Part shown: positions 1 to 42,914 of the stretch, piece by piece
Layout of the letters: each line of letters opens with the position of its first letter
Numbering within the stretch: position 1 is the stretch's first letter
DNA from: a virus
Taxonomy: Duplodnaviria > Caudoviricetes
Virus record (IMG/VR): IMGVR_UViG_3300033475_000064
Span: 1 to 42,914 of that record
Length of the DNA: 42,914 nt
Direction: 5' to 3' (one strand)
Position numbers and translations under genes: made by a program
Notes under the pieces: generated by a model
Told to the model about the DNA's origin: nothing
Databases searched by the model: none
The model's input: the letters and a program-made list of their open reading frames with translations, nothing else

Positions 1-127
1 CACGGCGGCCGCAATGGCCGCCGCTGAACCCCGCAACGGGAGAACGCATGTCCGAGGAGCAGCAGAACGAGGGCGCCGGTGACGGCTCGGAGAACGGCCA
101 GCAGGTCGGGGCCGAGCAGGAAGGCGG
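1..127. repeat. Terminal direct repeat (circular-assembly overlap), left copy
   Basis: 1-127 is identical to 42788-42914. 127 nt equals a common maximum assembler k-mer, and the junction joins the MuF-like gene to the scaffold gene in normal order. Confidence 0.95.
3..43 (+). promoter_or_regulatory. Twin pentaloop hairpins in scaffold leader; second overlaps the RBS
   Basis: CGGCGGCC-GCAAT-GGCCGCCG (3-23) and CCC-GCAAC-GGG (30-40); GGGAGA at 38-43 precedes ATG 48. Confidence 0.6.
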
Positions 128-764
128 CGGTCAGCAGGAGGGCCAGGAGCAGGGCGGTACCGAGCAACTCGGTGACGCCGGCAAGAAGGCCCTCGACGCG
201 ATGAAGGCCGAGCGCAAGGCCGCGCTGGCCGTCGAGAGGGCGACCGTTAACGCGCTAGCCGAGCTGCACGACAAGACCCCGGCCGAGATACGTGCCGCCA
301 TCAAGGGCGGCACGCTGGCCGAGGTGATCGGCAAGCCTGCGGTCGCGGCGGCCGACGGCCAGCAGCAGCCGGACGTCAACAAGCTTGTCGCGCAGGCCAA
401 GCGGGAAGCGTTGGCCGACGCGAACTTGCGCATCCTGCGCGCCGAGGTGCGTGCGGCGGCGGCCGGGAAGCTGGCGGACCCGGCCGACGCTCTCACGATG
501 CTCGACCTGACCAAGTTTGAGGTCGGCGACAACGGTGAGGTGGACCCCGGCGAGCTCGCCGATGCCATTGGCGAGCTGGTGTCCCGCAAGCCGTATCTCG
601 CGGCCAACGCCACCACGACCACCTTCGGCAAGTCCGATGGCGGCGTGCGCGGCGGCGGCAAGGCCCCGTCACTCGACGAGCAGATATCCACGGCCGAGAA
701 GGCCGGCGACTACAACACGGCGCGCCAGCTCAAGGTTGCCAAGCTCGCCGCCTCAACCAAGTAA
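48..764 (+). CDS. Capsid scaffolding protein
   Basis: Acidic Q/E/G-rich N-terminus, LGDAGKKALDAMKAER and GKLADPADAL...KPYLA motifs typical of actinophage scaffolds; directly upstream of capsid gene. Confidence 0.85.
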   Translation: MSEEQQNEGAGDGSENGQQVGAEQEGGGQQEGQEQGGTEQLGDAGKKALDAMKAERKAALAVERATVNALAELHDKTPAEIRAAIKGGTLAEVIGKPAVAAADGQQQPDVNKLVAQAKREALADANLRILRAEVRAAAAGKLADPADALTMLDLTKFEVGDNGEVDPGELADAIGELVSRKPYLAANATTTTFGKSDGGVRGGGKAPSLDEQISTAEKAGDYNTARQLKVAKLAASTK

Positions 765-812
765 CCCGTCCGGCCGGTGCGGCCGGCTGACATCCTGAAA
801 GGGGTGTGCACC

Positions 813-2009
813 GTGGCCGGAATCACCGGGCAGGGAACCACCTTCGGATTGCCCAACTTCACCGGCGAGCTGTTCGCGGCGACGCCGTCCGACACCCCGT
901 TCCTGTCCGCGATTGGTGGACTGTCGGGCGGCAAGGCCGTCACGTCGACCGAGTTCGAGTGGCAGGGCTACGACCTGCGGACCAACGGTCAGAACACCAA
1001 GGTCGAAGGTGCCGCGGCGCCGACGGCCGAGGAGCGCGTCCGGTTCAACGTGACGAACGTGTGCGAAATCCACCACGAGGCCATCGACGTCTCGTACACG
1101 AAGCAGGCCGCGGTCGGGCTGAAGTCCGGTTCGAACAACGACCAGCCGAACCCGATCACGTCCGAGCTCGACTTCCAGACCCAGCAGATGATCAAGCAGA
1201 TCGGCCGGGACGTCGAGTTCACGTTCGTGCGGGGCCACTACGTGAAGCCCAGCGACAACACCAAGCCACGGCAGTCCCGGGGCCTGCTGGAGGCGATCCA
1301 GACCAACGTGCAGACGATCAGCACGGCGACGGTCACGACTGGCTTCACCCTCCAGGCTGCCGGCGACACCGTGACGAAGACGTCGCACGGCCTGACCAAC
1401 GGCACTGTCGTGACCATGTCTGCGGTCACCGGTGCGACCACTGTCGTCAGCAACAACGCCTACTACGTCGTGGGCGCCACCACCAACACCTTCCAGCTGG
1501 CGCAGCTGCCCGGCGGCGCGGCGATCGACATCGACGTGGACGGCACCGCTTCGGTCATCACCAACACGTCCAGCACGGACCTGACGCAGGACAACGTCAG
1601 CGCGCTGATGCAGCAGGCGTTCGACAACGGCGGCATCCAGGAGGGCGAGACCGCGACCCTGATGCTCAACAGCTTCCAGAAGCGCCAGGTCACCAAGGCG
1701 TTCCTGGGGTCGGGCACCTACGTGCTCCAGACCCGCAACGTCGGCGGCGTCAACCTCCAGACGCTGGAGACCGACTTCGGCACGCTGAACCTGATGCTCA
1801 ACCGGCACATGCCGACCTCGCAGATCGCGGTCGTGTCGCTGGAGCAGTGCCGGCCGTGCTTCCTGGAGGTCCCCGGCTCGGGGCACTTCTTCCTGGAGCC
1901 GCTGGGCAAGGTCGGTGCGTCGACGAAGTACCAGCTGTACGGGGAGATCGGCCTGGAGTACGGCAACGAGAAGGAGCACGCCAAGCTCATCGGCCTGCGC
2001 ACCAGCTGA
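813..2009 (+). CDS. Major capsid protein (SU10/DUF5309-like HK97 fold) with inserted beta domain
   Basis: GTG 813 after GAAAGGGG; TPFLSAIGG, NVCEIHHEAIDVS, ETDFG, LYGEIGLEYGNE motifs. Confidence 0.9.
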   Translation: MAGITGQGTTFGLPNFTGELFAATPSDTPFLSAIGGLSGGKAVTSTEFEWQGYDLRTNGQNTKVEGAAAPTAEERVRFNVTNVCEIHHEAIDVSYTKQAAVGLKSGSNNDQPNPITSELDFQTQQMIKQIGRDVEFTFVRGHYVKPSDNTKPRQSRGLLEAIQTNVQTISTATVTTGFTLQAAGDTVTKTSHGLTNGTVVTMSAVTGATTVVSNNAYYVVGATTNTFQLAQLPGGAAIDIDVDGTASVITNTSSTDLTQDNVSALMQQAFDNGGIQEGETATLMLNSFQKRQVTKAFLGSGTYVLQTRNVGGVNLQTLETDFGTLNLMLNRHMPTSQIAVVSLEQCRPCFLEVPGSGHFFLEPLGKVGASTKYQLYGEIGLEYGNEKEHAKLIGLRTS

Positions 2010-2036
2010 TCGACACCACGAGGCCGGGAGGTCGCC

Positions 2037-2681
2037 ATGCCGCAGCCGTTCGCGACGACGGACGACCTCTCGGCCTACCTGGTCGCCACCGGCCAGCCGG
2101 CGCTCACCTCGGCGCAGCTGCCAGGTGCAACGTTCCTGCTGGCGGCAGCGTCTGCCGCGGTGAGGCGGGAGACCGGCCAGCAGATCACCGCCGGCACTGC
2201 CACCGCCGAGATCCAAGGGCACCATCTGGACGAGGTCGAGCGGTTCGCGCTCGCCGACCCGTACACCGTCAACCCCTGGGCTGGCGGATACGGGCGTACG
2301 CAGGTGCGGGTCCGAAGGGATCTGCTGCTGCCGCAGCAGCCTGTGCGCGCTGTGCAGGCCGTCGTGCTCAACGGCACGCCCATCGCGGATTGGGAGCTGC
2401 ACGGCGGGGCGCTGTGGCGTCGGTGCGGCTGGCCCGGTTGGGCCATGGTGACGTGGACGTACGGGTTCTCTGAGGTGCCGGATGACGTCAAGGGCTGGGT
2501 GCTGATGTCGTCGGCGGAAGCGCTGCGCGGCGCGGTGCCCGTGTTGTCGGAGCAGATCGTCGAGTACGCGTACTCGCGCGGCCAGGGCCTGCCGGGCGAT
2601 CACCTCGGCTACGGCATCGGCGCGCTGCGCGAGGCCTACCGGATCGAGATGAACACCGTGGTGCGCTCGGCGCGCTACTGA
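2037..2681 (+). CDS. Head-to-tail adaptor
   Basis: FATTDDL...AASAAVRRETGQQIT, VTWTYGFSEVPDDV; position after capsid gene; GGGAGG RBS. Confidence 0.75.
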   Translation: MPQPFATTDDLSAYLVATGQPALTSAQLPGATFLLAAASAAVRRETGQQITAGTATAEIQGHHLDEVERFALADPYTVNPWAGGYGRTQVRVRRDLLLPQQPVRAVQAVVLNGTPIADWELHGGALWRRCGWPGWAMVTWTYGFSEVPDDVKGWVLMSSAEALRGAVPVLSEQIVEYAYSRGQGLPGDHLGYGIGALREAYRIEMNTVVRSARY

Positions 2682-2696
2682 GCGAGGAGAAACAGC

Positions 2697-2951
2697 ATGG
2701 CCACCATCCACCTCGTTGACCTCGACGGTCGCGAGCACTGGGCCGACGCCGACAGCGAGTTCGCCAAGAGCGGCCTGGAGAGCGGGCACCTGCGGCCGGC
2801 CGGCGAGCCGGCCACCGAGCAGGTCGAGGAGACCGGCGAGGAGGCCGAGGATGCCACTGTGGAACAGGACGGTGACGGTGCGGACGCCGACGGCGACTCG
2901 GATGGATCCGGTCAGTCGCGTCGCTCTCCCCGCGGATCCCGTCGACGTTGA
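2697..2951 (+). CDS. Small acidic virion-module protein
   Basis: GAGGAG RBS; acidic body with basic C-terminal tail; overlaps next gene by 101 nt. Confidence 0.6.
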   Translation: MATIHLVDLDGREHWADADSEFAKSGLESGHLRPAGEPATEQVEETGEEAEDATVEQDGDGADADGDSDGSGQSRRSPRGSRRR

Positions 2952-3222
2952 GGGCGTGAAGGCCTTCCTGGCCCAGGACAACACGGCCAGCGTCGGTCGC
3001 GGCATCGAGAAGGCGGCCGATCAGGACACCACGATCTCCATTTACACCGCGGTGTTCTTCGATCCAGACCTCATGTTGGTCTCGAAGTCAGTGGTCATCG
3101 ACGAGGAAACAGGCGAGCAGTTTGAGGTGATCGGCAAGCCTGCCAAGCGGGCCGGCCTCGCCACCGGAACCGCGTTCGTCGCCGCGCAGTTGCGACTCAT
3201 CTCCGACCTGCAGGGGGCGTGA
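2851..3222 (+). CDS. Head-to-tail stopper (head closure)
   Basis: ATG 2851 after GGAGG; beta-rich with GEQFEVIGKP motif; stop overlaps next start. Confidence 0.65.
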   Translation: MPLWNRTVTVRTPTATRMDPVSRVALPADPVDVEGVKAFLAQDNTASVGRGIEKAADQDTTISIYTAVFFDPDLMLVSKSVVIDEETGEQFEVIGKPAKRAGLATGTAFVAAQLRLISDLQGA

Positions 3223-3554
3223 TGGCCGACATCGTGGGCGTGCGGGTCACGCTCGCCGCCGACATCGACAAGCAGGCCATGACGCTCTCCGAGTCGGACC
3301 GGATCCAGATCGCGGACGAGTGCGCGGCACAGATCCGCGCGGAGGCCACGGTCGAGACCGGCTCGTTCCGGGACCACGTCGAGGTTGTGCACACCGGCGG
3401 CGGACACGTCGCCGTCATCGACACCGACGACGGCGCCGAGTGGATCGAGTACGGCAACAGCCGGCAGCCGGCGCACTCGACGATGGTCGGCGTGATGTCC
3501 CGGTTCGGGAGGTACTCCGGGGTCAAGCCTCGCGGTGCCCGGGGCCGGCGGTGA
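3222..3554 (+). CDS. HK97 gp10-like neck protein
   Basis: ATVETGSFRDH and AEWIEYGNSRQPAH match the gp10 signatures (PVDTG.LR, A.yvEyGT..mpa). Confidence 0.75.
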   Translation: MADIVGVRVTLAADIDKQAMTLSESDRIQIADECAAQIRAEATVETGSFRDHVEVVHTGGGHVAVIDTDDGAEWIEYGNSRQPAHSTMVGVMSRFGRYSGVKPRGARGRR

Positions 3555-4003
3555 TCCCCAGTCAGATGCCGTGGTTTGGCGGCATCGTCATCAGCTTGCT
3601 CGCCGCCGACGCCGAGTTCATGGCGGCGTGCGGGTCGCGGCTCGCCGGCGCGTCCCCGTCGGACGTGTCGAAGCCGTATGTGACGGTGCAGACCGTGACG
3701 AACGGTCCGCTGGACGCGGCTGGTCGGGTGCAGGTGCCGATCGTTCAGGTCGCCGCCTGGTGCGCGCCGACGCAGAACGACGTTCAGGATCCGCGGCTTA
3801 CCGCCTGGGACATCGCCGCCGCCGCGCAGCGCGTTCTGCTGCTTGCCGAGCCGCTGCGCAACGAGCCGTACGGCAACGTGTTCTACAACGTCGAGCGCCT
3901 CGTCGAGGGCCCGCTGGACCGCACCGACACGTCCCGCGGCCCGAGCGAGCCGATCTACGGCGCGCTGATCCGCGTCGAGCTCAAGGTCAAGCTCGCCTCC
4001 TGA
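3551..4003 (+). CDS. Tail terminator
   Basis: GTGA overlap; PYVTVQ...VQVAAW pattern; immediately upstream of major tail gene. Confidence 0.7.
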   Translation: MIPSQMPWFGGIVISLLAADAEFMAACGSRLAGASPSDVSKPYVTVQTVTNGPLDAAGRVQVPIVQVAAWCAPTQNDVQDPRLTAWDIAAAAQRVLLLAEPLRNEPYGNVFYNVERLVEGPLDRTDTSRGPSEPIYGALIRVELKVKLAS

Positions 4004-4005
4004 TC

Positions 4006-4049
4006 GTCCCGGCCTCGGCTCCCCTGCACGAGGTCGGGACACCTTTCTT
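4006..4049 (+). terminator. Hairpin with pyrimidine tail between tail terminator and major tail genes
   Basis: GTCCCGGCCTCG/CGAGGTCGGGAC 12-bp stem (one G-U) followed by ACCTTTCTT. Confidence 0.4.
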
Positions 4050-4102
4050 CCGCGCGGGGGACGCGCTCGGCCGGATCCGGCCCCGTACAAGGAGAGGTCC
4101 TC

Positions 4103-4660
4103 ATGTCCACTTACGTCGACGCCGCCGACACCCGGCTCTGGCTGGACGGCGACGCGTTTCGGGCGCCGGCCGGCACCGCGCTCCCCGTCGACCCGTTCGC
4201 CAGCTCCCTCGCCGGCTGGGCCGCGTTCGGTCTGATCAAGGCCGGCTTCACGGTAACGACGGCCCAGAACATCACCAACCTCGACGGCTGGAACAACACC
4301 AGCGGCGCGCCGGTGCGCGTGAAGAAGGAACCGCCGCAGCCCACCATCAAGATGCGGCCTGAGCAGTACTCGGTGGCCACGGTGCTGACGCTGCTGCGCG
4401 GCGGTTCCATCACCAACGTGACCGGCAGCATCTACGAGATGGTGTCCGGCACTGACGAGAACTTCGCGCTGCTGCTCAGGGTCATCGACGGCACCGACAA
4501 GAAGGCGTACTACGTGGCCAAGGGGACCCTGAACACGATCCCCGAAGAGGTCATGGACGGCCAGGACCTCGAAGGCTGGGACCTCGAGATCACGCCGCTG
4601 CTGCCGGACGACGGCAGCAAGGCGCTCCGCAAGTTCCTCAACTCGAACCCGCTGGCCTGA
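4103..4660 (+). CDS. Major tail (tube) protein
   Basis: AAGGAGAGG RBS; APAGTALP...W..FG.I..G motif typical of actinophage tail tubes; precedes chaperones. Confidence 0.85.
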   Translation: MSTYVDAADTRLWLDGDAFRAPAGTALPVDPFASSLAGWAAFGLIKAGFTVTTAQNITNLDGWNNTSGAPVRVKKEPPQPTIKMRPEQYSVATVLTLLRGGSITNVTGSIYEMVSGTDENFALLLRVIDGTDKKAYYVAKGTLNTIPEEVMDGQDLEGWDLEITPLLPDDGSKALRKFLNSNPLA

Positions 4661-4682
4661 CGCCAGCCTGGAGGACAACACC

Positions 4683-5078
4683 ATGCAGGGGAACAAGAAC
4701 GAGGCGGCGGCGGGCCGCGTGATCGACCTCGACGCGCAGCTCGCCGCCCGCATGCTGGAGCCGGCACTGGTGCAGCTCGGTGGCCACGTCTACAAGGTGC
4801 GTACGGACCTGACGCCCAAGCAGGTCACGCAGGTGATGGCGCACTTCCGGGCCGGCGAGGACGTCAAGGGCTGGTCGGTGCTGCTCGGCGCGGCCGACGC
4901 GAAGCGCCTCGACAAGTACCTCGACGACCAGCCGAGCCAGAAGGTCGACTGGATGGTCCGGGCGTTGTGGCGCGCCTCGGTCGTGCTGGCCGGCTACGCG
5001 AAGGACACTCCGCACGAGCTCGTGCTGACCCCGTCGGCTGGCGAGGACGATGACGGGGGGGAATCCTCGGCGTCCTGA
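4683..5078 (+). CDS. Tail assembly chaperone (gpG-like)
   Basis: Between tube and tape measure genes; slippery GGGGGGGAA near its 3' end. Confidence 0.85.
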   Translation: MQGNKNEAAAGRVIDLDAQLAARMLEPALVQLGGHVYKVRTDLTPKQVTQVMAHFRAGEDVKGWSVLLGAADAKRLDKYLDDQPSQKVDWMVRALWRASVVLAGYAKDTPHELVLTPSAGEDDDGGESSAS

Positions 5079-5515
5079 TCGCCACCCTCTATGAGCGATG
5101 GGACGCCACCTTTGCCAGGTTGTGGCTCCGCTACAGGCTTTCCCTGCGCGAGGCGTGGTCGGCGATGCCGGCCGTCGAGCTGGTCGCCCTGATCCGTGGC
5201 CTCGACTCGTGGGGTGAGCACGAAGAGAACACGGCACGGCTGCTCGACATTCGCGCCTACGAGCTTGGCCTGGCGTGGCATGACCGAACGACTGACCCGA
5301 ACGACCCAGAGACGCTGCGGGCCCGGGCGCAGGCGAAGCGGGCCGGCCTGAAGCCGCCGGAGCATCCGCTGGTACCGCCGGTCGCACTCCGGCCCGCCGG
5401 CGCCGCCGAGCGACGGCTGGCGGAGTACATCGCCGAGGCCGAGCAGTACCAGCCGCAGCCGGCAGGGCCGCGCCAGGTGAGCAGTGACAAGTTCGACAAG
5501 GCCCTTGGCCTCTGA
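5055..5515 (+). CDS. Tail assembly chaperone -1 frameshift extension (gpGT-like)
   Basis: G7 run 5055-5061 then AA (G GGG GAA). The -1 frame is open from 5054 (GILGVLIATLYERWD...) to 5515. Confidence 0.8.
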
Positions 5516-5530
5516 CCGCCGGGGGTGAGC

Positions 5531-8500
5531 ATGGCCGGCGGCAAGATCGACATTCTGGTTGAGCCGGATGCGAAGGGTTTCGGGTCCAAGTTGGACTCGA
5601 ACCTCAAGAGCCAGACCTCCTTGCTAGGCAGCATCGGCAAGGGCGTCGGCCTCGCTCTCGCTGCCGGCACCGGCGTGGCCGCCGTCGGCCTGTCCAAGGT
5701 CATCGAGCTCGGCAACCAGTACAGCGCGAATCTCAACGAGCTCCAGGCCGTGTCCGGGGCGACCGCCACGCAGATGGCGGCGGTGTCGAAGACGTCCATC
5801 GCCCTGGGCAACGACCTGTCGCTGCCCGGCACGTCGGCGGCCGACGCCGCGGCAGCGATGCTGGAGCTCACCAAGGGCGGCCTGTCCGTCGCGCAGTCGA
5901 TGACCGCCGCGAAGGGCACGCTCCAGCTGGCGGCGGCCGCGTCGGTCGATGCGGGCACGGCAGCCGAGCTCCAGTCCAAGGCGCTCAACGAGTTCGGCTT
6001 GTCCGCGGACCAGGCCGGGCATGTGGCCGACGTGCTAGCCAACACGGCCAATTCGGCGGCCGGCAGCATCACCGACATCGGGTTCGCGCTGAACTACGTC
6101 GGGCCTGTCGCGCGGGGCTTCAACATCTCGATCGACGACACCGCAGCCGCGATCGGTCTCCTCGCGAACAAGGGTATCCAGGGCGAGCAGGCCGGCACGT
6201 CGCTGCGCGGGGTGCTGGCGTCGCTGGCGTCGCCGTCCACGCAAGCCGCGGCCGCACTGAACACGCTGGGCATCAAGGCGTTCGACTCGAAGGGCAAGTT
6301 CGAGGGCCTCGACAAGCTGATCGGCCAGCTCGCCGCGGCGCAGGGCAAGCTGACGCAGGCCCAGTTCCAGTCCGCCGCGGCGACGGCCTTCGGGAACGAA
6401 GGCTTGACCACTGCTGTTGCGTTGGCTTCCTCGGGCAGCAAGGCGTTCGAGGACATGCAGACCGCCGTGTCCAAGCAGGGCGGCGCGGCCGATGTCGCCA
6501 GCGCCAAGATGAAGGGCCTCGGCGGCGCGATCGAGGGCTTCCAGTCGCAGGCCGAAACCCTCGCGATCGACGTCTACCAGAAGATCTCGCCCGGCCTGGA
6601 AACCCTGGTGCGGGCGGGAACCACGGCGCTCGGTCAGCTCGACACCCAGGTCACCAATGCCCTCGACGTGGCCGTCGCCACGGTGTCGACGTTCGGCCCG
6701 GGGATCGTCAAGGCCCTGGACGAGAAGCGCATCGAGGTGACGCAGGCTGCCGAAGACCTCCTGTCCCCGTTCGTCGACGGCGCCGAAAAGGCCGTCGCTC
6801 AGACGGTCGGCGTGGTGGCCAACCTGGCCGGTGACGTCTCCGATGTGGCCGAAAACGCTGTCGCCGGCCTCAAGCCAGTGGCGCAGGCCGGCGGCGAAGT
6901 CGTGGACAGCCTGTCCAAGTCCGGCGGGGTGCTCCAGACCGCCGCGACCGGGCTGGACGGGCTCGGTTCGGCGGCATCGGCTGCGAGCGGTCTGCTGAAG
7001 CCGGCCGGCGACCTGGTCGGTTTCGTGGTCGGCGCAGTGGCGTCGCTGCCTGGCCCGGTGCAATCGGCGGCCGTGGCGCTCGTCGGCCTGAAGATCGCCC
7101 AGAAGGCGTTGGGCGACACGCAGATCCCGGTCATCAGCCAGCTGCGCCAGTTCTCGGGTGAGATGCGCGTGCAGCAGGACCTGGGCCTGCACTACGGCCG
7201 GACCCTCGACACCATGGGCGCGGCTGCGGCGGCGTTCAACACCAGCACGATCCCAGCAGTGGCGGCTGCCCGCTCGTTCCGCGACCAGGTGGTCGCGATC
7301 CGGGACGGAGCGGCAGCAGGTGGCACGTCGGTGTCGACGATGTCGGCGACGATCAGCGCGCTGGCCGAGCGGTCCCCGCTCGTGGCCTCGATGCGGGATG
7401 CGTTCGAGTCGGCGTCGAAGGGCGCCGAGCGGTTCGGCGCCACGGCCGGGCTGGCTGCGGCGGCTGGTACCGGGTTGAAGGCGGCGGCGGGCGGTCTGGT
7501 GTCCGCCCTCGGCGGCCCGGTCGGGATCGCCATCACGGCGGTGACGATTGGTCTGTCGCTATTGGGTGAGGCCCAGGCTGATGCGGCGAAGCGTTCGCAG
7601 CAGCACACGGACGCCGTGGACAGCTTGGCGTCGGCGCTGCGGGATTCGAGCGGCGCGATCAACGAGAATGTGCGGGCGGTTGAGGCGCAGGCGATCCAGC
7701 AGAACGACTCGTTCAAGTCCGCAACGGATTTGGGTGTGTCGCTGAAGTCCTTGACCGACATCGCACTTGGCCAGGGTGACGCACTCGATGGGGTCCGGAA
7801 GCATCTCCAGGACGTCATCGCGGCGAACAGCTCGGGCGTCGAGAAGATGGACCGGTTCGGCAAGTCGACCGGCAACACGACAACGGTCCTGAACGACCAG
7901 GGGCAGAAGGCCAAGGACCTGCTCGACGCCCTCGGGCCACTGTCCACATCGTACGATGACGCGACGAAGAAGAACGAGGCGCTGGCGGACGCCACGAAGG
8001 ACGGCAGCACGCCGGCGATGAAGGATTTCGCTGCTGCGATGGGCAACATCGCGAAGAACGGCAGCGACGCCGACACGGTGCTGCACAACCTTCGGGAGGC
8101 GTTCGATGCGTTGACGGGGAAGCAGCTCGATGCCCAGCAGGCACAGGCGGACTTCAACGAGACGATCGCCAACGCCACCAAGAATTTCAAGGACGCGGCG
8201 GATGGGTCGAAGGGCTTTCACGATTCGCTGATCACCGATGGCGACGCGGTGAACATTGCCACTGACAACGGCCGGAAGCTGAACGATGCTCTAAACCAGT
8301 CCAAGGACGGGCTGGACAAGGTTGCGAAGGCGGCGTTCGACGCGGCCCGGGCGCAGGGCGACGACCTGCCGACGGCGACGCAGAAGGCGAAGGATGCCGC
8401 GCAGGCGGCTCGGGACCAGTTCGTGGACTTCGCCACGAATGCGCTGCATTTGACCGGGCAGGAAGCTGCGGACCTGGCCGACAAGTACGGCCTGATCCCC

Positions 8501-9223
8501 ACTCTGGTTGCCACGCAGATCGCCACGCCTGGTATGAGTCTCGCTCAGGCCCAGCTGATCCAGTTGAAGCAGAAGTTCGACGAGCAGCCGGGCGTGAAGG
8601 ACATCAAGGTCACAGCCCCGACCGACGAAGCCATCCAGAACCTGCGCAACCTCGGCTTCACGGTCACTTCCACGCCAGGCAGCAAGGACGTCACCGTCAC
8701 GGCCAACACCCAGGCTGCGATCGACGCCCTGAACAACTACGTCGCCAACGGCAACAACAAGGTGATCACCGTTAAGGTGCATCTCCAGTCCGACGGGTCC
8801 GCCGTTCAATACACATCCGGCGGTGGCCGGGTCGCGGCAACGAACGCAGAAGGCAACCTGCTCGACTTCTACGCGGCGGGCGGCCTGCGGCCGATGCGCG
8901 GCGGCTACGCGACGGTGGTGGCGCCGAACACGTGGCGGGTGATCGGCGACAACATGCGGTCGCCGGAGGCGTACATCCCGCTCGATCGCAGCGATCGGTC
9001 GGTCGGGATCCTGTCGGAGGCGGCCAGCCGCATGGGCTTCGCGCTGATGCGGATGTATGCCTCGGGCGGGCTCGCGACGGCTGGCGCGTCCGGGGCACGA
9101 CCGGCGCCGGCGGTCTCGGCCGGGGCCACGATCAACCAGCAGGTCATCGTGCAGGACAACAGGTCCGCGTACGAAACAGGTCGGGTGGCGGCGGCCGCGA
9201 TCACCTGGCAACTGCGGAGGTGA
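5531..9223 (+). CDS. Tape measure protein
   Basis: About 1230 aa, Ala/Gly-rich helical; TP901-type core (GIQGEQAGTSLR); C-terminal YAAGG/PEAYIPL motifs. Confidence 0.95.
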   Translation: MAGGKIDILVEPDAKGFGSKLDSNLKSQTSLLGSIGKGVGLALAAGTGVAAVGLSKVIELGNQYSANLNELQAVSGATATQMAAVSKTSIALGNDLSLPGTSAADAAAAMLELTKGGLSVAQSMTAAKGTLQLAAAASVDAGTAAELQSKALNEFGLSADQAGHVADVLANTANSAAGSITDIGFALNYVGPVARGFNISIDDTAAAIGLLANKGIQGEQAGTSLRGVLASLASPSTQAAAALNTLGIKAFDSKGKFEGLDKLIGQLAAAQGKLTQAQFQSAAATAFGNEGLTTAVALASSGSKAFEDMQTAVSKQGGAADVASAKMKGLGGAIEGFQSQAETLAIDVYQKISPGLETLVRAGTTALGQLDTQVTNALDVAVATVSTFGPGIVKALDEKRIEVTQAAEDLLSPFVDGAEKAVAQTVGVVANLAGDVSDVAENAVAGLKPVAQAGGEVVDSLSKSGGVLQTAATGLDGLGSAASAASGLLKPAGDLVGFVVGAVASLPGPVQSAAVALVGLKIAQKALGDTQIPVISQLRQFSGEMRVQQDLGLHYGRTLDTMGAAAAAFNTSTIPAVAAARSFRDQVVAIRDGAAAGGTSVSTMSATISALAERSPLVASMRDAFESASKGAERFGATAGLAAAAGTGLKAAAGGLVSALGGPVGIAITAVTIGLSLLGEAQADAAKRSQQHTDAVDSLASALRDSSGAINENVRAVEAQAIQQNDSFKSATDLGVSLKSLTDIALGQGDALDGVRKHLQDVIAANSSGVEKMDRFGKSTGNTTTVLNDQGQKAKDLLDALGPLSTSYDDATKKNEALADATKDGSTPAMKDFAAAMGNIAKNGSDADTVLHNLREAFDALTGKQLDAQQAQADFNETIANATKNFKDAADGSKGFHDSLITDGDAVNIATDNGRKLNDALNQSKDGLDKVAKAAFDAARAQGDDLPTATQKAKDAAQAARDQFVDFATNALHLTGQEAADLADKYGLIPTLVATQIATPGMSLAQAQLIQLKQKFDEQPGVKDIKVTAPTDEAIQNLRNLGFTVTSTPGSKDVTVTANTQAAIDALNNYVANGNNKVITVKVHLQSDGSAVQYTSGGGRVAATNAEGNLLDFYAAGGLRPMRGGYATVVAPNTWRVIGDNMRSPEAYIPLDRSDRSVGILSEAASRMGFALMRMYASGGLATAGASGARPAPAVSAGATINQQVIVQDNRSAYETGRVAAAAITWQLRR

Positions 9224-9227
9224 GCCG

Positions 9228-10124
9228 GTGAGCACGCTGCCTCCGCTGTGGACGATCGGGTCCTGGTCGGCGTCGCAGGGCGGCCTCGACGACGGCCAGG
9301 GCGCGAACTGGTTGGTGAACAAGGACGCCGGGTGGTTTTCGCCGCTCGGCGTCCGCCAGCTGCACATCGACCGGTACCACGACCACGGTGTGCTCCGCGG
9401 TCGCAACTACCGGCCGCCCCGTGTGGTGACGCTGATCGGGGTGTGCTCAGCCGCCAGCCCGGCGGCGATGGGCGCCGCGCTCGACCGATTCAACGCGTTG
9501 CTCTCGGACGGCGGCCTGTCGCAGCTGCTGGTGACCGAGCCGGCCGGCGGGCAGCGGTCGGCAATGGTGGAGATCACCGACGCCAGTCAGGCCGAACCGT
9601 TCAACAGCACCGAGTTCGACTTCCAGCTGGTGCTGACCGCGCAGGACCCACGGAAGTACGCCGCGCAGCAGTCCGCCACCACCGGCCTGCCTGCGGCGTC
9701 GGGCGGATTGGACTGGGTCACCGGCGGCGGCCTGAACTGGGTGACTGGCGGCGGCCTCAATTGGGGCACCGTCACCTCCAGCGGCTCACTGGTCATGACC
9801 AACTCGGGCACTGCGGAGACGTGGCCGACGTTCGTGATCCGGGCCGGCGCCAACGCGCTGACCACGCCGGGCATCACGATCACCGTGTCGGGGGCGACCC
9901 TGTTCTACAACGGGACCCTGCAAGTCGCCGACGAGCTCACGATCGTCACCAACCCGATCGGCCGCTCGGTGCTGCTCAACGGTGCGGCCGACCGGCGGAA
10001 CCTGCTGACCACCGCGCAGTGGTCGCCGATCGCGCCCGGCGCATCGGTCTCGGTGGCCTTCTCGGCCGCCTCGTACACGTCCACGGCATCCCTGGAGGCC
10101 CGATGGTCTCCGGCTTTCTGGTGA
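9228..10124 (+). CDS. Distal tail (Dit-like) minor tail protein
   Basis: First gene after TMP; LTAQDPRKY and NSGTAETWPTF motifs. Confidence 0.8.
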   Translation: MSTLPPLWTIGSWSASQGGLDDGQGANWLVNKDAGWFSPLGVRQLHIDRYHDHGVLRGRNYRPPRVVTLIGVCSAASPAAMGAALDRFNALLSDGGLSQLLVTEPAGGQRSAMVEITDASQAEPFNSTEFDFQLVLTAQDPRKYAAQQSATTGLPAASGGLDWVTGGGLNWVTGGGLNWGTVTSSGSLVMTNSGTAETWPTFVIRAGANALTTPGITITVSGATLFYNGTLQVADELTIVTNPIGRSVLLNGAADRRNLLTTAQWSPIAPGASVSVAFSAASYTSTASLEARWSPAFW

Positions 10125-10133
10125 GGAGGAGCC

Positions 10134-11327
10134 GTGGCAACGAACGTCGCGATCGACGGCGCGTGGACGCTACAGCTGACCAACACGATGTTGGCCGGTC
10201 GGCAGCAGCTGGCCGGCCTGCTGATCCCCGGAGCGTCCGGGGATCCGACGACGATCCGTTCCGGTGTGCTCACGCGCACCACGCTCTCCGGTGTTACCCA
10301 AGACTTCCTGGTCAAGTCGCGTACTGACGTCGGCTCGCTCAAGGTGGATGTCCTGCCGGGCAACGCAATCATCAATCGCACCGGCCAGGGCCCCTACGAG
10401 CTGTTCAACTTCAGCACCCGCACGCCGGTGCTGTCCGCGTCTTCCTCGTCGAATCCGCGCATCGACCGGATCGTGCTGCACGCCTACGACGTGACCGGTC
10501 TGGCCGACACGAACCCCAACTCCGCGGGCGTCAACGCCGCCTACGTCGAGGTCGTCACCGGCACGCCGGCCGCGTCGCCGGTCGCGCCGACTGTCCCGAC
10601 CAACTGCCTGTCCCTGGCGCAGGTCCTGGTGCCGACGAACGCGGCCAACTCGTCCCAGCTGACTGTTACCGATGAGCGAGTCTCGACCTCGCTTGCCGGC
10701 ATGGCACGAGCCATGCTGCCCGGCGACTCGGCCACCATGACGGTCCCGGCCGCCTACGGTGACGGCGAGCGTCGCTGGGTGCTCGGCACCGGCGGCACCG
10801 ACGCGCGCGAAGACGCCTGGGTTGGTGGCCGGTGGCAGCCGCAGTTCCTGTCCAGTGGCCGCGGCTACGCCAGGTACTACCGGTCCGCCGCGCTGAACGG
10901 AATCTTCAACGCCACTGAGTTCAAGCAGCAACTCGACGCGTCGAGCGACACCTGCCCGGAGATCACCGCGGCCGCCGGCGGCGGGTACCCGACGAACACC
11001 GACTTCACCTTCAACCTGGCCGGCGAGTGGTTCGTGTCTTCGACGATGCGGTTCGTCAACCCGGGTGGCCTATCGGGAAGCGGCATGTACCTGGAGGCGC
11101 GCATCGCAGCCGCCAGCGGATCGAGCACAAACGTCTGGGACCTCAATTCCACGAACGTTCCCGCCAACGCCGGCGCGTCCATGACCAACCGGACCTGGGC
11201 GCATGTCAAGGCCGCGGTCGGCGACACCATCTCGGTGTACTACAAGCAGGGCACCGGCGTCTCGCTGAACCTGGACGTGGGCGCGCCGTCGTACAACCGC
11301 ATCGAGTTCCGCTACGTGGGGCCGTGA
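10134..11327 (+). CDS. Minor tail protein, possible receptor-binding protein
   Basis: NPRIDRIV...VVTGTPAASPVAP..LAQVLVP N-terminal module common in actinophage minor tails; beta-rich C-terminus. Confidence 0.75.
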   Translation: MATNVAIDGAWTLQLTNTMLAGRQQLAGLLIPGASGDPTTIRSGVLTRTTLSGVTQDFLVKSRTDVGSLKVDVLPGNAIINRTGQGPYELFNFSTRTPVLSASSSSNPRIDRIVLHAYDVTGLADTNPNSAGVNAAYVEVVTGTPAASPVAPTVPTNCLSLAQVLVPTNAANSSQLTVTDERVSTSLAGMARAMLPGDSATMTVPAAYGDGERRWVLGTGGTDAREDAWVGGRWQPQFLSSGRGYARYYRSAALNGIFNATEFKQQLDASSDTCPEITAAAGGGYPTNTDFTFNLAGEWFVSSTMRFVNPGGLSGSGMYLEARIAAASGSSTNVWDLNSTNVPANAGASMTNRTWAHVKAAVGDTISVYYKQGTGVSLNLDVGAPSYNRIEFRYVGP

Positions 11328-11328
11328 C

Positions 11329-12483
11329 GTGACGTCGCCGAGTCCGATGTGGACGGTGCAGCTGTTCGACACCCGGACCGGCCGGATCGTGAACAACGAT
11401 CTGGCCGTGACCGGTCAGCCGCGTTTCAGCCGGCCACTCAACGGGTCTGGGACTGTCGACTTCGAAGTGCTGATTGCAGATCTGACGCCGCTGTCCCGGC
11501 AGGAGTTGCGCGGCCAGATGTCGGGCTGGCGGTATTCGGCAGCCCTGTGCTACGGCAACTACGTGGTGCAGGCCGGCCCGATCCTGCCCACCAAGTTCAC
11601 CGACAGCAGCAGCGTGCTCCAGGTGGGCACGGGGGATATGTGGTCGTTGTTGAAAAAGCGGCAGATCATCAACCCGGCGACGCCGCCATCGCCGACCACG
11701 GCAGCGTCGCTGTTGCCGATGGACTCGACGCGGGACACCGTCTTCACCAACCTCGCGTTGCACGACATCGCCACCCATCTGGTGTCCAACTCGTGCAGTC
11801 GAACCGGATTCGATCTGCCGATCGATTTCCCGTCCGACGTCGGCGGCACCAGCTCGAAGACGTATCCGATCTACGACCTGGCCGACGTCGCGGCCCGACT
11901 GACTGACCTCTCGCAGGTGGCCGGCGGCCCGGATGTCGACTGGCAGTGGTACTTCGACCCGGCCAACCCCGGGTACCTGCGGTGCCAGATGCTCGTCGGC
12001 AACCCGACCCTGGCGCAGACCGGGCTGTCCCTGATCTGGGACTACGGCTCGAACCTCACCAGCGTCGACGTCGACTCCGACCCGACCGACCTGGCGCGCG
12101 GCGTGTACGTCAAGGGCAACGCCACCGAGCGAGCCTCGACCGTGGCCTACGCGGAGAACAACACGCTGACCGCGGCTGGCTGGCCGGGCCTGGAGTGGGT
12201 AGACAACACTCACACCTCGGAGACGGACTCCACTGCGTTGCAGGGGTACGCCACGGCCGACATCGCATTCCACTCGACCCCGATGGAGACGTGGACGGTG
12301 ACCGTGGCCGTTGCGCAGGCCCCGTTCCTCGGCGACTACGCCCCCGGCACCAGCGCGGTGTTCAACCTGGTCGGGCACCTGTGGAAGACCGATGGTGCGT
12401 ACACGCACCGGATCGTCGGCATTCAGGACGACACCGAGATCACGGTCAAGTTGTTGCTACAGGCCACACAGGGCGTCCTGTGA
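11329..12483 (+). CDS. Minor tail protein (baseplate hub/Tal-like)
   Basis: FSRPLNGSG, QAGPI, GGPDVDW, GWPGLE motifs typical of siphovirus hub proteins. Confidence 0.75.
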   Translation: MTSPSPMWTVQLFDTRTGRIVNNDLAVTGQPRFSRPLNGSGTVDFEVLIADLTPLSRQELRGQMSGWRYSAALCYGNYVVQAGPILPTKFTDSSSVLQVGTGDMWSLLKKRQIINPATPPSPTTAASLLPMDSTRDTVFTNLALHDIATHLVSNSCSRTGFDLPIDFPSDVGGTSSKTYPIYDLADVAARLTDLSQVAGGPDVDWQWYFDPANPGYLRCQMLVGNPTLAQTGLSLIWDYGSNLTSVDVDSDPTDLARGVYVKGNATERASTVAYAENNTLTAAGWPGLEWVDNTHTSETDSTALQGYATADIAFHSTPMETWTVTVAVAQAPFLGDYAPGTSAVFNLVGHLWKTDGAYTHRIVGIQDDTEITVKLLLQATQGVL

Positions 12484-12496
12484 GAGAGGTGTCCAC

Positions 12497-13114
12497 ATGG
12501 GACTGAACGTGTCGGACAGCGACCTACGCAGCGAATTCGACCAGCTCAAGCGACGCATGGCCGAGCTCGAACGCAAGACGTTCTCGAACCTGTCGGTCAC
12601 GGATCCGCTGACCGGCGTGAAGATGTTGCAGATCGACGAGGATGCGGCGAACGGCAACGCCGCCCGCATCCAGATCCGGGACCAGGCCGGCGCGATCCTC
12701 ATCGGGAACGACACCGTGTCCGGCTGGGGATTCGCCTGGCCCATCATTTCCTACCCGATGTATCCCTACAGCGCGTTCAAGCTCTCCACCACCCTGGGTG
12801 TGCTTGACGGGCTGTGGAACGGCGGCGTGAACGTCCTGTCCCGCAAGGTGGGTTGGTCCTTCTGGATCGAGGGGTCCGGCACGGTCACGTCAGTGGAGTG
12901 GCGGTTCTCCTGGCTGAGCAACAACACTCCGGACACCACGATCACGCAGCAGACGACGTCCGGTCTGCCCACTCTCGTGGCCGGCAACTATCTGCTGCCC
13001 AGCAACCAGATCAACAAGGGCGTCGTCTTCACCGTCCAGGCACGCGTTGCCGCAGGTTCCGGCTCGGCCGCCTGTACCCCCTATTACGTCCAGACACGCG
13101 GCCAGGCCGTGTGA
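12497..13114 (+). CDS. Minor tail protein
   Basis: ATG 12497 after GAGAGG; N-terminal coiled coil (LKRRMAELER) then beta-rich domain. Confidence 0.65.
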   Translation: MGLNVSDSDLRSEFDQLKRRMAELERKTFSNLSVTDPLTGVKMLQIDEDAANGNAARIQIRDQAGAILIGNDTVSGWGFAWPIISYPMYPYSAFKLSTTLGVLDGLWNGGVNVLSRKVGWSFWIEGSGTVTSVEWRFSWLSNNTPDTTITQQTTSGLPTLVAGNYLLPSNQINKGVVFTVQARVAAGSGSAACTPYYVQTRGQAV

Positions 13115-13141
13115 TTGTCCACAATAGACAGAGGGGGTGCC

Positions 13142-13375
13142 GTGGGTGATCTCGCCACGCTGCTCACCGCGCTGGCTGCCGTCATCACCGGTGTCGGCAG
13201 CAGCGTCGCCGGCGTCATCACGGCCCTGCGCCGCACCTCCCCGCGCGAGCGCGAGCGGGCTGCCGAGGAAGTCCTCGAGGAGCTGCTCGACGCGGCCGCC
13301 GACGGCAACCTCTCCGACGACGAGGTCGCCCGCCTGCGGCACATCCGCGACGACCGGAAGGGGCTCGGTCAGTGA
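13142..13375 (+). CDS. Single-TM lysis-cassette membrane protein
   Basis: GTG after GAGGGGG; hydrophobic N-terminal helix, charged C-terminus. Confidence 0.6.
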   Translation: MGDLATLLTALAAVITGVGSSVAGVITALRRTSPRERERAAEEVLEELLDAAADGNLSDDEVARLRHIRDDRKGLGQ

Positions 13376-14025
13376 CTGACGACGCGCGAGAGACGATCGT
13401 GGCACCGGCCGCCCAGCGTGCCCGAGACGTCGGCGGGCACCGCGGGATCTGGATCGCCGGCGCCCTGGCGGTGTTGAGCATCCTGGTCCTGGCCGGCTTG
13501 ATGCTGTTGCGTTCGTCGACGCAGCAGGCGCAGATCGACGCGCTGACGACGTCGGCGGCCGAGAACCACAGTGCGGCGCAGCAGTTGGCCGACCAGGTGC
13601 GGCAGCTCGGCGGCGTGCCGGCGACACAGCCGCCGCCGATGACCGGGGCGCAGGGTCCGCAGGGCCTCCAGGGCCTGAAGGGCGACAAAGGCGATCCGGG
13701 CCAGCCGGGCAAGGACGGCAAGGATGGGCAGAACCCGCCGTGCCTGTCGACACCGGCCCAGTGTCAGGGCGCCAACGGCATCGACGGCCAGCCCGGCACC
13801 GCAGGGCAGGACGGTGCCAACGGTGCGCCGGGCACGAAGGGCGACAAGGGCGACAAGGGCGACCCCGGTGCGCAGGGGCCGCCGGGGCCGACGTGCCCGG
13901 ACGGCTACAGCCTCGGGCCGGCCATTGTCGTGAGCCCGGACGGCTCGACGCATCAGGGCCTGGCCTGCATCCAAAACCCGCCGCCGACGACCTCGAGTTC
14001 GTCGGCGCAACGGATCGGGAGGTGA
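13372..14025 (+). CDS. Membrane-anchored collagen-like protein
   Basis: TM helix (IWIAGALAVLSILVLAGLMLL), coiled coil, two Gly-X-Y tracts, four Cys. Confidence 0.8.
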   Translation: MTDDARETIVAPAAQRARDVGGHRGIWIAGALAVLSILVLAGLMLLRSSTQQAQIDALTTSAAENHSAAQQLADQVRQLGGVPATQPPPMTGAQGPQGLQGLKGDKGDPGQPGKDGKDGQNPPCLSTPAQCQGANGIDGQPGTAGQDGANGAPGTKGDKGDKGDPGAQGPPGPTCPDGYSLGPAIVVSPDGSTHQGLACIQNPPPTTSSSSAQRIGR

Positions 14026-14906
14026 CCGGCGTGCTCGGTCTCGACTACAGCGGCGGCCGGCCGTCGGGGGCCGCCGTGGCGCGCGCCGGCTACGGCTTCG
14101 TCGCCCGCTACTTGCCCAACGGTCTGCTCTCCAGCCGGGTCAACCTGTCCGCCGCTGAGGTGGCCGACATGCACGCCGCCGGCGTCCAGGTCGCGATGGT
14201 GTGGGAGTCGGCCGCGAACCGGGCCGCCGGCGGCCGGGCGGCCGGCATCGCGGACGCGACGATGGCCGCGGCGCAGGCCAAGGTCGTCGGTCTCGACGGC
14301 CAGCCCATCTACTTCGCGGTCGACTTCGACCTGCCGGACTACTCCCCGGCGGCGACCTCACCACGCGCGAAGCTGGGCCCGGTCGGCGACTACTTCGATG
14401 CCGTCGTCAGCGTGCTGGGCGTGGCCAGGGTCGGCGTGTACGGCGGCTACTGGGCGGTCCGACGCTGCCTGGACGCCGGCCTGGCCAGCTGGGCGTGGCA
14501 GACCGCAGCGTGGTCCGGCGGCAACGTCGACCCACGCATCCACCTGTTCCAGCGTGTCGGCACCGTGAAGGTGGACGGGGTCGACTGCGACGTCAACGAG
14601 GCCCGCAAGGACGACTTCGGGCAGCAGGGAGACACCATGACCCCCGAGGACCTCCTCGACCTGCCGATCAACCGGGCCGGCGACGAGACCGGCGTGACCA
14701 GCCTGCGGCAGATCGTCGCCTGGTTCGACTCGGACCTCAACGGCCTCAAGGCCGCGCTCAACGCCCGGCTCGACGCCATCGAGGCGAAGTTCGCCGCGGC
14801 CACCGCGCCGACGATCGACTACGACCAGCTCGGCGCGGCGACCGCCAAGCACATCCACCTGACCGCCACCGCGACTGCTGGCGGCGACCAGCCGGCCACC
14901 TCCTGA
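14022..14906 (+). CDS. Endolysin, DUF1906/Rv2525c-like glycoside hydrolase
   Basis: GLDYS, FVARYL, PIYFAVDFD, GVYGG, WQTAAWSGG, VDCDVN motifs; followed by holin. Confidence 0.9.
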   Translation: MTGVLGLDYSGGRPSGAAVARAGYGFVARYLPNGLLSSRVNLSAAEVADMHAAGVQVAMVWESAANRAAGGRAAGIADATMAAAQAKVVGLDGQPIYFAVDFDLPDYSPAATSPRAKLGPVGDYFDAVVSVLGVARVGVYGGYWAVRRCLDAGLASWAWQTAAWSGGNVDPRIHLFQRVGTVKVDGVDCDVNEARKDDFGQQGDTMTPEDLLDLPINRAGDETGVTSLRQIVAWFDSDLNGLKAALNARLDAIEAKFAAATAPTIDYDQLGAATAKHIHLTATATAGGDQPATS

Positions 14907-14914
14907 GGAGCGCC

Positions 14915-15136
14915 ATGTTCACGAAGCAGTTCTGGTCCGGCGCGCTCGAGCGCGCGCTGAAGACCTTCGGGCAGTCCGTCCTGGCCACGCTCGGCGTCGG
15001 CGCGACCGGCCTGCTGCACGCCGACTGGGGCACCGCGTTGGACGTCGGCGGCATGGCCGCCGTGATCTCGGTGCTCACGTCGCTGGTCACCGTCACCCAG
15101 GTGACGAAGACCGCGCCGGCCAGCACCCAGCAGTAG
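14915..15136 (+). CDS. Holin (r1t family)
   Basis: MFTKQFW..ALERALKTFGQ...SVLTSL signature with two TM segments; GAGGAG RBS. Confidence 0.9.
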   Translation: MFTKQFWSGALERALKTFGQSVLATLGVGATGLLHADWGTALDVGGMAAVISVLTSLVTVTQVTKTAPASTQQ

Positions 15137-15150
15137 CACCCCGCACAGCG

Positions 15151-15190
15151 AACGCCCCCCGTGCTCTTCGGAGCGCGGGGGGCGTTTCGT
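15151..15190. terminator. Intrinsic terminator between convergent late and accessory units
   Basis: AACGCCCCCCGTGCTC-TTCG-GAGCGCGGGGGGCGTT, 16-bp stem with C(UUCG)G loop and short T tract. Confidence 0.85.
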
Positions 15191-15201
15191 GCGTTCAGGG
15201 G

Positions 15202-15615
15202 TCAGTGCACGATGTATGAGCACATCGCCGGCGTCTTCGGGTCCACCGACGTGTTCTCGGCGACAGTCCGACCGTCCAGGGCGATCGAGCAATGCGAGCT
15301 GACCACATCCGCTGCCGCGCCGCCGGCGACCATAGCGATCTTCCCCTCGGCCAAGCGCACCGTCTTCGACAACGCCACCGCCCCCGTCCGGGCGTCTGTC
15401 ACGGACCCGCTGTCCGCGACGTACGTGTACGGGGCATCCACGCCCGGCACGCTGTAGAGGTAGGTCACCGCGTGCGTGCCGCTGTCGGCACTGCGTGTCG
15501 GCGTCGAGCTGGTGCTGCTGGTGGCGGCCGCGTTCTGTACGGTGCCCGTCGAGCAGCTGGCGAGCGCGAGCAGCACGGCCGCGGCGGCGCCGATGACGGT
15601 CAGGATGGTGCGCAC
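15202..15615 (-). CDS. Lipoprotein with MmpS-like beta-sandwich
   Basis: Signal peptide with lipobox LLALASC; S/T linker; VTY...CSIALDG.TV.E...C pattern; GGAGG RBS. Confidence 0.7.
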   Translation of the reverse strand: MRTILTVIGAAAAVLLALASCSTGTVQNAAATSSTSSTPTRSADSGTHAVTYLYSVPGVDAPYTYVADSGSVTDARTGAVALSKTVRLAEGKIAMVAGGAAADVVSSHCSIALDGRTVAENTSVDPKTPAMCSYIVH

Positions 15616-15722
15616 GTTCCGGTCCTCCAGCTCTGCTTGGTTGCCCGGGGCATCGCGGCACCGGCGAATGCTGTTACGACGTGCTGCTCACCAGCGGGGT
15701 TGCCGGGGTCACCCGTTCGGCG

Positions 15723-15884
15723 TCAGTCGTCGTCCAGGAGCCCGGCCGCGATGGCCGCGGCCTTCATCGCGTCGTACGAAGCCTCAGCCGCCTTCTGGTC
15801 GGCCTTGTTCCCGGATGCGGCGGCCTGCGTCGTCTTCTCCGCCGCGTCGCCGACCATGCGGGCGATGCGCTCGTCTCGTCCCAT
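15723..15884 (-). CDS. Small helical protein, 53 aa (not in ORF track)
   Basis: AGGAG RBS; MGRDERIARMVGDAAEKTTQAAASGNKADQKAAEASYDAMKAAAIAAGLLDDD*; GC3-rich codons. Confidence 0.7.
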   Translation of the reverse strand: MGRDERIARMVGDAAEKTTQAAASGNKADQKAAEASYDAMKAAAIAAGLLDDD

Positions 15885-16027
15885 TCGTTACTCCTGGCTG
15901 GTTCGGGATCCGCCGGGCCGCAGGTACGGCAGCGCCTGGACAGGCGCCGCAGGCCGTCCTTCGTTCCGTGCTCCGCCGGAGATCCCCATCAGGGCCGGCG
16001 GCGGTGACGTTGACGGCCCGGCGGAAG

Positions 16028-16363
16028 CTACTTGTCGGGGCTGCCCTCGTCGCTGGTGGGCGTTGTCGGCACGGGCCGGATCGGGCAGCTGCCGCAATCG
16101 CAGCGGATGTCGTGTGTGACAGGCATGTCGATCACCTCCGCCTTTGCGCGTGGGCGGATCGCCTCGGTGATGACGCTGGCTAGGCGGCCGCCGTTCTCGT
16201 AGTTCATGACCAGGCGCACCGGGGGCTGCTTCGGGCTACGCGGGTCGTCGATCGCGACGACCACGTGCACGTCGGAGATGTCGACGACGGTCATCGTCAG
16301 CCACGGCAGGGCCAGCTCTACGACGAGCGGCGCGCCGGTGTTGTTGTCGGCGAGGATCAGCAC
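16028..16363 (-). CDS. Hypothetical protein
   Basis: GTG 16363 after GGAGG; globular composition; C-terminal HDIRCDCGSC. Confidence 0.65.
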   Translation of the reverse strand: MLILADNNTGAPLVVELALPWLTMTVVDISDVHVVVAIDDPRSPKQPPVRLVMNYENGGRLASVITEAIRPRAKAEVIDMPVTHDIRCDCGSCPIRPVPTTPTSDEGSPDK

Positions 16364-16878
16364 GCCGCACCTCCGAGTTGGAGCACGGCGGCGGCGGGCC
16401 GCTCGGGGTCCTCGCCCGCCGCCGCCGTGAGTTTGGGGCCGCCGTGCCCCAGGGTCCATGGGGTGGGGGACACGGCGGCCGGGAGCCCGGACGTGATCAA
16501 GCAGTCGACGACGTCCGGGGTTTGGGTGCCCGCCCCGACACGGGGGGCCTCAGAGGATGAAGCGTCGGGGCGGGCGGTCGACCCGGCGGCGATCTCTCCG
16601 GGGAGGGAGGTCGTCGCCGGTGCTGAGGCCCTGGCCGGCTCGCCGAGCACCGTCCGGCCGGGACGATGTTGGCAGCCGACCAGGGGTCGGCGGGGCGCGC
16701 CATGCATGATCGGGCGCACCTGGAGGTGGGAGGTGGGCACGTACCTCGACTCGCCGGTCCAGCGGAGTACCCAGTCCTGGACCGTCAATGTGCGCCACGC
16801 GGCCAGCGTCAGCGCTCGGATGCCGGCGCCGAGCAGGAGAGCCGCGGCCAGACCGGCGATGACGTACTGCGGCTGCAT
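16357..16878 (-). CDS. Hypothetical membrane protein; 3' half overlies hairpin array
   Basis: ATG 16878 after GGGAGG; N-terminal hydrophobic helix; low-complexity Pro/Ala C-terminus. Confidence 0.45.
   Translation of the reverse strand: MQPQYVIAGLAAALLLGAGIRALTLAAWRTLTVQDWVLRWTGESRYVPTSHLQVRPIMHGAPRRPLVGCQHRPGRTVLGEPARASAPATTSLPGEIAAGSTARPDASSSEAPRVGAGTQTPDVVDCLITSGLPAAVSPTPWTLGHGGPKLTAAAGEDPERPAAAVLQLGGAAC
16384..16685. other. Array of six abutting inverted repeats
   Basis: Stems at 16384-16429 (16 bp perfect), 16437-16480, 16486-16519, 16528-16575 (12 bp perfect), 16583-16620, 16629-16685. Confidence 0.8.
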
Positions 16879-16992
16879 GGCACCTCCCAGGTTGATGGCC
16901 CACCCCGCGAACCTGCGATGGCGCCGCGGGGTGGGGTCCCCGGGATCGGCGGTCGTGCTTTGCGTCACCTCGGAGACCTGTCACACCGTACC

Positions 16993-17036
16993 CAGGAAAT
17001 GTTTCCTGAGTCGAAGTCCGATCGGGTGAAACTTCG
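16993..17036. promoter_or_regulatory. Operator-like inverted repeats in the divergent region upstream of XRE gene
   Basis: CAGGAAA-TG-TTTCCTG (16993-17008) and CGAAGT...ACTTCG (17012-17036). Confidence 0.5.
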
Positions 17037-17093
17037 GGATCTCGTCCAGCACCGTGCACACTGATCGAGGCACATGGACCCCAGGGAGGATCG

Positions 17094-18008
17094 ATGCCGG
17101 TCAGTCCGACACTCAGGCAGAAGAAGCTGGCCAAGGCCATCAGGAAGGCGCGCGAAGACGCCAAGCTGACGATTGCCGAGTGCGCGAGGCTCTCCAGGTT
17201 GCAGCCGGGCACCCTGTCGAAGATCGAGAACGAGCGGCAGGCGATTCTCGCCCGGACCGCGAAGGGGATCTTGCAGGCCTGCGGCGTCGGGGTGCCTCTG
17301 CTCGACACCCTCATGCGCATCGCGGACGAGTCGGAGACGGTCGGCTGGTGGCTCGCGTACAGCGACTCCGTGCCCGACTGGTTCCGGGACTACGTCGAAT
17401 TGGAATCGGACGCCGAGGAGATCCGCACCTACTCCGCCGAGCTCGTCGACGGTCTGCTCCAGACGCCGGCATATGCCGAAGCGATCGTTCGCGCAAGTGA
17501 GCCTGATCTCAGCGCGGCTCAGCTGGCGCGGGCGGTCCAATTGCGTGAGGCGCGGCAGGCGCAGCTGGAGCGGGAATCGCCGGCGCGGCTCCGAGTCGTG
17601 CTCAACGAGGCGGTGATTCGCCGGCCGGTTGGCGGTCGCGATGTGATGCGTGAGCAGTTGCAACACCTGATCGAGATGAGCCGCCGCCCGAATATCGACG
17701 TGAGGGTGCTGCCGTTCAGCGGCGGTGCCCACCGGGGCATGAAGGGTTCCTTCACGCTGCTCGGGTTTCCCGGCGACTTCGCGGACATGGACTGCGTGTA
17801 CCTCGAATCGGAGACCGGTGCGCTGTGGCAGGAACGTCCAGGCGACATCGACAGGTACACCGCCATCTTCGGATCGTTGACCGGGCTGGCCCTATCGCCG
17901 AAAAAGACGCGGGACGTGCTAGCTAGCCTGGTAGGCGATTCAACCTGCGATGGCGAAGGGAGTGTGGGTGACCACACAGGCAATGGAGCTGAGGTGGCGG
18001 ACGAGTAG
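17094..18008 (+). CDS. XRE-family HTH regulator with DUF5753 domain (Scr1/WhiJ-like)
   Basis: HTH (TLSKIENER), GWW..YSD, YVELESDA, GLLQTPAYA, VLNEAVIRRPVGG, VRVLPFS.GAH. Confidence 0.92.
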   Translation: MPVSPTLRQKKLAKAIRKAREDAKLTIAECARLSRLQPGTLSKIENERQAILARTAKGILQACGVGVPLLDTLMRIADESETVGWWLAYSDSVPDWFRDYVELESDAEEIRTYSAELVDGLLQTPAYAEAIVRASEPDLSAAQLARAVQLREARQAQLERESPARLRVVLNEAVIRRPVGGRDVMREQLQHLIEMSRRPNIDVRVLPFSGGAHRGMKGSFTLLGFPGDFADMDCVYLESETGALWQERPGDIDRYTAIFGSLTGLALSPKKTRDVLASLVGDSTCDGEGSVGDHTGNGAEVADE

Positions 18009-18159
18009 CTACAGCGGCGGCTCGGGGCAGTGCGTCGAGGTTGCCTGCGGGCAACATGACGAGGTGCTGATCCGCGACTCGAAGAACCCGATGGGCGGCG
18101 AGCTACGAGCGACACGCGAGCAGCTGCGCCGGCTGGCCTGGCTCCGCTGGGAGCGGTAG
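17968..18159 (+). CDS. DUF397 protein (Scr2/BldB-like)
   Basis: WRTSSYSGGSGQCVEVA...IRDSKNP signature; GTG 17968 after GAAGGGAG (ATG 17983 is the alternative start). Confidence 0.92.
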   Translation: MTTQAMELRWRTSSYSGGSGQCVEVACGQHDEVLIRDSKNPMGGELRATREQLRRLAWLRWER

Positions 18160-18171
18160 GCCGTGACAGCG

Positions 18172-18206
18172 CGAGGCCCCCGGCAACCATGATGCCGGGG
18201 GCCTCG
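18172..18206. terminator. Hairpin after DUF397
   Basis: CGAGGCCCCCGGCA/TGCCGGGGGCCTCG perfect 14-bp stem; no long U tract. Confidence 0.65.
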
Positions 18207-18255
18207 TCATGAGCGGACCGCTGCGAGCAGGCTACCTGGCTCGACACGGCGGCAG

Positions 18256-18474
18256 CCGGTACAGATCGGGTACAGGAGATGCTCGGTAGCGACCGGTAAT
18301 GACCGGTAACGACCGGTACTGTTTTTGCAGGTCAGACGGCATGTGGCCGACATCGCCGCAGGTCGGTCAGAGGCATCGAGGAGTTCATGAACCAGAAGTC
18401 CATCCGGCTGTAGAAGTGCTGTTGACCTGCTTGTGGGGAGCGGTTCGCCTGCGTCCGGTACAGATGCGGTACAG
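18256..18474. mobile_element. attP region
   Basis: Non-coding gap at the integrase 3' end. Arm-like pairs CCGGTACAGAT-CG/GC-GGTACAG at 18256-18275 and 18455-18474; GACCGGTA x3 at 10-bp period (18291-18318); GCAGGTCA/TGACCTGC flank a putative core at about 18372-18413. Confidence 0.85.
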
Positions 18475-18475
18475 C

Positions 18476-19684
18476 TCAGCTTCCGCTGGTCCGCCGGCCC
18501 TTGTCGACGGGGCTGAGTGCCTCGTCGATGAGGTGCCGGGTCCGGTCCTCGGCGTCCGGCCAGTACCCGGTGTAGATGTTCAGGGTGGTCGTTGGCGTCG
18601 AGTGGCCCATGGCCAGCTGGACCTCCTTGACGTTGGCACCGCCCCAGATCAGCGCCGTCGCGAAGTAGTGCCGCAGGTCGTGAAGGCCGAAGTCGGCGGG
18701 GAGTCCCACCTCTGCGGCAGCCCGCGTGATCGCATGCTGCCAAGTGCTGCTTGAGATCGCACTGCCCCGCGAGGTAGTGAACATCAATTTGGCGTGGCGT
18801 TCGATGGGTGAGCGAGGGTCCGTGCTGATGTCTTTGATCAGCACGGACCGCGGAGGATACTTCTGCATGTGCAGGGCCAATGCTTCCGCCGTTATGGTCG
18901 GCAGCCCATTGGTGCGCTTGCTAGTGCTGGTTTTCGGAGGTGCCAACTTGGGCCCACCACGGGCCGAGATCAGCCCCCGTCGGACATGAGCTTCTCGCCT
19001 GAGGAAGTCGAAGGCGTCCACCTCCGCACCAAAGATTTCTCCAGCCCGCCAACCGCAACCGGCCGCAACTAGAGGAATGGCGCGGTACCTGTCGGGGAGG
19101 GCAGCTGATAGGGCGAGTACCTCCGACCGGCTCGCGATGTAGTACTCAGCCTTCTGGATCCGGGGGAGTGTGATGCCGGAGCATGGGGATACCCCTATTA
19201 TGCGGTCGATGACGGCAGCCTTGAACAGTGGCGCGACTACCGTGCCGTAGGTGACGTGGAGCGTTTTCGGGCCCAGTATCTGACTACGGTCGCGTACCCA
19301 CCGCTGTATCTGGCTTGCGCGCACTGATGAAATGGGGGTATTCCCGAAGAAGGGAAGGAAGTGTACACGCGCGTTGCTCTCTACGCGACGTTCGGTTTGT
19401 TCGCGGAACATCTGTCCTTCGAACCAGGAGGCGAAGTACTCGGCGACCGTGATTTGCCCGGCGCGCGGGTCGACGTATTGGCCCCGACTGATGTCGGCAC
19501 CTATGTTCTTATCGAAGTTTTCTGCATCCGCCTTTCGGTCGAATGACCTGGTGACTATCTTGCTGGTCTCGGGATCTTCCCAGCTGACGCGCCAACGGTT
19601 TCCGCGTCCATGCCGCTTGGTCTTTCGGCGTTCGTTGGTTTTCGGGTCTTTTTCATCCGAATACCACAGGTCATGTACGGTCAT
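18476..19684 (-). CDS. int: Tyrosine integrase
   Basis: Arm-binding N-terminus (RGQYVDPRAG), GCGWRAGE (R), PPKT (K), HDLRH, MGH and catalytic Tyr (LNIYTG). Confidence 0.95.
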   Translation of the reverse strand: MTVHDLWYSDEKDPKTNERRKTKRHGRGNRWRVSWEDPETSKIVTRSFDRKADAENFDKNIGADISRGQYVDPRAGQITVAEYFASWFEGQMFREQTERRVESNARVHFLPFFGNTPISSVRASQIQRWVRDRSQILGPKTLHVTYGTVVAPLFKAAVIDRIIGVSPCSGITLPRIQKAEYYIASRSEVLALSAALPDRYRAIPLVAAGCGWRAGEIFGAEVDAFDFLRREAHVRRGLISARGGPKLAPPKTSTSKRTNGLPTITAEALALHMQKYPPRSVLIKDISTDPRSPIERHAKLMFTTSRGSAISSSTWQHAITRAAAEVGLPADFGLHDLRHYFATALIWGGANVKEVQLAMGHSTPTTTLNIYTGYWPDAEDRTRHLIDEALSPVDKGRRTSGS

Positions 19685-19749
19685 TCGATACCCTCGGTGG
19701 CCGGGGTCGCGCCGGGCCGGGGAAGAGCTCGGCGCGACCGACTTGCTGC

Positions 19750-19974
19750 CTACCTGTCGGGTCTGCGGACCCGAGACATCGCCCGCTGGTGCTCGATGAC
19801 GCTGTCACGCACAGCGACGCCGATCCAGCCGATCCAGGCGATGACCATGACCACTCGCGGGAGGCTGAGCAGGCCGTCGTCGATCGACGTGCCAGCGAGC
19901 GATGCGGTCAATCCGAGCAGGTAGATGACGGTGATCACGATGGCGCCCAATAGGACGCCGTGACGCAGTAGCAA
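19750..19974 (-). CDS. Small two-TM membrane protein
   Basis: TTG start after GGGGAGGGA; two hydrophobic helices; lies between repressor and integrase. Confidence 0.55.
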   Translation of the reverse strand: MLLRHGVLLGAIVITVIYLLGLTASLAGTSIDDGLLSLPRVVMVIAWIGWIGVAVRDSVIEHQRAMSRVRRPDR

Positions 19975-20154
19975 CGTGGCTCCCTCCCCTGGGGCCCGCT
20001 CCCGGCCGTAGCGGGTCGATATTTCTTCGTGCGGATGGGATCGCTCTGTACGTAACCCACCGTTAGCGATTTAGAACATTTGGTCCAGGATGAGAGCCAC
20101 ATCTCACCCGATCGGTGCATAAAGTTCACCTTGGGTGAGTGATCGACACGCTAG

Positions 20155-20577
20155 TCACGGTGCGCGCAATTGAAGTGCGCGCCGCAGGAACTCCTCTCCG
20201 GTCGCCGCGTCGAAGACCTCGGTGACGGCGGCCTGCATCCGCACCAGCTCCTCGAGCTCGGCGCCGCGCACGATGTCGCCACCATCGGTCGACGGTGCGG
20301 CCGGCGACAGTTCGATGCTGGCCCTGGTGAGCCGTCGGGGCTCGCCACCGCGCAGTACGACCATGGCGGATCCGGGCTCCCAGCTGAGTGCTACCTCGAG
20401 CTTGGCGCGGTTGTTGGCCCGCAGGGTGGTCTTGCCGGTGAGGAACTCGCTCATGCTGCGAGCGCCGAAGTTGGGCATGGCGGCGGCGAGCGCTGCTTGG
20501 GTGCCGTAGCCGCCGGGCGCGTCGATCTCGCGGCGCACGTAGTCGCGCAGCCGTCCCCAGTCGAGGTCGATCTCCAC
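20155..20577 (-). CDS. Immunity repressor (HTH)
   Basis: Divergent from cro; TQAALAAA...MSEFLTG HTH and LEVALSWEPGS motif as in actinophage repressors; GAGGAGGG RBS. Confidence 0.75.
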   Translation of the reverse strand: MEIDLDWGRLRDYVRREIDAPGGYGTQAALAAAMPNFGARSMSEFLTGKTTLRANNRAKLEVALSWEPGSAMVVLRGGEPRRLTRASIELSPAAPSTDGGDIVRGAELEELVRMQAAVTEVFDAATGEEFLRRALQLRAP

Positions 20578-20598
20578 CGGTTCCCTCCTCTTGGGCTG

Positions 20599-20723
20599 AC
20601 CTCATGACACCTCATAGTTTCTCATGAGGTTCACCTGTGTGTCCACGACCGGTTCCGGACAGTGAACTGGACGTCACAACCTCATAAACCTCATCGCAAC
20701 TCTTGATGAGACGCGATGAGGTT
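20599..20723. promoter_or_regulatory. Genetic-switch operator region
   Basis: CTCAT at 20601, 20611, 20621, 20681, 20690; ATGAG at 20624, 20706, 20716; 11-bp inverted repeat AACCTCATCGC/GCGATGAGGTT. Confidence 0.7.
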
Positions 20724-20738
20724 GCGTAGGTTGTGTCC

Positions 20739-20972
20739 ATGCCGAAGCCGAACGGGAAGTTCATCCGGTGCACCCGGATCGAGGCGGGTCTCATGCCGGG
20801 CGACCTCGCCGAGCTGGCCAAGGTGCGCCCCGCGACCCTCTACAACATCGAGAGCGTCGACCAGCCCACCCGCCTTGAGGTTCTCCACCGGATCGCGCGG
20901 GTTCTTGAGGTCGACGACGTCAACAAGCTCATCGCCAGCGATGTGGCTTCCGAGCCTGCGGACGTGGCGTGA
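20739..20972 (+). CDS. Cro-like XRE HTH protein
   Basis: DLAELAKVRPATLYNIES...LHRIARVLEV; first rightward early gene. Confidence 0.8.
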   Translation: MPKPNGKFIRCTRIEAGLMPGDLAELAKVRPATLYNIESVDQPTRLEVLHRIARVLEVDDVNKLIASDVASEPADVA

Positions 20973-21208
20973 TGGCCGCCTCGAAGGAGCGTCGCGAGCT
21001 CGCGACGATCGACCAGGTCGCCGCCCACTTCGCCCTCTCGCCCCGCACCCTGCACGACCAGCACGCCCGCGGCGTTGAGGTCGGCGCGCTCGGGTTCCGC
21101 GTCGGCCGGCACCTTCGCTGGGACTGGACGGACATCGACCGCTACGTCGAGACCCAGAAGCAGCAGCCGGTCGGCCGCCGTCGTGGCCGCCTGCGCCGCG
21201 CCGCCTGA
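20972..21208 (+). CDS. Excisionase-like HTH protein
   Basis: LATIDQVAAHFALSPRTL...FRVGRHLRW...IDRYV winged-helix pattern. Confidence 0.75.
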   Translation: MAASKERRELATIDQVAAHFALSPRTLHDQHARGVEVGALGFRVGRHLRWDWTDIDRYVETQKQQPVGRRRGRLRRAA

Positions 21209-21276
21209 CCCCGCACACAAGAGCGTCCCGCCCGGCAGCCACCGAACGGGACGCAGCACAGGAGAAGAGACCTCCC

Positions 21277-21540
21277 ATGACCAGCAGCACCGTACAGCCC
21301 GAGCCGGACGGCCGGGACCCGGAGCAGACCGACCGCTACCCCGACGTGCAGGCGATCGTCGACGAGTTCGTCTCGCCGGCGGCCGTCACGAAGGAGACGC
21401 CCGTGGACGAGGACGAGACCCGGGCCGTGGTGGCCGAGCACTTCCGCTGCAACCCGCTGGCCGAGCAGGACACGGACGCCGGCTTCGTCCGCCTGGCCGG
21501 GCTGTTGGGCCTGAACCGCGACAGCGCGGCGGTGGCCTGA
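21277..21540 (+). CDS. Hypothetical protein
   Basis: AGGAG RBS preceded by hairpin 21223-21254; acidic. Confidence 0.7.
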   Translation: MTSSTVQPEPDGRDPEQTDRYPDVQAIVDEFVSPAAVTKETPVDEDETRAVVAEHFRCNPLAEQDTDAGFVRLAGLLGLNRDSAAVA

Positions 21541-21699
21541 ATGGCCAAGCCCAAGCCCCTGACCGACGCCGAGCTGAAGGCGCTGGTGAAGCAGCAGGTC
21601 AAGGACAACGCCGACAAGGACTGGAACTCGGCGAGCAAGGACGAGCGGAACGCGGCCGACGAGATGACCGGCTACTGGGCGAACGGAGACAAAAAGTGA
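21541..21699 (+). CDS. Small hypothetical protein, 52 aa
   Basis: MAKPKPLTDAELKALVKQQVKDNADKDW...; abuts previous stop and overlaps next start. Confidence 0.7.
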   Translation: MAKPKPLTDAELKALVKQQVKDNADKDWNSASKDERNAADEMTGYWANGDKK

Positions 21700-22094
21700 C
21701 CACCTCGACCAAGCTCAACCTCGCCTCCACCCTGCGCGGGCTGGCCGAGCACCTCGACCGCCACGACCTCGCCGACGACGTCATCGGCATCCGCCTCGGC
21801 GGATTGTCGTGCGAGGCCGCCCGGGACCGCGTGGTCGTCCACGTCTACGAGCACCCCACCTTGCTGGGCTGGCTCGCGTCGCTCGATGACGTCACCGCGC
21901 TCGCCCAGGTGTTCAGCGAGGACTCGCTGCACGTCGAGGTGTTGGGCGTGCAGGCGGAGCAGCCGTTCTGTGTGGTGTTCTGCGCCAGCCCCGCACGCCA
22001 CCCCGACGTGCACTCCGCCTTGCTGGCCGCGCTCGACCCGGAGATCGACGGGTACCAGCCGATCGACGCGGCGCTCCTGGGCGGTGCGATATGA
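21696..22094 (+). CDS. Hypothetical protein
   Basis: GTGA coupling; LASTLRGLAEHLDRH. Confidence 0.7.
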   Translation: MTTSTKLNLASTLRGLAEHLDRHDLADDVIGIRLGGLSCEAARDRVVVHVYEHPTLLGWLASLDDVTALAQVFSEDSLHVEVLGVQAEQPFCVVFCASPARHPDVHSALLAALDPEIDGYQPIDAALLGGAI

Positions 22095-22180
22095 CCGTCT
22101 ACACGGGACTCCTCGACGAGCCGACCGAGCCGTTCGACCTGTTCCTGCCGCCGTACGCCCAGGCGGTGTCCCGTGGCTGA
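22091..22180 (+). CDS. Microprotein, 29 aa
   Basis: ATGA coupling; MTVYTGLLDEPTEPFDLFLPPYAQAVSRG; fills the gap exactly. Confidence 0.5.
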   Translation: MTVYTGLLDEPTEPFDLFLPPYAQAVSRG

Positions 22181-22376
22181 CCGCGTGTTGAACGTCGCCG
22201 GCGGCACCATGGCCGCCTTGATCCCGCTGGTGCTGGGCCTGGCCGTGGCGCTGGTGCAGCCCTCGGCGCTGCTGGCCGTGCTGGTGCTGTGGGGTTTCTG
22301 GCTGCTCGGCGTGGCTGTCATCGCGCTCGTCTTCCTGCGGCCCGTGCTGGGCCCGACCCGATCGGAGTGGCGATGA
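22173..22376 (+). CDS. Two-TM membrane protein
   Basis: Highly hydrophobic 67 aa; coupled on both sides. Confidence 0.65.
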   Translation: MADRVLNVAGGTMAALIPLVLGLAVALVQPSALLAVLVLWGFWLLGVAVIALVFLRPVLGPTRSEWR

Positions 22377-22645
22377 CCGCGCGCAAGAAGCGGTTCGGGG
22401 GCAACGGCTTCCGGACCGGCACACCGGGCAGCGACCTGGCGGGTACCGTCCGTCGGTCTCCGGACGGCACGATGCTCGCCATCTGCTGGCCGTCGCCGCC
22501 GAGTCTCTCCCGCTGGTGGGTGGCCGACGCGCACGGCTCGCTCGGCTACGAGCCGCCCGAGCGCATCGCGCATTGGCCCGTGGTCGGCGCGGTTCCGTAC
22601 TCGGCCGCCGCCGGCATGGCGCTCAAGACAGGAACGGGCGAATGA
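22373..22645 (+). CDS. Hypothetical protein
   Basis: ATGA couplings; GTVRRSPDG...WPVVG. Confidence 0.65.
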   Translation: MTARKKRFGGNGFRTGTPGSDLAGTVRRSPDGTMLAICWPSPPSLSRWWVADAHGSLGYEPPERIAHWPVVGAVPYSAAAGMALKTGTGE

Positions 22646-23526
22646 CGGAGCCGACGAAGCCGGGCGTCTACGACATGCCGGCCGAGGAGTACCACGCCCA
22701 CCCGGCGCTGTCATCGACCGGCGCCCGCCGCCTGATGCCGCCGTCGTGCCCGGCGCTGTTCCAGCACGAGCGGCTGCACGGCCGGCCGGACAGTCGGGCG
22801 TTCGACATCGGCCACGCCGCGCACCTGATGGTGCTCGGCTCGGGTCCGGAGCTGGTTGTCGTCGAGGCCGAGAACTGGCGGACCAAGGCGGCGCAGGCCG
22901 CGCGGGACCAGGCGTACGCGGAGGGCAAGACGCCGCTGCTGGAGCACGAGCACGACGAGGTGCAGGAGATGGCTGAGGTCATCCGCCGGCACCCGGTCGC
23001 GGGCAAGCTCCTCGACCCCGCACGGGGTCGCGCCGAGCAGTCGCTGTTCTGGCGGGACAGCAAGTCCGGCGTGGACTGTCGCGCTCGCCTGGATTTCCTG
23101 CCGCACCCAACCAGCGGCCGGCTGCTGGTGCCGGACTACAAGACCACGACGTCGGTCGAGCCGAAGGCATTGGCCAAGGCGGTGCACAAGTTCGGCTACC
23201 ACCAGCAGGACGACTGGTACAAGGACGCTGTCTACGCCAACGACTTGGCCGAGCGGGTGGCGTTCCTGTTCGTGTTCCAAGAGAAAGTCGCGCCGTACTT
23301 GGTGACGGTGGTCGAGCTGGGCCAGGACTTCCTGACCTGGGCGGCCGTGCTGAACGACAAGGCCCGCGACATCTTCCGGCGTTGCACCGACACCGGCGCC
23401 TGGCCGGGCTACAGCGACGGCATCGAGCAGGTGTTCCTGCCGACCTACGCCGAGCACGAGTACGAGGCCGCGCGGATGCGTGGCGACTTCGACATCACCC
23501 CCGTGACACAGAGGGATGTGGCATGA
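22642..23526 (+). CDS. RecE/exonuclease VIII-like PD-(D/E)XK nuclease
   Basis: EEYHAHPALSSTG, GHAAH, EQSLFW, CRARLD, DYKTT, YHQQ..WY, FVFQEK.APY. Confidence 0.9.
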   Translation: MTEPTKPGVYDMPAEEYHAHPALSSTGARRLMPPSCPALFQHERLHGRPDSRAFDIGHAAHLMVLGSGPELVVVEAENWRTKAAQAARDQAYAEGKTPLLEHEHDEVQEMAEVIRRHPVAGKLLDPARGRAEQSLFWRDSKSGVDCRARLDFLPHPTSGRLLVPDYKTTTSVEPKALAKAVHKFGYHQQDDWYKDAVYANDLAERVAFLFVFQEKVAPYLVTVVELGQDFLTWAAVLNDKARDIFRRCTDTGAWPGYSDGIEQVFLPTYAEHEYEAARMRGDFDITPVTQRDVA

Positions 23527-24458
23527 CCACCACCGACATCGCCCTGCCGTCCGCCACGCCGGACCGCATCGGCCAGGCCACCGCGGTGGAGCAGTCCCGC
23601 GCTGTGGCCGAGGTGCAGGGCGCGATCCTCGTCGCCCAGCGCTGTCCCCGCGACGTGACGGCCGCGGTCAACGCGATGCGTCAGTCCTGCGGCATGACCT
23701 ACCTGGCGGAGCGCGCGTTCTTCGACGTGCCGCGCGGCGGCTCGTCCGTCACCGGCCCGACCGTGCACCTCGCTCGGGATCTCGCCCGCACGTGGGGCAA
23801 CGTCCAGTACGGCGTGTCCGAGCTGCGCCGCGACGACGCGCACGGCCAGTCCGAGATGCTCGCCTTCGCCTGGGACGTCCAGACCAACACGCGCGTCGAG
23901 ACGAAGTTCATCGTGCCGCACATCCGGGACCGCTCGGCGAAGTACGGCGGCCCGATGCGGCTCACCAGCATGGACGACATCTACCAGTCCAATGCGAACG
24001 CCGGTGCCCGTCGCGTCCGCGAGTGCATCTTCAGCATCTTGCCGCCCTGGTTCGTCGAGGAAGCCAAGGCCGTCTGCCAGAAGACGTTGGAGCACGGCGG
24101 CGGCAAGCCGATCGAGCAGCGGGTCGCCGACGCTGTGCGCCTGTTCGAGGACGACTTCGACGTGACCGTGGACCAGCTGGAGCAGCGTGTCGGTCGGCCG
24201 ACGGCGAAGTGGACGGCTCGGGACGTGGCGTCGTTGTCGGTGACCTACCAGTCGTTGAAGCGTGGCGAGGTCCAGAAGGACGAGGCGTTCCCGGTCGAGC
24301 GCGTCACGGTCGAGGAGGTCGAGAAGGCCGCGCCGACCGGCCGCCGCGCGAAGGCGCGCGCCGCCGAGGAGTTGGAGCACCGGGAGCACGACGCACCGGT
24401 CCTCGGCTGCTCGTTGTGCGACGCCGACATGGCCGACGCCGAGGGTGGTGCCCAATGA
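23523..24458 (+). CDS. Putative single-strand annealing partner of the exonuclease
   Basis: Coupled to the RecE-like gene; EQSRAVAEVQ...PRD, GPTVHLAR..ARTWGN, AWDVQTN, ARRVRECI. Function inferred from position. Confidence 0.6.
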   Translation: MTTTDIALPSATPDRIGQATAVEQSRAVAEVQGAILVAQRCPRDVTAAVNAMRQSCGMTYLAERAFFDVPRGGSSVTGPTVHLARDLARTWGNVQYGVSELRRDDAHGQSEMLAFAWDVQTNTRVETKFIVPHIRDRSAKYGGPMRLTSMDDIYQSNANAGARRVRECIFSILPPWFVEEAKAVCQKTLEHGGGKPIEQRVADAVRLFEDDFDVTVDQLEQRVGRPTAKWTARDVASLSVTYQSLKRGEVQKDEAFPVERVTVEEVEKAAPTGRRAKARAAEELEHREHDAPVLGCSLCDADMADAEGGAQ

Positions 24459-24859
24459 TCAGTTGGCAGTCGGCCCACAACAGCCACTTCAACGTCGGCA
24501 ATCCCGACGAGCGCGGCAAGACCGTGCCTGTCTGGGTCGAGCAAGGCAACAACGTCTACAGCTGTGAGCTGGCCCCGCGCGCCGCCCGTGAGGCCGCCGC
24601 CGAGTTGGTACTCCGCGCCAACGTGATCGACCCGCTGCCGAAGCAGTCGGCCGGGCCGAAGATCGTGTTCAGGGACGACGGGCCCGCGTTGAGCTCGGCT
24701 CGCCTTGAGGCGGAGCTGATCAACGGGGAGCTGGCCTTGCGGCTCTACCCCAACGCGAGCAGCGGCTACCGGGCCGTGGCCATCCCGATCGAGGACGTCC
24801 GCAGCGTGCTGGCCGAGATCCGCGACGTGGCCTTCCCGGATGAGAGGTGCCCGTTCTGA
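24455..24859 (+). CDS. Hypothetical protein
   Basis: ATGA coupling; GC3-rich frame. Confidence 0.65.
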   Translation: MISWQSAHNSHFNVGNPDERGKTVPVWVEQGNNVYSCELAPRAAREAAAELVLRANVIDPLPKQSAGPKIVFRDDGPALSSARLEAELINGELALRLYPNASSGYRAVAIPIEDVRSVLAEIRDVAFPDERCPF

Positions 24860-24999
24860 TGCCCTCCTACGGCGAGTTCATCCTGCCGCCGCCGGTCGAC
24901 AACCGCCCGGCCGTCGAGGTTCCCGCCGACGCCCAGGCCGGCACCCTGTGCGCCCTCTGCGGCCACCCCAACTGCCTCAACCCGGGAGCGTGCCAATGA
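24859..24999 (+). CDS. Small Cys-rich protein, 46 aa
   Basis: TGATG coupling, GAGAGG RBS; CALCGHPNC....C. Confidence 0.55.
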   Translation: MPSYGEFILPPPVDNRPAVEVPADAQAGTLCALCGHPNCLNPGACQ

Positions 25000-25295
25000 C
25001 CACCATCGACTTCGACGCGATCCGCACGGCCGCGACTAAGCGGGCTGCTCGCAGCATCCGCATCGGCAACCTGATCCGCACCTACGACGGCGACAGGGAG
25101 CGCTGGTCGCGGGTGTTCGCGATCCTCGACGGCCAGAACCCGGAGACCAAGCAGAAGGTGCGGGAGCTGCGCGCCAAGGACCTGACCGACACGTCGACCG
25201 GCTGCGCGATCCGGGTATTCCCCGACACGCTGGTCATGAGCGTGCCGACGCCGCTGGCCCGCAGGCTCGCACCCGAGGCGGTGGCCAATGTCTGA
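24996..25295 (+). CDS. Hypothetical protein
   Basis: ATGA coupling; MTTIDFDAIR... Confidence 0.65.
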   Translation: MTTIDFDAIRTAATKRAARSIRIGNLIRTYDGDRERWSRVFAILDGQNPETKQKVRELRAKDLTDTSTGCAIRVFPDTLVMSVPTPLARRLAPEAVANV

Positions 25296-25788
25296 CGCCA
25301 GCGGCGTCGGCACACCGCCGCCGAAGCTGACACACGACCCGTGCTGCTCCAGCCACGGCGCGTCCCTGGGCTGCAAGACCTACCGCCGTACGCACTTCGT
25401 CGAGGTCGGCCCGTGCTGCTCGACGTGGGCCGAGGAGCACCCCGAGTACGGGACCGCCAGCGACCCGAAGTCGCCCAAGGCTTCCCCGCGCGTGGCACCG
25501 AACGACATCGAGGACGCGCTGCGCCAGCTCGCCCAGTACCGGGAGCGCAACGACAACCTCACCCAGGCGCAGGTGCTGCTCGCCGACCGGCTCACCTCCT
25601 ACGCCTCGAAGCTGATCCCGGCCGAGGAGCGGGAGGTCGCCGGCAAGGCCATGGTGCGTGCCGCGACCGCGTTGGCCGCGCTGGTCCAGTTCGACGTCAA
25701 CCCGGCGGCGCTGTGCAACATCCAGATGCTGGCCGGGGAACGCATGGTCGCCGAGGCGCGCGGCCGGAAAGGCGGCGACCGTGGCTGA
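25288..25788 (+). CDS. Hypothetical protein with Cys/His-rich N-terminal module
   Basis: HDPCCSSH...C...HFVEVGPCC then helical domain. Confidence 0.65.
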   Translation: MSDASGVGTPPPKLTHDPCCSSHGASLGCKTYRRTHFVEVGPCCSTWAEEHPEYGTASDPKSPKASPRVAPNDIEDALRQLAQYRERNDNLTQAQVLLADRLTSYASKLIPAEEREVAGKAMVRAATALAALVQFDVNPAALCNIQMLAGERMVAEARGRKGGDRG

Positions 25789-27241
25789 CGCCGAGCAGAA
25801 CGCCGGCCCCGCCCCGCACGACTGCTACATGGACAGCTGCGGCGCGTCGACCATGCCCGGCCAGGCGTGCGGAACCTGCTGTTCCTGCGAGGGCGTCTGC
25901 ACCTATGACGGGTTGTCCAGCACCGCCGAGCAGGAGGGCGTCTCGCCGGCTACGGCCGGCGGGGCGCCCGCCCCCGGGCGCTGGAGTGCTCAGCCAATCG
26001 GTGGCGGCACATGCATGCTGTACGAGGGGGCGGACGCTCGCGGCCTCGTGTTTGACGTCGTCTCGGCACAGCTGATCACCGGCACCCTCAACGGTTCCCT
26101 TAACGCCAAGGCGCTCGCACCGTTCAAGCTCCGCCCGGTGCTGAAGGGCCCGGAGCTGAACATGGACGGTGACGACGAGGGGAACACCTGGCCGGACGGT
26201 GTTGGCTGGGCGCTGTCGTGGGGCTGCCAGCTGACGTTCGGCCGCGACGAGGAGACCGGCGAGCCCACGGTCTGCGTGTCCATGTCGGACGAGGATCTGC
26301 GCCGGGGCATCACGTCGCGGACAGCGAAGCGCCACCAGGTGGCCGAGTTCGCGCGGCTGCTGGCCGCGCAGTTCGGCGAGCCGTCCACCGTCGTGCCCGA
26401 CCCGCGTGACGCCGAGATCGAACGGCTGCGCGAAGAGCTGGCTCGTGTGGCTCACCCCGACGCCATGGACGAGCTGTCGCGGGATGCGCTCAGGCGGCAG
26501 CGTGACGATGCTCGCCAAGAACTGGACCATCTCCGTGCGTCGAACTACGCCGACGAGCAGCTCCGGTTCGATGCCTACGCCGAGCTGCTCAACGTGCTCG
26601 ACGAGGGCAGGCATCCGCCAGTCGGCACGGGCACCTTCCCCGCGGTCCGCGCCGCGATCGTTCAGGCGCTCGATCTGCGCGCACAGTACAAGGCCGAGCG
26701 GGACGAGGCCCGCGAGGAGTGGAAGCGCGCCGACGCCGAGGTGACCCGGCTCAAGCGGCTCGTCGGCGACGAGAACGTCCCCTACGACGGCTGGGACGGC
26801 CAAACCCGCCAGGACGCCATCGTGCGTGTCGAAGAGGCCTGGCAGGAACACCTCAAGCAGCGCGACCAGATCGAGGCGCTGACCGCCGAACGGGACCGCC
26901 TGCGGCAGGAACTCAACACAACCGCCTGGGAAGCCACGACGGCCGAGGCCAACGGGCACTTCATGGCCAACGCCCTCGACGACGTCCGCGAGATCCTGAA
27001 GCGGGTCGAGGGTGAGCTCATCAAGCCGAGCACCTCGCCGGAGAAGCCGGCCGAGCCGCGCCGCTGGCGCGCCGGCGACCCCGAGCCCGAGATCGGCACC
27101 ACGGTGCTGCGCCGCGGGGACAGGTACGTCCGTGGCCGCGACGGATGGCGCCGCGCTGACCTGCACACCGGCTACGGCACCTGGGACCTGATGACCGACG
27201 GTATTTGCGAGCTCGTCGAGGTGGTGGGCACCGATGGCTGA
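25781..27241 (+). CDS. Mosaic coiled-coil protein
   Basis: GTG 25781; Cys-rich N-terminus, AEIERLREEL-type heptads, C-terminal RRWRAGDPEP domain. Confidence 0.65.
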   Translation: MADAEQNAGPAPHDCYMDSCGASTMPGQACGTCCSCEGVCTYDGLSSTAEQEGVSPATAGGAPAPGRWSAQPIGGGTCMLYEGADARGLVFDVVSAQLITGTLNGSLNAKALAPFKLRPVLKGPELNMDGDDEGNTWPDGVGWALSWGCQLTFGRDEETGEPTVCVSMSDEDLRRGITSRTAKRHQVAEFARLLAAQFGEPSTVVPDPRDAEIERLREELARVAHPDAMDELSRDALRRQRDDARQELDHLRASNYADEQLRFDAYAELLNVLDEGRHPPVGTGTFPAVRAAIVQALDLRAQYKAERDEAREEWKRADAEVTRLKRLVGDENVPYDGWDGQTRQDAIVRVEEAWQEHLKQRDQIEALTAERDRLRQELNTTAWEATTAEANGHFMANALDDVREILKRVEGELIKPSTSPEKPAEPRRWRAGDPEPEIGTTVLRRGDRYVRGRDGWRRADLHTGYGTWDLMTDGICELVEVVGTDG

Positions 27242-27500
27242 GATCCTGCCGCCCCCGCTGACCGCCAAGCTCGACATCGCCCGGGCCGCCGAGCTCGGTG
27301 TCACCGCCACTGAGGCCAAGCACCTCCAGCAGCTCGCATCCGGCTGGACCCACGCCGAGATCGCCGCCAGCGCGTGGATCACCCCCAACGCGGCGGGCAC
27401 GCGGCTCTGGCGGCTGTGGAGCCGACTCGGCCTGCGCAGCAGCCAGCAGCTCATCGCCTGGGCCTACGAGAACCGTGTGCTGGTGGTGCCCCGTGCCTGA
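27234..27500 (+). CDS. LuxR-type HTH regulator
   Basis: TATE...LQQLASGWTHAEIA...ITPN.....L.RLWSRLGLRSSQQLIAWAYE. Confidence 0.85.
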   Translation: MAEILPPPLTAKLDIARAAELGVTATEAKHLQQLASGWTHAEIAASAWITPNAAGTRLWRLWSRLGLRSSQQLIAWAYENRVLVVPRA

Positions 27501-27849
27501 GCGAATCCAACGGCAGCGCACCAAGGGCTGGCGGATGCCCAAGAACACCGTCTACGTCGGACGCGGCAGCAAGTGGGGAAACCCGTGGATCGCCGGCAAG
27601 GTCTACATCCTCACCGGTCCCCAAGCTGGCAAGTATGCCGACCGCGCCGATGTGGTCCGCATGTTCCGCAACACCCTGCGGATGCGGAACGCCGGCCCAG
27701 TAATCGAGCAGATCAAGGCCGAGCTCGCCGGAAAGAACCTCGCCTGCTGGTGCCCGCTGATCGACGAGAACGGCAAGAAGGTTCCCTGCCACGCCGACGT
27801 GCTGCTGCGCATCGCCAACCAGGAGGTGCCCGATGGCAGCCGCGCTTGA
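27493..27849 (+). CDS. DUF4326 protein
   Basis: QRQRTKGWRMP..TVYVGRGSKWGNP...ELAGKNLACWC...CHADVLL.IAN. Confidence 0.9.
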   Translation: MPERIQRQRTKGWRMPKNTVYVGRGSKWGNPWIAGKVYILTGPQAGKYADRADVVRMFRNTLRMRNAGPVIEQIKAELAGKNLACWCPLIDENGKKVPCHADVLLRIANQEVPDGSRA

Positions 27850-27946
27850 GACCGGTGCGGTCATCATCGCCGGCATGGCGTTGTGCTGGGCCGCGATCGG
27901 CCTCGTCGCCGTCGTGCGCCACTTTGGAGATGGTGACCGTGCCTGA
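27833..27946 (+). CDS. Single-TM microprotein, 37 aa
   Basis: AGGAGG RBS; MAAALETGAVIIAGMALCWAAIGLVAVVRHFGDGDRA. Confidence 0.55.
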   Translation: MAAALETGAVIIAGMALCWAAIGLVAVVRHFGDGDRA

Positions 27947-28022
27947 CTGGCTCATCGCCCTGGCTCTGATCGCTTCCACGGTCGTGATCATCGTCGACAT
28001 CCTCGCCGACAGGAGGTCGTGA
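27939..28022 (+). CDS. Single-TM microprotein, 27 aa
   Basis: GGAG RBS; (M)PDWLIALALIASTVVIIVDILADRRS. Confidence 0.5.
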   Translation: MPDWLIALALIASTVVIIVDILADRRS

Positions 28023-28303
28023 TGATCGCCCAGACCATCGGCTACTGCGCCGCCGGCATCTGCCTGCTCTGCCTCGTCGGCCTGTTCACCATCCGCGTGC
28101 TCTGGCCCGCCCAGGACGGCACCCACGCCAAGAAGGCCAAACACCGCGACGACGGCCAAGTGCACGGCGGGGCCGGCAGCCCCGGGCACGACGAAGAACT
28201 CCGGGCGCTCCGGATCATCCACACGGCGGCCGAGCGCCGGCGCGAGCCGGACACCGGCGAGATGGCCGATCTGGTCGGCGCCGACGACGAGCCCAGCTCC
28301 TGA
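28022..28303 (+). CDS. Membrane-anchored hypothetical protein
   Basis: AGGAGG RBS; N-terminal TM helix, charged C-terminus. Confidence 0.6.
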   Translation: MIAQTIGYCAAGICLLCLVGLFTIRVLWPAQDGTHAKKAKHRDDGQVHGGAGSPGHDEELRALRIIHTAAERRREPDTGEMADLVGADDEPSS

Positions 28304-28370
28304 CCACCGCGCCGGCCCGGCGGGTACCCGGGCCGGCGCATCACCACTGAACCACAAGGAGGTGACCACG

Positions 28371-28673
28371 ATGGACCTCACCGGCGATCCCCTCACCGAC
28401 GCCGTTCTCCCGGCCGCCATGGCGATCGTATGGGCCGTGCGCGAGGCCAGCCCGGTCGCCGTCGCACAAGCCCTCACCGAAGCCATCACGGCCGCCGGCG
28501 ACCACAGCCAGCACGCCCTGATCATCGTCCTCGCGGCCATGGTGCCCGACGACCTCGCACCATCCGACCTCCTCGCCTGGCGCTCCAACCCCACCGAGTA
28601 CCTCCGGCTGCGCGAGGCCGGCGTCGGTGCGTTCGCCGCGGCGAGGCTCGCGAAAGGCAGCACCGCAGCATGA
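28371..28673 (+). CDS. Hypothetical protein
   Basis: AAGGAGG RBS after 12-bp hairpin 28309-28339; LIIVLAAMVPDD.APSDLLAW. Confidence 0.75.
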   Translation: MDLTGDPLTDAVLPAAMAIVWAVREASPVAVAQALTEAITAAGDHSQHALIIVLAAMVPDDLAPSDLLAWRSNPTEYLRLREAGVGAFAAARLAKGSTAA

Positions 28674-29584
28674 CCTCCGCGTTCGGCCCGATCCGGTGGG
28701 CAAAGAGCGTCCCGGCGATCCGGCGCGCCGATGGCCGCGTCGACAGCACCGCCCACCACGTGCTATTGGCGCTGGCCACCTACGCCCACCGGGACGGCAC
28801 CGGTGCCCGGCCATCGGTCGAGACGCTGGCCGAGGACTGCCGCCTCACCCCGCGCTACGTGGCGGACGCGATCAAGCGGATCGCCGCGGCCGGGTTGATC
28901 TCGGAGATGGCCCGGCTGGACGGTGGCATCACGGTGTGGCGGCTGCACCTCGACGTGATCGACTCGGGACCGTCCGTAGTGGAGAGTCAGCAGGCTCGTC
29001 GCCGCGCGCTGGCCGCCGAGCGTCAGCGGAAGCATCGCGAGCGCAAGGCGAGTAACGCTCCCGCACGGCGTGACGTCACGCTCCCGCACGGCGTGACAGA
29101 TGAGGGTGTGTCACGCCGTGCCACGGCGTCACGTAACGCCGTGGACAGCGTTACGTCACGCCGTGCGGCGGCGTTAGTCACGCCCCCACGAGCGTCACAA
29201 CCGCAGGTCACACCGCATGCAACTGCCCTTGAACTGCCAGTAGAACTGCCAAAAGAACTATCTCCTGCTCCGCAGGAGACGAGTGACGCTGACGCGTTCG
29301 ACGCGTTCTGGGCCGCCTACCCACGCAAGATCGGCAAGGGCCAAGCCCGCACCGCCTGGGCCAGAGCCGTCAAGCGTGCCGACCCCGCCACGATCATCGC
29401 CGCCGCCAACGAGTTCGGCATCGAACGCGGCAACCAGGACCCCAAGTTCACGCCCTACCCGGCCACGTGGCTCAACGGCGAACGCTGGACCGACGAGCCC
29501 GCCAAGCCCCAACTCCGCGTCGTCGGCGAACACCGCCCCTGGGGCGGCTACGACGACCAGTCCGTCTACGACGAGGACATCTGA
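28670..29584 (+). CDS. Replication initiator (lambda O-like architecture)
   Basis: N-terminal winged HTH (VLLALATYA...ARPSVETLAEDC), ERQRKHRER linker, C-terminal FDAFWAAYPRK...YPATWLNGERW; internal iterons. Confidence 0.85.
   Translation: MTSAFGPIRWAKSVPAIRRADGRVDSTAHHVLLALATYAHRDGTGARPSVETLAEDCRLTPRYVADAIKRIAAAGLISEMARLDGGITVWRLHLDVIDSGPSVVESQQARRRALAAERQRKHRERKASNAPARRDVTLPHGVTDEGVSRRATASRNAVDSVTSRRAAALVTPPRASQPQVTPHATALELPVELPKELSPAPQETSDADAFDAFWAAYPRKIGKGQARTAWARAVKRADPATIIAAANEFGIERGNQDPKFTPYPATWLNGERWTDEPAKPQLRVVGEHRPWGGYDDQSVYDEDI
29052..29198. repeat. Iteron array / putative replication origin
   Basis: Six 22-23 nt units GT(A/C)ACGC-N8/9-GCGTNA(C) starting at 29052, 29075, 29110, 29133, 29155, 29177. 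Confidence 0.8.
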
Positions 29585-30240
29585 TGATCACGCCGCTGAT
29601 CGACCTCGCGGCCGAGTTCCCCGACCTCGACCCGCACTGGATCCGCACCAACGCCGACAACGCCGACACCGCGCTGGCCAAGATCCCGCCCCGCTACGCC
29701 GACGCGCTCGCCGACGACCCTGACGTTCTCGCCTGGGCCGTCGCGCTCTGCCGCACCGCCGCCAAGACCGCCCGGGCCTACAACCCCCGCGTCGCCACCG
29801 GCGGATCCCTGCTCCTGCTCGGCCCCGTCGGCACCGGCAAGACCCACCAGGCGTTCGGCGCCATCCGCCAGATCGTCCACACCGGAGTCGCCTGCTCGTG
29901 GGCCGCCGTCACCGCCGCCGACCTCTTCGGCCAGCTACGACCCCGCGAACGCGGCAACCCCGAAGCCGTCATGGACCGGTACTCGCGGATCCCGTTGCTG
30001 CTGCTCGACGACCTCGGCGCGGCCAAGGCGTCCGAGTGGACCGAGGAGGTCACCTACCGCGTGATCAACCACCGGTACGAGCACCAGCTGCCCACGATCG
30101 TCACCAGCAACCTCGGCGGCGGCGACCTCCGGACCGGGCTCGGCGAGCGCATTGCGTCCCGGCTCGCCGAGATGGCGAAGCGCGTGGCTCTCAAGGGCAC
30201 CGACCGCCGACGCGTAACCCGGCCGCCGCAGGCCGATTAA
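29584..30240 (+). CDS. DnaC/IstB-like AAA+ helicase loader
   Basis: Walker A GPVGTGKT, Walker B LLLLDDLG, TIVTSN, ERIASRL. Confidence 0.92.
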   Translation: MITPLIDLAAEFPDLDPHWIRTNADNADTALAKIPPRYADALADDPDVLAWAVALCRTAAKTARAYNPRVATGGSLLLLGPVGTGKTHQAFGAIRQIVHTGVACSWAAVTAADLFGQLRPRERGNPEAVMDRYSRIPLLLLDDLGAAKASEWTEEVTYRVINHRYEHQLPTIVTSNLGGGDLRTGLGERIASRLAEMAKRVALKGTDRRRVTRPPQAD

Positions 30241-30296
30241 GAACCCACCGTGCGCCCGCCCAGCGCGACGCACGAGACGATTGGAGACCGTCCGTG

Positions 30297-30716
30297 ATGG
30301 ACGAGACCGGAGACACCCCAAGCGAGCCGCAGAGAGGCGCTCAGCCCGAAATCAACTTCAACCTGCTCGCCCGGCTCCGCACCAAGCCCCACCCGCACAT
30401 CCGCGACGTCACGCTCCCACCGGAGGCCGACCCATTCGGCGGCTGGGGCGAACTGCACAACCAGGTCAAGGCGTCCCACCACCTCCTCGACATCGCCGGC
30501 ATCCCCAACGCCAAGGGCGACAAGGGCGACCTCGACGCCCGCACCTGGCAGCTCGTGGTCAAGGCCCAGCAGTTCGACGGCTACCTCGACCGACTCCGGA
30601 CCTGGCACTCCCGCGAGACCGCCGAGGCCGGCATGGTCGGCACGCTGTGCGCCGAATGCGAGACGCACTGGCCCTGCGACACCATCCGCCTCCTCGACGG
30701 CGAGGACGTGTCATGA
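30297..30716 (+). CDS. Hypothetical protein with C-terminal Zn-binding motif
   Basis: GGAG RBS; WH...CAECETHWPCDT. Confidence 0.65.
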   Translation: MDETGDTPSEPQRGAQPEINFNLLARLRTKPHPHIRDVTLPPEADPFGGWGELHNQVKASHHLLDIAGIPNAKGDKGDLDARTWQLVVKAQQFDGYLDRLRTWHSRETAEAGMVGTLCAECETHWPCDTIRLLDGEDVS

Positions 30717-31204
30717 CCGCCCCCGTCGACCGCGCCAAGCAGGGCCGCGCCAACCGCAATCGCGGAGCCACCGCCGAACGCCGCGTCGCCACCTACCTCC
30801 GCGACAACGGCTTCCCCGGAGCCGAACGCGCCATTCGGTCCGGCTGGGTCGGCCAGACCCGGCAGATCGCCGACCAAGGTGACATCACCGGCACGCCCGG
30901 CATCGTCTGGCAAGTCAAGGACTGCCAGCGCGAGAACATCCGCGGCTGGCTCGCCGAAACCGAGCAACAGCGGCACGCCGCCAACGCCGTGATGGGCCTA
31001 CTCGTCGTCCGCCAGCGCGGAGCAGCCAACCCCGGACGCTGGTGGTGCTGGCTCGACCTCGGCACGCTCTTCGACTTCGTCGGCGCTGCAACGTGGGCCG
31101 GCGTCGGCCGCCAGCTCGAACGCGAACCGGTCCGGCTGGAACTCGGCCCGGCGGTCGAGCTGCTCCGAATCCGCGGCTACGGCGACCCGGTGGTGACCGA
31201 GTGA
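30713..31204 (+). CDS. Holliday junction resolvase (PD-(D/E)XK type)
   Basis: RNRGATAERRVATYLRDNGF..AER, DQGDITG, WQVK. Confidence 0.8.
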   Translation: MTAPVDRAKQGRANRNRGATAERRVATYLRDNGFPGAERAIRSGWVGQTRQIADQGDITGTPGIVWQVKDCQRENIRGWLAETEQQRHAANAVMGLLVVRQRGAANPGRWWCWLDLGTLFDFVGAATWAGVGRQLEREPVRLELGPAVELLRIRGYGDPVVTE

Positions 31205-31590
31205 CCGGCCTGGGCCGGTGGCTCGCCGGCATCCTCAATGCCCACATCGAGCGCCACAACGTCGAGCCGCCACCGAGACGGCCGCTCGCGACCGCCGCGC
31301 CGCGCGAGCACGGCAACGACACCGTCGACCTCAGCCACCTCGGCGTCACCGTCGAACAGGCCGCCGAAGTGCTCCGCCAACGCGTCGCAGACCTCGTCAC
31401 AACGCGCACGGCCCTGCTGGCGGGCGAGCATCCACCGGCCCACAGCGAACCGGTGACCGTGCGGTGCTGCTGGGCGTGCGGCGACCCCAGGGGCTTCCAT
31501 GCCGTGCACCGGCCGTGCTGGAACGTGCCGACGTTCACGCGCAACGCCGACCAGGTCCAGCGCACCTACGGCGCCGGGGGGCTGCTGTGA
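31201..31590 (+). CDS. Hypothetical protein
   Basis: GTGA couplings; CCWACG motif. Confidence 0.55.
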   Translation: MTGLGRWLAGILNAHIERHNVEPPPRRPLATAAPREHGNDTVDLSHLGVTVEQAAEVLRQRVADLVTTRTALLAGEHPPAHSEPVTVRCCWACGDPRGFHAVHRPCWNVPTFTRNADQVQRTYGAGGLL

Positions 31591-31757
31591 CCGCGCGCCT
31601 GATCGAGCCGAACGCCTGCACCTGGTGCGACATCGGCCAACGCGAACACCTCCAGCGCTGGACCAGGTCGGCCGGCTGGCACACCTGGGCCGCGCCCACC
31701 GACGAGCAGCGCCTGGAGCGAATGCTCGCCCGCCGCGTACGGAGAACGACATCATGA
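31587..31757 (+). CDS. Small Cys/His/Trp protein
   Basis: PNACTWCDI..REH.QRW...GWHTW..PTDEQR..RM.ARR; coupled both sides. Confidence 0.65.
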   Translation: MTARLIEPNACTWCDIGQREHLQRWTRSAGWHTWAAPTDEQRLERMLARRVRRTTS

Positions 31758-32092
31758 CCGAACTGCTGAACCGCCTGCTGGTCCGATTTGGACTGCTGCT
31801 CGTGCCGACCCCTCCGTCGTCCAAGACGCTGCGCAGCCAGGCCGGGCGCGCCGAGATGCACCGCCACGGGCAGGGCGAGAACTTCGCCGAGTGGTCCGCT
31901 GGAGCTGACTGGATCCGACAGGCAGCTGCCATCAGCGACGAGGCATGGCACTACCGCCGAGCGGCGCTGATCAAGAACTGGCGCTGTCGATGCGGCAAAA
32001 GGCTGAGCGAGCCTGGCGGTGGCTGCGCCTGGCATGTCAACAACCGGGCCCAGGCGCTCGCCGGCGAGGCCACCGAGGAGCAGTGCCGATGA
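31754..32092 (+). CDS. Hypothetical protein
   Basis: GGAG RBS; CRCG...CAWH. Confidence 0.6.
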   Translation: MTELLNRLLVRFGLLLVPTPPSSKTLRSQAGRAEMHRHGQGENFAEWSAGADWIRQAAAISDEAWHYRRAALIKNWRCRCGKRLSEPGGGCAWHVNNRAQALAGEATEEQCR

Positions 32093-32907
32093 CCAACCAT
32101 CCGACCTGCGCCGTCGACGGCCGGCCTGTCCACGACGACCGCGGCCACCTCTGCCCCGCCTGCTGGGCCGATTTGGACCACGACCTGGCCGACGTGCCCG
32201 AGCTGGTGCACGACCTCGAGCGCCTCCTGGCCGGCCTCACTCGCACCGGTGGCAGTCCGATCGGGATCGTCGTGCGGGCCGAGAAGGGACTCGGGTTCGA
32301 TGAGCGCGCCGGCGACCTGCTGCGCGAGCTGCACAACACGCTCGGCGGCTGGGTCCGCGTGCTGTGCGAGGACAACGCGCTGCCCGTCGACATGCGCGAC
32401 GACACCGCCGTGCTGGCCGGGTGGCTCGGTCAGCACGAGTGGGAGATCCGGCGGCACGAGGCGGCAGGGGACCTGTGGCGGGAGGTGCACAAGCTGGCTG
32501 AGAGGGCGCGCAAGACCGTGACGCCCAAGGGGCCGCGGGTCTACCTCGGACAGTGCTCGGTGCCGCTCGACGACTCCGACGAGCCTGAGCTGTGCGACCG
32601 GGACCTGTACGCGCTGGCCGACTGGCGCTCGGTGACGTGCCCGCAGTGCGGCATCACGCACCAGGCCGGCGAACGGCGTGAGGTCATGCTGAACGCCGTC
32701 GCCGACCAGCTCGCCACCGCCGCGGAATGCTCCCGAGCGCTCACCGCTGTGACCGGCGTGGAGGTGTCGGTCAACACCATCCGCAGCTGGGCCGCGCGCG
32801 GCAAGCTGGCGCAGCACGCCCCCCGGGAAGGGGAGCGCTGGCCGCGCTACCGCGTCGGCGACGTCGAACAGCTGTTGAAGGGCCTCGCGACGCGCCGACC
32901 AGCCTGA
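32089..32907 (+). CDS. Zn-ribbon plus C-terminal HTH DNA-binding protein (putative late regulator)
   Basis: LCPAC, YLGQC...C..DLYA...VTCPQCG, NTIRSWAARGKL...YRVGDV; last gene of the early operon. Confidence 0.75.
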   Translation: MTNHPTCAVDGRPVHDDRGHLCPACWADLDHDLADVPELVHDLERLLAGLTRTGGSPIGIVVRAEKGLGFDERAGDLLRELHNTLGGWVRVLCEDNALPVDMRDDTAVLAGWLGQHEWEIRRHEAAGDLWREVHKLAERARKTVTPKGPRVYLGQCSVPLDDSDEPELCDRDLYALADWRSVTCPQCGITHQAGERREVMLNAVADQLATAAECSRALTAVTGVEVSVNTIRSWAARGKLAQHAPREGERWPRYRVGDVEQLLKGLATRRPA

Positions 32908-32998
32908 TTGCAAACCGCGCCCACCTCGTGCAATGCTCTGATCATCCACAGTGCGCGATCTCGGCCTTTGAGCCTCGCGCGCCTGGGAAAGGACTTCG

Positions 32999-33427
32999 AT
33001 GGCTAGGGCCATCTGGGCTACCTCGGCCCGACATCCCGACAGGACACTCTGCTCCTGGGGACGGTGCGAGCGCCTCGTCGACGTGGACGTGCCGATCTGT
33101 CGGCATCACCTCCTCAAGGCGTGGGCCATCGTGCAGGCCACCATGCAGGACCTGGTGAATACGCCGATCGAGCCGGTACCCAAGCCACAGGGCTATGTCT
33201 ACTTCGTACGGTTCCGCGATCGGATCAAGATCGGGTACACGACGAACATGATCAGCCGCATGGACGCCGTCCCGCACGAAGAGATCCTCGCCGTGCACCC
33301 CGGCACCATGCGCGACGAGAAGCGCTGCCACGAGGCGTTCGCGCACCTGCGCGAGAACGGCGAGTGGTTCCGCATCGAGCCCGACTTGCTCGCGTTCATC
33401 GAGGACGTCGCCCGGAAGGCCAGCTGA
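32999..33427 (+). CDS. GIY-YIG-superfamily (T5orf172/MUG113-like) protein
   Basis: GYVYFVR...IKIGYT..R...E...H..FAHLRENGEWF. Confidence 0.85.
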   Translation: MARAIWATSARHPDRTLCSWGRCERLVDVDVPICRHHLLKAWAIVQATMQDLVNTPIEPVPKPQGYVYFVRFRDRIKIGYTTNMISRMDAVPHEEILAVHPGTMRDEKRCHEAFAHLRENGEWFRIEPDLLAFIEDVARKAS

Positions 33428-33435
33428 CCAACTTG

Positions 33436-33609
33436 GTGGACCTCGACTTCCACGACTGCAACTCGGGCAAGCAGGTTGGCAAGACCTCGCAGACCGAAGA
33501 TGCCACCCACGTCACCCACTACAGCTGGGCCGAGTACTACTGCACCGTGTGCGGCAAACTCCAGTTCATCGACGACCACGCGCCCACGCGGGTCGCCAAG
33601 AATCAGTGA
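33436..33609 (+). CDS. Small Zn-ribbon-like protein
   Basis: HDC...YCTVCGK; start uncertain (33433 or 33436). Confidence 0.5.
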   Translation: MDLDFHDCNSGKQVGKTSQTEDATHVTHYSWAEYYCTVCGKLQFIDDHAPTRVAKNQ

Positions 33610-33613
33610 GCAC

Positions 33614-33648
33614 GAAGCCCCAGCCGACCTGAGAACGGCTGGGGCTTC
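33614..33648 (+). terminator. Intergenic hairpin, probable terminator
   Basis: GAAGCCCCAGCCG/CGGCTGGGGCTTC perfect 13-bp stem. Confidence 0.6.
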
Positions 33649-33679
33649 CGCACGTTCAGACCCTAAGGAGGCGGCCCCC

Positions 33680-33913
33680 GTGGACATCGACCCGAACGCC
33701 TGGCGCGCCCGCCACGAACGCATGGGCCGCGTCAACTACGAGGCATACGCCGAGCAGGTCGGTGGCGTCAGCGTCGCTGGAGACCCGCTGCCCACCTGGG
33801 ACGAGATGACCGAACAGAACCAGGCCATCGCGCTGGCGTGGCAGCACGGGGCCATGGCCGTCGTGCGCGCCAACGAGGCCGAGCAGCGTGACGCTCAGAC
33901 TGGACCCGCGTGA
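33680..33913 (+). CDS. Hypothetical protein
   Basis: AAGGAGG RBS; YEAY..GGVSVAGDPLPTWDEM...AWQ. Confidence 0.75.
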   Translation: MDIDPNAWRARHERMGRVNYEAYAEQVGGVSVAGDPLPTWDEMTEQNQAIALAWQHGAMAVVRANEAEQRDAQTGPA

Positions 33914-34059
33914 TGGCCACCTTCCGCGACATCCTGCTGCCGTTGGCCGTGCTGCTGCTCGGCCTCGCGATGCTCATCCCCAAGGCGAGCCAGATGCTCG
34001 CGATCGCCGGCACGATCCTCGCCGGCGTCGACGTCGTCCTGGTGCTGCTCGCCGCTTGA
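33913..34059 (+). CDS. Two-TM microprotein, 48 aa
   Basis: TGATG coupling; MATFRDILLPLAVLLLGLAMLIPKASQMLAIAGTILAGVDVVLVLLAA. Confidence 0.6.
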   Translation: MATFRDILLPLAVLLLGLAMLIPKASQMLAIAGTILAGVDVVLVLLAA

Positions 34060-34073
34060 CCGAGGGAGGTGTC

Positions 34074-35633
34074 ATGGCCCTCCAGATGGTCACCGTCACC
34101 GGCACCCTCAAGCACCTTGACGGCCGCGCGCAGGCCGGCCGCGTCGAGTTCGCCCTGCCCTACACGCTCGTCGACCCCGCCGGCCACACCCTCTGGTCCG
34201 ATCGGGCCGTGGCCGCCGAGCTCGACGGCACCGGCGCGTTCAGCGTGCAGCTGCCCGCTACCGACTCGGCCGGCGTCTCGCCGACGAACTGGACCTACAC
34301 CGTCACCATCGCCACCGACGGCAGCAGCGACGCCCCGTTCCAGTGCCTCCTGCCGGCCAGCCCAAGCAGCGTGCACCTCGATGAGCTCGTCCGCGTCGAC
34401 GTGCCGCCCACCGTCGGCGTGTGGGTGCCCGTCAGCGCGCTCGGCAACAGCGTCGCCACGCTCGTTGGCGGCAAGGTGCCGCTGAGCCAGCTCCCGGCCA
34501 GCTCCGGTGGCGGCGTCGAAGCCGTGCACGCCAACCCCGACGGCACGATCGTCGTCGACGTCACCGACCCGGCCAATCCGATCGTCGGTGTCGGCACCAT
34601 CGCCACCGGCAAGGTGTCCACCCTGGACACCCAGCTCGCCGCCAAGGCGGACCTGGTGGGCGGCAAGGTCCCGCAAGCACAGATCCCCGCCGTCGCCCTC
34701 ACTGACTTCCTCGGCGCCGTCGCCAGCCAAGCCGCGATGCTCGCGCTCACCGGCCAGCGCGGCGACTGGTGCACCCGCACCGACCTCGGCACCGACTGGC
34801 AGCTGATCGCCGACGACCCGACGCAGCTGGCCAACTGGCGTGAGCACGTCTACCCGGCCAGCCCCGTGCAGTCGGTCGCCGGCCGCACCGGCGCGGTGAC
34901 ACTGACCAAGGCGGACGTCGGCCTGTCCAGCGTGGACAACACCGCGGACACCGCCAAGCCCGTCAGCACCGCGCAGGCCACGGCCATCGCGGCCAAGTAC
35001 GCACTCCCGGTTGGCGGCATCCCGCAGTCCGATCTTGCCGCAGCCGTCCAGACGTTGCTGGGGCTGGCCAGCTCGGCGCTTCAGGTGGCGCCGGCCGACC
35101 CGGCGGCGATGGCGTACGACTGCCACGCCGCCAACTTCGACCCCGCGGCCGAACCGCAGAACAGCACGATCAACGAGCAGTGGTTCATGCGGATCCTGGT
35201 CCGGGCCGGCCGGCAGATCAACCTGGTGAAGACGTTCGTCCGCGTGGCCGGCACAGCGGGCGCCGGCGGCCTCAACGGGTTCGCGCTCTACAGCGACGAC
35301 TTCTCGACGCTGCTGTGGAACTCGGTCTCTGACGACACGATGTGGCTGGCCGCTGGCGAGATCTCCAAGGCCGTCACCGGCACCGTCGTGGGCATGACCA
35401 ACCGCACGCCCACAGTGGACACCTGGCTGCACGTCGGCCTGTCCGCCCGCGGCCACACGGCCGCACCGTCCTTCCCGTTCGGCAACTTCGCCGGCTCCAG
35501 CACGCTCACCGACGCCGGCCACTTCCGGTGCCGCTACCGCGCGTCGGGGTACAGCGCATGGCCGGCGAGCATCAACCCCAACGTCGACTTGGCCGGCGTC
35601 ACCGGCTTCATGCCGGCCGTGCTCATCGGCTGA
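34074..35633 (+). CDS. Tail-fibre/spike-like structural protein
   Basis: GGGAGG RBS; LDGTGAFSVQLPATD...WTYTV N-terminal module, GGKVP.SQLP repeats, VQSVAGRTGAVTLTKADVGL..VDNTAD..KPVSTAQ shaft motif, beta-rich C-terminus. Confidence 0.8.
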   Translation: MALQMVTVTGTLKHLDGRAQAGRVEFALPYTLVDPAGHTLWSDRAVAAELDGTGAFSVQLPATDSAGVSPTNWTYTVTIATDGSSDAPFQCLLPASPSSVHLDELVRVDVPPTVGVWVPVSALGNSVATLVGGKVPLSQLPASSGGGVEAVHANPDGTIVVDVTDPANPIVGVGTIATGKVSTLDTQLAAKADLVGGKVPQAQIPAVALTDFLGAVASQAAMLALTGQRGDWCTRTDLGTDWQLIADDPTQLANWREHVYPASPVQSVAGRTGAVTLTKADVGLSSVDNTADTAKPVSTAQATAIAAKYALPVGGIPQSDLAAAVQTLLGLASSALQVAPADPAAMAYDCHAANFDPAAEPQNSTINEQWFMRILVRAGRQINLVKTFVRVAGTAGAGGLNGFALYSDDFSTLLWNSVSDDTMWLAAGEISKAVTGTVVGMTNRTPTVDTWLHVGLSARGHTAAPSFPFGNFAGSSTLTDAGHFRCRYRASGYSAWPASINPNVDLAGVTGFMPAVLIG

Positions 35634-35766
35634 AGGTTGACCCAAGCACCCCCAAGGAAGGGCCCGGCCGCTACCGATCCGGGATCGCGCGACCAGGCCG
35701 AGGCGTGATCGTCCTCGGCCTGGTCGAAGGCGAATGTCGCGCCATTAGATCCTGAACGGAGTCAGC

Positions 35767-36519
35767 GTGACCGTCCACATCGAGCACCTGCCCGAGCGGC
35801 GCATCGACGTGCGCCAGGGCGTGCTATCAGAGTCCGACGACTTCATCGGCCGGCTCGGCCGCCACGTCGAGCACGACGAGCGCTCCCTGGCCTACGCCGT
35901 CGAGCACATCGTCGACGAACTCCTCCCGCCCAAGACGGTGTCCTGGCGGCGCTGGTCGCCGATCCTCGACCAGGGCGACCTCGGCAGCTGTACCGGCAAC
36001 GCGCTAACCGGCGCGCTGGCCTGCGAACCGTTCTGCACCATCCCGACCGAGGCCGGCCAGTTCAACGAGGCCTTCGCCGTCTCGCTGTACTCGCACGCGA
36101 CCGCCATCGACGGCATCCCCGGCCAGTACCCGCCCGACGACACCGGCAGCAGCGGCCTCGCCGTGTGCAAGGTGGCTAAGTCGATGGGCCTGATCGGCAG
36201 CTACCACCACGCGCTCACCGTGAGCGGACTGCTGCACGCGTTGCAGCTCGGGCCGGTCATCATCGGTGCCCCGTGGTACGAAGGCTTCGACCGCCCCGAC
36301 GAGCACACCGGCGCAGTCGAGATCGGCGGCGCGATCCGCGGCGGCCATGAGTTCCTGGTACGCGCCTACCAGCACGGCCCGACCGAGGCCGACAGCTGGC
36401 TGATCGCCGACAACTCGTGGGGCAGCAGCTGGGGCGTCAAGGGCCAGTTCCGCTTCTCCGTCGCCACCTGGCGCACGCTCGCCGCCAACCAGGCGGACGT
36501 CACCATCCCGCAGAAGTAG
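35767..36519 (+). CDS. Papain-like (C1) cysteine peptidase
   Basis: DQGDLGSCTGNA (Gln/Cys), GGHEF (His), NSWGSSWG..G.F (Asn): complete catalytic set. Confidence 0.9.
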   Translation: MTVHIEHLPERRIDVRQGVLSESDDFIGRLGRHVEHDERSLAYAVEHIVDELLPPKTVSWRRWSPILDQGDLGSCTGNALTGALACEPFCTIPTEAGQFNEAFAVSLYSHATAIDGIPGQYPPDDTGSSGLAVCKVAKSMGLIGSYHHALTVSGLLHALQLGPVIIGAPWYEGFDRPDEHTGAVEIGGAIRGGHEFLVRAYQHGPTEADSWLIADNSWGSSWGVKGQFRFSVATWRTLAANQADVTIPQK

Positions 36520-36530
36520 AGGAGCCCGTC

Positions 36531-36875
36531 ATGACGGCGACCCCGCTCACCGTGACCCAGATGGACCACAAGACCGCGCTCAACATCACCCTCGCCGACA
36601 CGCCCGGCACCAACGCCGACAACGTCAACGGCAACAGCATCGCCAACGGCGGCAAGGTCCTGCTCGTCATGAACAACACCGGCGGCAGCTCGGCCACCGT
36701 GTCCGTCGCCTACGGCAGCACCTACGACGGCCAGACGGTCCCCGCGCTCCAGTTCACCATCCCGGCCGGCAAGGTCAGCCAGGCGCCGCTCGGCACGCCG
36801 GCGCAGTTCGGGCAGTCCACGCTCGTCACCGCCTCGGCCAGCACGGTGAAGCTCGCCGCCTACGCGATGCCGTGA
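36531..36875 (+). CDS. Small beta-sandwich protein, probably virion-associated
   Basis: GAGGAG RBS; T/A/G/N-rich; NGGKVLLVMNNTGGSSATVSV...TIPAG. Confidence 0.55.
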   Translation: MTATPLTVTQMDHKTALNITLADTPGTNADNVNGNSIANGGKVLLVMNNTGGSSATVSVAYGSTYDGQTVPALQFTIPAGKVSQAPLGTPAQFGQSTLVTASASTVKLAAYAMP

Positions 36876-36883
36876 GGATCACC

Positions 36884-37198
36884 ATGCCTGCCAAGCGCTA
36901 CCGCAAGAAGCCGGTCGAGATCGAGGCCATGCAGTTCACCGACCTCGACTCGTACATGGCCATCGTGGATTGGTACAAGGTCACCAACACCAGCACGCTC
37001 AGCGTCGACGAGGCGCTCGCCTTCCGCACGCCGCTCATGCTCATCCAGACGCTCGAAGGAACGATGGCCGCCAACCCGGGCGACTGGATCATCCGTGGCG
37101 TCAAGGGCGAGTTCTACCCGTGCAAGCCGGACATCTTCGAGGCCACCTACCAGGAGGTCGCACCCGGCGAGATCACGGGCCGCGTCACCATCGCCTAG
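36884..37198 (+). CDS. Conserved phage protein (YRKKPV/PGDYG-like family)
   Basis: YRKKPVEIEAMQF...IQTLEGTM.ANPGDWIIRGVKGEFYPCKPDIFEATY. Confidence 0.8.
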   Translation: MPAKRYRKKPVEIEAMQFTDLDSYMAIVDWYKVTNTSTLSVDEALAFRTPLMLIQTLEGTMAANPGDWIIRGVKGEFYPCKPDIFEATYQEVAPGEITGRVTIA

Positions 37199-37235
37199 CG
37201 ACTGGATCACTGGGGTGTTCGTAACGGGAGGTGCG

Positions 37236-37478
37236 ATGCGAGATCGCGCCAGGATTTACCGGCACGCCGACGGCAAGTGGCGGGCCATCCGACCCGGCTA
37301 CGGATTCAACACCCCCGAGGAATCCTCGCCCCTGGATTCGCATGCCGCCGCAATCGCCTGGCTCGACGGATGCAGGACCAGTAGCGAGTCGGGCAGCTAC
37401 GAGCTCAGCGGCCAGGTGCACGACGCCATCGGCAGCCTGTCGATGTGGACCCCGCTCTGGCCGCAGCACTGGCCCTGA
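37236..37478 (+). CDS. Hypothetical protein
   Basis: GGGAGG RBS; coupled to HNH gene. Confidence 0.6.
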   Translation: MRDRARIYRHADGKWRAIRPGYGFNTPEESSPLDSHAAAIAWLDGCRTSSESGSYELSGQVHDAIGSLSMWTPLWPQHWP

Positions 37479-37831
37479 TGGCCCGGGCACCGCGCTCATG
37501 CAGCAAGTGCAAGCGCCCCATCCCGCCCGGCCAGGTCTGCCTCGCGTGCCGACGAGAGCAGGACCAGCAACGGGACGCCGTGCGGTACGCAGACGGCGCT
37601 GCCCTCGCAGCATGGCGACACGTCTCAGCAGCATGGCTACGTGAGCACCCGTGGTGTGTCGGCTACCGCCGACCCTGCCACCGACCAGCCACACAGGTCG
37701 ACCACATCGACGGATGCGGGCGCACCGGCAAGCGGGCGCTCGACCCCACCAACCTCCAGTCCCTGTGCCAGTCCTGCCATAGCCGCAAGACCGCCATCGA
37801 GGACGGTGGGTTCGGCAACCCGATGCGGTGA
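37478..37831 (+). CDS. HNH endonuclease (HK97 gp74-like packaging cofactor)
   Basis: WLREHPWC...ATQVDHI...NLQSLCQSCHSRKT; last gene before terS. Confidence 0.9.
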   Translation: MARAPRSCSKCKRPIPPGQVCLACRREQDQQRDAVRYADGAALAAWRHVSAAWLREHPWCVGYRRPCHRPATQVDHIDGCGRTGKRALDPTNLQSLCQSCHSRKTAIEDGGFGNPMR

Positions 37832-37912
37832 CGCAGCGTGACAGCGTGGCTGTCAATACCCCATCCGGGTGAACCTGAGATGATCATCTAAATCGGACAT
37901 AACCACCCCTAC

Positions 37913-37982
37913 CGGGGGTGCACCCCCGATCATGAAAAACCCCATCCCGCGTGTGAGGGCTCTCGCGGTGTGTACGGGTTCC
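37913..37982. other. Putative cos/packaging region
   Basis: Non-coding gap between HNH and terS; 16-bp palindrome CGGGGGTGCACCCCCG (37913-37928). Confidence 0.5.
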
Positions 37983-38009
37983 GAAACACGCCTTGAAACG
38001 CTCGCTGGC

Positions 38010-38048
38010 CGCCGCAATGGCGTCCGGACGTCCGGTCCGCAACGGGCC
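38010..38048 (+). promoter_or_regulatory. Twin pentaloop hairpins in terS leader
   Basis: CGCC-GCAAT-GGCG (38010-38022) and GGTCC-GCAAC-GGGCC (38034-38048), same loops and order as in the scaffold leader. Confidence 0.55.
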
Positions 38049-38067
38049 AGATTGGTAGCGGTGAGTC

Positions 38068-38649
38068 ATGCCTGGACCGCCCCCGAAGCACCCTTCCCAG
38101 CGTCGCCGGCGCAACGCCGCGCCGCAGTTGACGCAGCTGCCCGCCGAGGGCCGGCAGGGCGACGTGCCCGAGTGGCCGCTCGGCCCCGACATCGAGACCC
38201 ACGCGCAGCTGCAGGTGGCGCGCGACAAGGTCGAGGACCTGCAGTACCAGTACGACGAGGGCAAGCCGGTCGGCGGCCGGCTGACCAAGGCGCAGGAGCG
38301 CGTCGCGGTGCTGCAGCACATCGTCGAGATCCAGGCCGAGGCCGAGCTGCAGCTGTGGGCGAAGTTGTGGGCAACGCCGATGGCTGCGGCGTGGGAGCGG
38401 CTGCGGTTCGTCGACGAGGTCGCGTTGTACGTCCGGCATCAGGTGCTGGCAGCCAACGGCAACATGAAGGCGGCTGTGGAGGCGCGGCAGCGCGGTGACC
38501 GGCTGGGCCTGTCGAATCTGGCGCTGCTGCGGCTGCGCTGGGAGATCTCGGCCGATGAGGTCGGCGAGCGGCGCGCCGAAGCTGCGGCCGAGCCGGCGGC
38601 GAAGGCGCCGCGGACCCGGTTCAAGGTCGTCGACGCCTCGGCGGGCTGA
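38068..38649 (+). CDS. terS: Terminase small subunit
   Basis: GPPPK...RRRRN, LWATPMAAAW, EARQ..DRLGLS....LRLRWEI; directly before terL. Confidence 0.85.
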   Translation: MPGPPPKHPSQRRRRNAAPQLTQLPAEGRQGDVPEWPLGPDIETHAQLQVARDKVEDLQYQYDEGKPVGGRLTKAQERVAVLQHIVEIQAEAELQLWAKLWATPMAAAWERLRFVDEVALYVRHQVLAANGNMKAAVEARQRGDRLGLSNLALLRLRWEISADEVGERRAEAAAEPAAKAPRTRFKVVDASAG

Positions 38650-38650
38650 G

Positions 38651-40216
38651 ATGCCGTGGCGGGGCCCGGACTACGCGGGCGAGTTCCCGTCGTTGGGCTG
38701 GGCCATTGCGGACTGGATCGAGTACTTCTGCGTCATCTCGGACGGCGACCACATCGGCGAGCCGTTCAAGCTCACGCAGGAGATGGTGACCTTCTTGGTG
38801 CACCACTACCGGCTCAAGCCGACGGCTAACGAGCGATCGCCGCGTACCGCGTGGGTCAATCGGCGGTCGCAGCTCGTGCGGCCGCAGAAGTGGGGCAAGG
38901 GCCCGTTCTCGGCGGCGATCACGTGCGCCGAGGCGACCGGGCCGGTGGTGTTTGCCGGCTGGGACGCCGCCGGCGAGCCGGTGGGCCGCGAGTGGCCAAC
39001 GCCGCACATCCAGATCACCGCGGTGAGCGAGGACCAGACCGACAACGTGTGGCGCGTGCTCCAGCCGATGATCGAGCTTGGCCCGCTGGCCGACGACATC
39101 CCGGACACCGGCCTGGACCGGATCAACCTGCCGTCGGGTGGAGTGATCGAGCCGGTCACCGCGTCGGCGCAGTCCCGCCTCGGCCAGCGCATCACGTTCG
39201 TGGTGCAGGACGAGACGCACTCGTGGAACGAGCGCAACCGCATGGTGCGCCTGGCCGACACGCAAAAGCGCAACCTGTCCGGCACCGGCGGCCGCCTGAT
39301 CGAGACGACGAACGCATACGACCCCAGCGAGAACTCGGTGGCGCAGCTGACCGCCGAGACGCCGCGGCCGGACGTCCACGTCGACCACGTGCTCGCACCG
39401 GCGAACCTGTCGATTCACAACAAGCGTGAGCGCCGCAAGGTGCTCAAGAAGGTCTACGGCGACTCGTGGTGGGTGGACCTGGACCGGATCGACGCCGAGA
39501 TCGAGGAGTTGGTGCTCCGGGATCCGGCGCAGGCGGAGCGGTTCTACCTGAACCGGATCGTCACCGGCGAGCGGCAGTGGATCGCGCCTGAAGTGTGGTT
39601 GCCACTAGCGCAGCCCGGCCAGCTGGCGGACGGCGAGGAGATCGCGCTCGGCTTCGACGGCTCGATCAACGACGACTGGTCGGCGCTGGTGGCCTCGCGG
39701 ATCTCGGACGGCTGGATCACGCCGCTCGAGGTGTGGCGGCCACCGCCCGGCGCGGCGCCGGGCACGTGGCAGGTCGATACCCGTGGTGTGCGTGCGGCTG
39801 TGCGGGACGCGTTCTCGCGGTACCGGGTGGCGTTGCTGTACGCGGACCCGCACGAGTACCGCTCGGAGATCGGTGACTGGGCCGAGGAACACGGCGAGGG
39901 CGACCTGGCGCGGGTGCGGGAGTTCGACACCCACTCGGCCGGCAAGATCGGGCCGGCCGTGGACCAGTTCAAGGCCGACGCGATGACCGGCCGGTTGCCG
40001 CACGACGGTGACGAGTTGCTGAACCTGTGCGTGGCCAACGCCCGAACGGCCAAAAGAGGCAGGTACACGGTGATCGAGAAGGAAGCGCCGAGGTCGCCGA
40101 AGAAGATCGACGTGGCGATGTCGGCTGTCATCGCCTATCAGGCCCGCAACGACGCGATCGAGCTCGGCTTGGCCGGGACGCAGGAGTACGGCGTGTACTC
40201 GTCCAGCAACTGGTGA
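38651..40216 (+). CDS. terL: Terminase large subunit
   Basis: RPQKWGKGP (Walker A-like), AVSEDQT, FVVQDETH (Walker B), ALGFDGS..DD.SAL and KKID nuclease motifs. Confidence 0.95.
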   Translation: MPWRGPDYAGEFPSLGWAIADWIEYFCVISDGDHIGEPFKLTQEMVTFLVHHYRLKPTANERSPRTAWVNRRSQLVRPQKWGKGPFSAAITCAEATGPVVFAGWDAAGEPVGREWPTPHIQITAVSEDQTDNVWRVLQPMIELGPLADDIPDTGLDRINLPSGGVIEPVTASAQSRLGQRITFVVQDETHSWNERNRMVRLADTQKRNLSGTGGRLIETTNAYDPSENSVAQLTAETPRPDVHVDHVLAPANLSIHNKRERRKVLKKVYGDSWWVDLDRIDAEIEELVLRDPAQAERFYLNRIVTGERQWIAPEVWLPLAQPGQLADGEEIALGFDGSINDDWSALVASRISDGWITPLEVWRPPPGAAPGTWQVDTRGVRAAVRDAFSRYRVALLYADPHEYRSEIGDWAEEHGEGDLARVREFDTHSAGKIGPAVDQFKADAMTGRLPHDGDELLNLCVANARTAKRGRYTVIEKEAPRSPKKIDVAMSAVIAYQARNDAIELGLAGTQEYGVYSSSNW

Positions 40217-40229
40217 GGGGGCACTAACG

Positions 40230-41756
40230 GTGGCGCTCACCAAGGACCAGGCGATCACGCTCGTGACGAGCATGTCGAACAAGCTGCGGGCGCGGGCCGG
40301 CGAGATCGAGGTGACCCGCAACGCCTACGAGAGCGATTTGCCGCTGGCGTTCGCGTCGCCGGACTTCCGCCGGTTCTTCGCCGCACGGTTCGAGGGCTTC
40401 AGCGACAACTGGGTGCCGGTAGTGGCCGACAGCCCGACGGAGCGGCTGAAGCCCATCGGGTTCCGTATGCCTGGCGCGAAGGCCAGCGAGCTCGACGACG
40501 ATCTGTGGCGGGTGTGGCAGATCAACGGGTCCGACGCGGACTGTGGCCTCGCGTTCCTGGACGCCATTATCGGGCGCCGGGCGTTCGCGATGGTGTGGGG
40601 CAACGACGCCGAGCCGGACACGCCCGAGATCACGTTCGAGTCGCCGTCGGAGGCGATCGTCGCCTACGAGCCGGGGTCCCGCCGCAAGCGCAAGGCCGGC
40701 CTGAAGTTGTGGCGGGACATCGACGCGCAACTGGAGTTCGCGACCCTGTACCTGCCGGACCAGATCTGGCGGTTCCAGCGGCCGACGGCGCGCTACCCGG
40801 ACACGCAGCTGTACCTTCCGCCGGCAGTGCTGGCGGACTTCGGTCAGTGGCAGCTGCGGGACGATCCGGACGAGCCGATGAACCCGAAGCCCAACCCGTT
40901 GGGCGTGGTGCCGTTGGTGGAGCTGCCGAACCGGCCGCTGCTGGCACGGGAACCGATCAGCGATGTGCACGGCGTGCTCGCCATGCAGCACGCGATCAAC
41001 CTGCTATGGAGCGAGTTGTTCACCGCAGCCGACTTCGCGTCGTGGCCGCAGCGCGTGGTGATGGGCCAGGCGCAGCCGAAGGTGCCGATCCTCAACGACC
41101 AGGGCCAGAAGATCGGTGAGCGGCCGATCGACATCGACAAGCTGTCGATCGACAAGCTGCTGTGGCTGGAGAACCCGCAGGCGAAGGTCGCCGAGTGGCA
41201 GGCCGCGTCGCTGAGCATCTTCACCGACGTGATCGAGGTCGCGGTCGGCCACATCGCTGCCCAAACCCGCACGCCACAGCACTACCTGATCGGCAAGATG
41301 GCGAACCTGTCCGGCGACGCCCTGAAGGCCGCCGAGACCGGCCTGGTGAAGAAGTGCGAGGAGAAGCAGCTCTACTTCGGCCAGGCGTTGCGGGAGACGT
41401 TCTCCCTCGTTGCGCTCGCCCAGGGCAACAAGGCCAAGGCCAAGGCGGTGCTGGGCGGCACGCTGCGGTGGAAGGACGCCGAGTCGCGCTCGGAGTCGCA
41501 GATGGCCGATGCGCTGCTGAAGCTCAAGCAGATCGGCTTCCCGGTGCAGTTCCTGGTCGAGCGGTACGGCCTGGAGTCACCGGAAGTCGAGCGGGTCATG
41601 CAGATGATCGCCGACGAGAAGCAGTCGGACGCCGAGGCGATGCTGAACGCGGCCACGGCCGGGCTCGGCGCGAAGGCCGCGCCGGCGGACCCGCTGGCCA
41701 CTGACGTTCAGGCGCCTGTCGCCGGCGAACTGGTGACGGCCGGTGCCGGCGGCTGA
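40230..41756 (+). CDS. Portal protein (SPP1 gp6-like)
   Basis: NWVPVVADS..ERL, NPLGVVPLVELPNRP, PQR...G, NLSGDALKAAE.GL. Confidence 0.93.
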   Translation: MALTKDQAITLVTSMSNKLRARAGEIEVTRNAYESDLPLAFASPDFRRFFAARFEGFSDNWVPVVADSPTERLKPIGFRMPGAKASELDDDLWRVWQINGSDADCGLAFLDAIIGRRAFAMVWGNDAEPDTPEITFESPSEAIVAYEPGSRRKRKAGLKLWRDIDAQLEFATLYLPDQIWRFQRPTARYPDTQLYLPPAVLADFGQWQLRDDPDEPMNPKPNPLGVVPLVELPNRPLLAREPISDVHGVLAMQHAINLLWSELFTAADFASWPQRVVMGQAQPKVPILNDQGQKIGERPIDIDKLSIDKLLWLENPQAKVAEWQAASLSIFTDVIEVAVGHIAAQTRTPQHYLIGKMANLSGDALKAAETGLVKKCEEKQLYFGQALRETFSLVALAQGNKAKAKAVLGGTLRWKDAESRSESQMADALLKLKQIGFPVQFLVERYGLESPEVERVMQMIADEKQSDAEAMLNAATAGLGAKAAPADPLATDVQAPVAGELVTAGAGG

Positions 41757-42786
41757 CGCCGTCGTCGCGGCGCACTATGCGGAGCAGCAGCGGTTGGCCA
41801 GGGCCGTGCTCGCCACAGTCCTGCCGCGGTGGCCGTCCACGGTGGACAACCTGCCGCTGCGCTACGGCGGCCTGCTGCCATTGCTGTTGGCGTCGCTTAC
41901 CGCGGGCCAGTTGCTCGCCGCGACGTCGGCGGACGACTACACGGCCACGCTGCTCGGTGCCGGCGACCGGCCGCCGGCCGCGCCGGTGGATCCGGTGCTG
42001 TTGGCCGGGACGGCGTCGGACGGCCGGGAGCTGGTGTCGCTGCTGCTATCGCCGCTGATCGACATGCAGACGGCGGTCCGGGCCGGCCTGGCCGCTGCTG
42101 ATGCGCTGGAGCGGGGCCGGGAGAGCTTCACGCAGATCGTGGCCACGCAGGTAGCCGACGCGGGTCGTGTGGCGGTGGGCATGGCGACGGTGTCGCACGG
42201 CGCGGCCGGCTACATCCGCGTGCTGGTCCCGCCGTCGTGTGCGCGGTGCGCGGTGCTGGCCGGGAAGTTCTTCCGCTGGAACCGGGGCTTCCAGCGGCAT
42301 CCGCGGTGCGACTGCCGGCACCGCCCGGTCGGTTCGGCCGAGGCCGACATGGCCCCGGACCCGAAGACCTACTTCGACAGCTTGTCCCGCGAGCAGCAGG
42401 ACAAGGTGTTCACCGCGGCCGGCGCGCAGGCGATCCGGGACGGCGCGGACATCAGCCAGGTGGTGAACGCACGCCGCGGTATCAGCACGGCGAGCGTTGG
42501 CGGCCGGGACATCCTGCACACGACGGAAGGCGTCACGCGGCGCGGCTGGTACGCGGCCGTGCAGCAGGCCCTGGATCCTCTCGTCCGCTTCGACAAGACG
42601 CCGGCCAGCCGCGTCCAGCGGTCACGGCGGCCGCGGCTGATGCCCGAGCAGATCTACTCGCTTGGGCTGGGCCGGGAAGAGACCCAGCGCCTGCTGACGC
42701 GCAACGGTTACTTCCTCGATGCCTCAACGGATGTCGAGGGCCGGCACGCGCTGGAGCGCATCGCGCGTCAGCTGCTGGCGCAGTGA
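41743..42786 (+). CDS. MuF-like minor head protein (often annotated capsid maturation protease)
   Basis: SCARCAVLAG...FQRHPRCDC, AIRDGADISQVVNARRG, PRLMPEQIY; between portal and scaffold. Confidence 0.8.
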   Translation: MPAADAVVAAHYAEQQRLARAVLATVLPRWPSTVDNLPLRYGGLLPLLLASLTAGQLLAATSADDYTATLLGAGDRPPAAPVDPVLLAGTASDGRELVSLLLSPLIDMQTAVRAGLAAADALERGRESFTQIVATQVADAGRVAVGMATVSHGAAGYIRVLVPPSCARCAVLAGKFFRWNRGFQRHPRCDCRHRPVGSAEADMAPDPKTYFDSLSREQQDKVFTAAGAQAIRDGADISQVVNARRGISTASVGGRDILHTTEGVTRRGWYAAVQQALDPLVRFDKTPASRVQRSRRPRLMPEQIYSLGLGREETQRLLTRNGYFLDASTDVEGRHALERIARQLLAQ

Positions 42787-42787
42787 G

Positions 42788-42914
42788 CACGGCGGCCGCA
42801 ATGGCCGCCGCTGAACCCCGCAACGGGAGAACGCATGTCCGAGGAGCAGCAGAACGAGGGCGCCGGTGACGGCTCGGAGAACGGCCAGCAGGTCGGGGCC
42901 GAGCAGGAAGGCGG
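42788..42914. repeat. Terminal direct repeat, right copy
   Basis: Identical to 1-127. Confidence 0.95.

Follow-up and report, generated by a model that had tools for sequence, protein, structure and literature searches.

Twin hairpins with five-base loops mark the starts of the genes for the head scaffolding protein and the terminase small subunit (TerS, gene terS) in a temperate actinophage genome. Across its relatives, these hairpin pairs are conserved in sequence and in pairing and are widespread, and their loop class follows the scaffold, not TerS. Covariation between the loops and a scaffold helix makes it likely that the scaffold itself reads the hairpins and suggests that free scaffold probably binds them as RNA and so represses translation of both its own gene and terS.

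Hairpin pairs at the scaffold and terS starts

The window, that is, the whole 42,914-nt stretch of DNA analyzed, corresponds to the 42,787-bp circular genome of a temperate actinophage plus a terminal overlap of 127 nt. Its late block runs from an HNH gene across a 236-nt gap to terS, terL, an SPP1-type portal gene, VG15/MuF, the scaffold gene and the gene for a presumed 555-aa capsid protein (806-2473), which had no PHROG or Pfam match and, among 56 capsid candidates compared, clustered only with that of locus L326. A terL-frame ATG (38651) lies just 3′ of terS. The original prediction had named the scaffold and terS genes, and profile matches bear out both identities (Table 1); the window scaffold also matches PF06810 weakly, below the cut-off. 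Hosts of cultured relatives comprise Streptomyces, Brevibacterium, Arthrobacter, Gordonia and Mycobacterium. phrog_226 and several RefSeq records call these small terminases ‘minor tail protein’ (L455:2665-3132, L210:90-557, L448:56-607 and window 38068-38649); L5 gp5 and the window protein both match PF25673 (Terminase_7). For Kromp terS (L444:134-754), the annotated start is at 200; translation from an in-frame ATG at 134, which is preceded by the twin hairpins and an SD-like run, gives the usual N terminus of the TerS family.

Upstream of terS, the junction CGCGTGTGA/GGGCTCTC (37948-37964) looks like the ends of the Kromp, Dubu and phiSASD1 records, with which it shares the form CGC(N6)/GGGCTCT, and the AGM1 record contains an annotated 9-nt cos-site. 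From this likeness we predict a cos site whose overhang would lie 112 nt upstream of the terS ATG and whose left genome end would begin at 37957, with the terS twin 53-92 nt inside that end. A promoter scan, which says little about actinophage late promoters, found nothing.

Table 1. Features of the window that bear on the proposed control of scaffold and terS
Feature	Position	Strand	Basis
Scaffold-leader hairpin 1, CGGCGGCC-GCAAT-GGCCGCCG, 8-bp stem, loop 11-15	3..23	+	closing-pair probability 1.00
Scaffold-leader hairpin 2, CCC-GCAAC-GGG, loop 33-37	30..40	+	closing-pair probability 0.81-0.86
Head scaffolding protein, 238 aa, proposed hairpin reader	48..764	+	phrog_4708, E=1e-29
Scaffold codons 41-57, LGDAGKKALDAMKAERK, helix cap and first turns; putative RNA-reading helix	168..218	+	covariation, AlphaFold
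Predicted cos 3′ overhang, 9 nt, CGCGTGTGA	37948..37956	+	similarity only
terS-leader hairpin 1, loop GCAAT (38014-38018), 4-bp core	38009..38023	+	sequence, covariation in relatives
terS-leader hairpin 2, loop GCAAC (38039-38043), 5 bp including U-G	38034..38048	+	sequence, folding
Terminase small subunit (TerS), 193 aa	38068..38649	+	PF25673, 28.7 bits (cut-off 27)
Single 4-bp GCAAC hairpin inside terS, coinciding with R-R-N-A codons	38107..38119	+	sequence

The four hairpins described in the original prediction are present, with loops GCAAT and then GCAAC in the same order at both leaders, spacings of 22 nt (scaffold) and 25 nt (terS) and a U-G pair in terS hairpin 2. Its claim that scaffold hairpin 2 sequesters the SD stands in part: the 3′ arm is the GGG of the SD GGGAGA (38-43, with the scaffold ATG at 48), and sequestration is partial because only these three of six SD bases are paired. 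Scaffold hairpin 1 is a perfect inverted repeat. Owing to the terminal overlap, positions 3-48 recur at 42790-42835, directly after the VG15/MuF stop codon (42784-42786), and scaffold hairpin 1 is thereby duplicated at 42790-42810. At terS, hairpin 2 ends about 19 nt before the ATG (38068), leaving the weak SD uncovered. Predicted stability of the terS hairpins varies with the folding window: over 38000-38075, an alternative fold is preferred (closing-pair probabilities 0.02 and 0.16), and in longer contexts the closing pairs reach 0.81/0.67 and 0.98/0.93. The GCAAC hairpin inside terS may be a by-product of the R-R-N-A protein motif. Searching the window against Rfam gave no match.

The genome-wide count of CCGCAAYGG proposed in the original prediction gave a divided answer. 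The bare count, five on the + strand and one on the − strand, was only marginal against a Markov expectation of about 1 (maximum 5 in 100), while two twin arrangements never arose in simulated sequences, 100 of which were drawn at each of three Markov orders. The one remaining + strand CCGCAAYGG of the window lies in a lone 11-bp GCAAC hairpin (with G-U) at 7710-7737 in the tape-measure gene.

Using scaffold or TerS as query, we collected 88 loci (760,717 bp). These contained 114 twin GCAAN hairpins, all 114 on the coding (+) strand, against 0-3 twins in five shuffles of the same loci. Scaffold starts accounted for 66 twins and terS for 32, with 16 further inside the scaffold coding sequence near its 3′ end; of the 81 loci with a scaffold gene, 60 had a scaffold-start twin by a strict 3-bp rule. 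In the whole genomes of the window phage, Kromp and AGM1, twins occur nowhere except at these terS and scaffold places, and Dubu and phiSASD1 have a twin at the scaffold gene and none at terS. Searches with distant scaffolds returned 3, 5 and 18 loci and a genome-contig search 5. A blind viral-contig scan for GCGCAANGC twins proved too unspecific, yielding 121 loci with mostly 2-3-bp stems in coding sequence. About four strong twins from it (L176, L184, L188 and L206) precede short ORF starts, three of these ORFs being terS-like by eye, and were excluded from the counts.

The covariation test proposed in the original prediction showed that the leaders covary in relatives. Pairing at terS hairpin 1 was retained in 89.6% of 192 cells versus 55.7% after shuffling, with 67 versus 24 double changes, in rows drawn from genomes already classed as hairpin-bearing, which somewhat favors pairing; slid-register controls gave 26-41% paired. 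Over their inner pairs, the other three hairpins covary similarly. G-U outnumbers A-C in the terS stems (34 versus 8), shows no bias in scaffold hairpin 1 (9 versus 6) and is reversed in the SD-constrained stem of scaffold hairpin 2 (1 versus 14). We used these per-hairpin counts instead of the pooled census (62 versus 43), which is blurred by SD-constrained stems.

Loop classes and the scaffold helix

To compare the two leaders, the sample was extended with distant terL-linked loci and cultured phages to 133 loci containing both. Four with terS leaders below 60 nt were dropped, and the remaining 129 formed 100 clusters at 80% scaffold identity. The leader analyses excluded loci L089-L209 as well as L364, which is identical to the window. 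Loops fell into the classes GCAA, GCGA, GNCA and GCAN, plus GRRA in one cluster. Of 64 clusters with a classed loop at each leader, 61 had the same class at the two (mean 25.7 and maximum 38 over 10,000 permutations), comprising 36 GCAA, 15 GCGA, 6 GCAN tetraloop, 3 GNCA and 1 GRRA; outside GCAA, 25 of 28 clusters matched. One or both leaders lacked a classed loop in 36 of 100 clusters. Since loop classes at sites about 4-5 kb apart change together, we infer a phage-specific reader.

Mapping loop class onto protein trees of the same 60 genomes required 8 changes for scaffold, 12 each for TerL and portal and 13 for TerS. Resamples with equal column numbers preserved this order (scaffold 8.5, portal 10.8, TerL 11.8, TerS 13.5; about 22 for shuffled labels). 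Nearest neighbors predicted the class correctly for 54 of 60 genomes with scaffold, 52 with TerL, 51 with portal and 47 with TerS. Scaffold columns 52/53 alone separated GCAA from GCGA with a balanced accuracy of 0.986, compared to best single columns of 0.878 in portal, 0.839 in TerL, 0.811 in MuF and 0.725 in TerS.

These columns lie in a predicted helix. In the AlphaFold model, an unstructured acidic tail is followed by a helix spanning residues 43-75 (pLDDT ~87-92 over residues 41-70), and the motif LGDAG would therefore cap a basic helix displaying K46, K47, K53, R56 and K57. Residues M52, K53 and E55 co-vary with the third loop base; in the window, position 53 is K and the third base A. 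Across 166 scaffold clusters, counting those with a classed loop, helix type and third base agreed throughout: xK with A in 72/72, ER with G in 31/31, W..H with C in 10/10 and W..N with A in 3/3. Held-out clusters followed suit (43/43 for xK-A, 16/16 for ER-G), the helix-type patterns having been written after viewing the 60 genomes and some held-out ones. Loops were missing from 9 xK/ER clusters and from 32 of 40 untyped scaffolds. A seeming exception, L388, turned out to be a pattern mis-hit in a protein that has MK. When the code was tested on an alignment without patterns, 122 of 132 classed rows agreed with it; the ten misfits were seven register slips of MK proteins, two W-type scaffolds and one apparent mis-called start. 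In the GCAA genomes L298, L326, L354 and L359, the helix was not alignable.

Only ~120-170 nt separate the helix codons from the scaffold leader, and the pairing of scaffold leader and helix could thus travel as one linked block. The match to the terS leader, about 4.8 kb away, is the part that linkage cannot explain, and here xK accompanied A in 33/33 cases and ER accompanied G in 16/17. Independent class switches are few. Independent pairs agreed in 6/6 cases on the TerL tree (p=0.031) and in 4/4 each on the portal and TerS trees (p=0.125), and a scaffold tree built without the helix contained four switches, with 3/3 supported pairs in agreement (p=0.25). With the helix removed, a single clade of G-loop scaffolds was rejected (AU p=0.0025). 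This rejection, together with the 6/6 pairs, indicates that ancestry alone does not explain the code.

Class-matched hairpins also accumulate inside the scaffold coding sequence. They outnumber mismatched ones 28:2 in GCAA genomes, and in GCGA genomes the ratio of GCAA to GCGA hairpins is 2:14 (Fisher 5e-8 across classes); the genes from terL to MuF had no comparable excess. Some coincide with YLAAQG and DGGARN codons that lie 110-185 nt ahead of the scaffold stop (L001:6646, L212:5465). Hairpins near the scaffold 3′ end could bear on capsid translation; none were found in the 3′ part of the window scaffold gene. Scaffolds with an EVDRIV-type helix (L253, L255, L256, L219 and L242) lack G..AN loops, and several such loci instead contain CTCC-(3-4 nt)-GGAG hairpins over the scaffold SD and sometimes the terS SD, possibly another operator class.

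Proposed repression and competing readings

The hairpins are positioned at start signals, in a manner that depends on gene and class. At the scaffold gene, the last loop of GCAA genomes lies at -12 to -21 in 31/36, over the SD, and the AUG is under the last hairpin in 9/15 GCGA and 4/6 GCAN genomes. At terS, the AUG is inside a hairpin in 5/6 GCAN and 2/13 GCGA genomes, and the GCAN arrangement implies repression. The GCAA-class terS loop, by contrast with the scaffold loop, sits outside the SD, at -20 to -30 in 35/36 genomes, the window included, and forcing the terS hairpins barely altered predicted accessibility of the start region (0.46 versus 0.48). The sign of control at terS is therefore not fixed for the window phage.

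We propose that unassembled scaffold likely binds the hairpin pairs as RNA operators through its N-terminal helix. The C-GNNAN-G loop would fold GNRA-like with its last base extruded, and the helix running from LGDAG would read the third loop base, with xK specifying A, ER G, RKHE C, and RQNE or RKNE A. Two helices, probably of a scaffold oligomer, would fill both hairpins. At the scaffold gene, binding would lock the SD or AUG stem and block ribosome loading; at terS, the bound protein would block loading from a position immediately 5′ of the SD, a repression that in the GCAA class would be steric and perhaps weaker. Uptake of scaffold into procapsids would titrate the repressor and lift repression, and scaffold freed during packaging would restore it. 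The SPP1 scaffold exits the capsid during packaging, as described in PMC6316719. Scaffold and terminase output would thus track the supply of empty proheads.

A similar arrangement with other loops is present in L5, where a CAGGT/CAGGA twin precedes gene 5 (TerS by PF25673) at L455:2628-2660 and scaffold gene 16 at L455:10752-10789, with terS 2.6 kb from the genome end. Only the first L5 hairpin counts as independent evidence because the second loop overlaps the SD itself. Noella, like L5, has such twins at both leaders, Forsytheast and CosmicSans have one or two CAGGT/CAGGA hairpins at these leaders, and Asten has them at the scaffold leader only. Scaffolds of the L5-type loci L455, L453, L456, L457 and L452 share an EAA-x-x-R helix.

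Several other readings were weighed. It is fairly unlikely that the scaffold reads the hairpins with an outcome other than repression at terS, either activation through an open fold or tethering of the late mRNA or genome end to the procapsid. Such outcomes would suit the GCAA-class terS hairpins, which stop 13-21 nt before the ATG in 35/36 genomes, the window alternative fold, which pairs the terS SD region if the hairpins are absent, and the closeness of the twin to the predicted left end. Activation by SD opening, however, found no consistent support in folding, as accessibility rose in 6/36 genomes and fell in one on forcing the hairpins, and the AUGs enclosed in GCAN and GCGA hairpins speak against it. 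Tethering, or any role as a packaging signal, is made less likely by the tighter distance of the terS twin to the ATG (sd 9 nt) than to the cos-proximal element (sd 31 nt) and by the L5 twin, of another loop type and far from the genome end. We consider it distinctly unlikely that another reader, such as MuF/VG15, the capsid protein or another phage or host factor, is responsible and that the scaffold residue co-varies by linkage or ancestry. MuF needs nearly as few class changes as the scaffold (9, in 59 genomes) and has a similar pairwise AUC (0.82 versus 0.81), leader and helix codons are adjacent, and switches are few. Against this stand the weaker best column of MuF, nearest-neighbor accuracies of only 42/59 for MuF and 39/56 for capsid (AUC 0.53), the scatter of GCAA genomes over many capsid clusters and the specific accumulation of cognate hairpins in scaffold mRNA; if one host factor were the reader, there would be little reason for loop classes to differ from phage to phage.

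A reading of the hairpins by TerS, which would control itself and the scaffold through an N-peptide-like, Arg-rich N terminus (RRRRN), is highly improbable. The window TerS does begin with the Arg-rich MPGPPPKHPSQRRRRN, and such starts are general in its family, but TerS fits worst on the trees and has the poorest best column, identical MPGPPPKHPS starts go with GCAA, GCGA, GNCA or no loop, and the site that is lost, as in Dubu and phiSASD1, is the terS one and not the scaffold one. The original prediction held that a phage protein reads the pairs, possibly as boxB-like elements for late antitermination. Strand-specific, covarying and class-matched, the pairs are most likely read as RNA by a phage protein, in keeping with the former part and with the idea of a control circuit; the antitermination part is not supported, and we give hardly any credence to an N-type protein acting here. 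GNRA-like pentaloops are a known protein-binding motif (PMC12550061), and the terS pair heads the late gene block. A boxB pentaloop must nonetheless end in A for the sheared G-A pair, and among 247 GCAAN hairpins the fifth base was C in 114, G in 77, T in 53 and A in just 3; moreover, the sites are pinned to start codons. No terminator-like site was present at window 37600-38700 in a scan that leaves aside Rho-dependent sites, and U-tracts were found at 0/60 terS start regions. No N or ANTAR Pfam family matched among 124 phage ORFs, a search that a divergent N would escape, nor did an N-type antiterminator match among 22 ORFs. Barely credible, finally, is a role at the DNA level, in which a packaging or transcription protein would bind the sites as palindromes or cruciforms. 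The sites are near the predicted cos and scaffold hairpin 1 is a perfect inverted repeat, but the arms vary freely around a fixed spacer, the reverse of the usual double-stranded DNA operator with fixed arms and free spacer, and both the excess of G-U over A-C at terS and the restriction of twins to the coding strand point to RNA.

Known systems and implications

Repression by free scaffold would have a precedent in P22, in which the repressor is free, not assembled, scaffold. Wyckoff and Casjens reportedly described translational autoregulation of the P22 scaffolding protein gp8 in 1985. The N terminus of the P22 scaffold has been implicated in this autoregulation (10.1101/2022.12.13.520362). 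As in P22, an N-terminal part of the scaffold would be tied to its own translation here, where residues 52, 53 and 55 correlate with loop class, and a cis element was found at the scaffold's own translation start. What sets the present system apart from gp8 is a defined twin-pentaloop operator, terS as an additional proposed target and what looks like a code that links residues to bases in many phages. A PDB search with a profile of 46 scaffolds gave no match better than E=0.44.

Structured leaders are also described directly 5′ of genes of the same broad scaffold family (PF06810/PF14265), namely GP20-a (RF02991), GP20-b (RF03003) and further candidate RNAs upstream of GP20/DUF4355 genes (Fremin 2023, PMC10690425). 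In the passages of PMC10690425 that treat GP20, the gene has no known function, and neither a reader nor a shared terS site is mentioned. Neither RF02991 nor RF03003 matched in 14 related loci; a DUF4355-linked candidate (for example, DNAVirus_416 or 516) may be this scaffold-leader motif. The ANTAR consensus resembles the core GCAANG. ANTAR RNA (EutV) comprises two hexaloops with A1 and G4 on 3-bp stems (PMC8934654), and is likewise a tandem of small leader hairpins, read by a dimeric helical protein. Here, in contrast, the loops are pentaloops, and the phage ORFs scanned contain no ANTAR domain. An ANTAR-target identity was rejected, as hexaloops with A1 and G4 are possible at only 13/133 cores and the pentaloop stems covary. 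With boxB, the hairpins share a short stem, a GNRA-like five-base loop and presumably a basic helix as reader. In the P22 boxB loop GACAA, one internal base loops out and the last is A (PMC12550061), whereas here the last base is free and the sites are paired and tied to start codons. SAS, a fixed 13-mer, and ESAS, with conserved 17-bp arms and a variable spacer, in Cluster K mycobacteriophages (PMC3203893) are phage-specific elements at actinophage translation starts too, with the binder unknown there; they precede many genes, whereas the hairpins described here combine variable arms with a fixed loop and, in the whole genomes compared, form twins at terS and scaffold alone. The literature searched, which covers few subscription journals, contained no description of a shared terS/scaffold operator.

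How scaffold, capsid and terminase are balanced from one late transcript is poorly understood. Although both binding and repression by scaffold are inferred from sequence comparison, we lean towards the wider view that, in a large set of cos-type actinophages, the scaffold is a repressor that binds RNA sequence-specifically through a simple helix-to-loop code and couples terminase synthesis to prohead availability, with the same circuit, using other loops, in L5 and its relatives. New relative to the P22 precedent are a defined operator common to the terminase gene and a named proposed reader, with a predicted specificity switch in which MK goes with GCAA and ER with GCGA. Cultured phages with the system grow on harmless hosts and include Kromp (Streptomyces lividans), AGM1 (Brevibacterium) and L5 (Mycobacterium smegmatis). 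If true, this would mean that a protein family regarded as purely structural also binds RNA, may account for the leader RNAs of GP20/DUF4355 genes, would offer small orthogonal protein-RNA pairs and would link head assembly to DNA packaging.
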